From: Malacoraja senta | Lineage: Eukaryota | NCBI GenBank assembly: GCA_038087875.1 | Contig: CM075990.1 | Location: 2,606,001 to 2,670,000 of the forward strand | Direction of reading: 5' to 3' | Length of the DNA stretch: 64,000 nt | Part shown: positions 1-64,000 of the stretch, in pieces | Numbering within the stretch: the first letter of the stretch is position 1 | Layout of the letters: the number at the start of each line of letters is the position of its first letter | Notes under the pieces: model-generated | Told to the model about the DNA's origin: nothing | The model's database searches: none | The model's input: the letters and a program-made list of their open reading frames with translations, nothing else | Translations under genes and position numbers: made by a program

Positions 1-419
1 AGACTTTAGAGATATAACGTGGAAACTGGCCCTTCGACCCACTGTCTAGAACACTGTGGCGATAATGAGAGATTTTCACACAATGGGTGGTTGAGGCAGG
101 GACTATCCCAACATTTAAAAAGCCAGTTAGACAGGTACATGGATAGGACAGGTTTGGAGTGATATGGACCAAATGCTGGAAGGTGGGACTTGTGTAGCTG
201 GATGTGTGGGCAAGTTGTGCCAAAGGGCCTTTTTCCACACTGTATCACTCCATAAACTATGACTCAATGAGATTGGATAGTCTTGAATTGTTTAGATGGT
301 GAATGATGTTGTTCTGAAATAGAGCGACCCTTCATTCCTTGCCATTGGGATTCAAAAACAGGAGATTTGAAACAATGTAGAAAGAATGGGTTTTAGCCTT
401 CAGACATTACTCAAGACTT

Positions 420-668
420 TAAACAGGCCCTTCGGCCCCACAAGTCGTCACCGACCAACGAACCCCGTACTGAATCGTAAGCGTAATTTTTACCGAAAGC
501 CAATTAACCTGCAAACCAGCACGTCTCTGGAGTGTGGGAGGAAATCGGAGCAGGCGGAGAAAACCCACGCAGGTCACGGGGAGAACGTACAAACTCCGTA
601 CAGGACAGCACCCGTAGTCAGGATCGCACTCGGGTGAGGCAGCAACTCTACCGCTGCGCCACCGTGCC
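420..668 (-). mobile_element. HE1-like tRNA-derived V-SINE
   Basis: Reverse complement has tRNA-like head (A box TGGCGCAGCGG), central GGAGTTTGTACGTTCTCCCCGTGACC domain and GGGCCGAAGGGCCTGTTT tail shared with CR1 3' ends. Confidence 0.85.
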
Positions 669-821
669 GTCCCAGTGATGAACAATGAAAATCTTGCTTG
701 CAGCAACATCACTGCACAAAGACAAACACAAAAACATTAAATATGAATTGCACATAAAATTCTAAAAGCAAGAAATCGGTGCAAAAACATAATTAGAAAA
801 AACATAGGTAATGTTTTAGGT

Positions 822-1030
822 TGGTCTGAAGAAAGGTCTTGAACCTGAAACGTCACACATCCATGTTCTCCAGAGATGTTGCCTGAAGAAGGGTTTCGGC
901 CCGAAACGTTGCCTATCTCCTTCGCTCCATAGACGCTGCTGCACCCGCTGAGTTTCTCCAGCATTTTTGTCTACCTTCGATTTTCCAGCATCTGCAGTTC
1001 CTTCTTAAACAACATGTTGCCTGACCCACT
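822..1030 (+). mobile_element. Penelope-like LTR fragment nested in another (insert 887-1013), two hammerhead motifs
   Basis: Same sequence as the region downstream of the GIY-YIG ORF at 16555-16760; direct repeat ATGTTGCCTGA at 876-886 and 1014-1024; CTGAAGA..GAAACGT cores at 826-854 and 883-910. Confidence 0.8.
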
Positions 1031-1139
1031 CTGCTATCTCATTGTCCATTCCTGCATGTACTTCCTTACATTTGTCCTTGAAACTGAAACCAACTGTCGG
1101 ACCTGGAAACAACAACTTGAGATCCAAATCTCAATCCAA

Positions 1140-2680
1140 CTGAGGAATGGTTGTTGGAATTTAATACTGAAAAATGTGAGGTGTTGCATTTCGGTAGACT
1201 AAAATTGGCAGGACCTACACAGTGAAAGGTAGGGCAGAAGGATTTCAGAGCGCAGGTACAGTACATAGTTCGTTGCAAATTACATCGCTGGTTGACAGAG
1301 TGGTCAAAAAGGCTTTTGGCACATTGGCCTTCATCAGTCAGAGTATTGAGTATAGAAGTTTGGATGTCATGTTGCAGTTGTATGTTGGTGAGGCTGCATC
1401 TAGAGTGTGGTCTTCAATTCATGCACTATGTTATAGGAAAGATGTTGTCAAGTTGGAAAAGTCAAGATGTTGTCAAGTTGTCCGTAGTCGGTGGGGGCGC
1501 TGCGAGCCGGCAGCCCTAGCAGCAGCGTGTTCGTTTTTTCTACTTTTTTTGTTTTTTTAGTGTGTCTTAATGTATGTTTTTAATGTCTCTTGGTGTGTCT
1601 TGTGTGGGGGGTGGTGTGGGGGGGGGGTAAGGGGGAAACCGTTTCAGCCGCCTCCTCCACGGAGAGCTCCAGCTGGCGGTGTCCTGGGCCTGGGATCCCT
1701 TGTTGGGGACCCGGAAGGAGAAGAGCTCCAACTGCCGGATCGCGGCCTACTTCTACCGCGGGCGCAGCGGGGACTTACCATCCGGAGACCCCTTGAGTGG
1801 AGCTTCGACTGCCGGCCCTGCGGTCTGCGGTGCTTCTGGCTGCGGGGACTTTAAATCTTCGACCGCCGGCCTGCGGCCAACACCATCTTGAAGCCGCGGT
1901 CTCCGGTGGGGAGGCACCGATTCAGGACTTACCTGGACTTACCTTGTCTGAACATCTGGACGCCCGCAGCGGCGGCTGCGGAGGGTTAATGTCCCGACCA
2001 CGGGGGAAAATGGAGGAGGACTGGCCAATTTTTGTGCCTTCCACCACAGTGATGAATGCTGTGGTGGATGTTTGTGTTAAATTATTATCGTGTATTGTGT
2101 GTTCTTTTTTCATTGTACCGCTGCTGGCAAATTCATTTCACTTGCACTTTATGTGCAAGTGACGAATAAAACTTGACTTGACTTGAAAAGGTGCAGAGAA
2201 GATTTACGAGGATGTTGCCAGGACTTGAGGGCCTGCGCTACAGGAAGAGATTGAGCAGGCCAGGTTTCTATTCCTTGGAGTGCAGGAGGAAGAGGCGTGA
2301 TCTTAAAGAGGTGTACAAAATCAAGAGAGTAATAGATCGGGTAGACGCACACAGTCTCTTGCCCAGAGTAGGGGAATCAAGAACCAGAGGACATAGGTTC
2401 AAGGTGAAGGGGAAAAGATTTAATAGGAATCTGTGGGCTAACCTTTTCACACAAAGGATGGTGGGTGCATGGAACAAGCTGCCAGAGGAGGTAGTTGAGG
2501 CAGGGACTATTGCAATGTGTAAGAAACATTTAGACAGGTACATGGATAGGACAGGTTTAGAGGGATATGGGCTAAACGCCAATAGGCAGGTGGGACTAGT
2601 GTAGCTGGGACATGTCGGCCGTTGTGGGCAAGTTGGGCAGAAGGGCCTGTTTCCATGCTGTATCACTCTATGACATAATG
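1140..2680 (+). mobile_element. Degraded CR1 (HER1-like) LINE 3' region interrupted by a retroposon at ~1461-2186
   Basis: Translations DRVVKKAFGTLAFISQSIEYRS.. and QRRFTRMLPGLEGL..RTRGHRFKV..FTQRMVGAWNKLP match CR1 ORF2 C-terminus; reading continues across the insert (KDVVKLEK|VQRRFTR). Confidence 0.9.
1481..2186 (+). mobile_element. GC-rich structured non-autonomous retroposon, copy B, (ACTTG)n tail
   Basis: T tract, G run + GGGGGAAAC, GC-rich body, core hairpin 2040-2068, AATAAA plus microsatellite tail; inserted in CR1. Confidence 0.75.
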
Positions 2681-3575
2681 ACCCAGGATAAATCAGGTGC
2701 CGTGACTCTATACGATACGATACGATACGATAGAACTTTATTTATCCCAGGAGGGAAATTGATCTGCCAACAGTCATATAACACAAAATACACGATCATG
2801 AAATTAAAGTGAAAGGATTGGGGATGTGCAAAGATTGTGGAAGGATGGAGAGGGTGGGGGGAGGGTGGGGGGGAGGAGAGTCAGTTTGAGGAGCATCCTC
2901 CCCCCCTCCAAGACCACCTCCCCCAGGATGGAGCCAGCCTTCCTGATGAGTTTGTTAATCCTATTAACATGTTGTTTGTGGATATGCTATTGGGAACTAA
3001 TAATTTTCACTGAGCAGATGAGAAAAAAACAATACTGAAATTGGGGAGTTTCTATGCAAAGAACTGTCAGAATCCAGATGTTGCAACATCTGCTGATCTG
3101 AAAAGCAACATCCGGCTCCAGAAAAGCAACACCATGTCTCAGGGAATGCTGGTGCTAACATTACTGGAATAAATCAGTCCCTGCTGAGCATGGATGAGAT
3201 CTCCTGCTATCTGGGTATACGACGCAACAGATGGGAATGCACTTGATATTGTTGTCATTCTTATAATTACCAGCCCTTAAAACCAGAGAGAGCGAGGTAA
3301 GCTATCCATGGTCAAAGCACTGCAGATGTTGGAAAGCTGAAACCAGTACGTACACAGCAGACCAGGCGGAGTCTGTGGAGAGAGAATGAGAAACCAAATG
3401 GAGGTGCCAAGGTGAAGGAGAACCACAATAATCTCATTGACCACAAGACCATAATACGTTGGAGCAGAATTAGCCCGAAGAGCTAAATCTACCTCTCTCT
3501 TGAATACATCATTGATACATGCTCGATTAGTCAGGGCATCAAGGGTTACAGGAGGAAGGCAGGAGAGTGAGGTTA

Positions 3576-4141
3576 CATAGATACATAGAAATTAGGTGCA
3601 GGAGTAGGCCATTCGGCCCTTCGAGCCTGCACCGCCATTCAATACGATCATGGCTGATCATCCAACTCAGTATCCCGTACCTGCCTTCTCTCCATACCCC
3701 CTGATCCCTTTAGCCACAAGGGCCACATCTAATTCCCTCTTAAATATAGCCAATGAACTGGCCTCAACTACCCTCTGTGGCAGAGAGTTCCAGAGATTCA
3801 CCACTCTCTGTGTGAAAAAGTTTTTCCTCATCTCGGTCTTAAAGGATTTTCCCCTTATCCTTAAGCTGTGACCCCTTGTCCTGGACTTCCCCAACATCGG
3901 GAACAATCTTCCTGCATCTAGCCTGTCCAACCCCATAAGAATCTTGTACGTTTCTATAAGATCCCCTCTCAATCTCCTAAATTCTAGCGAGTATAAGCCA
4001 AGTCTATCCAGTCTTTCTTCATATGAAAGTCCTGACATCCCAGGAATCAGTCTGGTGAACCTTCTCTGCACTCCCTCTATGGCTATAATGTCCTTCCTCA
4101 GATTTGGAGACCAAAACTGTACGCAATACTCCAGGTGTGGA
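3576..4141 (-). mobile_element. Young 5'-truncated CR1 LINE 3' end
   Basis: Open frame PHLEYCVQFWSP..GEKAGTGY; near-identical to 37052-37490 and 59624-60016; CTATGTAT-type tail. Confidence 0.95.
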
Positions 4142-4299
4142 AATATAGAACAGGAATGATCGTAGAAGGTCACGACCAGAAACTTCGCCCATTCCTTCTA
4201 TCCAGAGATGCTGCCTGTCCTGCTTAGTTACTCCAGCATTTTGTCTCTACCTTAGCTATGATTGATGGTATGTGCTTTCACATTTGTGTATCTTCTGCC

Positions 4300-5200
4300 A
4301 CACGGGAGAGGGGAGAAGCGGGAATGACCAGGGTATCAGTGGTCCTTGGTTACAATGTCTGCCTTCTCAAGGCAGTGTGATGTATACATAGATGGAGTTG
4401 ATGGGGAGGAGGGGGGTTAGTGTTATGGACTGGGCTGTATTCACAACACTCTGCAGTTTCTTGCAGTTTTTTAATTTTTTAATTTTTCTTAAATCAAACA
4501 TATATATTCAAACATTAACATAATATATACAGTGCAGTAAGAAACGAAACAGAACCCACAAACATAATACACGACAAACGATAACCTATTATACAACTAA
4601 CTTACACTCCTTGTCAAGGATACATTCCACCCCCCGTGGTACCCAGCGGTCCCGGAAACCCCCCAGGGTGCCCGTGGACAGCGGTTACTACCTCTCTAGC
4701 ACCACCCAGGCACGGACGTAACCCCGGAAAAGGGGCAGGCAGCTGGCTCGGGCAGAGCTCTCTTCCGCCTGGCGCCCTGACTCGCGGACGGCCAGCTTGG
4801 CCAGGCCCAGGAGCAACCTGACCAGGACATCTTTGGCCCTCCCCTCTCCCCTACGCACAGGGTGTCCACAGATGAGGATGGTGGGTGTGAAGGTCAGACA
4901 GAAGGCAAGGAGCAGCCGCTTTAGGTATTGGAACAGTGGCTGCAGCCTCATATACACGTGGAACACAGACTCTTCCAGCCGGCAAACGTGGCAGGCGGCT
5001 GGCGAGTCTGTGAACCGCGAGAGAAACCGGTTGCAGGGAACACCTCGGTGCAATACCCTCCACCCCTTCTTGCAGTCTTGGGCAGAGCCGTTGCCATTCC
5101 AAGCTGGGATGCATCCCGGCAGGTTGCGTTCTATGGTGCAGTGGTAGAGATTGGTAAGAACCAATGGAGACATGTGGAATATCTTTAGCCATCTGTGTGC
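4300..5200 (-). mobile_element. Rex1/Babar LINE fragment split by a Tx1 insertion
   Basis: LTNLYHCTIE..AWNGNGSAQDCKK before the insert continues as CKKLQSVVNTAQ after it. Confidence 0.8.
4468..5066 (-). mobile_element. 5'-truncated Tx1/L1-clade LINE 3' end (zinc-knuckle region + A-rich tail)
   Basis: WRVLHRGVPCN..CHVC..ESVFHVY motif; A-rich tail; 10-bp TSD TTCTTGCAGT at 4458-4467 and 5067-5076. Confidence 0.85.
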
Positions 5201-5229
5201 GAAGGAACTGCACCTTGAATCTTCATTTC

Positions 5230-5470
5230 TTTCATATGTTCATAAGTGATAGGAGCAGAATTTGCCCACCAAGTCTACTCCGCCATTCAATCACAGCTGA
5301 TCTATCTCTCCCTCCTAACCCCATTCTCCTGCCTTCTCCCCATAACCCCTGTCACCCGTACTAATCACGAATCTATCTATCCCAGCCTTAAAAATATCCA
5401 TTGACGGCCTCCACAGCCGTCTGTGGCAATGAATTCCACAGATTCACCACCCTCTGACAATAAATTCCTC
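5230..5470 (-). mobile_element. CR1 LINE 3' end fragment
   Basis: Reverse complement of CAGAGGGTGGTGAATCTGTGGAATTC..GGGGAGAAGGCAGGAGAATGGGG. Confidence 0.85.
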
Positions 5471-6093
5471 CTCGTGCTTCTCAGTTCTGAAGGAGGGCCT
5501 TCAACCTGTAACATTAACCGTTTCTCTCTCCACAGCTAAACCAGCGGAATGTTTCCACCACAGTTGCCATCTTGCCCGGCACCGCCAGCCTGTGGTGGTG
5601 GCACTGAGTACTCGGAGTGAGCGAGATGCATTGGCACCTGCCTGTGGTTCTGACCAAGCTGCAGCCAACGTGGGCAGCAAAGTAGTGGACAGAGGGGGCT
5701 TCAAGCATTCATGGTGCTGGCACTTCCTTGCGGGCGCTGGGCACCAGAATGTGTGCCCACCCACAACAACAACCTTGTGCTGAATTAGACAAGAGAATCA
5801 CACAGGCAGGCAGCGTGCCATGCACATGTAATGCCACATTGAGAATTGCCAAGTGGTGCCAGGTCACCTGGCGGCTCCCAGATCTCATATTCCCGATGAC
5901 GTTCCAACATTCAAAACCCACTCTGGGAAGACAGAGTGCAGGACGGCACAACTCCTGGGGGATTGGACTCCTCTCTGCATTGACTGATGCACCCTTCTCA
6001 CTGACAGCCACAAAGCAAAGAGGCTTTCCAGTGAAGTCCTTGCCTTAAGAGGAGAGCTCGGAGAGGAATGGTTCGGAGTCATGCAACGTTACT

Positions 6094-6409
6094 AGGACGG
6101 CACAGTGGTGCAGCGGCAGAGTTGCTGCCTCACGGCGCCAGAGACCAGGGTTCGATCCAGACTACCGGTACTGTCTGTATGGAGTTTGCACGTTCTCCCT
6201 GTGACCGCGTGGGCTTACTCCGAGACATCTGGTTTCCTCCCACACTGCAAAGACGTACAGGATTGTAGGTTAATTGGCTTGGTATAAATATTAAATTGTC
6301 CCTGGTGTGTGTAGGATAGTGTTAATGCGCAGGTCTCGCTGGTCGGTGAGGAGTCGAAGGGCCACGGGGCCTGTTTCCTCGCTGCATCTCAAAACTAAAC
6401 TGAACTAAA
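6094..6409 (+). mobile_element. HE1-like V-SINE, full length
   Basis: A/B boxes (TGGTGCAGCGG, GGTTCGATCC), central domain, (TAAAC)n tail. Confidence 0.9.
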
Positions 6410-6610
6410 GTTATTCCAGAGTAATCCTTGAAGGTAGAGGATCAAAGGGGATGGGGGGGGGGGGGGGGCAGGGGGAGCAAAGGAGACACATCTCAATGCA
6501 ACGTTTCCCAGTCAATATGTATGGAACGGTGCAGCACAAGAACAGGAACAGAGACTGAAAATTGTAACATCCAGGTTCAGGAACAGCTACTTCCCTACAA
6601 CCATCAGGCT

Positions 6611-7108
6611 TAGAGTTGCCAACTGTCCCGTATTGGCTGGGACATGCCGTATTTTGGGCTAAATTGGTTTGTCCCATACGGGACCGCCCTTGCCCTGTAT
6701 TTGACTGCTACTACTCGGGTCGAGGGGACTGTCGGGTCGGAGCGCCGCGTCCGGCCCCGCCTCATCCGTCCCGACGTAGTGCAGCCCATGGAGTGCAGCA
6801 GCAGCGCATCGCCCGTGGCCCCGTCGGTCGGCAGCCCGACCATCCCGTACCGCCGACACCACCACCCCTTCTTCTCACGGCCAATCATCGGTTCATGAGT
6901 TGGATGGGGTGCCGGACTTTACGCGCGATGTCGCACGGGCCAAAACTCCTCAGCTGGCCCGCCGGCTGGGCTTTGTGTGCAGTCCAGCACCCGGGCCAAC
7001 ATCATTCACCCAGCCACAGCCCAGTCTGTCAACGAATTGCCGTCGGGAATTTGTCCCTTATTTTGACCTTTTGTCCCTTATTTGGGAGTGAGAACATTGG
7101 CAACCCTA
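6611..7108 (+). mobile_element. Non-autonomous hAT DNA transposon (Blackjack-like termini), 498 bp
   Basis: TIRs TAGAGTTGCCAA / TTGGCAACCCTA; perfect 8-bp TSD ATCAGGCT at 6603-6610 and 7109-7116; subterminal TGTCCC/GGGAC motifs; splits a Rex1 fragment. Confidence 0.9.
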
Positions 7109-7765
7109 ATCAGGCTATTAAATACTACAACCTCCATTAAGCCCTGAACTACATAGACTATTGTTGTTATTCATACACTATTATTATTATTTTTTGTTTT
7201 TTAATGTGTACGTATATGTATATATATCTATATATATATATATATATATGTATGAGAAGATAGACACAAATAGCTGGAGTAACTTAGCGGGACAGGCAGC
7301 ATCTCTGGAGGAAAAGGATGGGTGATGTTTTGGGTCGGAACCCTTCTTCAGACATTTAATCTGCCTGCACTTACTCCATATCCCTCCATTCCTAGGCATG
7401 TCCATATACCGACCCAAACAACTCTTAAATGCCACTATTCCCCAAGAAACTTCTGTGGTATTAACTTTTCACAATAATGCAGTCAAGAAAATGTCAACAG
7501 GAGGAATTGAAGGGCAATAACAACAGATCATTGCCATGTACGTTATCCAAATGAAGATTGCTGCTGTTAAGTAGGTGAGGAGAGGTGCTGTCTGGCCTTT
7601 TGCCTGCACTTTACTGCAGTACTGGTGCAAGGCAGCACTGGCTACATGCTACTGTTTGAGGGGTGCCAGTCATTGCTTGGCACCATTTAAAGGCAACATG
7701 GCAACGTGTGAGATGATATGGACTTCGAAGAGTCCAGCTTCAGTGCTCCGCTTCCCATCATTGCG

Positions 7766-8085
7766 ACACGGTGGCGCAGCGGTAGAGTTGCTGCCTCACA
7801 GCGCCAGAGACCCGGGTTCGATCCTGACTACGGGTGCTGTCTGTACGGAGTTTGTACGTTCTCCCCGTGACCTGCGTGGGTTTTCTCCGGGTGCTCTGGT
7901 TTCCTCCCGCACTCCGAAGACGTACAGATTTGTAGGTTAATTGGCTTCGGTAAAGATTGTAAATTGCCCCTAGTGTGTAGGATAGTGCTGGTGTACGTGG
8001 GTGATCAGTGGTCAGCGCGGACTCAGTGGGCCAAAGGGCACGTTTCTGCGCCATATCTCTAAACTAAAACTAAACAAACTAAAAA
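7766..8085 (+). mobile_element. HE1-like V-SINE, full length
   Basis: Canonical head, central domain and tail. Confidence 0.9.
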
Positions 8086-8154
8086 AACAAAAATGATCGC
8101 AAGCACACCAGGCAATCTATCCCTGGAGCACAGATTGCAATGTCACCTGTACCA

Positions 8155-8515
8155 TGATGGCAGCTTACAGCCCAATGCTATGAATATTGATGTTTCTAAC
8201 TTCAAGTAATCCCCTCTCTCTCCATCCCTCCCCCACCCAAGACAGTGTATTAGTTTCAATGTCATCTTGTTGAGTTTCATTGTCTGTAACTAGTTTTCAC
8301 CTAGCCCACAGCTACCTGTTCCTTTATCATAGTTACTTTTTGGCATATCTTTCACTCTTTTTTAAAATATCTCTCCACATCACCGTCTATATCTCTCGTT
8401 TCCCTCTCCCCCGACTCTCAGTCTGAAGGAGGGTCTTGACCCGAAATGTCACCCATTCCTTTTCTCCAGAGATGCTGCCTGACTCGCTGAGTTACTCCAG
8501 GATTTTGTGTATATC
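8155..8515 (+). mobile_element. Penelope-like element 3' end (ORF terminus, UTR, LTR)
   Basis: GSLQPNAMNIDVSNFK* resembles the end of the GIY-YIG ORF; followed by degenerate hammerhead motif at 8423-8450. Confidence 0.8.
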
Positions 8516-8833
8516 TTCCATAAGAGGCGCTGGTCCATGTACAGGAAGTGTCCAGCATTCTTCACCACACTCTGCCAGCTTACCCTTTCCCTTTCTCATG
8601 CCTATCTATTGTCTGTTCCATTTGCCAAGGCCAGTCAAATGGATGATAACAAATGTAATGTTTTCACCAAAGATAGACACTAAGTGCTGGAGTAACTCAG
8701 CGGGTCAGGCAGCATCTCTGGAGAAAAAGGATGAGTGACGTTTTGGATCCGGACCCTTCTTCAGACTGAAAGTAGGGAATGGAAGGGGGGGGGAGGGGAG
8801 GGGGGCGGTGGTGAAGTGCTGTAGATGAGAAAA

Positions 8834-9865
8834 TAATAATAATAATAATAATAGATTTTATTTAAGGGCGCCTATACAAAGGTCTCAAGGACACCTTACA
8901 AAATTTAACAAAGAAACATATAATCAGAGTAAAATAAGTTATAAAGACATCACCAATACATAAATTAAAGACAGAAGTTCGATCCAAAATAGACAACAAC
9001 AAAATTCAGAAACACAATGTGAAGGGAGAGCAGCGGCAGCCAAACCGCGCCAGCGTCCACTCTCCCTTCCGACCGCCATCTTGGACATAGACTAACATAG
9101 ACACTACACATTACACACAAAATCATCCCCCCGCAATGGTCACCACTATGGGGGAAGGCACAATGTCCAGTCCTCAACCCCAGTTCTCCCCAAAGTCAGG
9201 CCTATTGAGGCCTCCACAGGTGCCTCTACGGAGGCCCGGAGTTCCTGGCCGTTCTCGCCGGGTGCCATTGCCCCGGCGTCGGGAGAGTCCTCACAGCGGC
9301 TGGGACGGCTGGAACGGCCGATTCCCTACCGGAGTCCGTGGCACCTGAAGCCGACAAGGCCGCGCCGATTTGGAGCTCTGAGGCTCCCGATGTTAAAGTC
9401 GGCGCCGCCGCCCGCGGCTGGCCGCTCCGCAGACCCGCAGCCCGGAGGTGTTGAGCTCGGCGGTCACAGCTCACCGGAGCTCCAGCGCGTCGATCCAGCG
9501 CGGCGACCCAGGCAAGGCATCGCCCGCTCCGCTCCACGATAGCGCTCCAGCACTGTGCCGCCACCGAAGCTGAAGGTGCTGGGGAGTCCCCGCCAGGAAA
9601 CGCCGCTCCAGGCCTGCTGGTAGGCCGCGAGGACGGGTCGACGGGGCAGCCCGGAGAAAAAGCTGCCTCACCGACCAGGTAGGGACCTAGAAATAGTTTC
9701 CCCCATTACCCCCCCACAAGAAAAGTCAAATTCCCCAGCAAACATAGACAGACACAGTTAACTAAAAACTAAAGAAAAAAGTGAAATTAACGGACGGCTG
9801 CTGGTTAGCTGGTTAGCAGCCGTTCCCCAAGATGGCTCCTCCTACATCTACCATCCTCCTACCAT
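8834..9865 (-). mobile_element. GC-rich structured non-autonomous retroposon, copy A1 (full length), (TAT)n tail
   Basis: TSD TGAGAAAA at 8826-8833 and 9866-9873; homologous to 38011-38386 and 63543-64000; hairpins at 9636-9676 and 9126-9155. Confidence 0.85.
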
Positions 9866-9880
9866 TGAGAAAAGACCATT

Positions 9881-10194
9881 GGTGCAGCGGTAGAGTTGCT
9901 AACTTACAGCAAATGCAGCACCGGAGACCCAGGTTCGATCCCGACTATGGGTGCTGTCTATACGGAGTTTGTACGTTCTCCCCGTGACCTGTGTGGGTTC
10001 TCTCTGAGATCTTCGGTTTCCTCCCACACTCCAAAGACTTATAGGTTTGCAGGTTAATTGTCTTGGTAAATGTAAGAATTGACCATAGTGGGTGTAGGAT
10101 AGTGTAAATATGTGGGGATCGCTAGTCGGTGCGGACCCGGTGGGCCGAAGGGCCTGTTTCCATGCTGTATCTCTAAACTAAATTAAACTAAATT
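9881..10194 (+). mobile_element. HE1-like V-SINE
   Basis: Head, central domain and tail present. Confidence 0.9.
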
Positions 10195-10269
10195 AGTACC
10201 AATCAGGGCCGGCCACAAATGACCTGAGGCAGTCCAGGACTTTCCTCCTGGCAGAGGTATAAAAAAGAC

Positions 10270-10712
10270 ATATGATGAACTTTTATCGGCACTGGGCCTC
10301 TACTTGTGGGAGTTTAGAAGGATGAGAGAAGGTCTCATTGCAACTTACAGAATAGTGAAGGGCCTGGATTGAGTGGATGTGGAGAGGATGTTTCCACTAG
10401 TGGGAGAGTCTAGGACCAGAGGGCACAGCCTAGGAATAAAAGGACTTACCTTTACAAAGATGAGGAGTAATTTCTTTAATCAGAGGGTGGTGAAACTGTG
10501 GAATTCATTGCCACAGACAGCTGTGGAGGCCGTCAATGGGTATTTTTATGGCAGAGATTGACAGATTCTTGATTAGTGTGGGTGTCAGGGGTTATGGGGA
10601 GAAGGCAGGAGAATGGGGTTGAGACGGAAAGATGGATCAGTCATAATTGAATGGCGGAGTGGACCCGATGGGCTGAATGGCCTAATTCTGTTGCTATCAC
10701 TTATGAACTTAT
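10270..10712 (+). mobile_element. CR1 LINE 3' end
   Basis: DVERMFPLVGESRTRGHSL..FFNQRVVKLWNSLP. Confidence 0.9.
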
Positions 10713-12156
10713 AAAGACAGGGAATTATAGTCTGCATCAGTGGTGTAAAAATGCAGGAGTACTTCAGAAAGGATGTAATAGACGGGACTGTAGAAGAGAG
10801 ACATGATCAGGCTAAGCCATTTGTAAAAGGAAAATCATGGTTGAAAAATACACTAAATTTGTGAATATAGCAAAAATCAGATGAGGGTTAACCATTAGAT
10901 GTGATGAACTTTGATTTTTAAAAGGTAGACACAAAACGCTGGAGTAACTCAGCGGGACAGGCAGCATCTCTGGAGAGAAGGAATAGGGGACATTTCGGGT
11001 CGAGACGCATCTGAATTCCTTTTCTATCCCTTCTCTCCAAAGATGCTGCCTGTCCTGCTGAGTTACTTCCGCATTTCTGTGTCTATCTTTGGTTTAAACC
11101 AGCATCTGCAGTTCCTTCTTACACATTTAATTTTCAATAGGTCCACAGAAGAGATTGGTATGAATGTAAAAAAGAACTTGCAGATGCTGGAAATCTGGAA
11201 TAAGAGTAAAAAATGCTGGGAAACCCAGCAGGTCAGGCAACATCCAAAGAGAGAGAAACAATCAACGTTTCAGGATGAAGAGTTTATTCATTCTCATTTT
11301 TATGAAGGGTCATCAACTGGTGGCTTTAACTGTATCTCCTTCCACAGATGCTGCCTGACCGGCTGAGTTTATTTCTCCCAGCATTTTCAGTTTAATTTTA
11401 TACTAGAGATTTGCTTACAATGCTAAAACATAGGGTTTAATTTAGTTTAGACAATAGACAATAGACAATAGGTGCAGGAGAAGGCCATTCGGCCCTTCGA
11501 GCCAGCACTGCCATTCAATGTGATCATGGCTGATCATCCCCAATCAGTACCCCGTTCCTGCCTTTTCCCCATATCCCCTGACTCTGCTATCTTTAAGAGC
11601 CCTATCTAGCTCTCTCTTGAAAGCATCCAGAGAACCTGCCTCCACCGCCCTCTGCTGCAGCTTTACAGTCTTTGCCCTGGGGTCTGTTTCCGTGTTGCAT
11701 GACCCGATGACTCTGGGTACAGAGCGCCGAGCTTAAGGCATTACCTGAGCATCTGAATTGTATTTGGTTCCTGACCAGGAATTCAACATCACTCTAATGA
11801 CCAAAGATTAAAAAAACTGCAGCCACTGAAATCCAAATTGAAGTGGTGGAGATACCCAGCAAGTCAGGTAGCCTGGGCAGAAAGGAACTGCAGATGCTGA
11901 TTTACACCAAAGGTGGACACAAAATGCTGGAGTAACCCAGGGGGGTCAGGCAGCATCTCTGGAGAAAAAGCGCTGAAGGGCAGCAACTCTACCGCTACGC
12001 CCTAATTCTTCACACCAATTCTAACTGATTTTGAGCACGGCAGGCAGTCTCACCAGTATTGCGTCCTTTCCACGTTACCATTGCTCTGGTCATCTATTCC
12101 GAGCTCTGTAATGTTGCATCTGACAATTATTTCCATTAGCCTTCACACGTCATTGA

Positions 12157-12305
12157 TGCCAATGTATCTGTCAATTACAGCGCCAATGTACATATCGTTC
12201 ATCGCTGCCAGCATATCTATCACTCACCTTTGCCAAAGTATCTATCATTCATCACTGCCAGATTACCTATCACTTGCTTTTGCCAATGCATCTGTCAGTG
12301 TCTCG
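12157..12305. repeat. Degenerate ~25-bp minisatellite, 6 units
   Basis: Units start (T/C)GCCA at 12157, 12181, 12206, 12231, 12256, 12281. Confidence 0.75.
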
Positions 12306-13161
12306 CATCCAACAATGTACCAGAAGCCAGAGATAAATAATGTCCTCAAACACATTGATAACGCAATGTTGTTTCCGCACCGAATGATCAAACACGGCAG
12401 ACTGACATTTTTAGTTTACAGCAGGAGAATAGAAACAGGCCCTTTGGCCCACAGTTCATTTCAATCCAGTTGAGTTTATTGTCATGTGTACCGAGGTACA
12501 GTGAAAAGCTTTTTGTTGCATGCTGACCAGTCAGCGGAAAGATTACAATCGATCCATTTACAGTGTACAGATACATGATCAGGGAATAACGTTTAGTGCA
12601 AGGTAAAGCCAGCAAAGTCTGGTCAAGGAGAGTCCGAGAGACATCAAAGAGGTCAATAGTAGTTCAGCACTGCTCTCTGGTTGTGGGAGGATGATTCAGT
12701 TGCCTGAAGAAACTGTCCCTGAATCTGGAGGTGTGCGTTTTCATTCTGGCCATCGATCACGCTAGTTCTATGTTATCCCACTTTCACGTCCACTACACAC
12801 TAGGGGCAACTCACAGAGACCAGCTAACCTACAAACCCGCTCGTCTTTGGGATGAGGGGGGAACCGGTGCACCTGGAGGAAACCCACCTGTTCACAGGGG
12901 GAACGTGGCCTTGCCTCGAGAAGGCAGCCAGCATCATCAAGGACCCACACCACCCTGGCCACACTATTTCACTCCTGCCATTGGGGAGAAGGTATAGGAG
13001 CCTGAGAACTAACGACCATGTTCAGGAGCAGCTTCTTCCCAATAACCATCAGTTCAGCTCAGTTTGGTTCAGTGTAATTTAGTTTACTGTCACGAGCACC
13101 GAGACACAGTGAAAAGCTTTTGTTGCCGTGCTGACCAGTCAGCGGAAGGACAATACGCTGG

Positions 13162-13490
13162 TGGCACGATGGCGCAGCGGTAGAGTTGCTGCCTTACAGC
13201 ACTTGCAGCACCGGAGACCCCGGGTTCAATCCCGACTACGGGTGCTGCCTGTACGGAGTTTGTACGTTCTTCCCGTGACCTGTGTGCGTTTTCTCCCAGA
13301 TCTTCGGTTTCCTCCCACACTCCAAGGACGTACAGGTTTGTCGGTTAATTGGCTTGTGTAAAGTGTAAATAGTCCATAGTGTGTGTAGGATAGTGTTAGT
13401 GTGCGGGGATCGCTGGTCGGCACGGGCCCCGGGGGCCGAAGGGCCTGTTTCCGCGCTGTATCTCTAAACTAAACTAAACTAAAACTAAAT
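13162..13490 (+). mobile_element. HE1-like V-SINE, full length
   Basis: Canonical head, central domain, (TAAAC)n tail. Confidence 0.9.
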
Positions 13491-14059
13491 ACATGATTAC
13501 AATCGAGCCATGCACAGTGTACAGACACATGATAAGGGAATAAGATTTAGTGCAAGATAAAACACTACGAACTCCAACTAAACTCCAAACTATGAACTGC
13601 CTTGATTGCACGGGGGACTTGGGGCTTTGCTTGGGTGTTGCTATTATTGAACCTTTTTTTAATGTTTGTTTATTATAATATCTATTAAGTACTGAGCTTA
13701 CAAACCTGCTGTGCTGCTGCAAGTAAGAATTTCCTTGTTCTATTTTGGACATATGAAGTGGTCATATGTATTGTCATACAAATGGCTGTAAAACACTCTT
13801 GACCCTTGAACCTTAGTCTCTGGCACTGCCAGACAGCAGCTCCACCCGCTGCCCAACTGTGCCGCCCTTGAATAACATCATCTTATTAAACGAAAGGGTC
13901 GGCCAAGGTGAGCTCTTGAACTAATCCGCATTGACTGGTCGCTTTAAAACTAATTTCCACTGGTTTTATTTTCGACACGTTTAATATAATTGCAGCAGGA
14001 ATGGATTGTTTGATTTATCAGATTGTTGCTGAATCTGTACCGAACAAAGTAAAGATAAG

Positions 14060-14352
14060 GGCAGCACGGTGGAGCAGCGGTAGAGTTGCTGCCTTGCTGC
14101 GCCAGAGACCCGGGTTCAATCCTGACTATGGGTGCTGTCTGTACGGAGTTTGTACGTTCTCCCCGTGACCTGCGTGGGTTTTATCCGGGTGCTCCGGTTT
14201 CCTCCCACACTCCAAAGATGGAGAGGTGTGTAGGTTAATTGGTTTTGATACTTTGTAAAATTGTCCCTAGTGTGTAGGATAGTGTTGGTGTACAGGGTGA
14301 TCACTGGTTGGCGTGGACTCGGTGGGCCGAAGGGCCTGTTTCCGCGTTGCAT
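14060..14352 (+). mobile_element. HE1-like V-SINE
   Basis: Canonical head and central domain. Confidence 0.9.
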
Positions 14353-14753
14353 TTCAATTTTATTAAATTTATTTGTGTTTGTATTTAATTTCAAGTTTCC
14401 GTGTATCTTGTTGTGTTTTATGAATGTTGGCAAAACCGATCTCCCTCTGGGGATGAATAAGGTTATATCGTATTATATCGTGTCGAATCTCGAAAGTCTA
14501 AAGTCTAAATATCATTTGACTTCAGGCCTCCGAGTGTACAGCCAGTAGATCCAAAATGTAACTTGACAAATGCGGTGTACGCTCAGTCAATCGACCCACA
14601 GGCAGCAGTTTCCCCTGACTCTCAGTCCGAAGAAGGGTCTCGACCCGAAACTGCACCCATTCCAGAGATGCTGCCTCACCCACTGAGTTACTCCAGCATT
14701 TTGTACCTCCCTTTGGTGTAAACCAGCACCTACAGTTTCTTCCAACACACCGT

Positions 14754-15066
14754 GGGCAGCACGGTGGCGCAGCGGTAGAGTTGCTGCCTTTCAGCGCCAG
14801 AGACGCGGGTTCGATCCCGACCACGGCTGCTGTCTGTACGGAATTTGTGCGTTCTCCCCGTGACCTGCGTGGGTTTTCTCCGAGATATTCGGTTTCCTCC
14901 CACACTCGAAAGACGTGCAGGCTTGTAGGTTAATTGGCTTGGTGTATGTGTAAATTATCCCCAATGTGTGTAAAATAGTGTTAAAGTGTGGGGATCGCTG
15001 GTCAGTGCAGTCTCGGGTGGGCCGAAGGGCCTGTTTCCGCGCTGTATCTCCAAACTAAACTAAAAT
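14754..15066 (+). mobile_element. HE1-like V-SINE, full length
   Basis: Canonical head, central domain and tail. Confidence 0.9.
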
Positions 15067-15894
15067 AAACACGAGAAACATACAGCTACATTGCCTTTAG
15101 GACATTGGAGTTAACTGCAATCCATTGCAGAAATGTTATAACATTTGACAACTGACAATGGGCAGAAGGTGGATGCCAGTGAAAAATAGGAGTGAGATTA
15201 AACTTTGCTCTATCTGAAAGATACATCGATAATGCTGCTGTTTCCCATCTCTCACAAATGTCTTTCTCTGCCTGTTCCTGGACCACCAATCTGAGCATTT
15301 ATCACTTTGAGGGAGTAATGAGTGTATAATGATAACCTGCTCCAAGTGAGTGAGTCTAACGGAGAGCGTTTGCAGAATCCATTGTGTAGTTGGTCTGGAT
15401 GATGCTTCATCGTCTGCGCAGAGTCATATCACATGCAGAGGATGGACACAAAGTAGGGCGGCATGGTGGCGCAGCTGTAGAGTTGCTGCCTTACAGCGCT
15501 TGCAGAGCCAGAGAAGCCGGTTCGATCCCGACTACGGGTGCCAGGCCTTTCAAGGGACTTTGTTGACTAGGTAGACACAAAAAGCTGGGGTAATTCAGCG
15601 GACAGGTAGCATCTCTGGAGAGAAGGAATGGGTGACATTGGTAAGTAGCCAAGGAGACCATCATATTCCTCTAGCCCCCTCCCCCCCCTCCCCCACTGTT
15701 TTCCGAGCCTAACTGAAGCCCCCCCCAACCCCTCAAGTCCACATGGGTGCTTCAGACAAGCTCTCGAGAAGCCAATCTGGATGCTACTGCACCATTGACC
15801 TTCTTTCTCAGGAATACCTGGGCGGCAATATGATGACACGGTGGCGCAACGGTAGAGTTTCTGCCTTACAATGCTTACATTGCCAGAGACCGGG

Positions 15895-16483
15895 CTATAG
15901 AAACATAGAAACATAGAAAATAGGTGCAGAAGACTTCAGCCCTTCAAGCCAACACCGCCATTCAATATGATCATGGCTGATCATCCAAAATCAGTTCCCT
16001 GTTCCTGCTTTTCCCCCATATCCCTTGATTCCGTTAGCACTAAGAGCTAAATCTAATTCTCTCTTGAAACCATCCAGTGAATTGGCAGAGAATTCCACAA
16101 CTCTCTGGGTGAAAATGTTTTTCCTCATCTCTGTCCTAAATGACGTACCCCTTATTCTTAAACTGTGACCCCTGCTTCTGGACTCCCCCAATATTGGGAA
16201 TGGTTTTCCTGCATCTAACATGTCCAACCCTTCTAAAGAATTGTATATGTTTCTATAAGATGCCCTATCATCCTTCTAAATTTGAGTGAATATAAGCCCA
16301 GTCGATCCATTCTTTCATCATATGTCAGTCCTGCCATCCCGGAAATTAAACTGGTGAACCTACACTGCACTCGCTCAATAACAAGAATGTCCTTCCTTAA
16401 ATTAGGAGACCAAAACTGCACACAATACTCCAGGTGCAGTCTCACCAGGGCCGTGTACAACTGCAGTAGGGCCTCCTTGCTCC
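15895..16483 (-). mobile_element. 5'-truncated CR1 LINE inside a SINE
   Basis: SKEALLQLYTALVRLHLEYCVQFWSP..; (CTATGTTT)n tail; SINE head to the left and SINE body to the right. Confidence 0.9.
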
Positions 16484-16554
16484 GTGACCACTTGGGTTTT
16501 CTCCGAGATCTCCGATTTCCTCCCACACTCCAAAGACGTCAAGGTTTGTAGGTT

Positions 16555-17742
16555 CACAAAAATGCTGGAGAAACTCAGCGGGTGCAGCAGCATCTATGGA
16601 GCGAAGGAAATAGGCAACGTTTCGGGCCAAAACTCTTCTTCAGACTGATAGGGGGTGGGGAGAAGAAAGGAAAAAAGGAAAAAGGCGGAGGAGGAGCCCG
16701 AGGGCTGGGGGAGGGGAGGAGACAACTAGAGGGCTGATGAAGGGGAGGGGACAGCAAGGGCTAGCAGAATTGGGAGAATTCAATGTTCAAGCCCCCAGGA
16801 TGCAGACTGCCCAAGCGGAATATGAGGTGCATTTCCTCCAATTTACGGTGTTGCTCGCTGAGGCCATGGAGGAGACCCAGGACAGAGAGGTCAGATACGG
16901 AATGGGAGGGGGAGTTGAAGTGCTGAGCCACCGGGAGGTCAGGTTGGCCATCGCGGACCGACCGGAGGTGTTCGGCGAAACGATCGCCAAGCCTCCGCTT
17001 GGTCTCACCGATGTAGATCAGCTGGCATCTAGAGCAGCGGATGCAATAGATGAGGTTGGAGGAGATGCAGGTGAACCTCTGTCGCACATGGAATGACTGC
17101 TTGGGTCCTTGAATGGAGACGAGGAGGGAGGTGAAGGGACAAGTGTTGCAAGGGTAAGTACCAGGGGAGGGGGTGGTATGGGAGGGAAGGGAAGAATTGA
17201 CAAGGGAGTTACGGAGGGAGCGGTCTTTGCGGAAGGCAGACATGGGGGGAGATGGGAAGATGTGGCGAGTGGTGGGGTCACGTTGGAGGTGGCGAAACTG
17301 ACGGAGGATCACTTGTTGTATGTGACGGCTGGTGGGGTGAAAGGCGAGGACTAGGGGGACTCTGCCCTTGTTGTGAGTGGGGGGATGGGGAGAGAGAGCA
17401 GTGTTGCGGGGTATGGCAGAGACCCTGGTGCGAGCCTCATCTATGGTGGAGGAGGGGAACCCCCGTTCCCTGAAGAATGAGGACATTTCAGATGCCCTGG
17501 TGTGGAACGCCTCATCCTGGGAGCAGATGCGGCGTAGACGGAGGAATTGGGAGTGGGGGATGGACTCCTTACAGGAAGCAGGGTGGGAAGAAGTTTAGTC
17601 CAGATAGCCATGGGAGTCGGTGAGTTTGTAGTGGATGTCGGTAAGGAGTCTATCACCTTCGATGGAGATAGTGAGGTCAAGGAATGGGAGGGAGGTGTCG
17701 GAAATGGTCCAGGTGTATTTGAGTGCCGGATGGAAGTAGGTT
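16555..17742 (-). mobile_element. 5'-truncated Penelope-like retroelement (RT thumb, Cys linker, GIY-YIG endonuclease, LTR)
   Basis: 14-bp TSD AAGGTTTGTAGGTT at 16541-16554 and 17743-17756 inside a SINE; coding similarity from ~17735 to 16761; hammerhead motif 16616-16643. Confidence 0.95.
16761..17486 (-). pseudogene. Penelope-like GIY-YIG endonuclease domain, open 241-codon C-terminal fragment
   Basis: FTCISSNLIYCIRCSRCQLIYIGETKRRLGDRFAEH..PVAQHFN..EMHLIFRLGSLHPGGLN; upstream RT mostly missing. Confidence 0.9.
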
Positions 17743-18439
17743 AAGGTTTGTAGGTTAATTGGCTTGGTTGAAATATAAATTGTCCCTCGTGTGGGTAGGA
17801 TAGTGTTACTGTGCGGGGATCACTGGCCAGCATGGGCTCGGTGGCCCGAAGTGCCTGTTTCCACATTGTATCAACTAAACTAAACTAAGCAAAGTGCTGG
17901 AGTAACTCAGCAGGTCAGACCGCATCTCTGGAGGAAAGGAATAGGTGACGTTTAGGGTCAAAACACTTCTTCAGACCCTTCTTCATACGCAGCGCCTATC
18001 CCAGGAGCCCTGCTTCCCTGATACTGCATACATCAGTTTAGTTCATTGTTACGTGTACCGGGGTACAGTGAAAATCTTTTGTTACGTGCTAACCTGCCAG
18101 TGGAAAGACAATACATGATTACAATCGAGCCATTCACAGTGTACAGGTACATGATAAGGGATACATAGAACATGGAATATAGAACAGAACAGCACAAGAA
18201 CAGGCCCTTCGGCCCACACTGAACATGATGCCAAGACCAACTCTTCCCTACCTGCACCTAACCCATATCCTGCATATTCCATTCCCTGCATATCCATATG
18301 CCTATCTAAAAGTCTCTAACATGCCACCATCATACCTGCCTCCACCACCACACCTGGCCGTGTATTCCAGGTACTCGCCACCCTCGGTGTAAAACAATTT
18401 GCCATGCACATATCCTTTACACTTTTCCCCTCTCACCAA

Positions 18440-18890
18440 TAAAGCCATTCAGAAGTTTGAAACGCACACTTCCAGATTCAGAATCAGTTTCTTCCCAGCT
18501 GTTATCAAGCAATTGAACCATCCTTCACCAACTAGAGTGTGGACCTGATTTGCCATCCACCTAATTGGAAACCTTTGAACTATATTTTACTGGACTTTGT
18601 CTTGCACTAAATGTTGTAGCCATTATCCTTTATCTGTGCACTGTGGACGGCGTGTCCCCAACAACTCTCACCAACTTCTACAGATGCACCGTAGAAAGCA
18701 TTTTATCGGGTACATCACAGCACAGTTTGGGAACAGCTCCATCCTAGACCGCAAGAAATTGCAGAGAATTGTGGATGCAGCACAGACCATCACACAAACC
18801 AACCTCCCTTCCATTGACTCCATCTACACTTCACGCTGCCTTGGCAAGGCCACCAGCTTCATCAAGGACCAGTCTCACCCTGGTCACTTC
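18440..18890 (+). mobile_element. Rex1/Babar 3' fragments in permuted order
   Basis: SPTTLTNFYRCTVESILSG and DRKKLQRIVDAAQTITQTNLPSIDSIYTSRC located after a 3'UTR piece. Confidence 0.8.
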
Positions 18891-18918
18891 AGCCCTCTAG
18901 CATTTGATTGATCCACAC

Positions 18919-19429
18919 TCGGGTTTCCAACTTTCTCACTCCCAAATAAGGGACAAAAGGTCAAAATAAGAGACTAATTCCCAACGGCAATTCGTTGACC
19001 GACTTGGCCGTGGCTGGGTGAATGATGAGTTGGCCCGGGTGCTGGATTGCACACAAAGCCCAGCCGGCGGGCCAGCTGAGGAGTTTTGGTCCGCGCGACG
19101 TCACACGCAAAGTCCGGCACCCCATCCAACTCATGAACCGATGATCGGCCATGAGAAGGTGGTGTCGGCGGTAAGCGAAGGTCCGAAGGTCGGACAGCTG
19201 GCCGGGCTGCCGACCGACGGGGCCACTGGCGAGGTGCTGCTGCTGCATTCCATGGGCTGCACTACGTCGGGACGGTGAGGCGGGGCCCGACGCAGTGCCC
19301 CGACCCGACAGTCCCCTCGACCCGAGTAGTAGCAGTCAAATATGGGACAAGGGTGGTCCCGTATGGGACAAACCAATTTAGCCTAATATACGGGATGTCC
19401 CGGCTAATATGGGACAGTTGGCAACCCTA
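18919..19429 (-). mobile_element. Non-autonomous hAT transposon, second copy, inverted relative to 6611-7108
   Basis: Reverse-complement match along its length; TSD ATCCACAC (18911-18918) / ATCCATAC (19430-19437). Confidence 0.9.
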
Positions 19430-19682
19430 ATCCATACCAGCACTATTCACTCCGAATAAGTGATTGTCCACATGTCAAAGTCATAGACCCTGGGGGCCGA
19501 GGTGGACGGGCCACGTTGCGGAAAACAAAGGTGGCCCCGGCATGGGGGGGGGGGGGGGCACTGAGAACAAGAGAGGGGAGGGACAAAGAGGGGACCAACA
19601 ATATTTAAGGGTACCTTTGTAATTTTGTTGGCACCTTGTGGCGACTGTTTTGTGCACTGTGTATGCTGAAACAAAGAATTAA

Positions 19683-19985
19683 CAGCGGTAGAGTTGCTGC
19701 CTGACGGCGCTTGCAGCGCCAGAGACCCAGGTTCAATCCCGACTACGGGTGCTGTCTGTACGGAGTTTGTACGTTCTCCCCGTGACCTGCGTGGGTTTTC
19801 TCTGAGATCTTCGGTTGCCTCCCACACTCCAAAGATGTACAGGTATGTATGTGTAATTGGCCTGGTGTACGTGTCCTTAGTATGTGTAGGATGGTGTTAA
19901 TGTGCGGGGATCGCTGGTCGGTGCGGACTCGGTGGGCCGAAGGGCCTGTTTCCGCGCTGTAGTTCTAAACTGAATAACTAAACTA
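19683..19985 (+). mobile_element. HE1-like V-SINE
   Basis: B box, central domain, tail. Confidence 0.9.
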
Positions 19986-20000
19986 CATGTGACAATAAAG

Positions 20001-20090
<90 letters not shown>

Positions 20091-20091
20091 A

Positions 20092-20127
<36 letters not shown>

Positions 20128-20173
20128 ATCTATCTATCTATCTATCATCTATCTATCTATCTATCTATCTATC
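20001..20173. repeat. (TATC)n microsatellite
   Basis: Direct reading; follows GTGACAATAAAG so probably an expanded LINE tail. Confidence 0.95.
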
Positions 20174-21494
20174 CTTGGAATATGTCAGTCTTGTGATTGT
20201 TCTTCAATTAACTTGTGGACTATTGAAGGCAACTCGAAGTTTGCAACAGAAAAACTCCATGGGAAATGCTGGGGACAGCAGTCAGTCAAGTATCCTGTCG
20301 TGGCCTGAATTATTATTATCAATTTGTTTATGGTGTATGTACATTGCTGGATAGATCAACGTTTATTATTTTGATTCTAATATCTCTTGAGAAGGTGGGG
20401 TGTTGGGGATGAGGGGCGAAACACCTTCTTTGACGGTTGAAGTCCTTTTGGAGAATAGATTCCTGCAACGCTCTTGAGTAGGGACCTTTAGACTCATAGA
20501 GTCATGGAGTGATGCAGTGTAGAAACAGGCCCTTCAGCCCAACTTGCCCACACCGGCCAACATGTCCCAGCTATACTAGTCCCACCTGCTTGCGCTTGGT
20601 CCATATTCCTCTATACCTGTCCTATCCATGTACCTGTCTAACTGTTTCTTCAATGTTGAGATAGTCCATGCCTCAACTACCTCATCTGGCAGCTTGTTCC
20701 ATACACCCACCACCCTTTGTGTGAAAAACAACTTCAGACATTAGACTTTAGATAAACACCGCAGAAATAATTCCTTTGGCCCACCGAGTCCACGCCAATC
20801 AGCGATCACCCCATATGCTAACACGATCCTACACACGAGGGACAATTTACACTTTTACCGAAGCCAATTAACCTACAAACATGTACATCTTTCGAATGCA
20901 GGAGGAAACTAGAGCACCCGGAAAAAACCCACGTGGTCACAGTCAGGATCGAACCCGGGTCTCTGGCGCTGTTTTTTATTTTTTACAAGTGGAAATTAAT
21001 TTTAAAGCTACCAGTCAATGTGGGTTAGTCCAGAGCTCATCGTGGCTGACTAGGATAGTACTAGTGTACGGGGTGATCACTGGTCAGCGCAGACTCGGTG
21101 GGCTCAAGGGCATGTTTCCCCACTGTATCTCCAAAGTCTAAAATGTTTGGATAGCATGCAAAATAAAGTTTTTCACTGTACTTCAGTACATGTGACCATA
21201 ATAAATATAACCCCAAACCTGTTGTTGATTTATATCACAAATATCAAGGGTTCCAACACCAATCCCTATAGTACACCAGTGGTCACAGAATAGCAATCAG
21301 AGACTTCCATCCTTCCATCACTACCAATGCTTCCTATCACCAAACCACTTTGATTCATTTGGCCAACTCTACTTGGATCCCATGGGCCTTAATCTCTGAA
21401 TCAGCCGACCATGCAGGACCTGCCTGAAGCTGCCTCGCGAGGCCTTGCGCTGCCTCGGCATGGCCACCAGCAAAATCAAGGACCATCTTGAAGG

Positions 21495-22450
21495 ACAGCC
21501 CCATCGAAGACCACAAGATATTGCAGAGAATTGTGCAGGTAGCCCAGACTATCACACAAACCAACCTCCGTTCCCGTGACTCCATCTACACTGCACGCTG
21601 ACTCGGCAAGGCCACCAGCAAAATCAAGGACCAGTCTCAACCCCTCTTCTGTTCTCTCCCATCAGGCAAGAGGTACATAAGTTTGAAATGCACACCACCA
21701 GATTTAAGGACAGTTTCTTCCCAACTGTTATCAAGCAATTGGGCCATCCTATCACCAACTAGAGTGTGGTTGTGACCTTCCATCTACCTCATTGGAGACC
21801 TTTGAACTATATTTTACTGGACTTTATCTTGCACTAAATATTGGAGCCTTTATCCTTTATCTGTGCACTGTGGATGGCTAGATTGTAATCGTGTATATTC
21901 TTGTTTAATCATGCATTTTATTGGGATACATCTCCGAATGGTTTGGGAACAGCCCCATTGAAGACCACAAGAAATTGCAGAGAATTGTGGACGCAGCCCA
22001 GACCATCACACAAACCAACCTCCCTTCCATCGACTCCATCTACACTTTACGCTGTCTTGGCAAGGCCAGCAGCATAATCAAGGACCAGTCTCACCCCAGT
22101 CACTCCCTCTCCCATAAAGCAAGTGGTATAGAAGTGTGAAAACGCACACCTCCCAATTCAGGGACAGTTTTTTCTTAGCTGTTATCTGGCAACTGAACTA
22201 TTCGATCACCAACTAGAGAGCGGTCCTGACCTGCTATCTACCTGTACATCATTGGAGACCTTCAGTTTATCTATAATTGGACTTTACAAGACTTTATCTT
22301 GCACTAAACATCATAGCCTTTATCCTGTATCTGTACCCTGTGGATGGCTGACAGTAATCCTGTATTGTCTTTCCGCTGACTGGATAGCGTGCAACAAAAA
22401 ATGCTTTTCACTGTACTTCGGTACATGGGACAATAAACTAAACTAAACTA
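21495..22450 (+). mobile_element. Two tandem Rex1/Babar 3' fragments
   Basis: WFGNSPIEDHKKLQRIVDAAQTITQTNLPSIDSIY region present twice; GACAATAAACTAAAC tail. Confidence 0.85.
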
Positions 22451-22989
22451 ATCCTTGTCAAACGCCTTACTGAAGTCTATATAGACAACTTCTTTCACTC
22501 AAATAGATGAACGATAGACTCACCTCTGTCCCCTGAGCGTTCTGATCTGTCTCCAACCAGTGAGTTTATTTACAGTGCAGTCAGGCAACGTTCCCTCTCA
22601 GTTAGAGTACAACCTGAGTAGCTGCGTTAAATTGGGCAGCGTAGCTGGCAGACCCGCTGCCTCACGATGCCAAAGATCCAGGTTCCATCCTGACCACGGA
22701 TGCTTTCTGTGTGGAGTTTGCACGCTCTCCCTGTGACTACGTGGGTTTCCTCCCACACCCCAAAGATGTGCTGGTTTATAGGTTAATTGACCTCTTTAAA
22801 TTGCCCCTAGTGTCTAATATGCCAAACTGGGATAACATGGAACCAGTGCACAGGTGATCATTGGTTGGTGTGGACTCTATGGGGCGAAGGGCCTGATTCA
22901 CTGATGGATCTATAAACTAAACTAAACTAGATTCCTCTGTGGTACCGGAAAACCTGCAGATGCTCTCAGCATTTTTTTTATTTTTTTGT

Positions 22990-23283
22990 GAGACAGCGTG
23001 GAAACAGGCCCTTCGGCCCAGCGTGTCCGCACCAACCAGCGATCCACACACATTAACACTATCCTACACACAATCAGGGACAATTTATACTTATACCAAG
23101 CCAATTAACCTACAAACCTGCACGTCTTTGGAGTGCGGGAGGAAACCGAAGATCTAGGAGAAAACCCACGCGGTCACGGGGAGAACGTACAAACACCATA
23201 CAGACAGCACCCGTAGTCAGGATCAAACCTGGGTCTCCGTCGCTGTAAGGCAGCAACTCTACCGCTGCGCCACCGTGCCGCCC
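22990..23283 (-). mobile_element. HE1-like V-SINE
   Basis: Canonical sequence on minus strand. Confidence 0.9.
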
Positions 23284-23476
23284 AATTTAAAGAACACAAA
23301 AGTCACAAATCCCTCACAAGCCTTGGGTTTTTGCAGAGAGGGTTCCCTTCTAGACGATTCAAACCAAGAGAAGGGGGTTAGGGCAAATACCTGGGAATTT
23401 AGCTTGTAAACAGGAAAATAAAAACTAATAATTGCTTCTGTTTCTGCTGATTATTCTTGCTGGAAACAAATACATT

Positions 23477-23790
23477 TAGTTTAGTTTAGTTTAGAGATGC
23501 AGCGAGGAAACAGGCCCTTCGGCCCATCGAGTCTGCACCGACCAGCGATCCCCGCCCATTAACTCTAACCTACACACACTAGGGACAATTTTACATTTAT
23601 GCACTTGTACCAAGTGAAAATTAACCTACAAACCTGAAAGTCTTTGGAGCGCGGGAGGAAACCGAAGACCTCGGAGAAAAAAAACAACGCAGGTCACAAT
23701 TCTATACAGACAAGCACCTGAAGTCAGGATCGAACCCGGATCTCTGGCGCTGTAAAGCAGCAACTCTACCACTGCGCCACCGTGTCACCC
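23477..23790 (-). mobile_element. HE1-like V-SINE
   Basis: Canonical sequence on minus strand; flanked by ~65-bp direct repeats. Confidence 0.9.
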
Positions 23791-25411
23791 TAAGGATTTG
23801 ATGACTAGGAACATTAAAAAAAATTAATTGCTTTTGTTTCATCTGATTATTCTTGCTGAAAACAAATATATTGTAAGCATTTTTTTTTCAATGTAGAAAG
23901 AAGAGTTTGGTATTAAGCCAGTCCAAAGATTGCTGTAAGATTCTTTGAGGTATCTGCATTTGTAGACGAACAATGCAAATTGTAGCTGATATTTTTCATG
24001 AATCTAATCAAATAATTTGATACATTTCAGGCAGTTATTCTGCTATGATTAACATGTTCACTTTAACTTCAAATTAACCTGATTCATTTAATTGAATGTA
24101 AGTCCATAGCTCAGCAGGCCCTGTGATCAGAGGAGATGGATTAAGAGAGAAAGATTTCAAATTGAATACAGTTCACTCCACACAGCAATAATTGTTCCGT
24201 TTACGACAACCTGGGTCTGTGACCAGCACTATTTAGTCAGTTAATGATGATACACAGTCCAAGCCTCCGAGAAATAATTAAAACACAAAGTCACCCCCAT
24301 CTAACCCCCTTTCCTTAAAGGGGCAGACTTTTTAGACTTTTGACTTTCGAGATACAGCGCGGAAACAGGCCCTTCCGCGATGACCATCCTTACGCACACT
24401 AGGGACGATTTACAATTTTACCAAAGCCAATTAACCTACAAACCTGCAGGAAACCGGAGCACCCGGAGATGCCCCACATGGTCACGGGGAGAACGTACAA
24501 ACTCCGTACAGACAGCACCCGTAGTCAGGATCGAACCTGGTCTCTGGTGCTGTGGGGCAGCAACTCTACCGCTGTGAAACCCTTAACTTGAAGGGATACA
24601 TTTTTTACACAGGGAATGGTTGATGTCTGGAATTTGCTGTCAGGGTAGCTGGTGGAATCAGATAGAATAGCCACATGTATCAGACATTTACTGTCTACTT
24701 ATACATGCGCACTATATCTATGCCTCTCAGCGTTTAATACACAGATACTGTTTGACCCGCTGGGTTCCTACAATGGTTTAATGTTACTCCAGATTCATAA
24801 GATCATAAGTACATAAGTGATAGAAGCAGAATTAGGCCATTCGGCCCATCAAGTCTACTTCGCCAATCAATCATGGCTGGTCTATCTCTCCCTCCTAACC
24901 CCATTCTCCTGCCTTCTCCCCATAACCCCTGACGCCCGTACTAATCAGGAATCTATCTACCTCTGCCTTAAATATATCCATTGACTTGGCTTCCACAGCC
25001 TTCTGTGGCAATGAATTCCACAGATTCTCCACCCTCTGACTAAAGACATTTCTCCTCATCTCCTTCCTAACGAACGTCCTTCCAGCAAATGCAATCTTCT
25101 GTGTCGCCACTAGGACTTATATTGGATCCATTATCAACTGAGACATGTTAATACAGCCAATGTTGCTACCTATGTGGAAACAAAGTACACAAATCCATCA
25201 GACTGGACTTTATATCTCATCTTTGCCTTTTAAGGATTGGAAATACTTCAGGTAAGTTCAGTTTGAAGAAGGGTCTGGACCCGAAACGTCACTCATTCTT
25301 TCTCTCCAGAGACACTGCCTGTCCCGCTGAGTTACTCCAGCATTTTCTGTCTAACTTTGATGTAAACCAACATCTGCAGTTCCTTCCTGCACATGGTTTA
25401 GTGGAAGTTTA

Positions 25412-25650
25412 AGAAAGAACTGCAGAAGCTGGAAATATCAAAGGTGGACAAAAATGCTGGAGAAACTCAGCAGGTGAGGCAGCATCTATGGAGCGAAGGA
25501 ATAGGTGACGTTTCAGGTCGAGACCCATCTTCAAACTGGTGTGGGAGTGGGGGGCGAGAAGAAGAAAGGTAGAGGCGGAGACAGTAGGCTGTGGGAGAGC
25601 TGGGAAGGGGAGGGGAAGGAGGGGAAGGGGAGGGGAAGGAGGGAGAATGC
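25412..25650 (-). mobile_element. Penelope-like LTR insertion
   Basis: Direct repeat TAGTGGAAGTTTA at 25399-25411 and 25651-25663; matches 16555-16760. Confidence 0.8.
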
Positions 25651-25918
25651 TAGTGGAAGTTTAGCTCAGTTTAACAGAACACTTCCAAATTTGTTGCCTT
25701 GCATTTTTTTAATCATATATTCTTATCCTGACAACTTAGCACCTGGCTAATCAAACCCATAGTGTGCGATTGATAGTTAACCTACGATGAGCGTTTGACG
25801 GCACTGGGCCTGTACTCGCTGGAGTTTAGAAGGATTAGGGGGGACCTCATTGAAACTTATCGAATAGTGATAGACCTGGATAGAGTGGATGTGATGAGGA
25901 TGTTTCCACAGGTGGGAG

Positions 25919-25964
<46 letters not shown>

Positions 25965-26142
25965 CTTATATACTGAACATTTTGTTGTTTATAATAGCAT
26001 TTACAGAGTTCTATGTTTACATATCTGCTGTGCTGCTGCAAGTAAGTAGTTCATTCGGGACATATGACAATAAAATACTCTTGCCTCTAAAAAAACTTGA
26101 ACTAAAACCGCTTGCTGAGGACATACTTGGTTTTATCTTGGA

Positions 26143-26425
26143 TCACAATCACAATCACAGTAATACTTTATTAGCCAAGTATGTTTTGCAACATACGAGG
26201 AATTTCATTTGCCAAGTCAGTCGTACAAATAAAAAGCAACGGAACACACAAAATACATTTCAACGTAAACATCCACCACAGTGACTCCTCCACATTCCTC
26301 ACTGTGATGGAAGGCAAAAAAAAGTTCAATCTCTTCCCTTTGTTCTCCCGTGGTCGGGGGCTTCGAGCCCTCTGTTGACGGGATGATCTTGACTCCCGTA
26401 GCCGGTGGCGGGCCTGCTGCCTTTT
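26143..26425 (-). mobile_element. GC-rich structured retroposon, copy F (5'-truncated), (GTGATT)n tail
   Basis: CCCCGACCACGGGAGAAC motif, core hairpin 26272-26311, tail resembling the Rex1 tails at 42620-42697 and 52155-52210. Confidence 0.75.
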
Positions 26426-26604
26426 GCCTTTCTATCAGCACTTTCCCAGTAGCTGTAACACTATAATGTCATTACATTATGTTCTGAGCTCTGGTACATT
26501 GTTCTCTTTGTACTGCCTGCTATATGTATACGGTTTGAGTGTACAGTATGATTTGACACAAGCACGTAACACTGTAACACGTGATAATTACAATAACCAA
26601 CACA

Positions 26605-26863
26605 AAAAGGCTGTGTGTGAGAACCATTTTTTTGCCTTTTTTAAAACTTTAATCGTCAATAACTTGTGAAATACAGGGTGAAATACAGGGTGAAATCTTA
26701 AGTGAACCTGATTACTGCGTGGAGGGGGAAAATGTGAGTCAGAATATGTAAAAATGTAAGCGCTAGCGCATTGCATTTTGCCAAAGGTAGGAAAACACAT
26801 ACGGTAACAGGTACACACACACATGCATACATACAAGATGAGACTTTTTAATAAGTATATAGA
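26605..26863 (-). mobile_element. Probable Helitron 5' fragment
   Basis: Minus strand starts A|TCTATATACTTATTAAAAAG..ATCTTG, similar to 5' end of the Helitron at 28684; no CTAG 3' end found. Confidence 0.5.
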
Positions 26864-27389
26864 TATAGGTAGGAAGGAACTGCTGATGCTGGTTTACACC
26901 AAAGATAGACACAAAATGCCGGAGTAACTCAGCGGGTCAGGCAGCATCTCTGGTGAGAAAGAATGAGTGACGTTTCGTGTCGAGACCATTCTTCCTTTGC
27001 AGTGGAGCAGACAAAATGTGTGGAAAAGAACTGCAGAGAAGAAGGGTGTCGACCCAAAACATCACCCATTCCTTCTCTCCAGAGACGCTGCCTGTCCTGC
27101 TGAGTTACTCCAGCATTTTGTGTATACCTTTGATTTAAACCAGCATCTGCAGTTCTTTCCTACACATTTTGTCTGCTCCAAGGCATTGGATTTCTCCTCT
27201 TTACTCATGTTGCCCTGACAAGACTTTTGCCTTCCCCTTCACTGAACCCGCCAACTATAAAGTCTGTGAACACCGATGAAAAGCATTCATTAGGACCTCA
27301 CTTAGTCCTCTTGCCCCATTTGTACATTGCTCCTATTTCCCTCATGTGCTCTGCTCTTTACTTGGTTATTTTTTCCCCCTTCAAATGCT

Positions 27390-27702
27390 TTAGTTCAGTT
27401 TAGTTTGAAGATACAGCGTGGAAACAGGCCCTTCGGCCCACTGAGCCCGTGCCGACCAGCGATCCCCGTACACTATCATGATTCTTCACACACCAGGGAC
27501 ATTTTACAATATGCAGAAGCCAATTAGCCTACAAACCTGTATGTCTTTGGATTGTGGGGGGAGCCCGGAGCACCCGGAGAAAACCCACGCAGTCACAGGG
27601 AGAACGTACAAATTCATTACAGGTAGCACCTTTAATCTGGATCGAAGGCGGGTCCCTGGCGCTGTGAGGCAGCAACTCTACTGCTGTACCACTGTGCCGC
27701 CC
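27390..27702 (-). mobile_element. HE1-like V-SINE
   Basis: Canonical sequence on minus strand. Confidence 0.9.
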
Positions 27703-28683
27703 CACTGAGCCATACCTCTGGCCCCATGCATACATTGCCTCTGTTTTCCCTAATGGACCTTGTTCTTTCCCTGGTTGTTCTTTTTCCCTTCAAATACTTA
27801 TATAATGCCTTTGACTTACTTTGATTCCGTCTGCCAATAATGCTTTGTGACCCCTCTTTATCTTCCTAGTTTCCTTATTATACCCGACCCGACACTCTTT
27901 ATACTCTTGATGGACTTTGCCGATATTTAGTTTCGTTTAGTTTTGAGATACAGTGCAGAAACAGGTCCTTCGGCCCATCGTGTCCGCACCAACCAACGAT
28001 CCCCGCACATTAAGACTACCCTACACACACTCGGGATAATTTACAATTATACCAAGCCAATTATCCTGCAAACCTGTACGTCTTTGGAGTGTGGGAGGAA
28101 ACTGAAGATCTCTGGCTCTGTAAGCATTGTAAGGTAGAAACTCTACCGCTGCGCCATCGTGCCATCCTATTGCCGACCAGGTATTCCTGAGAAAGAAGGT
28201 CAATGGTGTAGTAGGATCCAGATAGGGTTCGCGAGAGCTTGTCTGAAGCACTCATGTGGGCTTGAGGTGTTGGATTGGCTTCAGTTAGGCTAGGAAAACA
28301 ATGGGGGGGCCTAGAGGAACATGATGGACTCCTTGGCTACGAACCTAGTCAACAAAGTCCCTTGAAAGGCCTGGCGCACAAGGCAACATATTAAGCAAGG
28401 GGCTTGTTTCTGCTGTTAATTAGCCATAGTAAAAGCGACTAAAAATGCACCATCAACACACGTAGAACGTCATTTGATGCTTCTGCACTTGTCCAATGCT
28501 CCTGTGAATAAGAACGTAGGGCGGCATGGTGGCGCAGCTGGTAGAGCTGCTGCCTCACAGTGCCTGGGACCCTGGTTCGATCCTGACCTCGGGTGCTGTC
28601 CATGTGGAGTTTGCACGTCCCCTTCGGTTTCCTCCCATAACACAAATGTGTGCTGGTTTGTAGGTTGATTTGCCTCTGTAATA

Positions 28684-28983
28684 TCTATATTACTAAAACG
28701 AAGATCTTGACCACTTTCTGACTTTCTGACTTACGGCCATCATTTTTGGCCACCTTGCTCAGAGTCCCCCTCCGCCAGATTGGACTGGAGGATTTTTCCC
28801 ATCGATGAAAAATCAGAGAGTTATTAATGTTTTTAAAAATGTCACCATTCTCTCTGCTGCCCCCGCTGGCGGCAGGGGGGAGGGACTATAAAACCCTGCG
28901 AAATGAAGGAAGCGTGGAATATTGCGTTGGGTGACCAGCCCTCCCGTGTGATGCTGGGACCCAACGGGTCCCACTTAGTCTAG
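28684..28983 (+). mobile_element. Non-autonomous Helitron, 300 bp
   Basis: 5' TC after A, 3' CTAG before T, no TSD, subterminal hairpin TGGGACCC-AAC-GGGTCCCA (28955-28973); interrupts SINE 28518-29115. Confidence 0.9.
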
Positions 28984-30060
28984 TTGCCCCTAGTGTGCAG
29001 GGAATGGATGCGAAGGTGGGATAAGAAAGAGCTAGTGTGAATGAGAGATTAATGGTCGGCATTGATCCAGTTTGACTTGGTGGGCCGAAGGGCCGCTTTG
29101 CATGCTGATATCATTCAATCAACCACATGCATGGTGGATTAAGAATCAAAATGATGGAATAGCAAAAATGAAAACCATCAGAAGGGGCAGTGCACAGATA
29201 ATTGGCTTCTGCAAATTGGAAATGGTCCCAATCCTAGTGTGTAGGATAGTGCTAGTGAATGGGTTGGTTGCTGGTCGACGTGGACTCTGTGGGCCGAAGG
29301 GCCTGTTTCCACACTATATCTCTGAAGTCTAAGGTCTAAAGAACTGACTGTGTTTAGCCTCATGTGCGTTGGTTTAGTCATAGTCAATAGTTAAAGCTGT
29401 TTACATAGCATGGAAACAGGCCCTTCGACCGAATTTGTCCATACCCACCAAGACATCCCATCTACATTAGGCCCACCTGCCCACATTTGGCCCATATCCC
29501 TTTAAACCGTTCCAATCCATGTATCTGTCCAAATGTCTTTTAAATGTTGTTATAGTACCAGCCTCAAAGACCCCCTCTGGCAGCTCGTTGCATACACCCC
29601 CCACCCACTGTTTGAAAAAGTTGCCCCACAGCTTAGAGAGGAATAGATTTGGTAGATGCACAGAGTCTCTTGTCCAGAGTAGGGGAACCGAGTACCAGGG
29701 AACAAGGTGAAGAGGAAAAGATTTAATAGGAAACTGAGGGGTAACTTTTAAACACAAAGAAGTACAGGTTTGTAGGTTAATTGGCTTGGGTTGGTATACT
29801 TGGAATAAATGTCCCCAGAGTGTGTAGGATATTGTTAATGTGCAGGGATTGATGGTCGGCACGGACTCGGTGGGCCGAAGGGCCTGTTTCCACCCTGTAT
29901 CTCTAAACTAAACTAAAGGGTGGTGTGTGTCTGGAACAAGCTGCCAGAGGAGGTAGTTGATACAGGGACTATATCAATATTTAAGAAGCAGGTAGACAGT
30001 TACATGCATGGGACAGGTTTGGAGGAATAGGGACCCAAACGCGGGCAGGTGGGATGAGTG

Positions 30061-31636
30061 AATGATGGGACTGAAGGCTGATAAATCCCCCAGGGCGTGA
30101 TGGTCTGCATCCCAGGGTACTTAAGGAAGTGGCTCTAGAAATCGTGGACGCATTGGTGATAATTTTCCAATGTTCTATAGATTCAGGATCAGTTCCTGTG
30201 GATTGGGGGGTAGCTAAAGTTATCCCACTTTTGAAGAAAGGCGGGAGAGAGAAAACAGGGAATTATAGACCAGTTAGCCTGACATCGGTGGTGGGGAAGA
30301 TGCTGGAGTCAATCATAAAAGATGAAATAGCGGCACATTTGGATACCAGTAACAGGATTGGTCCGAGTCAGCATGGATTTACGAAGGGGAAATCTTGCTT
30401 GACTAATCTTCTGGTATTTTTTGAGGATGTAACTAGGAAAATGGACAAGGGAGACCCAGTGGATGTGGTGTACCTGGACTTTCAGAAAGCATTTGATAAG
30501 GTCCCACATAGGAGATTAGTGGGCAAAATTAGGGCACATGGTATTGGGGGTAGAGTGCTGACATGGACAGAAAATTGGTTGGCAGACAGGAAACAAAGAG
30601 CAGGGATTAACGGGTCTCGGCAGACAGTAACTAGTGGGGTACCGCAAGGCTTGGTGCTGGGACCGCAGCTATTTACAATATACAACAATGATTTAGATGA
30701 AGGGATTCAAAGTAACATTAGCAAATTTGCAGTTGACACAAAGCTAGGTGGCAGTGTGAACTGTGAGGAAGATGCTATGAGAATGCAGGGTAACTTGGAC
30801 AGGTTGGGTGAGTGGGCAGATGCATGGCAGATGCAGTTTAATGTGGTTAAATGTGAGGTTATCCACTTTGGTAGCAAAAACAGGAAGGCAGATAATTATC
30901 TAAATGGTGTCAAAAGGGAAAAAGGGAAGTACAACGGGATCTGGGGGTCCTTGTTCATCAGTCAATGAAAGTAAGCATGCAGGCAGTGAAGAAAGCGAAT
31001 GGCATGATGGCCTTCATAACAAGTGGAGTCGAGTATAGGAGCAAACAGGTTCTTCTACAGTTGTACAGAGCCCTAGTGAGACCATACCTGGAGTATTGTG
31101 TGCAGTTTTGATCCCCTAATTTGAGGAAGGACATTCTTGCTATTGAGGGAGTGCAGCGTAGGTTAATTCTCGGGATGGCGGGACTGTCATATGATGAGAG
31201 AATGGAGCGGCTGGGCTTGTACACTCTGGAGTTTAGAAGGATGAGAAGGGATCATATTGAAACATATAAGATTATTAATGGCTTGGACACGCTAGAGGCA
31301 GGAAACCATGTTCCCGATGTTGGGGGAGTCCAGAACCAGGGGCCACAGTTTAAGAATAAGGAGTAAGCCATTTAGAACGGAGACGAGGGAACACATTTCC
31401 ACCAGAGAGTTGTGAGTCTGTGGAATTCTCTGCCTCAGAGGGTGGTGGAGGCCGGTACTCTGGATGCTTTCAAGAGAGAGCTAGATAGGACTCTTAAAGA
31501 TAGTGGAGTCAGGGGATATTGGGAGAAGGCAGGAACGGGGTACTGATTGGGGATGATCAGTCATGATCACAGTGAATGGCGGTGCTGGCTCGTAGGGCCG
31601 AATGGACTACTCCTGCACCTATTGTCTATTGTCTAT
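30061..31636 (+). mobile_element. 5'-truncated CR1 (HER1-like) LINE with RT domain
   Basis: RT ORF 30129-30968, frameshifted C-terminus, (ATTGTCT)n tail; short direct repeat TGAGTG (30055-30060, 31637-31642) inside another CR1 3' end. Confidence 0.95.
30129..30968 (+). pseudogene. CR1 ORF2 reverse transcriptase fragment
   Basis: NYRPVSLTS, QHGFTKGKSCLTNLL, YLDFQKAFDKVPH, SGVPQG; catalytic FADD reads FAVD; endonuclease domain absent. Confidence 0.95.
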
Positions 31637-32495
31637 TGAGTGTAGCTGGGACATGATGGCCAGTGTGGGCAAGTTGGGCCGAAGGGCCTGTTTCCACGCT
31701 GTCTGACTATGACTCCGATTCCTACTACACCATTCTCCTTTCACCTCTCCCGTGCACAGAAACCCTTCAAATATTGGACAGAAATTCCTGACCAATGTCC
31801 TTCATTTCAGAATTATAATTGGCTACACCAACTGGATGAGGACTATTGGATAAAGATCCTTCAAGAGAGCACAAGCAGGAAATTATAAACTGTTTATTTC
31901 AGGGTTTCTGACCTTGCGCCAGAATTATTGCTGCACCGATGCATCAATTTAATCGGAATTTGCCAGATTAAGAAAGGCTCGCTACAGATAACAGACATTG
32001 ACTGGAATCAAAATGGTTCCATTCAATAAATTGGCCCCTTTTCTATAAAACCTTTCAACACTCCAGGCCATATTCCCTTTAAAAGCTATTTTTTTCTTGT
32101 TTAATGGACCTTGTCATAGAGTGAAAGCATTTCGCTGCAATGCAATAAATGCTAAAGTGAAAGCTATTAATTCTAGTACAATGTGCTGTGATCAAGCACT
32201 GGCTTTAAAAAAAAAACATTTTCTGAAACAAAAGAAACCAGGGGCGGTGGTCTCAGTATCCGTGGGGCAGCAGGGAGATGGCAGGAAGAGTCAGAATGGA
32301 ACGAGTGGTCTGAAGGTAGAAACAAGGAACTACATGTTCTGGTATATCAAGGAAACACATAAAATGCTGGAGTAACTCAGCGGGTCAGGCAGCATCTCTG
32401 GTGAACGTGGATTGGCTTTGTTATCCGTTGGTGAAGATGGGTCCTGGCCTGAAACATCACCTATCCATGTTCTCCAGGGATGCTGCCTGATCTTT

Positions 32496-32800
32496 TGACT
32501 TTAGACTTTAGCGAAACAGCATGAAAACAGGCCCTTCGGCCCACCGGGTCCGTGCCGACCCAGCGATCACCCCGTACACCAACACTATCCCACACACGAG
32601 GGACAATTTACAATTTTTACCAAAGCCTATTAACCGACAAACTTGTACGTCTTTGGAGTGTGGGAGGAAACCGGAGCACCTTGAGAAAACCCACGCGGTC
32701 ACAGGGAGAACGTACAAACTCCATACAGACAGCACCCGTGGTCAGGATTGATCCCGGGTCTATGGAGCTGTAAGACCGTAACTCTACCCCTGCGCCTTTC
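32496..32800 (-). mobile_element. HE1-like V-SINE inserted in a Penelope LTR piece
   Basis: Canonical SINE; host GATGCTGCCTGA..CCTGTTGAGTTACTCC resumes after it. Confidence 0.85.
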
Positions 32801-32933
32801 TGCCACCCCAACCCCGACCTGTTGAGTTACTCCAGCATTTTGTGCCTTTTCTTTTAGTGATCATAAGGGCATGCCTTTGTAGATCCACACACTGTTCATC
32901 TCCTGGCCAAATGCCATCAGCAAACAATCAATG

Positions 32934-33122
32934 TTTAAGAAGGAACCGCAGACGCGGGAAAATCGAAGGTAGACAAAAATGCTGGAGAAACTCAGCGGGT
33001 GAGGCAGCATCTATGGAGAGAAGGAAATAGGCAACGCTTCTTCTCGACCTGAAACGTCGCCTATTTCCTTCGCTCCATAGATGCTGCCTCACCCGCTGAG
33101 TTTCTCCAGCATTTTTGTCTAC
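32934..33122. mobile_element. Palindromic Penelope LTR-derived insertion
   Basis: ~70-bp inverted arms (32968-33037 / 33053-33123); 16-bp TSD CAGCAAACAATCAATG at 32918-32933 and 33123-33138. Confidence 0.9.
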
Positions 33123-33159
33123 CAGCAAACAATCAATGATACTTTCCCACTAGAATGCA

Positions 33160-33631
33160 AACTGCAAAAAATTGCAGAGAATTGTGGACGCAGCCCAGAC
33201 CACCACGCAAACCAACCTGCCTTCCATTGACTCTATCTACACCTCACGCTACCTCGGCAAGGCCAGCAGCGTAATCAAGGACCAGTCTCACCCCGGCCAC
33301 TCCCTCTTCTCCCCTCTCCCATCAGGCAAGAGGTACAAAAGCGTGAAAACGCACACCTCCAGATTCAGGGACAGTTTCTTCCCAGCTGTTACCAGACAAC
33401 TGAACCGTCCTATCATCAACTAGAGAGCGGTCCTGACCTCCCATCTACCTCAGACTATCAATAATCGCACTTTATTGGACTTTATCTCGCACTAAACGCT
33501 ATTCCCTTTATCATGCATCTGTACATTGTGGACGGCTCGATTGTAATCATGTATTGTCTTTCCGCTGACCGGTTAGCACGCAACAAAAGATTTTCACCGT
33601 ACCTCGGTACACGTGACAATAAACTAAACTG
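33160..33631 (+). mobile_element. Rex1/Babar LINE 3' end
   Basis: LQRIVDAAQTTTQTNLPSIDSIYTSR..LPSGKRYKS..SRFRDSFFPAV; GTGACAATAAACTAAAC tail. Confidence 0.9.
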
Positions 33632-33879
33632 CAAACTTCAAAGTTTTGCCCCAAAATTAGAGCATGTCAAAGATTTTTCTGGATAGTTGTTCCAATATGA
33701 TAGGTAATATTTCAGCAAAAATGCTCCTCATTCTGTAACCAAAGGATGAAGCCCACTGTTCTTTTAAATATCCCAATCCTGATCTAATCTGGACAATTCC
33801 AATTCACCGAGCCCCCTTAAGAAATTCAAAATGTGCCACCCCAACGAACAGCAGTTTCATGAGACATGATGACTTCTAT

Positions 33880-35428
33880 AACGTCCAGCGGGGCCTGTAG
33901 ACTTTAACATCGGAAGCCTCGGTCTCTGGTAAGAAGCGGCCGATTCGGGAACTCCAAGCCGCAGAGTGTGTTCCGATCCATCCAGATGTCAGAGTTTCGA
34001 TCATCCCGGCGAGAGGGCCTGTACATCGGGCCGTCCGTAGTGGCGACTGTGGATGCTTCTAGGCCCCAACCACGGGTGAACAAAGGAGGAAGATTGACTG
34101 AACTTTATTGCCTTCCATCACAATGAGAAATGTCGATTCCACTGTGGTGGATGTTTATGTTAAATTCTATTGTGTATTGTGTTCTTTTTATTCGTATGGC
34201 TGTATGGTAACTCAATAGACAATAGTGGAGGAGTAGGTCATTTGGCCCTTTGACCTAGCACCGGCATTCAATGTGATCATGGCTGATCATCCTCAATCAG
34301 TACCCCGTTCCTGCCTTCTCCCCATGTCCCCTGACTCCGCTATCTTTAAGAGCCCTATCTAGCTCTCTCTTGAAAGTACCCAGAGAACCGGCCTCCACTG
34401 CCCTCTGAGGCAGAGAATTCCACAGACTCACAACTCTCTGTGAGAAAAAGTGTTTCCTCGTCTCCGTTCTAAATGGCTTACCCCTTATTCTTAAACTGTG
34501 AGCCCTGGTTCTGGACTCCCCCAACATCGGGAACATGGTTTCCTGCCTCTAGCGTGTCCAAGCCCTTAACAATCTTATATGTTTCAATAAGATACCATCT
34601 CATCCTTCTAAACTCCAGAGTGTACAAGCCCAGCTGCTCCATTCTCTCAGCATATGACAGTCCTGTCATCCCGGGAATTAACCTTGTAAACCTACGCTGC
34701 ACTCCCTCAATACCAAGAATGTCCTTCCTCAAATTAGGGGTCCAAAACTGCACACAATACTCCAGGTGTGGTCTCACTAGGGCCCTATACAACTGCAGAA
34801 GGACCTCTTTGCTCCTATACTCGACTCCTCTTGTTATAAATCCAACATGCCATTCACTTTCTTCACTGCCTGTTGTACCTGCATGCTTACTTTCATAGAC
34901 TGATGAACAAGGACCCTCAGATCCCATTGTACTTCCCTTTTTCACAACGTGACGCCATTTAGATGGTAATCTGCCTTCCTGTTTTTGATACCAAAGTGGA
35001 TAACCTCACATTTATTCACACTAAACTTCATCTGCCATGCATCTGCCCACTAACCCAACGTGTCCAAGTCACCCTGCATTCTCATAGCATCCTCCTCACA
35101 GTTCACACTGCCATCCAGCTTTGTGTCATCTGCAAATTTGCTAATGTTACTTTGAATCCCTTCATCCAAATCATTGATGTATATTGTAAATAGCTGCGGT
35201 CCCAGCACCGAGCCTTGCGGTACCCCACTAGTCACTGCCTGCCATTCTGAAAGGGACCTGTTGATCCCCACTCTTTGTTTCCTGTCTGCCAACCAATTTT
35301 CTAGCCATGTCAGCACTCTACCCCCAATACCATGTGCCCTAATTTTGCCCACTAATCTCCTATGTGGGACCTTATCAAATTTCACTGTACCAATTGGTGC
35401 GTGACAATAAATGTGAACTTGAACTTGA
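33880..35428 (+). mobile_element. GC-rich structured retroposon, copy E, split by a CR1
   Basis: Core hairpin 34114-34151; tail TTCACTGTACC..GTGACAATAAA..(ACTTGA)n resumes at ~35376 after the CR1. Confidence 0.7.
34215..35380 (-). mobile_element. 5'-truncated CR1 LINE with RT domain
   Basis: FDKVPHRRL..SGVPQGSVLGPQLFTIYINDL..KFADDTKL; same subfamily as 30061-31636. Confidence 0.95.
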
Positions 35429-35959
35429 CAGAATTTCAGAGTGTACGCTTGATTGATTGAAAGATTAAATGATATATCATGGAAACAGGCTCTTTGGCCC
35501 ACTGAGTCCATGCCACTTTACGCATCCCACTTTTGCACCCATTCCCTGCACACTAGGGGCAATTTATAGGGGCCAATTAACCTACAAATCCTCATGTCTT
35601 TGGTATTTGGGAGCAAACTAGAGCACCTGGACAAAACCCACGCGGTCACAGGGAGAACGTTCAAATTCCTCACACAACTAGCATTCGAGGTCAGGACCCA
35701 GCCTGGGTCTCCAGCACTGTGAGGCAGCAACAGTTCGACACGCTGCATCACAGTGCTGCCCCACGCTGTTCGTCAGCAGAGATACAAGGAACTGCAAATG
35801 CAGGAATCTTAAGTAAAACACAAAGTGCTGGAAGAACTCAGTAGATCAGGCAGCATCTGTGGAGGGAATGATTCAAGATTCAATGATGATTCAATTCAAT
35901 TGATACTTTGACAATCGTGCATTAACTGGCGATGTTTTGGGTCGGGACCCTTTTATCAG

Positions 35960-36271
35960 AGTTTAGTTTGGCTTAGTTTAGAGATGCAGCGCGGAAACTG
36001 GCCCTTCGGCCCACCGAGTCCGCACCGCCCAGCGATCCCCGCACCCTACCGCTACCCTACACACCTGGGACAAGTTACAATTATTCCCAGCCAAATAGCC
36101 TGCAAACCCATACGCCTTTGGAATGTGGGAGAAAACCGAAGCACCTGGAGAAAACCCACGAAGGACACGGGGAGAACGTACAAACTCCCTACAGACAGCA
36201 CCCGTAGTCTGGATCAAACCCAGGTGTCTGCCACTGTAGGGCAGCAACTTTACCCCTGCGCCACCGTGCCA
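35960..36271 (-). mobile_element. HE1-like V-SINE
   Basis: Canonical sequence on minus strand. Confidence 0.9.
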
Positions 36272-37051
36272 TCATGTCTGAGACTTCTTTCGAAACGTCG
36301 ATGATACATTGATCCATACTCTACATCACACCAGAGATAAATGGTGTCTTTTGGTTCAATGCAAGTGGCATCCAGGAATGAAATGACCTCAGTGGTATGT
36401 TCGGCTACCTGCAGAATATTAACTGACTACAGTAATACAGTGACAATTCCCTCAATCAAAGCAAATGATGTGTGCATTGCCCTAGAAATATAAATAGTTG
36501 ATTTAAATGCCTGTGAAAAGTCAACTTGCACACTCATTACAACTGATCTAATGTTGCAGTGAAAGACCTGTCATTCACAGGGCAGTCCATGCCCTATGCA
36601 AAAGCTATTCATCTGATCTGTTCTAAAAAAGGTTAATTCCAAAGTAATAGGAATTTGTTCAGAATTAAATGTGGCATTAAATTGATTAAATGGAACAAGC
36701 TCGAGCTAGTTCGGTGCAAGCTCCTTGATATTCTGCACCCTGCATTAGGGGTGAGATTCATTCCACAATCAAGCTCACCATTTTTGTAATGTAGGCACCA
36801 GAAACTGCAGATGCCTGGTTTACAAGATATAAACCAGCATCTTTTTTTTTCATCATCCTGACCCGCTGAGTTACTCCAGCACTTTGTATTTATATTCGGT
36901 ATAAACCAGCATCTGCAGTTCTGAGTCTGAGGAAAGGTTCCGACCCAAAACGTCATCCATAACTGTTTTCCCCACAGTTGCTGCCTGAGCTGCTGAGTTA
37001 CTGTCTTTGGGGTCATCGTTCGACACGAGAGAAAATCCAGGCGGTCACAGG

Positions 37052-37490
37052 AAACATAGAAACATAGAAAATAGGTGCAGGAGTAGGCCATTCGGCCCTT
37101 CGAGCCTGCACCGCCATTCAATATGATCATGGCTGATCATCCAACTCAGTATCCCGTACCTGCCTTCTCTCCATACCCCCTGATCCCTTTAGCCACAAGG
37201 GCCACATCTAACTCCCTCTTAAATATAGCCAATGAACTGGCCTCGACTACCCTCTGTGGCAGAGAGTTCCAGAGATTCACCACTCTCTGTGTGAAAAAAG
37301 TTCTTCTCATCTCGGTTTTAAAGGATTTCCCCCTTATCCTTAAGCTGTGACCCCTTGTCCTGGACTTCCCCAACATCGGGAGCAATCTTCCTGCATCTAG
37401 CCTGTCCAACCCCTTAAGAATTTTGTAAGTTTCTATAAGATCCCCTCTCAATCTCCTAAATTCTGGAGAGTATAAATTAAGTCTATCCAG
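37052..37490 (-). mobile_element. Young CR1 3' end inserted in a SINE
   Basis: Near-identical to 3576-4141; SINE pieces either side. Confidence 0.95.
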
Positions 37491-38010
37491 GAAGAACGTA
37501 CAAACTCCACACAGACAGCACCCGAGGGTGGAATCGAACCCGGGTCTCCGGCACCGTGAAGCAGCAACTCTACCACCTGCGCCACTGTGCCGTACAGCAC
37601 AGTGACTGTGTCTTGGGGCCACCATGTCTGTGTCAACCATGATGCCACATTAAACTAATCCCATCTGCCTTAACATGTGATGGTTTTCCTCGAGTCCTTG
37701 CCTTTCACGTGCCCATCTTAAATAATGCTAACATTTCTGCCTCTATCACCACTCCTGGCAGCACAGCCCAGGCACCTGGCACTCTATGTATCCAAAACTC
37801 TGTATAGCAAATCCCCTTTACATTTTCTGTCTCTTACCATAAACCTGTGCCTTTATCTGACATCTCCCCACTAGAACGAGACGAACAATCTAACCTGTCA
37901 GCACATCTTATAATTTTATATACTTCTAAAAAGTATTGCCCAGGCCAACCAACACCTACACTAGTCCCACCTGCCTGACTTGGCCCATATCCCTCTAAAC
38001 CTTTCCTATC

Positions 38011-38386
38011 CTCCGTAGAGGCAACTGTGGAGGCCTCAATAGGCCTGACTTTGGGTGAACTGGGGTTGGGGACTGGACATTGTGCCTTCCCCCACAGTGG
38101 TAATCATTGTGGGGGGATGATTTTTGTGTGTAAATGATATTTTATTTTATGTCCAAGATGGCTGCCGGAAGGAGGGTGGACGCTGGTGCGCTTTATCAGC
38201 CGCTGCTCTCTCTTCCATATTGTGTTTTTGATTTTTGTTTTTGGATTGAATTCTCTCTTTAATTTGTGTACTCGTGATGTCTTTATTATTTATTTCATTC
38301 CGCTTACATGTTTCTACTATTTGTTAAACTTAAAAGGTGTCCTTGAGACTTTTGAAAGGCGCCCATAAATAAAATGTATTATTATT
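38011..38386 (+). mobile_element. GC-rich structured retroposon, copy A2 (5'-truncated)
   Basis: Homologous to 8834-9230; core hairpin 38088-38117; AAATAAAATG(TAT)n tail. Confidence 0.85.
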
Positions 38387-38647
38387 ATCTATGTACCTGT
38401 CCATATGTCTTCATTAAAATTTGATATACTTCTTAATAGGTGCTCCGACAGATTAATCTGGAGTATGGTGTAGCCACATTTGGAGTATTGTGTTCAGTTT
38501 TGGTCTGCCTGCTGTAGTGAAGATGCTGTTAAGCTCTAAAGAATGCAGAGAAGATTTACAAGGATATCGCCAGGATTCGAGGGCCTGAGCTATAGGGAGA
38601 GGTGAGGCAGGTTAGGACTCTATTCCTTGGAGGATGAGAGATGCTTT

Positions 38648-38970
38648 TTAGTTTAGTTGAGTTTAGAGATTCAGCGCGGAAACAGGCCCTTCGGCCCACC
38701 GGATCCGCGCCGACCAGCGATCCCCGCACATTAACACTATCCTACACGCACTAGGGACAATTTACACTTACACCAAGCCAATTAACCTACAATCCTGTAC
38801 GTCTTTGGAGTGTGGGAGGAAACCGAAGAACTCGGAGAAACCCCACGCAGGTCACGGGGAGAGGGTACAAACTCCGTACAGACAGCACCCGTAGTCGGGA
38901 TCAAACCCGGGTCTCCGGCGTTGCATTCGCTGTAAGGCAGTAACTCTACCGCTGCTCCACCGTGCCGCCC
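38648..38970 (-). mobile_element. HE1-like V-SINE
   Basis: Canonical sequence; interrupts a CR1 fragment. Confidence 0.9.
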
Positions 38971-39129
38971 TTATAAAAGTGCATAAGGTCATGAGGGGAA
39001 TAGAGTGAGTGAGTGAGAGAAAGTGTGTGTGTGTGTGCATATGGTCAATTGTTCTTCATTATCACATGTACAAACATACAGTGAAACTCTTTTTCTTACA
39101 TGCAGTTCGGTAAAGTATTGCCATACCTA

Positions 39130-39565
39130 AGCACAACCCCTGATTAGCCCAAAGTGCGTAGAAATCGTCCACGGAGGCCGCGTGCATGAGTCGCCAGGTT
39201 TTTGCGTCATTTCCAAAGTCCAGTCCGGTCCGCGCGCCCGGTCTCCTGTAGCGGGTCCTGATCCAGGCGAGCCCCAGGCTGCTGCAGGGCCTCCAGCCGT
39301 CGCCTCCGTCTGGAACGTCCAGCAAACCGGCGTCCCTCTCCTCGCCCGGCCGCCTGCAGCCCTTGTGGCCCGGGGAGGGAGGGGAGCCTCCCGCAGCCCA
39401 CCGTGAGGCCGCAGAAGGAAGGTGATACCCAGGTTCACTCTCCTACTGGCGATTGTTCTTGTGTCCATCGGCACCCTCCGTCCTCCTCTCCGGTTCTCCG
39501 GTGCTCGGGAGACGAGCAGGGGCCGGCTCGGCATTCCTTCCTTCTGGCCACGTGGCTCACCGATC
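39130..39565 (-). mobile_element. Probable degraded Tx1-like LINE C-terminal fragment
   Basis: GC-rich; terminal peptide ..HAASVDDFYALWANQGLC resembles Tx1 ORF2 ends; frameshifted. Confidence 0.45.
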
Positions 39566-39566
39566 T

Positions 39567-40110
39567 TGTGTGTGTGTGTGTGTGTGTGTGTGTATGGGTG
39601 TGGAAGTGGGTGTGAGTGTGTGTGGGTTTGGGTGTGAGTGTGTATGGGTGTATATGTGTGTGTGTGTGGGTGTGGATGTGGGTGTGAGTGTGTGTGTATG
39701 TGGGCGTGAATGTGTGGGTTTGGGTGTGAGTGTGTGTGAGTGTGTATGGGTGTGTATGTGTGTGTATGTGTGGGTGTGTAAGTTTGGGTGTGAGTGTGTG
39801 TGTACTTGGGTGAGTGTGTGTGTGTATATGTTTGCGTGTGTGTGTATGGGGGGTGTGTATGGCTGCGTGTGTGTGTATGGGTGTGTGTGTATATGTCTGC
39901 GTGTGTGTATATGGGTGTGTGTGGGTGTATGGGTGCGTGTGTGTATGGGTGTGTGTGCATGTGTGTGTTTATGGGTGTGTGTGCATGTGTGTGTATATGT
40001 GTATGTACACACAAGAGTGAGTGTGTGTTTGTGTGCGTGAGTGAGTGAAAGTGTGAGTGTGAGAGAGAGAGAGTGAGCGAGAATGTGTGTGTGCGGCATG
40101 TGTGTGTGTG
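39567..40110. repeat. Compound (TG)n-rich low-complexity tract
   Basis: Direct reading. Confidence 0.95.
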
Positions 40111-40758
40111 TTTGCACACTTACACCTCACTAAGCAAAACATTGGGCTCAGCCAGCGTTCTCGGTGGCTCTCCTATTTAGGTTCATGCAAGGATACCAAC
40201 AATCCGTGTGTCCCTGTACCTCGCGGCAGTCAGAGTGCAGTAAACATCAACACTGGCCTTGTGGCTATCCGTTCTGATCCCTTTTTAAAAACCTCTCCAC
40301 TGACATTCCCCATTCGACACGACATCTCCATGGTAGGTTTCATCTGAGATAAATATGCAGGAGAAACTGATACAGGGAGAATGTTGAGACAGACATTGGA
40401 CATATGTTGGAGTAATTGGGTAGCAAATTTTCGCCTGTGTTACTGGCGTCTCCAAAGAAAAGATCTTTGACGACAACAAAAGCCAAGGACCCAGCAATCT
40501 ACAGTTTCACTCGATGACCCTTGGGAGACTTCAGATAGCAAAATACATAAAAGTTGCGTTTTGTACTTACGCCTGTCACATTACACCCTTAACGGGTTTC
40601 CTCATATTGTCTCTCCCTTGTCAGCTTCTGCCGTGCACCTGGGTCTCATGTTCCTAATTAGTCTCATTTAATTAATTATATTCTGCCGCGCATCTCCACA
40701 GCCAATCCTTTTATTAACTTTGAACACGTCGAGGCAGGGCAGCAATCAGCCTCGAGAG

Positions 40759-40960
40759 GAAGAAGAAGAAGAAGAAGAAGTAGAAGAAGAAGAAGAAGAA
40801 GAAGAAGAAGAAGAAGAAGAAGAAGAAGAAGAAGAAGAAGAAGAAGAAGAAGAAGAAGAAGAAAGAAGAAGAAGAAGAAGAAGAAGAAGAAGAAGAAGAA
40901 GAAGAGAAGAAGAAGAAGAAGAAGAAGAAGAAGAAGAAGAAGAAGGAAAAGAAGAAGAGA
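40759..40960. repeat. (GAA)n microsatellite, ~200 bp
   Basis: Direct reading. Confidence 0.97.
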
Positions 40961-41203
40961 AAAAAATTAAAAGGACGGAGGATATCTTCGTTTCGTTTTC
41001 AGCATCCTTGTTGGATTTCTCTCCAAAATAAAAAGGAGGGGTGACGTGGAAAGATCGGAGCAACAAGGCATTCCTTGTCGTTCAGTTAACCTTCTGTCAC
41101 CCGCAGCATGTTCATCCTTTCCCCCAATCCTCAAGCCTTATGTCACGCAGTGAAACAGGGCCTTCTGTCCAAAGCACACAGTGAATCCATTGAAAAAACT
41201 ATT

Positions 41204-41494
41204 GGGGCAGCAGTAGAGTTGCTGCCTCACAGCGCCAGAGTCCCGGGTTCGATCCTGACTATTGGTGCTTGTCAGTACGGAGTTTGCACGTTCTCCCCGT
41301 GACCTGCGTGGGCTTTCTCCGGGTGCGCCGGTTTCCTCCCACACTCGAAAGACCTACAGGTTTGTTGTTTAATTGGCTTCGGTAAAAATTGTAAATTAGT
41401 GTGTAGGATAGTGCTAGTGTACGGGGTGATCACTGGTCGGTGGCGACTCAGTTGGGCCGAAGGATCTGTTTTTGCACTGTATCTCTCTAAAGTC
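41204..41494 (+). mobile_element. HE1-like V-SINE
   Basis: B box, central domain, tail. Confidence 0.9.
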
Positions 41495-41497
41495 TAA

Positions 41498-41790
41498 TAG
41501 CCATGTCCCACGGTACGAGTTCATTCCAAGAGCTCTCCCGAGTTTTAAAAAAATCAAACTCGCGGTAAGCACGGGGAATGAACGTAGCGGGTACGTCGGA
41601 GCTCGGGGACGTCTCTTAGCGCTAACGGCAGGTAAGCACGGGAAGACTCGTGAAGATTTTTCAACATGATGAAAAATGTCCACGAGAGCCCCGAGTACCG
41701 ACGAGTGGCCATTACCGTAAATCTCCGAGTTCGAATCAAGGCAAACTCGGGAGAACTCTTGGAATGAACTCGTACCGTGGGACAGGGCTT
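41498..41790. mobile_element. MITE, PIF/Harbinger-like
   Basis: 47-bp TIRs (41499-41545 / 41743-41789, 2 mismatches) starting AGCC(A/C)TGTCCCAC; flanks TAA / TTA. Confidence 0.85.
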
Positions 41791-42037
41791 TTAAGCTGTA
41801 TACTATAAGCCTGTTGATGGGACCAGACCTACTGTAGTCTACCTGCAGGGAGCATAATCTTACACATTTTCCACATATAAAAATCCAGTTATCCAAGCAA
41901 TTGCAAAACTATTGGTGCAATGTATTTCTGACATGCTCTGGAATAAGCTGATGCTGCCAAAGATATTTTTTTATTCCTCAGCGACGCAGCTTTTGATGTC
42001 ATTAAACAACAGGAGGTTGGCGAGTGAGCCAGGTCAC

Positions 42038-42338
42038 GGGCGGAACAGTGGCGCAGCGATAGAGTTGCTGCCTCACAGCACCAGAGACCCCAGTTCGATC
42101 CTGACTACAGGTGCTGTCTGTATGTACGTTCTCCCTGTGACATGCGTGGGATTTCTCTGGGATCTCCGGTTTCCTCCTACACTCCAAAGACATACAGGTT
42201 TGGAGGTTAATTGGCTTCGGTAAAACTGTAAATTGTCCCTCATGTGTAGGATAATGTTAGTGTGTGGAGATCGCTGGTAGGAACGGACTCTCTGGGCCGA
42301 AGGACCAGTTTCTGCGTTGTATCTAAATAAACCAAAAC
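42038..42338 (+). mobile_element. HE1-like V-SINE
   Basis: Canonical sequence. Confidence 0.9.
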
Positions 42339-42776
42339 GAGGTCTAAGGAAATGAAAGGCACCTGTTTAGGCACATTAAAATACAAGATTCCAGCATTTG
42401 CACTCGTTTGAGAAACCGCTGCCTGGACATTTAGTAGAAGGCAAGATCTTCAGTGCTAAGTGGCATTGAATAGCTCATCCCTGTGGAAAAACCATCAGAG
42501 CATCCTACATCACAGTTATTTAATTCACATGTTTAACCGATAATGTTTTATTGTTAATGTTTAATGTTTTATGTGTCATTCCAACTGTCACTGTATGTCA
42601 TGTTGTCACTTGCGGGCAGAGCACCAAGGCAAATTCCTTGTATGTGAATACTTGGCCAATAAAGTTATTCATTCATTCATTCATTCATTCATTCATTTAG
42701 TGAGCAGCGTAGACTGAGGCCTGGGTCTAGGAGGGAGTGTTGAAGATAGGAAGGTTTAGAACAGCCACTGTCCAAT

Positions 42777-43542
42777 AGGGGCGCTGCATTGAAGGCGCCT
42801 CTGCCTACAGCCTGTCCGTTTTTTCTATATTTTTTTAATTTTAGTTTGTCTAAACAGTTTTGGGGATACTTTAGTTTTTCTATGTGGGGGAGGGGGGGAG
42901 GGTAAGGGGGAAACCGTTTCCCAGTCGCTTCCTGGCGAGGACGCGACTATTTCTCCAAGTCGCGTCCTCCCCCCCACCTCGCGGCCTACCACTGGTTCGG
43001 AGCAGTCTTTCCTACCAGAGACCGGGGCCCGGACCAGAGCTTCGGCAGCAGCGGCGCGGCGCTGGATTCACCACGGAGCAGGCGGTGCCTTCCTGGATCG
43101 CCGTATGAGGCTCCGGAGCGTTGGGCGGTGCTGACTCCAACATCGCGTAGTCCCTGGGGCCCTTTGCAGAGGGCCGCCAGCGTTGAATCTCCGCCTGTGG
43201 ACGTCGTGAGCCGCGGAATCCGGTGGGAAGCGGCCGTTTTGGAGGTCCAAGCCGCTGTGGTTGGCCTCCCGTTCGGAGTTCCAACATCCCGGCGAGCGGG
43301 CCTGAGCGGCGGGCTGCCCGTAGCGGCGACTGCAGAGGGCTCCGGAGGCCCCGACCACGGGTGAACATGAAAGGAAGATGACTGACTTTGGTGCCTTCCC
43401 TCACAGTGGGAAACTTTTAATTCTGTTGTGTGGGGATGTTTTATGTTGAACTCTATCGTGTGTTGTATTCTTTATTTTTATTGTATTGCTGTATGGTGAT
43501 CAACTGGCACGTGACAAATAAATGTATCTTGTATCTTGTGTC
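42777..43542 (+). mobile_element. GC-rich structured retroposon, copy C (full length), (TATCTTG)n tail
   Basis: Head CCTACAGCCTGTCCGT, T tract, GGGGGAAAC, perfect 12-bp hairpin 42937-42969, core 43397-43436. Confidence 0.8.
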
Positions 43543-43664
43543 TGGTGAGATTGGACCAAGGAGACACAAGGTTCAATGGCTCTTTTATTTTCGCATGTAC
43601 AAACGCACAATGAAATCATTTTCTTACATTCATACCTGTAGAGTGTTGCCATACCCAAGCACAT

Positions 43665-44032
43665 CTCATGTACAAAATCAAGAAAGGATTAGATCAGGTG
43701 GACGCACAGAGTCTCATGCGCAGAGTAGGGGATTCAAGAACCAGAGGACATAGGTTAAAGGTGAGGGGGGAAATTAATAGGAACCTGAGAGGTAACATTT
43801 TCACACAAAGGGTGGTGGGTGTATGGAATGAGCAGCCGGAGGAGGTAGTTGAGGCTGGGACTAATGCATCGTTTCAGAAATAGACAGGTACATGGATAGG
43901 ACAAGTTTGGAGGGATATGGGCCAAATGCAGGCAGATGGGACTAGTGTAGATGGGACATGTTGGATGGTGTGGGCAAGTTGGGCCGAAGGGCCTGTTTCC
44001 ATGCTGTAAGACTCTATGAATCTATGACTCTA
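43665..44032 (+). mobile_element. CR1 LINE 3' end
   Basis: YKIKKGLDQVDAQSL..RTRGHRLKV..FTQRVVGVWN. Confidence 0.9.
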
Positions 44033-44496
44033 TCTTGATTAGCAAGTGTACAGAAATAGTCCACTGAGCCCGCTTGCAAGAGGAGCCGTGTTTTGGCACC
44101 ATTTCAAATCTAGTCCGCACTAATCAGGAAGTGCAAATGCTGGAATCTTGAGCCAAACACAAATTGCTGGAAGAATTCAGCGGGTCAGGCAGCATCTGTG
44201 GTGGGAATGGACAGGCAATATTTCCAGTCGGGACAATCCCCAATTGGCAAAGTGTACAGTTATAGTCCGCCAAGCCCGCTACAAGAGCGCCGTGTTTTGG
44301 CGCCATTTTCATAGTCGAGTCTGCGCTCTAGGTTTGAACAGTGGCTCCGATCCAGGGGCCTCCAGCCATCGCCTTCCTTGGACATGTGGATCGACCAGCG
44401 AACTGACGTCCCTCTACTCTCCTCTCCTCTCCTCGCCCGTCCACCATTGTGCCCCAGGGGCGCCTCCTGCAGCCGACCTCGAGGGCACAGAGTGTC

Positions 44497-45175
44497 GAGT
44501 TTGAGTTTATTGTCACGTGCTGTGATGCATCTCGAGAAAATGCTTTCCACGGCGCATCTATAGAAGTTGGTGAGAGTTGTAGGGGACATGCCGAACTTCC
44601 TAAGCCTTCTAAGGAAGTAGAGGCTTTTGTGTGCTTGCTTGATCATTGCTTCAATATGGGAGGTCCAGGAGACGTTGTTGGTGATATTTATTCCTAGGAA
44701 TTTCAACCATCTCTACCTCGGCACCGTCAATGCAAACTGGGGCATGTGGACCGCTTCACTTCCTGAAGTCCATCACTATCTCCTTTGTCTTGCTGACATT
44801 GAGAGGAAGGTTGTTGTCTCGACACCAAGACACGAGGTTCTCAATCTCCTTCCCGTACTCAATCTCATCATTATTTGATATCCGGCCCACAATGGTGGTG
44901 TCGTCTGTGAATTTGAAAATGGAATTAGATTTGTACATTGCTGCACAGTGGTGGGTGTACAAGGCATAAAGAAGAGGCTGAGAACACATCCTTGCGGAAC
45001 CCCCGTGTTGATGATTATCGTGGAGGATGATTTGTCCCCTATCCTCACTGATTGGGGTCTGTTGGTCAGGAAGTTGAGGATCCAGTTGCAGAGGTGAGTG
45101 CTGACACCAAGTCCCGTGAGTTTGGTGATGAGCTTGGACGGTATAATGGTGTTAAGGCAGAGCTGTCGTCTATGA
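44497..45175 (-). mobile_element. Rex1/Babar LINE RT fragment, internally deleted
   Basis: [63 protein letters not shown]; jumps from RCITA directly to GTGACAATAAA tail. Confidence 0.9.
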
Positions 45176-45639
45176 ATTGGTTAGACACAAAGTGCTGGAG
45201 TAACTCAGCGGGACAGGCAGCCTCTCTGGAGAGAAGGAATGGGTGACAATTCGGGTCGAGGCCCTTCTTCAGGCTGAGAGTCAGATGGGGAGGGGAACGA
45301 GATATGGAAGGGTACAAAGAACATGTATGGCGTGGAAAGAACAGATCAAAGCAGAAGATGATCAAGGAAATGTGCAATGGTTCATTGTTGGATGAGGGGA
45401 AGTTGACAACGAGGCATACAAACAGTAAAGTCAATCTGGAGGACAGTGAAACTAGGGTGGGGAGGGGTGGAGAGAGGGGAAAGCAAGGGTTACTCTTTGA
45501 CGTAAACTAGTATCTGCAGCTCCTTCCGACACGTTTTGCCTATGAATTGGTCTGACGTAGGTGTCAGACTGCGTAGCTGCTGAAGAATATTAAGAGGACT
45601 TCAGCTGCTGGAACTAGTGTCCAAGGATATGATTTTTCT

Positions 45640-45934
45640 GTTTAGTTTAGTTTAGTTAAGAGATACAGTGTGGAAACAGGCCCTTCGGCCCACCGACTCC
45701 GCACCAACCAGCGATCCCCGCACACTAACACTACACACACTAGGGACAATTTACACATACACCAAGCTAATTAACCTACAAACCTGTACGTCTTTGGAGT
45801 GTGGGAGGAAACCGAAGATCTGGAAGAAAACCTACGCAGGTCACAGGGAGAACGTACAAACCCGTAGTTGGGATCGAACCCGGGTCTCTGGCGCGATACG
45901 GCAGTAGCTGTACCGCTGCGCCACCGTGCCGCCC
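45640..45934 (-). mobile_element. HE1-like V-SINE
   Basis: Canonical sequence on minus strand. Confidence 0.9.
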
Positions 45935-46519
45935 TATTGGCCTCTTTTGGACTTTTAGTTCAAATCTGTTAATCAATTCAATTAATCAATTAATCTGTTA
46001 CGAGCCCCAATATTCCTCCAGGTGTATTAATGACGTACATACACACAATGATCTCAGAAGAAAAATTATGAACTTTGCGGGATTCATTGCAAAACCTTGA
46101 TTTTCCATTATGTTTTATGTTTCATTGAAATTGAATCATTTAGTACATAAATATATGATCCAATTTCTGGATGGCTGTGCACACCTAATGTGGTTAGAAA
46201 ATGTCATAAAGCGTCTGAAATAGGATTATTGCCTTATTGGTATTTTCACACTAAAGGTGCAAATTATTGATATCTAATATTCTTCTTTATCAAGTTGCAC
46301 TTGATAGGAATGCATCCTGGTGTGCGGTTTTGCAGACTCTGCTATCTAATTTGTGGATGAAGCCAGTTAATGATCTTACGTCACAGATAATAAAGATATC
46401 ACATGAAATTGGTTCAGATCCTCACCCTAATCCTTTTTCTCATAATCTATTGAACCCACAAAACTTGGCCAGATATCACCCACTCATTGCTCCCTGTGTT
46501 CTTCACCCTCGCTCTCCCA

Positions 46520-46821
46520 CTTTAGACTTTTAGACTTTACATGTAGAGCATGGAAACGGGCCCTTCGGCCCGACGAGTCCGCGCCGACCAGCGATCACTC
46601 CCTACACTAGCACTATCCTACACACACTAGGGACAATTTACAATTGTACAGAAGCCAATTGACCTACAAACCTGTACGTCTTTGGAGTGTTGGAGGAAAC
46701 CGGAGCACCAGGAGAAAACCCATGTAGACACAGGGAGAACGTACAAACTCGGTACAGACAGGATCGAACCCTGGTCCCTGGCGCTGTAAGGCAGCAACTC
46801 CACCGCTGCGCCACCGTGCCG
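46520..46821 (-). mobile_element. HE1-like V-SINE
   Basis: Canonical sequence on minus strand. Confidence 0.9.
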
Positions 46822-47722
46822 CTACTTGTTCCAATTTAAAAAAGAAACCAGGACCTGTATTTAATTAAAATAGACACAAAATGCTGGAGTAACTCAGACT
46901 GAAGAAGGGTTCCGACCCAAAATGTCACCTATTCTTTTTCTCCAGAGATGCTGCCTGACCTGCTGAGTTACTCCAGCATTTTGTGTCGATCTTCAGTATA
47001 AACCTGCATCTGCAGTTTCTTCCTACACCTAGATTTAATTAAATCCTTTCACACTTACAGCATATCCAAACTCTTCCACAGGCGAAGAGGTTCTTTCGAA
47101 GTGTTGGTGCTAATACACTGAAGGACCAGATAAAAAGCCAAACCCTTTACAAGGATGTTGCCAGGACGTGAGGACTAAAGGGAGAGGTTAGGCAGAGTTG
47201 GAGTCTATTCGTTGGCTGAGCGGTGATCTTATAGAGCCATATAAAATCACATGAGTAAAATAGATAGGGCAAATGCACAGTCTTTTCCCCAGAGTAGGGG
47301 AGTCATGAAACAGAGGACATAGGTTTAAGGTGAGGAGGGGAAGATTTAATACGAACCTGAGGGGCAACCTTTTCACACAGAGGGTGGTGGGTGTTTGGAG
47401 TGAGCTGCCAAAGGAGAAAGTTGAGGCAACTTTCAAAAAACACTTGGACAAGTACTAGTACATTGGCCAAACATGGGCCAATGCAATTAGCTAAGAGGGG
47501 ACATCTTGGTCGATATGGACAAGTTAGGCTGAAGGACATGTTTCCATGCTGTACAACTCTATATCTGAGTTTAAAGAGCTCAGTTGCTTTGTGCCCACCT
47601 CTTTTATATTTACTATTTGTACTATCTTATCTTTGATTGGACTTTACTGGACATTATCTTGCACTAAACATCATTCCCTTTATCATGGCCACTGTGATTG
47701 GCTTAATTGTGATCGTGTATTG

Positions 47723-48213
47723 ATCAGGACAAAGTGCCCAACCTAGAAGTATTGGACAGATCCAGCTTCACAAGCATCGAGGCAATGATCATCAAAGCAC
47801 AGCTCCGTTGGACTGGGCATGTCATGAAACCCACATGCCTCGACAGATCTTCTATGGCGTGCTCTCCCAGGGACAAAGGAACCGTGGGCGTTCCAGGAAG
47901 CGGTGCAAAGATTGCGTCAAGGACCATCTCCACTATTGTGGCCTTGCGCCCAAGCAACTGGAAGCCTGCGCCAGCGACAGAACATGCTGGCGCGCAGCAG
48001 TGCGAACAGCTTCGAGGAGCGCTGCCTAGAGCGACTTACCAAAGCCAGGAAGAGGAGGAAGGCTGCCACCCAGAACCCGCCAGCGATGACCTTCATCTGC
48101 CCCCACTGCCCTCGAGTGTGCGCTTCACGAATTGGACTCGGGAGCCATGTCAGAACTCACCAGAATTGAGACTGCACCACCCGCCATCATCGTTACTGGC
48201 GGGCCAGCACTAA
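47723..48213 (+). mobile_element. 5'-truncated RTE-clade LINE 3' end
   Basis: QDKVPNLEVL..AQLRWTGHV, MPRQIFYG..RGRSRKRCKD..ASDRTCWR, CPHCPRVCASRIGLGSHVRTH; TSD ATC(G/A)TGTATTG at 47712-47722 and 48214-48224 inside a Rex1 3'UTR. Confidence 0.9.
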
Positions 48214-48461
48214 ATCATGTATTGTCTTTCCGCTGACTGGTTAGCACGCAACAAAAGCTTTTAACTGTACCTCGGTACACGTGACAATAAACTAAACTAA
48301 ACTAAACTAGACCAAACTAAACTAAACTAAACTAAACTAAACTAAACTAGACCAAACTAAACTAATGTACCCAAAGTTGTGCTTCCTCATTTGTGCCTGT
48401 GTTCCCTCCTATACATAATCACCAGGGCTTCACTTCTTGACCCATGTTAGACCGACCATAA

Positions 48462-48778
48462 ACGGCACGGTGGTGCAGCAGTGGAGTTGCTGCCTTCCAG
48501 AGCTTGCAGGGCCGGAGACCCGGGTTCGATCCCAACGGGTGCTGTCTGTACGGAGTTTGTACGTTCTCCCCGTGACAGCGTGGGTTTTCTCCGAGATCTT
48601 TGGTTTCGGTCCACACTCCAAAGACATACAGGTATGTAGGTAAATTGGCTTGGTAAATGTAAAAATTGTCCCTCGTGGAGGATAGTGTTAATATGCGGGG
48701 ATCGCTGGTCAGCACGGACTCAGTGGGCCGAAGGGCCTGTTTCCACGCTGTATCTCTAAACTAAACTAAACTAAACTA
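48462..48778 (+). mobile_element. HE1-like V-SINE
   Basis: Canonical sequence. Confidence 0.9.
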
Positions 48779-48904
48779 TGAGTATATATTAACATCTTTG
48801 AGCGCTTCTCAATTGCAACTTAACCACTAATGCTCATAAGAAAAGTCGCACAGTGCTGGAGCAACTCAGCGGGTCAGGCAGCATCTCTGGGAACATGGAT
48901 AGAT

Positions 48905-48932
48905 GACGTTTCAGGTCGGGACCCTTCTTCAG
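48905..48932 (-). ncRNA. Minimal hammerhead ribozyme motif in a Penelope LTR piece
   Basis: CUGAAGA-A-GGGU(CCCG)ACCU-GAAA-CGUC. Confidence 0.6.
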
Positions 48933-49487
48933 TGATTCTAGTGGGGCGCGGGTGGGGAAGAAAGCTGGAAGAGCGGAGGGGCAGGACAATGCGTGGCTGT
49001 AATGGTGAATGTGGACTTTGCGGGCCGGCATCTCGGCTCCTCGGCGACCAAGACGGACCGTTCCAGCACCGTTGGACTCCTCTCAGAAGCCCTGACCTCT
49101 GTTAGCCCGGCAAAATGGATAATCCAGCAACACTCTGGAACCAAGGGTGCCGGAATATCAGTGGTGGACCTGCATTGTTAACTGAGCCGAAAGTCAAGTT
49201 TGTGTTTCAAACTCTAGAGTAACGCACCAAAGCTTGGTTGGCACTCACTGTGGCACTGAGGAAAGCTATGCCCTGCAGGCCGCATGCATTGGCTGTGATA
49301 AAAAAACAATGCTCCACCTGTAAGAACAGATGGACAAAACAAATCTCACCATATTAGAGTCATCGAGTTATTAAGCACTGAAACAGACCCTTCAGCCTAA
49401 CTCGTCCGTGCTGACCAAGATGCCTCATCTAAGCTGGTCCCATTTGCCCACATTTGACCCTATCCCTCTAAACCTTTCCTATCCATT

Positions 49488-50782
49488 GTTTAGTTTAGCT
49501 TAGTTTAGTTTAGAGATACAGCGCGGAAACAGGCCCTTCGGCCCACCGAGTCCACGCCAACCAGCGATCACGCACCAACACTATCCTACACACGAGCAAC
49601 AATTTACAATTTACAACCCGGAGCACCCGGAGAAAACCCACGTGGTCACGGGGAGAAAGCACAAACTCCATACAGACAGCACCCGTAGTCAGGATCGAGC
49701 CCGGGTTTCTGGTGCTGTAAGGTAGCAACTCTACCGCTGCACCACTATGCCGCCCAAGAGATATCGTTCCTGAGTCCTGGCCGATATTTACCCTCAAATT
49801 GTACCTGCAAATTAGTGACCTATTCTTTGTAACGTCACTGTTTGTGGGATCTTGCTTTGCACAGATTGTCTGTTGTGCAGTTGTTTACATAATAGCAGTG
49901 ACCATACAGAAGTTACTTTCTGATTATGAAACATTCTAGTGTTATATAAGTGCAAGGCGTTTGGTTTCTTCGTTATTAAGACGTATATCTTCACATGTTA
50001 CGTGACTCAGGGGGGCACGATGGCACAGCGGTAGAGTTGCTGCCTCACTGTGCCAGATACCCGGGTTCGATCCCGACTACGGGTGCCGTCTGTACGGAGT
50101 TTGTACGTTCTCCCCGTGACCACTTGGGTTTTCTCAAGATGCTTCAGTTTCCTCCAACAGTCCAAACACGTGCAGGTTTGCAGGTTAATTGGCTTCTGTA
50201 AACTGTCTCTCATGTGTAGGGTAAAACTAGTGTGCAGGTAATCGCTGGTCGGCATGAACCCGGTGGGCCGAAGGGCCTGTTTCCATGCTGTATCTCTCAA
50301 CCATACTAAACTAAGCCAGACTCAATATTAAGACATCAATTTTACTTGTCATTTGTCAAACATAACCAAACAAGGGCTGCTTCCGAGGCTTCCAAACCTC
50401 AGGGTGAAGAGATACGAGTTGTATCAGTGGTTTAACTTCTTTCTCGTGATTAAGTTACTATTCAGTGAGTAAAAGGTGATCAATTTGAATGTCCACATTA
50501 GACTTTAGAGATATAGTGCAGAAACAGGCCTTCAGCCCATCAAGTCCGTGCCGACCAGCGACAGCCCCTACACTCGTTCTACCCCACACACTAGGGACAA
50601 TTTTCCATAACAGAAGCCAATTGACCTACAAACCTGCATGTCTTTGGAATGTGGGAGGAAACCGGAGAAAACCAACACGGTCATAGGGAGAACGTACAAA
50701 CTCTGTACAGACAGCACCCGTAGTCAGGATCGAACCTGAGTCTCTGTAAGGCAGCAACTCTACCGCTGCGCCACCATGCCAC
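49488..50782. mobile_element. Three HE1-like SINEs: 49488-49755 (-), 50011-50313 (+), 50497-50782 (-)
   Basis: Canonical sequences. Confidence 0.85.
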
Positions 50783-50994
50783 GCTTAGGGGGCTCTTGGG
50801 GCAAGGTGACTTTTAATGGCTGTGACTGAGTCTGAAGAAGGGTCTCAACCCAAAGTGTCACCCATTCCTTCTCTCCAGAGAGGCTGCCTGTCCCGCTGAG
50901 TTACTCCAGCATTTTGTGTCTATCTCCGGTGTTAACCAGCATCTGCAGTTCCTTCCTACCCTGAGAAACAAGAAGTTTGCAGGAGAGATAACTG

Positions 50995-51515
50995 ATGATC
51001 TCCCGGTTGCCAAACACTTTAACTCCCCTTCCCATTCCCACACAGTGACCGTACTGTCCTGGGCCTCCTCCACTGTCAGAGTGAGGACAAACGCAAATTG
51101 GAGGAACAGCACCTCATATTTCGCTTGGGCAGCTTACACCCCAATAGTAGGAACTGGGGTGTAACTAGTAGTATGAATATTGATTTCTCTCACTTCAAGT
51201 AACCCTTGCATCCCCTCTCTCTCCATCCCTCCCCCACCTAAGTCGTACTAGCTTGAACATCATCTTGTTGAGTCTCATTGTCTGTAACTCGTTTTCACCC
51301 AGCCCACAGCTAACAATGGCCAATTCCCTTTATTATTGTTACTTTTTTGCATATCTTTCATTCATTTATTCTATATCTCTCTATATCACCATCTATATCT
51401 CTCATTTCTCTTTCCCCTGACTCTCAGTCTGAACAAGGGTCTCGACCCGAAACGTCACCTATTCCTTTTCTCCAGAGATGCTGCCTGACCCGCTGAGTTA
51501 CTCCAGCTTTTTGCG
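50995..51515 (+). mobile_element. Penelope-like element 3' fragment
   Basis: DLPVAKHFNSPSHSH and downstream KLEEQHLIFRLGSLHP; UTR and LTR follow. Confidence 0.85.
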
Positions 51516-52154
51516 TCTCACAGATGATGAGTTGTCTTCAAGGAGTTCCTTGTTGGCAGCCTATTGTTCCACTCCCTTACGCCCTTCTCCAAACCGGGGT
51601 AATCCGCTTGAAATACTAATTCTCGGCGTAAGCTTACTGCAACGCTGTTTAATCAAGAATTTAGATAAACACATAGAGTTTTTTATGAATAGTTGTGTCA
51701 CAGTTTATCAGCTCATTCTAATGAGAAAATTAGAGACAAAGACTTGAACGGATCAGAGGTTGCAGAAAATTTTTACTCCTCAGCAGTCAGGTATTTGTAG
51801 TTTGAGTCCGTGAAATTAAATCTCCACATTTTGATCACCATTTCTTTTTCTTTCAGGTTTAAATGTAAATTGTTTAATCTCACAAAAACTTTTGTTGATG
51901 TAAAGTCAGTGAGGCTGACAACACCCACATTTATATTGTGCCTTTCATGTCAGAAAATATCCCAAGGGAGTTGGTTTGGTTTGGTTTGGTTTCATTTCGT
52001 TTCGTTTACCTGAGGCCATTTGTGTCCGAACCTTGTTTGGTCCTGGTCTTTTCTTGCCTCCAGCTCTTCACCTCCTACCCCACTCCCTACTTTCAGTCTC
52101 GAGAAGGGTCCCTTCCTAAAACATCACCCTTCCTTTTTCTCCTACACAGTAAAC

Positions 52155-52634
52155 TTGAATGAATAAGTTTATTGGCCAAGTATGTACACATACAAGGAAT
52201 TTGCCTTGGTGCTCCGCTCGCAAGTAACAACACGACATACAGTAAACAATTAAGAATAAAACATAAAACATTAAACATTAAGAATAAAACATTATAGTTT
52301 AAACATGTGAATGAAATAAAATACCAGGGCAAAAGGAGGCTACAGACTTTTGGTTATTCAGTAGAGCTACTGCTCGTGGAAAAAAGCTGTTTTTATGTCT
52401 GGCTGTGGCGGGTTTGACAGTCTGGAGTCGCCTTCCGGTGGGAAGTGATTCAAAGAGTTTGTGGCCACGGTGAGAGGGGTCAGAGATGATCTTACGCGCT
52501 CGCTTCCTGGCCCTTGCAGTGTATAGTTCGTCAATAGTGGGAAGGTTGCAGCCAACAACCTTCTCAGCTGATCGAACGATTCGCTGCAGCCCTCCGGATG
52601 TCGTGCTTGGAGGCTGAGCCAAACCAGACCATAA
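52155..52634 (-). mobile_element. Rex1/Babar LINE 3' end, (TTCA)n-tail subfamily
   Basis: LQRIVRSAEKVVGCNLP..SDPSHRGHKLFESLPTGRR..RHKNSFFPRAV. Confidence 0.9.
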
Positions 52635-54069
52635 TGGTTTGGCTCAGCCTCCCAGTAGATACAGCCTCCCAGTAGATACAAACATCCAGTAGATACAAAG
52701 AACTGCTGATGCTGGTTTACAAAGAAGAAGGGTCCCGACCCACAGCGTCACCTATCCATGTTCTCCAGGGATGCTGCCTGACCCGCTGAGTTACTCCATC
52801 ACTTTGTATCTATCTTTGGTATAAACCAACATCTGCAGTTACTTGTTTCTAAAGCTTAATGTAGTGTCCAGTGTTGATCACAGTGAACAAGTCTTAATGT
52901 TGGAGATCGATGGTGTTACGTTGAGGCATCAGAACCTTTCTGTTGGCCATGGAGTTGTAATCTAACAGTGGCCACTATTGTTAGTGGGGGAAGATTGAAG
53001 ATTATTATCAGATTGTTCAGTGGAGTGAAGAAGGTTCATCCAGGCCAGAAAATAAAGAGATGTCAATAGAGGTACTGTTCTTTTAAAATGGTTTCATTTG
53101 CAAACTGAAGGTGAACCGTTTTACTGGAGTAACTCAGCGGGTCAGGCAGCATCCCTGGAGAGCATGGATAGGTGACGTGGCGGGTCGGGACCCTTCTTCT
53201 TTGTAAACCAGCATCTGCAGTTCCTTATATCTACTGGGAGAGATTTACTGTGGAGGAAAGAACTGCAGGTGCTGGTTTTGGACACAAAAGCTGGAGTAAC
53301 TCAGCGGGTCAGACAGCATCTCTGAAGAAAAGGAAGATCTGACATATTGGTAAATTGCAGTATGTATGTATTGATCCAGGAGGACAGTTTTGTTTAGATT
53401 AGCTTGGTTCAGTTTAGTTTAGTTTTGTTTAATTTCATTTAATTTTGTTTCATTTCATTTAGTTTGGAGATTTACTTTAGTTTAATTTAGTTTAGTTTAG
53501 TTCAGTTTAGTTTCATTTTGTTTAGAGATTTAAACTTTGCTTTAGACTTTGGAGATGGAAACATCCCTTCGGCCCACTGAGACCGTGCCGACCAGTGATC
53601 ACCCTGTATGCTTGTACTATTCTACACGCTAGGAACAATTTACAATTTACAGAAGCCAATTAACCTACAAACCTGCAAATCCTCCATTAACAATGAGTGT
53701 GGAAAGAAACTGGAGCACCCGGAGAAAACCACCACTGTCACAGGGAGAAGGTACAAACTCCGTATAGACAGGCCCCATAGTCAGTATCGAACCCGGGTCT
53801 CTGGCACTGTCAGTCAGCAATTATAACTACTCCACTCTGCTACCCTAATACAGCATGGAAATGGGCCCTTCAGCCCATCCAGTCCACACTGACCATTTAT
53901 CACCCATTCACTAAGGGTATTTTTATGGAGGCCCAATCAACCTACAAAGTCGCACATCTTTGGGATGTGGGAGGTTCCGCGACCTTATGTCTACCATGCA
54001 TTAAGTTCATCTGCACTCAAATTGTTGGTTTGTCTCACATTCTGGAACACTGTGCATAGTGTTAATATG

Positions 54070-54568
54070 GAGGTCATAAGGTCATAAGTGATAGGAGTAG
54101 AATTAGGCCATTCGGCTCATCAGGTCTACTCCACCATTCAATCTTGGCTGATCTATCTCGCCCTCCTAACCCCATTCTCCTGCCTTCTCCCCATAACCTC
54201 TGACACCCGTATTAATCAAGAATCTATCTATCCCTGCCTTAAATACATCCACTGCCTTGGCCTCCACAGCCTCCAGTGGCAAAGAATTCCACTCTGACTA
54301 AAGAAATTTCTCCTCATCTCCTTCCAAACAAAGCATCCTTTAATTCTGAGGCTGTGACCTTGTTCCAGATTCACCCACTAGTGGAAACATCCTCTCCACA
54401 TCCACTCTATCCAAGCCTTTCACTCATTCTTCTAAACACCAGCGAGTACAGGCCCAGTGCTGACAAACGCTCATCATAGGTTAACCTACTCATTCCTGGG
54501 ATCATTCTTGTAAACCTCCTCTGGACCCTCTCCAGCCAGCGCATCCTTCCTCAGATATGGGGCCCAAT
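54070..54568 (-). mobile_element. Degraded CR1 3' end
   Basis: Similarity to 59105-59495; (CTTATGAC)n tail. Confidence 0.85.
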
Positions 54569-54959
54569 GGAGGTCTTACTAAGTATTGACAGGTTATTTA
54601 ACCTAAGTGGGATGAGGTGTGTACAAAAGTGAGAGGAGGGATATAGGGCAAATGAAAGGGGAAGGGGTTGGTGTCTTCAGTATATTCTCACCAAATAAAC
54701 CAATCCATTGAGTTTACAAGACCGACCTGAGATCCTGACGTTATTAGTAGCATGGTGAGAATCAATTCAGACCCAAAACCTTCTTGATCTCCTCAGTCAA
54801 TTCAATAGTGAGGCTGGAGAAAGACCAAGAGCTTACATTGGCCACCTGTTGGGATGTCTATGGAGGAAATATTTCACACAAATGATTTCAAGACATTAAT
54901 GTAAGATAGCTGCCTTAAATCCATAAAATAATTTAAAAGAGATTACGCAGACTAGTTTG

Positions 54960-55440
54960 AATGTTGTCAAGCTGGAAAGGGTACAGAGAAGATTTGCCAG
55001 GACTCGAGGGTCTGAGCTATAGTGAGAGGTTGAGTAGGCTAGGACTCTATTCCTTGGAGCGCAGGAGGTTGAGGGGTGATCTTATAAAGGTGTACAAAAT
55101 CATGAGAGGAATAGATCGGGTAGACGCACAGAGTCTCTTGCCAAGAGTAGGGGACTCAAGAACCAGAGGAAATAAGTTTAAGGTGAAGCTGGAAAGACTT
55201 AATAGAAACCCGAGAGGTAACCTTTCCACACAAAGGGTGGTGGGTGTACGGAACGAGCTGCCAGATGAAGTAGTTGAGGCAGGGACTATCGCAACGTTTC
55301 AGGAACGTTTCGAGAGGTACATGGACAGGACAGGTTTAGAGGGCAATGGGCCAAATGCAGGCAGGTGGAACTAGTGTAGTTGGGACATGTTTGCTGTTGG
55401 GCTGAAGGGCCTGTTTCCACACTGTAAGACTCTGAGACTC
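54960..55440 (+). mobile_element. CR1 LINE 3' end
   Basis: LPGLEGLSYSERLSRLGLYSLERRRLRGDLIKVYKIM. Confidence 0.9.
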
Positions 55441-56357
55441 TAAGTAGGAAGGACATCTGTCCATTTCCTCTAAAGATGCTGCCTGACCCTCTGGTTTTCT
55501 CCAGGACTTTGTGTTTTTGCTTGAGATTCCAACATCGTCTCCAATTCAGCGTCAAAATAGGAATCGCCTTTCGGCAGCATCATGGACATGAGTCACCTTT
55601 AAGTTCTTCCCCATCACGGGAACCACACGGAAGGCGCCCTTTAACCATTGGTGTTTTAACCCAAAATGGCCACTCATTGAAACAAGAGGTTCCGCTGACA
55701 CGCTGGAAAAATAAAACATGTTATTTGTTCACTTCCCTCAAAAGAAATATTTTACATTTTTGGAAAGACGAGGGTTTCATTCCATTAACCTCCAAGTAGC
55801 TTAAGGATCTGTTTGCAAAAAAAAAAAAAAAATGACAAGAAGTCAAGTTGACGGGTGTGGAGTGAGACAGTTAAACGCCCTGGCTGCTTGGGATAATTAA
55901 TAAATAAAGTACCAGGGGAACCCTGCCATGGCATTGTGTATGACAGGGCTGTCTCTGGTGCACTAAAGCAGTAAATGACCAATTTCTGTCAGACTAACTT
56001 CCAGCGTTACAGAGCTTCCCTTTCCTTGCACTGAGTTTTTCACCAACTGATGGCTCCAGTTCATTTCTGCAGAATTAATTGGTCCCTGAATGAATTCTGT
56101 TGACAAGGCAATTCATCATGTGTTTGGCCTGGCAGTGCAGCGGAGGGGAGGGGGGGGGGGAGGGGCTGAGAGGCAGCTTGCTCCTTCACTGAAGATGGGA
56201 GGCAGAACACATTTGCCCACTGCTCCTCCATTCAGCCACTCGGATCGATAGCTGGCTGGGTTTAAACAGCTTCCCACTACTGCGGACTCTGTGGGCTCTG
56301 CGCTCATACCCGGCGTTGATCTTCGGTTGCGGAGGGACTGTAGGTTTCCACTGCTGT

Positions 56358-57193
56358 GTTTAGACTTTAGACTGTGGAGATACAGTGCGGAAACAGGCCC
56401 TTCGGCCCACCGAGTCCGCGCCCATCAGCGATCACCCCGTACACCAACACTATCCCACACACATGGGACAATTTAGAATTTTATCAAAGCCAATTAACCA
56501 ACAAACCTGTATGTCTTTGGAGTGTGGGAGGAAACCGGAGCACCCGGAGAAAACCCACATGGTCTCAGGGTGGACGTACTTTGGTCGGTCATGGAGGCGC
56601 ACAGCGGTAGAGTTGCTGCCTCACAGCGAATGCAGCGCTGGAGACCCTAGTTCGATCCCAACTACGGATGCTGTCTGTATGACGTTTGTACGTTCTCCCC
56701 GTGACCGCGTGGGTTTTCTCTGAGATCTTCGGTTTCCTCCCACACTCCAAAGACGTACAGGTTTGTAGCTTAATTGGCTTGGTAAAAGTAAAAATTGTCC
56801 CTAGTGGGTGTAGGATAGTGTTAATATGCGGGGATCGCTGGTCGGCGCGGACCCGGTGGGCCGAAGGGCCTGTTTCAGTGCTGAATCTCAAAAAAAAACT
56901 CAGTATAGACAGCGCCCATGGTCAGGATTGAACCCGTGTCTCTGGCGCTGTGAGGCAGCTACTCTACCGCTGTGCCACCGTGCCGCGATAGTGCACATGG
57001 AGAGCAAACAAGAATATCGATGTTTTATTAAGCCGCCTTTACTCACAATTGCCAGATTTAGATTCAGTGAGACAGGAAAAAGCCAATCAATATCGCTCCT
57101 AGTGACCTCAACTAGTCATCCGTAGTCAGGATCGCACACGAGTCTCTGGCGCTGTAAGGCAGCAGCTCTACCGCTGCGCCACCATGCCGCCCC
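56358..57193. mobile_element. Nested HE1-like SINEs (plus-strand copy 56592-56890 inside minus-strand copy)
   Basis: Canonical SINE segments in alternating orientation. Confidence 0.85.
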
Positions 57194-57290
57194 AGTCAAT
57201 TCTACATGGAAAGATATTTATTTCTACAGAGATCTCTGCACGACCTAGAATTTTCACCCAGATAGTTGTGAATGTGTGGAAACTTCACCC

Positions 57291-58153
57291 AGTGCGACGG
57301 CGCGGATTACTGCCGCGGCCCCTACAGCCTGTCTGTCTTTTTTTAATTTTTGTCTAGTTAAATGTAGTTGTTTGTGTTTTTTTAATACTGATTTTAACTG
57401 TGTATATGTGGGGGCGGGGGGGGGAGGGGGAAACTTTAAAAAATCTCTTCCCTGCACGGGAGACCCGACCTTTTCCCTGTCGGGTCTCCGTTGTCGTTGG
57501 GGCCTAGCTCCGTGGAGCGGCCTCCGACCGGGACGACCTGGGGGCTCCAGTCGCGGAGCCTGTGGAGCTGCGGACTTACCATCGTGGGGCTGGCCGGCCT
57601 CGGAGCGTGGGGAGCGGTGGTGGCTCGCTGCTGCGGCCCGACTCCGGAGCTCCAGCTGCAGACCTGTGGACTATGATATCGGGAGCTCGCGGGTCCGGGT
57701 GAGAGACTGCTTTCCGGAGCTCCCGCAACGCAACTTCTCCCGCCCGTGTCGCGGGGTTGGAACGACCCGAAGCGGGGCCGTAAATCGCCCGGCGCGGCTT
57801 TAATGGCCGCAGGACATTCCAGCGCCTGCCGGGGGCTCCAACTTTGTGACTTTTGGGCCGGAGCGAGGCCGTACACCGGCAGGCGCGGCCTTGAATGGCC
57901 GTGGGACTTAACATTGCCCGCCTGGGGCTTCAACATCGGGAGAAAAATGGTGCAGGGGAGAGAAAAGACTTTGCCTTCCATCACAGTGAGGAGGAGATTC
58001 ACTGTGATGGATGTTTTTCTGTAAATTGAATTGTTTGTGTGTCTTGTAGGAATTGTTTTGTTTGTATGGCTGTGGAAACGGAGTTTCGTTTGAGCCTCTT
58101 TGAGGTACAAATGACAAGAAATAAAATCTAATCTAATCTAATCTAATCTAATC
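57291..58153 (+). mobile_element. GC-rich structured retroposon, copy D (full length), (ATCTA)n tail
   Basis: Head CCTACAGCCTGTCTGT, T tract, GGGGGAAAC, perfect 11-bp hairpin 57459-57489, perfect 13-bp core hairpin 57977-58011. Confidence 0.8.
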
Positions 58154-58539
58154 AGAGAGTGGTGAATCTGTGGAATTCTCTGCCACAGAAGGCAGTGGAG
58201 GCCAATTCACTGAATGTATTCAAGAAGGATTTGGATGTGGCTCTTAGGGCTAACGGAATCAAGGGATAAGGGGGGAAAGCAGGAATGGGGTACTGATTTT
58301 GGATGATCAGCCATGATCATATTGAATGGCGGTGTTGGCTTGAAGGGCTGAATGGCCTACTCCTGCACCTATTTTCTATGTCTCTATTTTTGTAACACAC
58401 TGAAGGTTTTATGATTCATGGGTGGAAAGTAATGTAATTTATTGCCTCCAGACACTGGGCCCGGATAAGACATCGGGTTGTGACTTGAAACCTTGAATGC
58501 TTTTTTCATCACCTGCAATGCACTGGGAGAATTTGTAAT

Positions 58540-59032
58540 TCCCCTCCCTGATGGACATTTACACCTCCCGCTGCCTCAGCAGGGCAAAGAACATCATCAA
58601 GGACAGCTCCCATCCTGCATTTGACCTGTTCGACCTGCTGCCCTCAGGGAGGCGCTATAGGTGCATCAGAACAAGGACAAATAGACTCAAGAACAGTTGC
58701 TTCCCAAAAGCCATAACCTCTCTGAACTCACACATGCACTGACTTCACAGCTTAACCCCCGGACTTCCATCTATCCACCTACTGTAATTTGTACTGTAAC
58801 TGTAATTTTTAATATGTGCAATAACCCATACTGTACATAGGAATCCTATTTATTCACTCTATTCACCCATTGTCTTTTTATAGATATGTATATAGCGCCG
58901 CAGAACTGTGCACCTTATCCTCCCCCTAAAAAAATTAGTTTTTTTTAATCTAATTACATGTCTGCACTGAGTACGAGCTGCTTTTAATCTCATTGTACAT
59001 GTGTATAGTGACAATAAAATGGCATTCTATTC
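58540..59032 (+). mobile_element. Rex1/Babar LINE 3' end
   Basis: DIYTSRCLSRAKNIIKDSSHP..LLPSGRRYR..TNRLKNSCFPKAI. Confidence 0.9.
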
Positions 59033-59104
59033 TAATTGATGGCAGCTTTTTACAACAGGTAGGATGGTGTAGTGGTACAAATGTGCTTACGATAGTTTGA
59101 GGCA

Positions 59105-59495
59105 GACTGATTGATACGTACAGAATAGTGAAAGGCTTGGATAGAGTGGATATGGAGAGGATGTTTCCACTAGTGGGAGAGTCTAGAACTAGAGGTCATA
59201 GCCTCATAATTAAAGGATGTTCTTTTCGGAAGGAGATGAGGAGAAATTTCTTTAGTCAGAGGGTGGTGAATCTGTGGAATTCTTTGCCACTGAAGGCTGT
59301 GGAGGCCAAGACAGCGGATATTTTTAAGGAAGAGATAGATAGATTTTTGATTAGTACATGTCAGGGGTTATGGGGAGAAGGCAGAATATTGGGGTTAGGA
59401 GAGATAGATTAGCCATGATTGTATGGCGGAGTAGACTTAATGGGCCGAATGGCCTAATTCTACTCCTATTCCTTATGACCTTATGACTTTATGAT
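59105..59495 (+). mobile_element. CR1 LINE 3' end
   Basis: KGLDRVDMERMFPLVGESRTRGHSL..FFSQRVVNLWNSLP. Confidence 0.9.
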
Positions 59496-59623
59496 ATGGA
59501 GGGACGTGGAAGGAGACAAAGCTCAGAATTCATCTGCATCGGGAGGCCTTGCATAATCCAGAAGCCCACTTAGTGCTGGAGTAACTGCACAGATCAGGCA
59601 AATGACAAGAAATAAAATCTAAT

Positions 59624-60016
59624 CTTATAGAAACGTACAAAATTCTTGTGGGGTTGGACAGGCTAGATGCAGGAAGATTGTTCCCGATGTTGGGGAAGTC
59701 CAGGACAAGGGTCACAGCTTAAGGATAAGGGGGAAATCCTTTAAGACCGAGATGAGGAAAAACGTTTTCACACAGAGAGTGGTGAATCTCTGGAACTCTC
59801 TGCCACAGAGGGTAGTTGACGCCAGTTCATTGGCTATATTTAAGAGGGAGTTAGATGTGGCCCTTGTGGCTAAAGGGATCAGGGGGTATGGAGAGAAGGC
59901 AGGTACGGGATACTGAGTTGGATGATCAGCCATGATCATATTGAATGGCGGTGCAGGCTCGAAGGGCCGAATGGCCTACTCCTGCACCTATTTTCTATGT
60001 ATCTATGTATCTATGT
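59624..60016 (+). mobile_element. Young CR1 3' end
   Basis: Near-identical to the reverse complement of 3576-3960. Confidence 0.95.
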
Positions 60017-61423
60017 AACATCTATGGAGATGATGGGTTGGCAACATTTCAGGCCGGGACCTTTCTTCAGACTGATTGTAATAGTGTAGTTCAGTTTAAT
60101 TTAGTTTAATTTAGTTTAGTTTATTGTCACATGTACCAAATTGAAATGAACATCCTTTGGCAACAGAATGAGGAGCATTATTACTGAAATATTACCTATC
60201 ATATTGGAACAACCATCCAGAAAAATCTTTGACATGCTCTGATTTGGGGGCAAAACTTTGAAGCTTGCAGTTTAGTTTATTGTCACGTGTACCGAGGTAC
60301 GGTGAAAAGCTTTTGTTGCATGCTAACAAGTCAGCGGAAAGACTATGCATATTTACAATCGAGCCACCCACAGTGTACATGTGCATGATAAAGGGAATGA
60401 CGTTTAGTGCAGGATAATAAACAACTAAAAAGTTCAGGATATATATATTTTTAAAAAGACAAATAAATAGACAATGGTAGTGCCAAGTCAAAAATAATGT
60501 CACTAAGTCTATGTAGTTCAGAGCCTATTTGAGGTTGTCGTGTTTAGTAGCCTGATGGCTGTAGGGAAGAAGCTGCTCCTGAACCTGGATGTTACAGTTT
60601 TCAGGCTCCTGTACCTTCTTCCCAAAATTCCAGGAATGAAATGAGAGGGTGGCCAGGGTGGTGTGGGTCTCTGATGATGCTGGCTGCCTTGTTTCTTCAT
60701 TCCTGGGCATTCGAGTTGCCGAACCCGGCCCTGATGCAACCGGTCGATATGCTCCCTACTGTACACTGTAGACGTTCAAGAGAATAGATACATAGTACCC
60801 CTGATGGTGGGTGATGTGGGCGGTGTGGGTCCCTGATGATGCTGGCTTCCTTTTTGAGGCAGTGACTCTCGTAGATCCCTTCGATGGCGGGGAGGTCAGT
60901 ACCCGTGATGGACTGGGCAGTGTTCAGTAAGCATGCAAAACAAAGCTTTTCACTTTACCTCGGCACACGTGACAATAATAAACCTAAACTTAAATTTGGG
61001 AAGGCTCCATTGGATTGGAAAATAGGAAATGTACCTCTTTTATTCAAGAAGGCAAGGAGGCAGAAAGCAAACAACAATGGGTCATATTAGTGCTGCCATC
61101 AAGATATTATTTAAACCTTTTATTAAGATGTTACATCAGTAAACATGGAAAACTACAAGACCAGGTGTTAATTAGAAAATATTGTTCGACCAATTATTGA
61201 AGTAACATGCAATGGATCAAGAGAATCCTATGGATGGGCGAAATCTCGATTTTAGGTTAGTTTAGGTTTAGGTTAGTTTAGGTTAGTTTAGGTTAGTTTA
61301 GTTTAGGTTAGTTTAGTTTAGGTTAGTTTAGAGATACAGCGTGAAAACTGCTCCTTTGCCCCACTTTGTCCATGCCGACCAGCGACAGCGATTCACCGTA
61401 CACTAATACTATCCTACACATAC

Positions 61424-62460
61424 TAGGTATGTTACAAAACTTACCTTCAGTCGCACTGTAATTCTGCCACTGGCCGTGTGCGCGATGTTGGCGCCTTTAA
61501 GGGGGGGCGGGGTTAAAACGCGGGTTTCTCCTCCCTTGTCCTGGTTAATATTTTGTTGGAGTACAAGCGTTGGCTGAAGAATCGTTCCTAGTGGCCTTTT
61601 GTGTATTTTTTATATTTATTAAATCGTCAATGTCAGCGCTAGAGTAATTTTAAAATCAGCTCCTGAAGCGTCAACGCCGATAACGGGGACGGATTTCACA
61701 CACGGGACAGGTAAACGAAAGTGGTTTCTTTAAATGTATAAAAGTGCTTCTTAAGAAGCCTTTAATTCACATTTTTTCATGCGACACGGTGATTTTATTC
61801 CCCGAATTAACGGCAGTATTTTTCATGCCAATACGGGGTTAAATTCACCGCAAATCAACGTTCCAAAAGATCGCGTTCCAGAAATCCTCACTCACAAGAT
61901 GATTTAAATGCCCATTAATTTACAGGTATTAAACATTCAATTCCATTTGGCCTGTAAATTCATGAAAATGAGATTTAAAAATTATGTTATATTGTGAATT
62001 ATTGTGTGAATGTTATTTGGACACTTAGGCTATTTAAAAATGTTAATCTATTCTTAAGAAATTGATAGATGTTTAGATCTAGTAATTGAATTTTGTAATT
62101 AGCTACAATTAGGTAACTAACTAATTATATGCTTTACTTTCATGTCTTCTAAGTAAGATTGTTTCATATTTGTTTCAGAATGCTTCAATCTATAATAACT
62201 GAAAATTTCTTTCAGTTATCTCAATTTTTAAGAAAGTTATGGGCTTTTAACTGTCCTCGATCACAGCTTTTGTGTTAAGTCAATGGAAAAGCAATAGGGA
62301 ACAAGATGCTAATTTCCGAGTATGAAAATGGCCATAACTTCTTTAATACTGAAGATATGAAAGTGAATTAGGTGTCAAATTAAACTTCTTTTTATGCTTT
62401 ATCTGATGGGATAAATGGCAGACTTTATTTTTAAAATCTCAAAATTTTGTAACTTTGCTA
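61424..62460. mobile_element. Unclassified ~1.04-kb non-autonomous TIR DNA transposon inside a SINE
   Basis: Imperfect TIR TAGGTATGTTACAAAA / TTTTGTAACTTTGCTA; direct repeat CTACACATACTAG at 61414-61426 and 62458-62470; SINE resumes after it. Confidence 0.8.
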
Positions 62461-62849
62461 CACATACTAGAGATAATTTACATTTATACCAAGCCAATTA
62501 TTCTACAACCCGGGTCTCTGGCGCTGTGAGGCAGCAACTCTACCGCTGCACCACCGTGCCGCTCTCATGCCTCTTCATTGTTCATGAATTTAATTGTTCC
62601 ATTTTGGTACATTTGACAATCAAACAATCTTGTCTCTTGTACTGTTGCAATGAAGGCCGAGTGAAGCTTGAAGAACAACCCCTCATCTTTTGCCTTGACC
62701 TTGACAGCTTGCAACCTTTGGGACTCAGTATCAAGTTCTCCAATTTTAGGCAGCACACTCTATATCAGCCCATATATCACAGGGGGCGGCACAGTGACTC
62801 AGTGGTAGAGCTGCTGCCTTACATTGCCAGAGCCCCGGGTTCGATCCTT

Positions 62850-63530
62850 CTGCAGATGCGCTGTAGAAAGCATTTTATCACGATGCATCACAGCACAGTT
62901 TGGGAACAGCTCTATCCAAGATCACAAGAAATTGCAGAGAATTGTGGACGCAGCCCAGACCATCACACAAACCAACATCCCATCCATTGAGTAAGAAGGA
63001 ACTGCAGATAGACACAACAAGCTGGAGTAACTCAGCAGGACAGGCAGCATCTCTTGAGAGAAGGAATGCTGCCTGTCCCGCTGAGTTACTCCAGCTTGTT
63101 GTGTCTATCTCCCTTCTATAGACTCAATTTACACCTCACGTTGCCTCGGCAAGGCCAGCAGCATAATCAAGAACCAGTCTCACCCCGGTCACTCCCTCTT
63201 CTCCCCTCTCCCATCGGATAAAATGTATAGAAGTGTGAAAACGCAGACCTCCATATTCAGGGACAGTTTCTTCCCAGATGTTATCAGGCAACTGAATCAT
63301 CCTTCCAACAACTGGAGAGAAGTCCTGAGCTACTATCTACCTCATTGGAGACTCTCAGACTTTCGTTGATCGGACGTTACTGGACTTTATCTTGCACAAA
63401 ACATTATTTTCATTATTCCCTTTATCATGTATCAGTACACTGTGGGTGGCTTGATTGTAATCATGTATTGTCTTTCCGCTGGCTGGTTAGCAGGCAACAA
63501 ATGTTTTTCACTGTACACGTGACAATAAGC
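62850..63530 (+). mobile_element. Rex1/Babar 3' end with a palindromic Penelope-derived insert (~62991-63120)
   Basis: Similarity to 33160-33631; inverted arms at ~63006-63050 and ~63066-63110. Confidence 0.85.
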
Positions 63531-63542
63531 ACTTGCCTCAAC

Positions 63543-64000
63543 TAGGAGGAGGAGCCATCTTGGGGGAACGGCTGCTAACCAGCAGCTGTCCGTTAAATTC
63601 ACTTTTTTTTTTAGTTTTTAGTGAATTCTGTCTATGTTTGCTGGGGAATTTGACTTTTCATGTGGGGGGGTAATGGGGGAAACTATTTTCTAGGTCCCTA
63701 CCTGGTCGGTGAGGCAGCTTTTTCTCCGGGCTGTCCCGTCGGCCCGTCCTTGCGGCCTACCAGCGGGCCTGGAGCGGCGTTCCCTGGCGGGGACCGCCCA
63801 GCACCTTCAGCTTCGGTGGCGGCACAGCGCTGGAGCGCTATCGCGGAGTGGAGCGGGCGATGCATTGCCTGGGTCGCCGCGCTGGATCGACGCGCTGGAG
63901 CTCCAGTGAGCTGTGACCGGCGAGTTCAACACCTCCGGGCTGCGGGACTGCGGAGCGGCCAGCCGCGGGCGGCGGCACCGACTCTAACATCGGGAGCCTC
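63543..64000 (+). mobile_element. GC-rich structured retroposon, copy A3 (5' half, cut by window end)
   Basis: Close reverse-complement match to 9385-9845. Confidence 0.85.

Follow-up and report, generated by a model that had tools for sequence, protein, structure and literature searches.

A covarying hairpin in the 5′ part of an abundant, non-coding, LINE-tailed retroposon superfamily of Malacoraja senta

Elements and hairpins of the window

The window, by which is meant the whole stretch of 64,000 nucleotides from Malacoraja senta contig CM075990.1 (positions 2,606,001 to 2,670,000), contains full-length copies of a non-coding retroposon at 42772–43538 on the plus strand (family A), at 57291–58153 on the plus strand (family B) and at 8832–9842 on the minus strand (family C). 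A further family C copy at 63548–64000 (plus) is cut by the window end, and a family D copy is located at 1487–2186 (plus). Copies truncated at the 5′ end were identified at 33885–34215 (plus; with the second paired structure, H2; ends approximate), at 26137–26400 (minus; with H2 and a tail; 5′ end approximate) and at 38010–38388 (plus; family C, with H2 and a tail that we take to be L2-like).

A preliminary description of this DNA had reported a hairpin, here H1, in the 5′ part of these repeats, and its four strings matched the sequence at 42937–42969 (plus, family A), 57459–57489 (plus, family B), 9636–9676 (minus, family C) and 63704–63744 (plus, the family C copy at the window end). All four lie inside one superfamily of non-coding retroposons, mostly 0.7–1.0 kb long, and each begins about 20–25 nt past the motif GGGGGAAAC, shortly 3′ of it as described. 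The stems of families A and B are indeed perfect, over 12 bp with a loop of 9 nt in this copy and over 11 bp, respectively, and that of family C includes G-U pairs and one mismatch. The minimum-energy structure of the H1 sequence at 63704 is a different fold, and over 96 nt the stability of the two C-type window copies was not above that of shuffles (z −0.7 and −0.5). An internal deletion has taken about 200 nt, H1 included, out of the family D copy; the hairpin is retained in other copies of this family. The window has four perfect hairpins that pair over 11 bp or more and have loops of 7–11 nt; three of them lie inside these elements, and none occurred in any of ten block shuffles of the window.

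From its 5′ end, the element opens with a GC block (about 45 nt), which is followed by a T-rich stretch and by a G-run that closes with GGGGGAAAC. A pyrimidine tract then leads to H1 and GGCCTA; next come the GC-rich body, in which an AACATC/ACCATC core recurs, and H2. The tail, last of all, contains AATAAA and a microsatellite. In the family A copy these are the 5′ terminal GC block (42772–42815), the T-rich stretch with several runs of at least four T (42816–42882), the G-rich run ending in GGGGGAAAC, across which a G-quadruplex is predicted in the family consensuses (42883–42914), the pyrimidine tract, a nested competitor for the G-run (42915–42936), GGCCTA, where the first degenerate core unit starts (42983–42988), H2, with compensatory changes between families (43392–43437), and a LINE-type 3′ tail of Rex1/Babar type whose stem is partly deleted here and which ends in AATAAA and a short tandem repeat (43490–43538), all on the plus strand. 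The G-run and H2 are at 57407–57434 and 57977–58011 (within 57972–58012) in the family B copy, and at 9696–9718 and 9125–9160 in the family C copy, which has an L2-like tail; H2 of the family D copy is at 2035–2069.

The genome, 1.94 Gb as searched, contained at least 11,195 matches to a head pattern against 31 for the reversed control, and at least 8,340 to an H2 pattern against none, both counts being of exact matches and thus lower bounds. The repeats of this genome appear similar to those of cartilaginous fishes. Ninety heads were fetched among the first 100 matches listed, and 81 were kept in unbiased counts after duplicate removal. H2 was reached in 73 of these 81, 100–654 nt on; the remaining eight were interrupted, deleted or ran into N, with one of the eight leading into a Rex-type RT fragment. 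Clustering of 153 copies, other loci included, gave at least 13 families with at least four sampled copies each and 14 singletons, where the preliminary description had recognised three subfamilies. Dispersed relatives of the window copies showed 87–97% identity in three families; the fourth gave split matches. A pattern of the stem only, in its commonest type, matched 3,415 times against 10 for the control, self-complementary matches entering this count twice. H1 accordingly belongs to the family consensuses genome-wide and is no quirk of the window copies. Family B sequence was also present in sequencing runs of nine organisms from 12 studies, six of the rows having a share below 0.25. RNA data sets were absent among the runs listed for it, which speaks neither for nor against expression.

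Within the body, whose length varies, the cores recur about 55–75 nt apart in families F05, F07 and F10, and most 100-nt windows of it, a few excepted, folded near the shuffle level. H2 was 95% paired over the seven window copies, with double changes at two of its nine pairs, and within it lies a buried CACAG, preceded by a pyrimidine tract in the manner of a masked splice acceptor. Splicing to this CACAG was seen in none of the 15 joints shown (of 20), a weak result from four runs taken as RNA by guess. We noticed separately that body cores of the ACTTACC type resemble splice donors on the opposite strand (1777–1782, 1920–1945 and 57578–57583), two of them in tandem in family D.

Among the other features of the window, an abundant SINE-like repeat of about 330 nt ending in (TAAAC)n, which we take to resemble HE1/V-SINE, dominates the sequence. 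A reverse transcriptase fragment of 297 aa is encoded at 30075–30968 (RVT_1, E 2e-30), and an open frame of 277 aa at 16761–17594 on the minus strand matched GIY-YIG weakly (E 3e-4, below cut-off) and is possibly a Penelope-like fragment. A perfect 18-bp hairpin with an 8-nt loop at 52609–52652 overlaps the 5′ junction of a truncated Rex-type LINE fragment.

Tails, 5′ ends and coding content

LINEs with the PF09004 domain, which we assign to the Rex1/Babar clade as an assumption of ours, are abundant in the genome. Two full ORFs of such LINEs contained RVT_1, PF09004 and a weak endonuclease match, and the two full elements had a AAGATGGCG-type 5′ end without H1. The retroposon superfamily has at least five exchangeable tail types, and single head families carry different tails. 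Among 73 sampled tails, 27, 10 and 9 belonged to three types that were also found after the C-terminus of Rex1/Babar-type ORFs (46 of 73); six were of a fourth type, four were L2-like, again presumably, and 17 were unclassified. None of the 10 autonomous PF09004 loci covered contains H1 or the body, so that a simple internal deletion of one LINE is no more than a candidate origin, and no autonomous carrier of the head was found among the 81 sampled heads. For the first 70 nt of two LINEs, alignment to the heads exceeded that of shuffles in 11 of 13 families with one LINE and in 6 of 13 with the other, which may reflect a shared layout of GC followed by T.

Short flank matches were present in 9 of 44 copies and had no fixed length; no regular target-site duplication was seen. 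A solo LTR or proviral sequence was rejected on the microsatellite tails and the lack of a fixed-length duplication. With tails shared with LINEs, dispersed 5′-truncated copies and no coding content, the element is a non-autonomous non-LTR retroposon.

Some observations on the LINEs themselves were made alongside. At locus L135 an element body is joined in the same orientation to a Rex-type reverse transcriptase fragment, either by insertion or as a template-switch chimera. In three Rex-type LINEs (L123, L124 and L126) the single ORF begins at an ATG inside the terminal YY1-like motif, and the T-rich stretch of L126 codes for a hydrophobic N-terminus.

At the 5′ ends of the elements, a motif that we regard as CTCF-like is followed by one that we regard as YY1-like (42772–42800 in the window, loci L271–L279 and the best-kept families). 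This pattern had 376 exact matches in the genome against none for the control, and 9 of 10 loci with it reached the G-motif 127–150 nt on. H1 sits in a CpG-rich head with promoter-like motifs. Runs of at least four T follow the first 40–60 nt of the sampled heads and lie within the first 60–100 nt, and such runs terminate RNA polymerase III. Transcription by polymerase III is therefore unlikely, given these early T-runs and the lack of a small-RNA head among those looked for, and the 5′ GC block is likely to act as an internal RNA polymerase II promoter, as far as its motifs can tell. In 17 of 20 family C loci, H2 is followed by another YY1-like block and by the L2-like tail; in the full-length window copy of this family the YY1-like motifs at 9075–9083, after H2, and at 9827–9842, at the 5′ end (minus strand), are in opposite orientations, and another is at 38154–38162. 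The family C sequence beyond H2 resembles a LINE 5′ end that was captured, plus a tail.

Pfam gave no match on five open frames of the element, and the coding search returned a single weak tblastn hit (E 0.69). No conserved upstream peptide was evident either: a start was present in 26 of 81 copies, and the frames, mostly of 13–28 aa, had no fixed length. Rfam found no match at gathering level over the whole window and, at E ≤ 2 over 12 loci, five weak hits of which none covered H1. The ARAGORN scan detected no tRNA, a weak test for decayed heads. A polymerase III-type SINE was rejected, as no tRNA, 5S, 7SL or snRNA head was found and internal T-runs are present.

The H1 stem, its loop and competing readings

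The stems, called unrelated in the preliminary description, proved to be homologous and alignable column by column; its other statement, that pairing is kept while the stem sequences differ, was borne out. In an alignment of 19 family representatives, made via the arms, 85.3% of the cells of a 13-pair stem were paired, a count lowered by two family B rows that stand one column off register, and double changes were present at 11 of the 13 pairs. The covariation score and the percentage paired were matched by none of 500 shuffles, tests that overstate significance because the families are related, and slid registers gave 38–51%. In the inner 8 bp, 126 of 136 cells were paired despite at least 36 substitutions on a family tree made without the hairpin columns, one singleton being placed by hand. 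RNAalifold also recovered H1.

Wobble pairs in the stem were biased, with 18 G-U against 6 A-C in 15 of the 19 rows (four with stem indels were left out), on a plus strand whose G-richness by itself favours G-U pairs; this excess points to plus-strand RNA. The plus strand gave the better fold in all 13 families (z −3.1 to −7.2). The ensemble probability of the H1 stem was 0.81–1.00 in 12 of the 13, and 0.24 in context for family D, and the loop was unpaired with a probability of 0.74–1.00 in an ensemble model without pseudoknots. In sequencing runs of four other organisms, the family B hairpin had its common variants in the loop and the outer 5′ arm; no such variant touched its inner stem or its 3′ arm. 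Given the covariation, the pairing kept through substitutions, the wobble bias, the variant pattern and the covariation of H2, the stems are considered homologous and selected, and H1 is very probably a selected RNA hairpin of a non-coding LINE-tailed element.

The loop had been described as a conserved pyrimidine loop of 9 nt. Its pyrimidine-rich character was upheld (82% pyrimidine), the fixed length was not: loops measured 7–11 nt among 17 family representatives, with 9 nt only in some, and the stem-only search gave the same picture. Majority identity was 0.73 in the loop, 0.77 and 0.71 in the arms, and 0.57–0.58 in the unpaired linkers. Such variation of the loop in both length and sequence, at a conservation that does not exceed that of the arms, would suit a loose ligand or the lack of one.

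It had further been suggested that the loop pairs with the upstream GGGGGAAA, forming a pseudoknot atop the long stem. The complementarity is real, 89.3% of the cells being pairable, and at 89–91% paired it had the top percentage among the listed best of 423 seven-pair helices involving the loop. The base order of the loop pairs better than that of shuffled loops (p ≤ 0.05) in 9 of 13 families, which are related and include three that lack the arm–loop alternative described below; a rough energy, calculated as duplex energy plus an assumed penalty of 9 kcal/mol, differed from that of the nested helix by no more than 1.5 kcal/mol in 7 of 13 families; and GGGGAAAC was exact in 17 of 27 copies found via the stem alone. 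The expected covariation of loop and G-run was nonetheless absent. The anchored alignment had no double change, 500 of 500 shuffles paired equally well, and registers slid by −1 and −2 were still 87–88% paired, although this test is of low power because the G-run is near-invariant and was used as the search anchor. As 16 of the 423 helices were at least 80% paired, a pyrimidine loop suits many G-rich stretches. The G-run also has competing partners. Its nested helix with the pyrimidine tract before H1 was 86% paired without covariation (ensemble probability 0.21–0.95) and stronger by 1.7–12.6 kcal/mol in 6 of 13 families, RNAalifold paired it with a third, downstream pyrimidine stretch, and a G-quadruplex across the G-rich run is predicted in the minimum-energy fold of all 13 families; in family F10 the complementarity to the loop is lost. 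A pseudoknot is thus possible and compatible with the data, next to three other candidate fates of the G-run, and as an account of the loop we hold it to be rather unlikely. A transient hairpin, formed between the outer 5′ arm and the loop during transcription and then displaced by the long stem, is a lead equal to it. This pairing reached 88% with double changes at four of seven pairs; the first arm base and last loop base were paired in 17 of 17 rows through five pair types, it ranked first of the 423 helices by distinct double changes (six types), and it was better than shuffled loops in 6 of 13 families. It was, however, found post hoc, poorly aligned G-rich columns gave almost as much noise (five types against six), both key bases have other partners in the outer stem pair and the loop-closing pair, and the short hairpin is weaker than the long one by 11–26 kcal/mol and weak in families A and F11. 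Such a folding switch appears quite unlikely. Kissing between the loops of H1 and H2 was also considered and was rejected by eye, the 5-nt H2 loop of family C giving no fit.

A different origin of the paired arms would be that the inverted repeat acts as DNA, as a cruciform or a dimeric factor site in an internal promoter, or that template switching copies one arm into the other. The arms of several families are perfect Watson-Crick complements and H1 lies among the promoter-like motifs of the CpG-rich head, as this reading would have it; but G-U is kept over A-C, most stem columns change while pairing persists, unlike a factor site, and mismatches shared by whole families persist, unlike arm copying. 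We consider it very unlikely. The comparison with ribozyme-like or IRES-like folds in the preliminary description fared worst. The region is structured, and PMC5786205 describes LINEs of which some have HDV-like ribozymes at their 5′ ends, yet the Rfam searches returned nothing in the window at gathering level or over H1 at E ≤ 2, and an HDV descriptor, itself unvalidated on a known ribozyme, hit none of the 13 consensuses on either strand and 2 of 78 shuffles. The block 60–200 nt upstream was retained in at least 67 of 81 copies, so the 5′ ends of the elements are not set by a cut at H1, and no conserved ORF follows that an IRES could serve, the only start, in 26 of 81 copies, being upstream. 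That the H1 region is an HDV-type self-cleaving ribozyme or an IRES is hardly credible.

A proposed life cycle and its relation to known systems

From the observed layout, copy number, covariation, wobble bias, LINE-type tails, 5′ truncations and non-coding nature, the preferred reading, H1 as a covarying stem-loop folding in plus-strand RNA in the 5′ part of a high-copy LINE-tailed element, may be extended as follows. The element would be transcribed by RNA polymerase II from its CTCF/YY1-like 5′ block, and the RNA would fold H1 and H2. Through its tail, recognised by a LINE reverse transcriptase, the element would be mobilised in trans by LINEs of the Rex1/Babar type and by L2-like ones, and selection on the stem would act in the active master copies. 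The H1 loop would be mostly unpaired, the G-run being occupied by the nearby tract or a G-quadruplex, and may offer a protein a handle that favours stability or delivery and aids pick-up by the LINE reverse transcriptase; the putative ligand is a host pyrimidine-binding protein. For the mechanism as a whole, from polymerase II transcript through H1 handle to LINE trans mobilisation, we see slightly less than an even chance, the functional steps being read from sequence.

No description of the element was found among the papers listed by literature searches, and a repeat library such as Repbase or Dfam may list it under a different name. It is apparently an undescribed variant of the non-autonomous non-LTR retroposons. 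A bolder view, which we find doubtful, is that of an undescribed polymerase II-type, ribozyme-free superfamily in which the 5′ RNA domain of G-run, tract and switchable-loop hairpin might be a portable module for hijacking LINE proteins, like the Alu domain for L1, so that by tail swaps one head could ride two LINE clades and seed CTCF-like sites. Effects on genome organisation are conceivable for the CTCF-like 5′ ends, and the families would form a natural set of compensatory variants from which to learn what a passenger RNA needs besides its tail.

Primate SVA/LAVA elements are composite and non-coding, with a G/C-rich tract, a structured 5′ domain and a GC-rich body of variable length, and by description the present element is alike in all of these. 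SVA is mobilised by L1 and has poly(A) and regular target duplications, unlike the microsatellite tails and lack of a regular duplication here.

Among the systems covered in the available text of PMC5786205, the HDV-like ribozymes at LINE 5′ ends are comparable to H1 in that a structured RNA lies close to where a non-LTR element begins, but their fold was not found here and the present elements start about 130 nt before the G-run. The CORE, V, Deu and Meta SINEs of the same paper likewise have a core common to diverged families, tail exchange and thousands of copies; they differ from the present elements, in which no tRNA, 5S or 7SL head was found, T-runs come early, most lengths are 0.7–1.0 kb and the core is conserved as structure. 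The chondrichthyan SINEs in the consulted parts of PMC5499810 and PMC3747384 are tRNA-headed. In the part of PMC13343379 covered, Rex1 is without ORF1 and has repeated subunits near some 5′ UTRs, and a word search of that part returned no non-autonomous elements. The bird SINEs of PMC7245038, whose GC-rich heads of unknown origin are placed upstream of bipartite RTE sequences, resemble the element in combining a GC-rich head not derived from a small RNA with LINE-derived ends; they belong with another LINE clade, and a covarying hairpin goes unmentioned in the excerpts of that paper. The bipartite non-autonomous LINEs (RIME, NARTc, Bov-A and RTESINE) are likewise non-coding, with a LINE-type 3′ tail, no small-RNA head and likely polymerase II transcription. 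As listed in the available text of PMC5786205, these derive from RTE, Ingi, Vingi and R2 only, whereas here one head is combined with several tails, of Rex1/Babar type and L2-like. With more than 11,000 copies, an RNA structure that outlasts deep sequence change and a swapping of these two kinds of tail, the element would extend that list of four source LINE clades for retroposons without a polymerase III head.

Follow-up and report, generated by a model that had tools for sequence, protein, structure and literature searches.

The window, a 64,000-nt stretch of a 1.94 Gb genome, consists mostly of LINE and SINE fragments, and no host gene was seen in it; the repeat content suggests the genome of a cartilaginous fish. 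On its plus strand, a full-length copy of a GC-rich non-coding retroposon occupies exactly 57291-58153, nested in a CR1 3′ fragment and without a target duplication. Elements of this kind begin with a GC-rich head of 45-50 bases, followed by a T-rich tract, a G-tract ending in GGGGGAAAC, hairpin A, the motif GGCCTA and a CpG-rich body; 3′ of the body stand hairpin B, a T-rich spacer, a LINE tail, AATAAA and a microsatellite. The head of the focal copy, a putative internal Pol II promoter, lies at 57291-57337, the T-rich tract (longest T-run 7) at 57338-57406 and the G-tract at 57407-57434. Hairpin A (57456-57491), which covaries between families, has an 11-14 bp stem and a pyrimidine loop. GGCCTA and the GC/CpG-rich non-coding body extend over 57499-57973 with degenerate repeated ACATC/CTTACC units and a 77-base internal duplication, and hairpin B (CCTTCC...GGATG, 57974-58013) is the domain with the highest sequence conservation. 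The Rex1-type 3′ tail (58084-58153) comprises a TTTCG stem-loop TGAC segment at 58084-58115, AATAAA at 58120-58125 and (ATCTA)n at 58126-58153.

Seven further copies had been named by the sequence-only reading, and inspection of the window finds all eight in place, on the strands given. An F1 copy with a Rex1-type tail (1488-2186, plus strand; identified by family search and profile) and an F6 copy (42776-43542, plus strand), whose family has a CTCF-like motif at its 5′ end and a Rex1-type tail, were previously listed as 1481-2186 and 42777-43542, and both have internal deletions relative to their own families. A full-length F2 copy with an L2-type tail (8834-9843, minus strand) is flanked by an 8-base target duplication, the TGAGAAAA repeat claimed earlier, present at 8826 and 9866. 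The copies at 26143-26425 (minus strand), with a tail resembling the Rex1 tail at window ~52170-52200, and at 33880-35428 (plus strand), with a Rex1-type tail into which an antisense CR1 fragment of ~1.16 kb (34216-35379) has inserted, are both 5′-truncated, as is an F2-like copy with an L2-type tail at 38011-38386 (plus strand). The last, an F2 copy at 63545-64000 (plus strand), is cut by the window end, and its L2-type tail lies in the next stretch (L119). CCCGACCACGGG, described earlier as a usual motif of the elements, is absent from the focal family and from F2.

Other repeats share the window with these copies. Two GC-rich repeats of ~500 bases, at 6607-7108 (plus strand) and 18921-19433 (minus strand), are 88% identical and have TAGGGTTGCCAAC-like inverted ends, and are likely copies of a non-autonomous DNA transposon. 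A fragment of Penelope type, whose match to GIY-YIG is weak (E 3e-4), lies at 16761-17594 on the minus strand. A second, unrelated GC-rich non-coding repeat with a Rex1-type tail occurs at 38990-39450 (minus strand) and 43573-43663, and again in the L119-L128 stretch and at L141; it is possibly another independent parasite of Rex1.

A profile of 16 family bodies matched exactly the eight copies in the window, with E values from 1e-124 to 1e-17, and no others. When the focal clade was held out, the remaining profile still matched the focal copy at E 3e-21. In the opposite direction, a profile of the focal clade alone matched five of the seven other copies at E ≤ 2e-4 (one at 0.16 in a second piece) and gave no match to two F2-type copies (38011 and the 8834/63543 type); the reversed window, as a control, gave 0 matches in both hold-out tests. 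Pairwise alignment among the window copies is strongest at the head and G-tract and at the 3′ hairpin. These results uphold the earlier claim of homology, but not the description of the bodies as aligning poorly, since identity is 58-77% between the window families and 72-86% between neighbouring families. Whole-body identity among the 16 families ranges from 0.43 to 0.93 with a median of 0.58 (shuffled 0.43-0.56).

Used as queries, four of the window copies each retrieved a dispersed family of their own, at identities of 94-96% for F7 (the focal family, with 39 other copies in the genome), 90-95% for F2, 77-88% for F6 and 87-91% for F1; these searches kept the best 40 candidates per query, with a bias towards full-length, young copies. 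In F7, 32 of 40 matches begin within 4 bases of the 5′ end, which is therefore sharp, and the copies end in an (ATCTA)n tail. Median divergence from the consensus is 2.2, 3.1, 4.7 and 6.3% in sets of 30, 20, 15 and 14 best-matching copies. The lineage had been called old, and it is indeed diverse, but at 2-6% median divergence its families are young. A 22-base pattern for hairpin B has 11,681 exact matches in the genome versus 0 for the reversed pattern, and it recovers 7 of 21 profile matches in unselected DNA, which corresponds to ~35,000 copies. A sample of twenty 10 kb stretches at even spacing (200 kb) contains 5 hairpin matches, with 0 in shuffles, for an estimate of ~49,000 with a wide error; core bodies span 2.9 of 200 kb of evenly spaced DNA. 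Because the 11,681 pattern matches stand against 0 in the control, we place the superfamily at roughly 35,000-50,000 copies in many families. Related sequence is also present in sequencing runs from several different organisms, with related families in the contig runs X1, X3 and X17. Parts of the stretch itself were found in 22 sequencing-run rows from 10 studies, with no RNA run among the matches listed, and a metagenome scan with the hairpin B pattern returned 0 matches.

The sequence-only reading had proposed non-autonomous, LINE-driven retroposition, and the dispersal, the 5′ truncations, the LINE-like tails and the microsatellite ends that we observe bear this out. A crude motif scan finds the head region intact in 13 of 31 pattern-picked copies, the remainder being 5′-truncated in appearance or missed by the scan. 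Target duplications of at least 7 bases are rare, with 5 among 65 scored copies against control fractions of 0.007-0.07, and regular target-site duplication was accordingly rejected as a family trait. At L142, near 9200, an F1 element starts directly behind a Rex1 tail, and L078 holds two F2 copies in tandem; given these two cases, the elements may prefer existing tails as insertion sites.

The elements encode no reverse transcriptase or other conserved protein. A hidden ORF in the body was considered and rejected: of 146 indels that separate the families, only 20 have a length divisible by 3, four long element ORFs have no Pfam match, and tblastn detects no LINE-protein similarity inside the bodies, in agreement with the earlier statement that coding similarity is absent. 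A conserved ORF1, the criterion for ORF1-only LINEs of the HAL1/HeT-A type, is absent from the elements, and none of the 52 copies that were read has an ORF 3′ of the element. The bodies are instead rich in short repeated units, with ACATC units occurring 23 times versus 2.4 in shuffles and the CTTACC motif, which reads as a splice donor in antisense, 17 times versus 3.4. Their CpG observed/expected ratio is 0.78-1.11 versus 0.51 in random DNA.

We assign the names Rex1, L2 and CR1 to the LINEs of this genome from features typical of these clades. The assignments are consistent with the Pfam results and with a published account which describes Rex1 elements without ORF1 as most abundant in rays among others, and chondrichthyan L2 elements as also lacking ORF1 (PMC13343379). 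The partner LINEs encode a reverse transcriptase according to Pfam and reside in the same genome as the elements; a search with PF09004, a Rex1-associated domain, returned 39,055 candidates, with intact single frames of ~1,000 aa. Some of these LINEs have unusual N-termini. The start of the Rex1 ORF is hydrophobic and signal-peptide-like (highest hydropathy over 15 residues 2.3-2.9 in 4 of 5 scored; the 5′ ends with the hydrophobic stretch are L193, L199, L200 and L207), followed by a conserved Y-x-R-x-x-L-L, which would be an odd beginning for an ORF1-less retrotransposon protein. Expanding GC-rich tandem repeats are seen in the N-terminal linker of the ORF at L203, L209 and L210 (Rex1) and at L235 (L2).

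The Rex1 3′ ends here have the form TTTCGTT-stem-AATGACAATAAA-microsatellite, which the focal tail shares. Read by eye, 21 unselected copies divide into 18 with Rex1-type and 3 with L2-type tails, and 31 copies picked with the hairpin pattern, which cannot catch F2, have 30 Rex1-type tails and 1 broken one. The tail of the L192 family scores 68 against the L2 tail of L065 (best shuffle 39), that of L183 scores 58 against Rex1 L039 (best shuffle 32), and the tail at window 26373 scores 48 against the Rex1 at window ~52200 (best shuffle 32). About 10 of 31 tails score no higher than the best shuffle, some of them through no real tail having been parsed, and among the LINE tails compared none belongs to an autonomous LINE with exactly the tail of the focal family. 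The element 3′ ends are of the partner-LINE kind at the level of tail type, not of exact family, and the earlier LINE-driven reading can be sharpened to Rex1-type partners in most families and L2-type partners in some.

A tree of 17 long rows places two L2-tailed families as sisters, which suggested a single origin of the L2 tail. This was rejected once truncated relatives were added: in the resulting 21-row tree the nearest kin of F2 (L036 and one neighbour copy) are Rex1-tailed, and the three L2-tailed rows, a group named beforehand and with two rows under half filled, are rejected as a clade (AU p=0.0009). F2 elements also have an extra distal module after hairpin B, from 9084 on the minus strand in the window copy, which consists of another AAGATGGCG head and a T-rich tract that leads into the L2 tail, and in 1 of 20 sampled cases (L233) this module lies behind the hairpin B of another family. 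As none of the 20 sampled matches (20 of 744) stands alone, the module was rejected as a free-standing element. Since the L2-tailed rows do not form a clade and the module recurs at L233, the L2 tail was either gained more than once or gained and lost. It occurs on at least two separate body lineages.

In the Rex1 elements here, which begin with AAGATGGCG, no more than a few bases precede the ORF, and a T-rich stretch comes next. The head of the L187 family is identical to the 5′ end of Rex1 L207 in 49 of 67 columns, a likeness not attained in any of 300 block shuffles; 9 of the 180 head-Rex1 pairs compared are at this level. A profile of 12 heads matched none of the Rex1 5′ ends tested, and the focal head aligns poorly with L207 (score 19). 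The likeness resides mostly in a 14-base promoter-like motif and T-rich DNA, and could be convergent; weighing these comparisons, we lean slightly towards a head derived from the 5′ end of a Rex1 element. Related heads in other families start with motifs resembling YY1, ETS or CTCF sites; such motifs are present in only 9 of the 24 heads that were scored, the focal head having none. A CTCF-like motif stands at the very start of 4 of the 24 (F6, L143, L169 and L182), and if these motifs are bound, the four families would spread insulator sites. For the body, no match was found in 9 long LINE loci, one of them a CR1 that bears ORF1 and was searched together with the region upstream of it, or in 3 L2 upstream stretches. 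One L2 family was followed to its start: of 39 other matches, 17 share a first base located 4 bases ahead of the ATG, and none begins earlier. The body would thus be a foreign middle that matches none of the LINE regions sampled, namely these 9 loci, the 3 L2 upstream stretches and the start of the one L2 family.

No tRNA gene is present in the window. Rfam gave no match in the window or within elements (E≤5 at 4 loci and E≤2 at 6 loci), and in the same 10 loci no segment derived from 7SL, 5S or 28S rRNA was found within elements. In the flank of one element (L070:521-584, plus strand), outside the element itself, there is a match to a CPEB3/HDV-like ribozyme core (E 1.7e-5, 28.5 bits, against a gathering score of 35). 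Bodies scanned from the G-tract on contain 2 B-boxes versus 1.8 in shuffles and 2 A-boxes versus 5.0, and the heads were searched by eye, so the earlier remark that tRNA A/B boxes are lacking holds for both genes and box counts. A U1-derived segment, prompted by the CTTACC motifs, was rejected against the genome's own U1: none of 16 bodies beat all 60 shuffles (best 3/60), and no Rfam U1 or U2 match was found. The longest T-run is 4-13 in all 16 families and lies 50-120 bases from the start. T-runs of this length would stop Pol III. Pol III is therefore disfavoured, because such runs follow the first ~50 bases in every family.

With no tRNA-type start, production by Pol II is likely, and transcription probably begins in the head. 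In the polyA RNA run X23, 15,453 of 7,335,232 reads align to the focal copy at 85% likeness; 88% of the aligned reads run on unlike the focal copy, so that most come from related families, and the organism of the run may not be this species. Summed depth is ~32,450 for first mates on the minus strand versus 4,005 on the plus, or ~8:1, the strand being uncalibrated by a control gene. In most stranded libraries a first mate on the minus strand denotes sense RNA. The X23 RNA is thus sense-biased at about 8:1, with read-through from host genes a possible source, and neither a spliced joint nor a start site is among the features listed for the run.

In 12 family representatives, 90.7% of the hairpin A cells are paired versus 81.1% after shuffling (0/500), with double changes at 9 of 14 pairs and only 41-55% pairing in slid controls; the shuffle ignores relatedness, which inflates the result, and the structure was drawn from the same sequences. 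On the sense strand G-U outnumbers A-C by 23 to 5, an excess suggestive of folding in the sense RNA. Hairpin B is 97.5% paired with double changes at only 1 of 8 pairs, and is conserved mainly at the sequence level. The folding energy of the focal RNA is lower than that of any of 20 shuffles (z -6.2). The tail stems vary in sequence, yet 21 of 24 parsed tails fold better than shuffles, the 3 failures being two L2 tails and one mis-parsed row. The sequence-only reading had placed RNA structure rather than sequence under selection. Hairpin A and the tail stems agree with the structural part of that claim and hairpin B does not, and the contrast itself fails, as bodies that align at 58-77% make the superfamily homologous in sequence as well.

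We consider it likely that these elements are SINE-superfamily-like, probably Pol II-transcribed parasites of ORF1-less Rex1 and L2 LINEs. Pol II would initiate in the head, the tail stem would be bound in trans by the Rex1 or L2 protein, as the tails suggest, and copies would be inserted by target-primed reverse transcription, mostly without target duplication. Partner changes could come about through template switching or fusion. The most speculative step concerns hairpins A and B, which may act as tail-independent RNA signals bound by a host factor that keeps the intronless non-coding transcript stable, exported and near newly made LINE protein; the hairpins may survive partner changes because of such binding. 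A more far-reaching version is tentative, and we hold it doubtful as a whole. In it, the elements would form a Pol II equivalent of the SINE superfamilies that has not been described before. The promoter at the 5′ end of a Rex1 element, together with a Rex1 tail, would have given rise to it, dozens of families active side by side would account for 1.5-2% of the genome, and jumps between Rex1 and L2 enzymes would have occurred repeatedly. The hairpins would attract a host factor that hands the RNA to newly made LINE protein without ORF1, a way past cis preference other than that of Alu.

Three other explanations were weighed. The conserved parts could act as DNA, as a CpG-island promoter or factor sites, with the hairpins as palindrome by-products and an RNA that needs its tail only. 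The raised CpG ratio of the bodies, the promoter-like motifs in some heads and the conservation of hairpin B in sequence more than in pairing all speak for this account, but the pairing of hairpin A is kept through double changes, and its 23:5 excess of G-U over A-C is that of an RNA stem and not of a DNA palindrome, so that we regard a DNA function as unlikely. It is more improbable still that the elements arose simply by internal deletion, as bipartite derivatives of an unsampled LINE whose long 5′ UTR supplied the whole head and body. The heads do resemble Rex1 5′ ends, the distal module of F2 resembles the 5′ end of a LINE fused to the tail of an L2, and in some CR1-group elements that lack ORF1, repeat arrays are described close to the 5′ UTR (PMC13343379). 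Against this, Rex1 and the one L2 family that was followed start their ORF almost at the 5′ end, the body is missing from all LINE loci and L2 upstream stretches searched, no copy read has an ORF behind it, and one body carries the tails of two LINE clades. Least probable of all is a true SINE whose small-RNA head has decayed heavily or whose Pol III promoter lies upstream, in other words a superfamily of the HCD type, transcribed by Pol III, that has escaped recognition. A shared central domain with exchanged tails is a hallmark of SINE superfamilies (PMC5786205), and the 5′ ends are sharp, but the elements match no tRNA, 5S, 7SL or snRNA (U1 likeness in the 16 bodies does not exceed shuffles), have T-runs of 4-13 in all 16 families, and at 0.6-1 kb are long for a SINE. 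As LINE parasites probably made by Pol II, the elements would place Rex1 among the few LINEs that yield Pol II non-coding parasites, and with young families and intact single-ORF Rex1 partners (~1,000 aa) at hand, the role of the conserved body is directly testable. Tens of thousands of CpG-rich transcribed copies also bear on repeat annotation and on the reading of regulatory DNA.

The open-literature listings and abstracts searched contained no description of these elements, and we think this is a real, abundant feature that is probably undescribed as a superfamily; some consensuses very probably sit unnamed in automated repeat libraries. Among known composites, SVA is a long GC-rich non-coding element with a repeat-like middle that is mobilised in trans by L1; it consists of Alu- and ERV-derived segments, and its copies have a polyA tail and target duplications. 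The elements here are similarly long, GC-rich and non-coding, but the L1, polyA, Alu and ERV traits are not seen in them. For the ORF-less bipartite LINEs (RIME, NARTc, Bov-A and RTESINE), a 2018 account names only RTE, Ingi, Vingi and R2 as sources (PMC5786205). They too have no small-RNA head, a LINE 3′ tail, presumed Pol II transcription and a head possibly from a LINE 5′ end (PMC5786205), whereas the partners here are Rex1 and L2, the ~500-650 bases of body are non-LINE, and the body has changed partner clade. Bird SINEs, with GC-rich heads on bipartite RTE sequence, likewise join a GC-rich non-Pol III front to a LINE tail, but they have an RTE partner and comprise two families, and the parts of the accounts considered here report no superfamily-level diversity or tail switching (PMC7245038, PMC5786205). 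SINE2-5_NV with its Rex1-24_NV tail shows that non-autonomous elements can be mobilised through a tail of the Rex1 kind; it differs in its tRNA head and its sea anemone host (PMC3747384).

The likeness to SINEs lies in the central domain. The literature on the CORE, V, Deu, Ceph and Meta superfamilies describes such a domain across divergent families with exchangeable LINE tails and some L2 partners (PMC5499810), as in our elements. It gives HCD SINEs tRNA or 5S heads with A/B boxes and lengths under ~500 bases, whereas the elements here have no boxes and contain internal T-runs; the cartilaginous-fish families HE1, SacSINE1 and CmiSINE, from sharks and chimaera, also have tRNA heads (PMC5499810). 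The elements behave like an HCD-type SINE superfamily and also like bipartite non-autonomous LINEs, yet are strictly neither, because they combine the lack of a Pol III head with a large foreign middle. Few non-coding retroposons have been successful without a small-RNA head of the Pol III kind, and neither where the conserved middle domains of SINEs come from nor what they do has been settled (PMC5786205). The elements described here retain a conserved and covarying middle in the absence of a head of this kind, and do so across two LINE clades.

Follow-up and report, generated by a model that had tools for sequence, protein, structure and literature searches.

A core hairpin is the most conserved module of protein-free repeats with several LINE-like tails in the skate Malacoraja senta

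Within a family of protein-free interspersed repeats, which carry several LINE-like tails, a short hairpin is better conserved than any other module. Within the window, i.e. the whole 64,000-nucleotide stretch of Malacoraja senta DNA analysed here, which is rich in interspersed repeats, the hairpin is present in 7/7 copies of the family, and three tail types occur among the six copies that have kept a tail. The covariation of its stem is real but thin: the independent events are few and one of them lies in a C/G run. We give a probability of about 50% to the reading that the hairpin is a selected RNA stem which helps the transcript to be copied, independently of which LINE supplies the enzyme.

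The core hairpin and the elements that carry it

The focal core hairpin lies on the plus strand at 57972-58013. Its arms (57977-57989 and 57999-58011) form 13 Watson-Crick pairs around a 9-nt loop, and its base is bordered by unpaired TGCCT (57972-57976) and TG (58012-58013). The search pattern TGCCTTCC-gap-GGATG has seven matches in the 64 kb, against a mean of 0.06 and a maximum of one in 100 dinucleotide shuffles. The original prediction had placed seven hairpins in the window, each between TGCCT and TG and with loops of 3-14 nt; all seven are present at the positions and on the strands it gave, with loops of those lengths, the constancy of TGCCT and TG in 7/7 hairpins being in part built into the search pattern. 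The covariance model which it proposed was built from the seven hairpins and run on the window, where the training copies scored 62-69 bits, their reverse strands 13-22 bits and the best unrelated match 14. No eighth core hairpin was found in the window by a profile HMM, by fuzzy motif scans or by the covariance model with its filters off. Folded alone, the hairpins have z-scores of -2.4 to -5.4, and the sense strand folds better than the antisense in 6/7. For the whole focal element the antisense z-score (-8.7) is stronger than the sense one (-4.3; 20 shuffles each); folding of the whole element gives no indication of the strand.

The focal element extends over some 860 nt (57293-58153, plus strand; 5' end approximate) and has a G+C content of 0.56. 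Its CpG observed/expected ratio is 0.91, and that of the four full-length copies (0.70-1.02 kb) ranges from 0.80 to 0.91, versus 0.55 for the window. It is bounded by a likely target-site duplication, with an imperfect left copy at 57259-57281 and a right copy at 58153-58175, the latter at the start of a fragment which we take to be CR1-like; the duplication measures 18 nt with two mismatches by script and 23 nt with three by eye. From 5' to 3' the element consists of a shared head (57313-57434; a short GC stretch followed by a T-rich tract and then by a G-run ending GGGGGAAAC), a GC-rich body with an internal tandem duplication (57767-57934; 57767-57842 versus 57858-57934, 77%), the core hairpin, a UG-rich spacer (58014-58085; G+T 0.80 in the first 60 nt) and a tail (58086-58153) with a predicted terminal stem-loop (58086-58114), AATAAA (58120-58125) and a 5-nt microsatellite. 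This order of T-rich/G-run head, GC-rich body, hairpin, UG-rich spacer and tail characterizes the family (0.7-1.0 kb), with spacer G+T values of 0.68-0.80 across copies. All GGGGGAAAC-ending motifs in the window (5/5) belong to the hairpin family.

The other full-length copies, identified below by a coordinate of their core hairpins, are those at 1481-2185 (plus strand; with its core hairpin at 2035-2070, its upstream hairpin at 1964-1981 and, in the type A tail, a terminal stem of 10 bp at 2138-2162), 8833-9842 (minus; with its core hairpin at 9124-9160 and its upstream hairpin at 9214-9231, and a second GC unit preceding the type C tail) and 42772-43538 (plus; head hairpin 42937-42969, upstream hairpin 43318-43335, a looser core hairpin at 43392-43438 and a shortened type A tail). 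Three copies are truncated: 26143-26416 (minus; at the 5' end; core hairpin 26270-26316, type B tail), 33890-34214 (plus; at both ends; core hairpin 34109-34153, upstream hairpin 34035-34052) and 38010-38388 (plus; at the 5' end; a member of the 9124 subfamily with core hairpin 38083-38119, upstream hairpin 38013-38030 and type C tail). An eighth member (63545-64000, plus), 92% alike to the 9124 copy, is represented by its head and body, the window ending before the hairpin position. Flanking duplications were seen for the focal copy (18-23 nt) and the 9124 copy (an 8-nt repeat on both flanks), and by script for none of the other five. Such duplications, 5' truncation and microsatellite ends are the marks of LINE-type retrotransposition, to which they point here.

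At the 5' junctions of three full-length copies (1440-1480, 57259-57292 and 9843-9866) extra stretches repeat nearby target sequence, directly in two cases and partly inverted in one, as from template jumps ending the insertion. The motif GACTTACC is located at 1772, 1926, 1936 and 57573, so that 4/6 of its occurrences in the window fall inside hairpin elements; read antisense, it presumably corresponds to the 5' splice-site consensus.

Pairing, covariation and wobble in the stems

In the 7-row alignment of the 13-pair stem 95.5% of 88 cells are paired, and slid registers pair only 36-60%. The arms have pairwise identities of 0.82 and 0.76, the loop one of 0.52, and the flanks have 0.37 and 0.55. 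Apart from one close pair, the flanks of diverged subfamilies are 34-81% alike; in the upstream columns the focal copy is 34-42% alike to the other six, and the stem is nevertheless kept. This stem is also what RNAalifold predicts, the covariation term contributing just -0.53 kcal/mol.

Both sides have changed at 3/13 pairs, namely the fourth (A-U to C-G), the fifth (U-A, U-G or C-G) and the loop-closing pair (A-U, G-U or G-C). The CC:GG arms carry one extra G on the 3' side, and the C and G runs are of unequal length in 3/7 copies, so the CC:GG register is ambiguous and slippage of the runs is possible. The original claim that AT:AT, AC:GT and CC:GG change in concert holds, with this qualification for the CC:GG state. 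The covariation score was reached by 6/500 shuffles and the paired fraction by 8/500, whereas the number of double-change pairs was reached by 173/500 and that of further pair types by 317/500; among related sequences, values above those of such shuffles can arise in the absence of structure. Independent double changes number only about 3-5 in the seven copies, one of them inside the C/G run. Copies 38083 and 9124 are 96% alike just upstream of the hairpin and their hairpins therefore count as one event. Copy 43392 is nearest to 34109 on both flanks (0.74 and 0.81) but has C-G at the fourth pair, where 34109 has A-U; since C-G is the state of the distant 9124 and 38083 copies, this change either arose twice or recombined.

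At the second variable pair no state is commoner than U-G (AT:GT). Distinct G-U states outnumber A-C states by 6:3 in the core stem (p=0.25), by 10:5 when the upstream stem is added (p=0.15) and by 11:6 with the data from sequencing runs (p=0.17); a hand count of those common to at least two copies or frequent in the runs gives about 7:2 (p 0.09). The sense strand of the region is in any case rich in G+T. Most of the non-Watson-Crick pairs that copies share are G-U, in agreement with the claim that several mismatches are G-U compatible on the sense strand. Equal frequencies of A-C and G-U mismatches had been named as a sign of DNA-level palindrome correction; the ratio leans towards selection on RNA (10:5) at a level which is not significant (p=0.15). 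For the functional RNA stem itself, the pairing kept between flanks only 34-81% alike speaks in favour, and the G-U excess, with p=0.25 and 0.15, adds no significant support.

Two further hairpins occur in the family. One, about 70 nt upstream of the core hairpin, is present in 5/7 copies (it is missing from the focal copy and 26316) and has a G-U majority at two adjacent pairs (3/5 and 4/5), which fits only the sense strand since the other would give A-C; its covariation is not above that of shuffles (290/500). The other, the head hairpin, is located at 57459-57489 (plus strand) in the focal element, with 11 Watson-Crick pairs and a pyrimidine-rich loop. Compared with its counterpart at 42937-42969 it has three double changes in 11 pairs, all Watson-Crick (chance 1/165 for the positions alone; pairs counted by hand in 2/4 copies), and the 2035 copy is without the head stem. 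A small hairpin between TGCCT and a purine-rich stretch upstream was rejected as no better than shuffles in 7/7 copies. A GAACA-like motif upstream might have paired with the TGTT that follows the stem, but this was rejected too, since by eye the pairing fails in the 9124/38083 subfamily.

Of 23 public sequencing runs listed, none of them an RNA run, eight were compared, representing six organisms and seven studies; one may be the source of the window. In four runs from three organisms the summed depth of the contigs is highest over the hairpin, exceeding that of upstream bins 3-10 times and that of downstream bins 4-37 times; this depth is a relative profile of what aligns and not a copy number. 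The retroposon family looks abundant in several of the organisms sampled. All indels listed inside the hairpin (6/6) fall in the loop or at its edge. Among the 40 of 58 variant rows listed are three stem substitutions: one at 58001 producing U-G (12%, 9%, 3% and 1% of depth in four runs), one at 58011 also producing U-G (4.6% in one run), and one at 58006 producing C-A (5% in one run), whose partner change may lie outside the list. Four further runs had no substitutions listed, which was ascribed to the short stretch covered, and they were left unused; a sister run has the 12% variant.

These wobble pairs bear on a rather unlikely alternative, that template switching or fold-back keeps the arms matched with no selection on RNA structure. 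Such palindrome correction should erase wobble, yet G-U states are common to copies and subfamilies and reach the 12% of depth just mentioned. Template switching is known to create and correct RNA hairpin stems, although the accessible part of the same source calls its role in maintaining short stems less clear (PMC8794818). In favour of correction, the step from A-U to C-G takes two transversions without a stable intermediate, and the double changes of the head hairpin are exclusively Watson-Crick, as template switching would produce. That such palindromes arise here is indicated by the 5' junction of a LINE fragment, which has a perfect fold-back of 15 bp (52609-52652); the lack of significance of the G-U excess also fits. 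Correction leaves unexplained why the stem and its unpaired flanks last while the neighbouring sequence turns over.

The search pattern was also matched in viral collections (0 and 1 locus), metagenome (4) and prokaryote genomes (9). All 14 matches were discarded as chance look-alikes, having no family flanks. Thirteen of them could be parsed (L009 lies outside the regular expression), yielding 10 distinct loci. In one of these 10, from the prokaryote and viral collections, both variable positions are paired, compared with 4/4 of the window copies which conform to that strict register. By chance, a hairpin between two bacterial ORFs imitates the CC:GG form (L002:1501-1538, L003:1501-1538 and L004:735-772); its flanks are unlike those of the family.

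The rarity of such pairing among chance matches counts against a purely historical explanation, which we find improbable: that an old palindrome was recently spread among the subfamilies by recombination, the concerted changes being slippage plus chance. It would account for the small number of events, for the unequal C/G runs in 3/7 copies and for a count of double-change pairs not above that of shuffles (173/500), it suits the modular make-up of the family, in which tandem duplications and tail swaps occur, and the invariance of TGCCT and TG owes something to how the pattern was constructed. A recent sweep would not, however, leave loops diverged (0.52, 3-14 nt) while arms stay paired, and two other stems behave alike.

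Heads, tails and partner LINEs

Five heads can be aligned (GC stretch, T-rich tract, G-run), and within the window they match only one another. ARAGORN found no tRNA genes in the window, a weak test since it also missed the ordinary SINEs present there. A pair of Pol III A and B boxes is found in 0/5 heads, where there are one weak B-like and two weak A-like matches; the B box is absent from 4/5 heads, and a control SINE head has one. Runs of at least four T occur 37-65 nt into all five heads. The absence of tRNA and of a box pair, together with these early T-runs, argues against an ordinary SINE head. A motif which we take to be YY1-like is located at 9075-9083, 9828-9836, 38154-38162 and 63554-63562. 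It stands at the beginning of the type C subfamily in reverse orientation and at that of the subfamily's second GC unit in forward orientation, and is a possible Pol II promoter element.

There were no Pfam matches for the 4/4 element ORFs scanned, including the longest sense ORF of the focal element. Protein searches with spurious translations of the elements returned only a minisatellite ORF and one antisense translation of another copy, which ends before the hairpin. Rfam gave no match at gathering score in the window, the best E values on the four full-length copies being 0.8-2.6. Descriptors of the hammerhead, the IRE and the ENE were also applied. IRE identity was rejected since the IRE-like hexamers pair at just 0-3/5 upper-stem positions, and an ENE-type U-rich internal loop since three copies have a short 5' U-tract or none. 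No hammerhead core exists in 7/7 copies, and a hammerhead or retrozyme identity was likewise rejected (cf. the accessible text of bioRxiv 10.64898/2026.07.22.740005).

The six tails fall into three types, all of which have a predicted terminal stem-loop followed by AATAAA and a short repeat: type A (2035, 43392 and 57972), type B (26316) and type C (9124 and 38083). Types A and B resemble the ends of LINE fragments in the window. The type B tail of 26316 is 79% alike to the LINE end at 52168-52202 over 39 nt (the one BLAST match among four tails queried); the type A tails of the focal and 2035 copies are like LINE ends of the window at the level of motif and fold only, and the focal tail has no BLAST match to any LINE in the window. 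The type C tail, which follows the second GC unit and is presumably L2-like, has no partner LINE in the window. We take the LINE ending at 52202 to be a Rex1 element; a 56% relative of its ORF carries a reverse transcriptase domain and PF09004. According to the accessible part of PMC13343379, Rex1 lacks ORF1 and rays rank among the highest in Rex1 coverage; that of PMC6274825 gives general Rex1 features only.

Other elements lie nearby. The perfect 15-bp inverted repeat (52609-52652) is located where a Rex1-like LINE fragment of the minus strand is truncated at its 5' end; it adjoins short tandem repeats and has the look of a fold-back formed during insertion. A second family of GC-rich elements without ORFs (39060-39520 and 44300-44490 (-)) includes a copy, that at 39060-39520, with a LINE-like tail and without the core hairpin; a related tail fragment occurs at 43570-43660. 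A GC-rich element of about 500 bp with terminal inverted repeats is present in two copies (6610-7112 and 18918-19430) and is likely a non-autonomous DNA transposon. An ORF fragment at 16761-17594 (minus strand) with a weak GIY-YIG match (E 3e-4, below cut-off) is likely a Penelope-like element.

As the original prediction held, the hairpin lies upstream of LINE-like tails in the six tail-keeping copies, 78-261 nt before AATAAA. The distance is 78-106 nt in four type A and B copies and 248-261 nt in type C; the hairpin therefore travels with the body rather than with the tail. The hairpin was seen in 0/5 C-terminal LINE fragments of the window that run into such tails. From its distance to AATAAA and this absence we conclude that it is not the terminal stem recognized by the reverse transcriptase. 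By analogy with UnaL2 (PMC1636434, in its accessible part) each tail's own terminal stem-loop would be the better candidate for that role. Among the three roles initially offered (protein binding, stability and recruitment of reverse transcriptase) the last is now the weakest.

We also doubt that the hairpin is a second recruitment element for the reverse transcriptase, taken from the UTR of an autonomous LINE outside the window. The suggestion draws on the 78-106 nt spacing in type A and B copies, and on accessible accounts that LINE tail stem-loops are needed for mobilisation (PMC1636434), that single-ORF LINE clades give rise to bipartite derivatives (PMC5786205) and that Rex1, abundant in rays, is of the kind without ORF1 (PMC13343379). 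It has to reckon with 0/5 LINE ends of the window carrying the hairpin, with a hairpin common to three unlike tails and placed 248-261 nt from the end in type C, and with a loop which is not conserved (0.52, 3-14 nt), though the UnaL2 protein is thought to read the loop.

A proposed role and the relation to known retroposons

In the reading of the hairpin as a selected RNA stem, the element would be transcribed from its CpG-rich head, likely by Pol II given the lack of Pol III boxes and the T-runs near its start. A Rex1-like or L2-like reverse transcriptase would recognize the terminal stem of the tail and copy the RNA by target-primed reverse transcription. The free loop, changeable stem letters and constant unpaired base suggest that a host protein recognizes the base of the stem, or that the stem is a folding barrier. 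The core stem would be read at its base, where UGCCU and UG are unpaired, with the loop left free; it may dock a host RNA-binding protein and/or may insulate the GC-rich body from the UG-rich spacer and tail so that the tail stays accessible; this is the weakest of the proposed steps. Template switches in the spacer, on the 3' side of the stem, could swap the tails. We advance tentatively, as a possibility short of even odds, the wider proposal that these are undescribed skate and ray retroposons, transcribed by Pol II, without a tRNA head, with stems conserved in shape and exploiting two LINE clades at once, in which the hairpin is a LINE-independent dock for a host protein, much as the SRP9/14-binding fold serves Alu RNA.

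No published description of the family was found in a search of the accessible literature; Repbase and Dfam, outside that search, may hold it. A close comparison is with the conserved-domain SINEs (CORE, V, Deu, Meta and UCON3, and in cartilaginous fish HE1, SacSINE1 and the CmiSINEs), which, as far as described in the accessible parts of PMC5499810, PMC7245038 and PMC3747384, are likewise protein-free and likewise have one internal module with different tails, LINE-derived in their case and LINE-like here; tail exchange, known from them, is likely in the skate family too. The skate family differs in having neither tRNA head nor Pol III boxes, in its early T-runs, and in being 0.7-1.0 kb long and CpG-rich. 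Its module is a stem of 40-50 nt with a free loop, whereas theirs is a sequence domain of 65-300 nt. As no Pol III head was found, we have not filed the family with them.

Bipartite non-autonomous LINEs without ORFs (RIME, NARTc, Bov-A and WALLSI3) are described, in the accessible part of PMC5786205, only from RTE, Ingi, Vingi and R2. They resemble the skate elements in lacking an ORF and a small-RNA head and in having a LINE-like 3' end, likely Pol II transcription and 5'-truncated copies, but the skate tails look presumably Rex1-like and L2-like and one head goes with several tails. The head of a bipartite LINE comes from the same LINE as its tail, and the skate heads match only each other within the window. 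Five short motifs of the family had no matches in the supplement of PMC5786205. The hairpin resembles the 3' stem-loop of eel UnaL2/UnaSINE (PMC1636434, accessible part) in being a conserved RNA stem close to the 3' end of an RNA mobilised by a LINE; unlike it, the skate hairpin is not terminal, is absent from the LINE ends of the window and has a loop which is not conserved.

The finding is of moderate weight, as the hairpin is a cis-element of a transposon. It touches a long-standing question, why the middle domains of SINE superfamilies stay conserved; in its accessible part PMC5786205 calls the origin of these domains enigmatic. A short and simple stem that survives tail exchange can be broken and restored in a retrotransposition assay. 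The skate family would extend the ORF-less non-autonomous LINE derivatives to partners of the Rex1 and L2 type and, if the hairpin acts regardless of the partner LINE, it would point to a host factor needed by non-autonomous elements.
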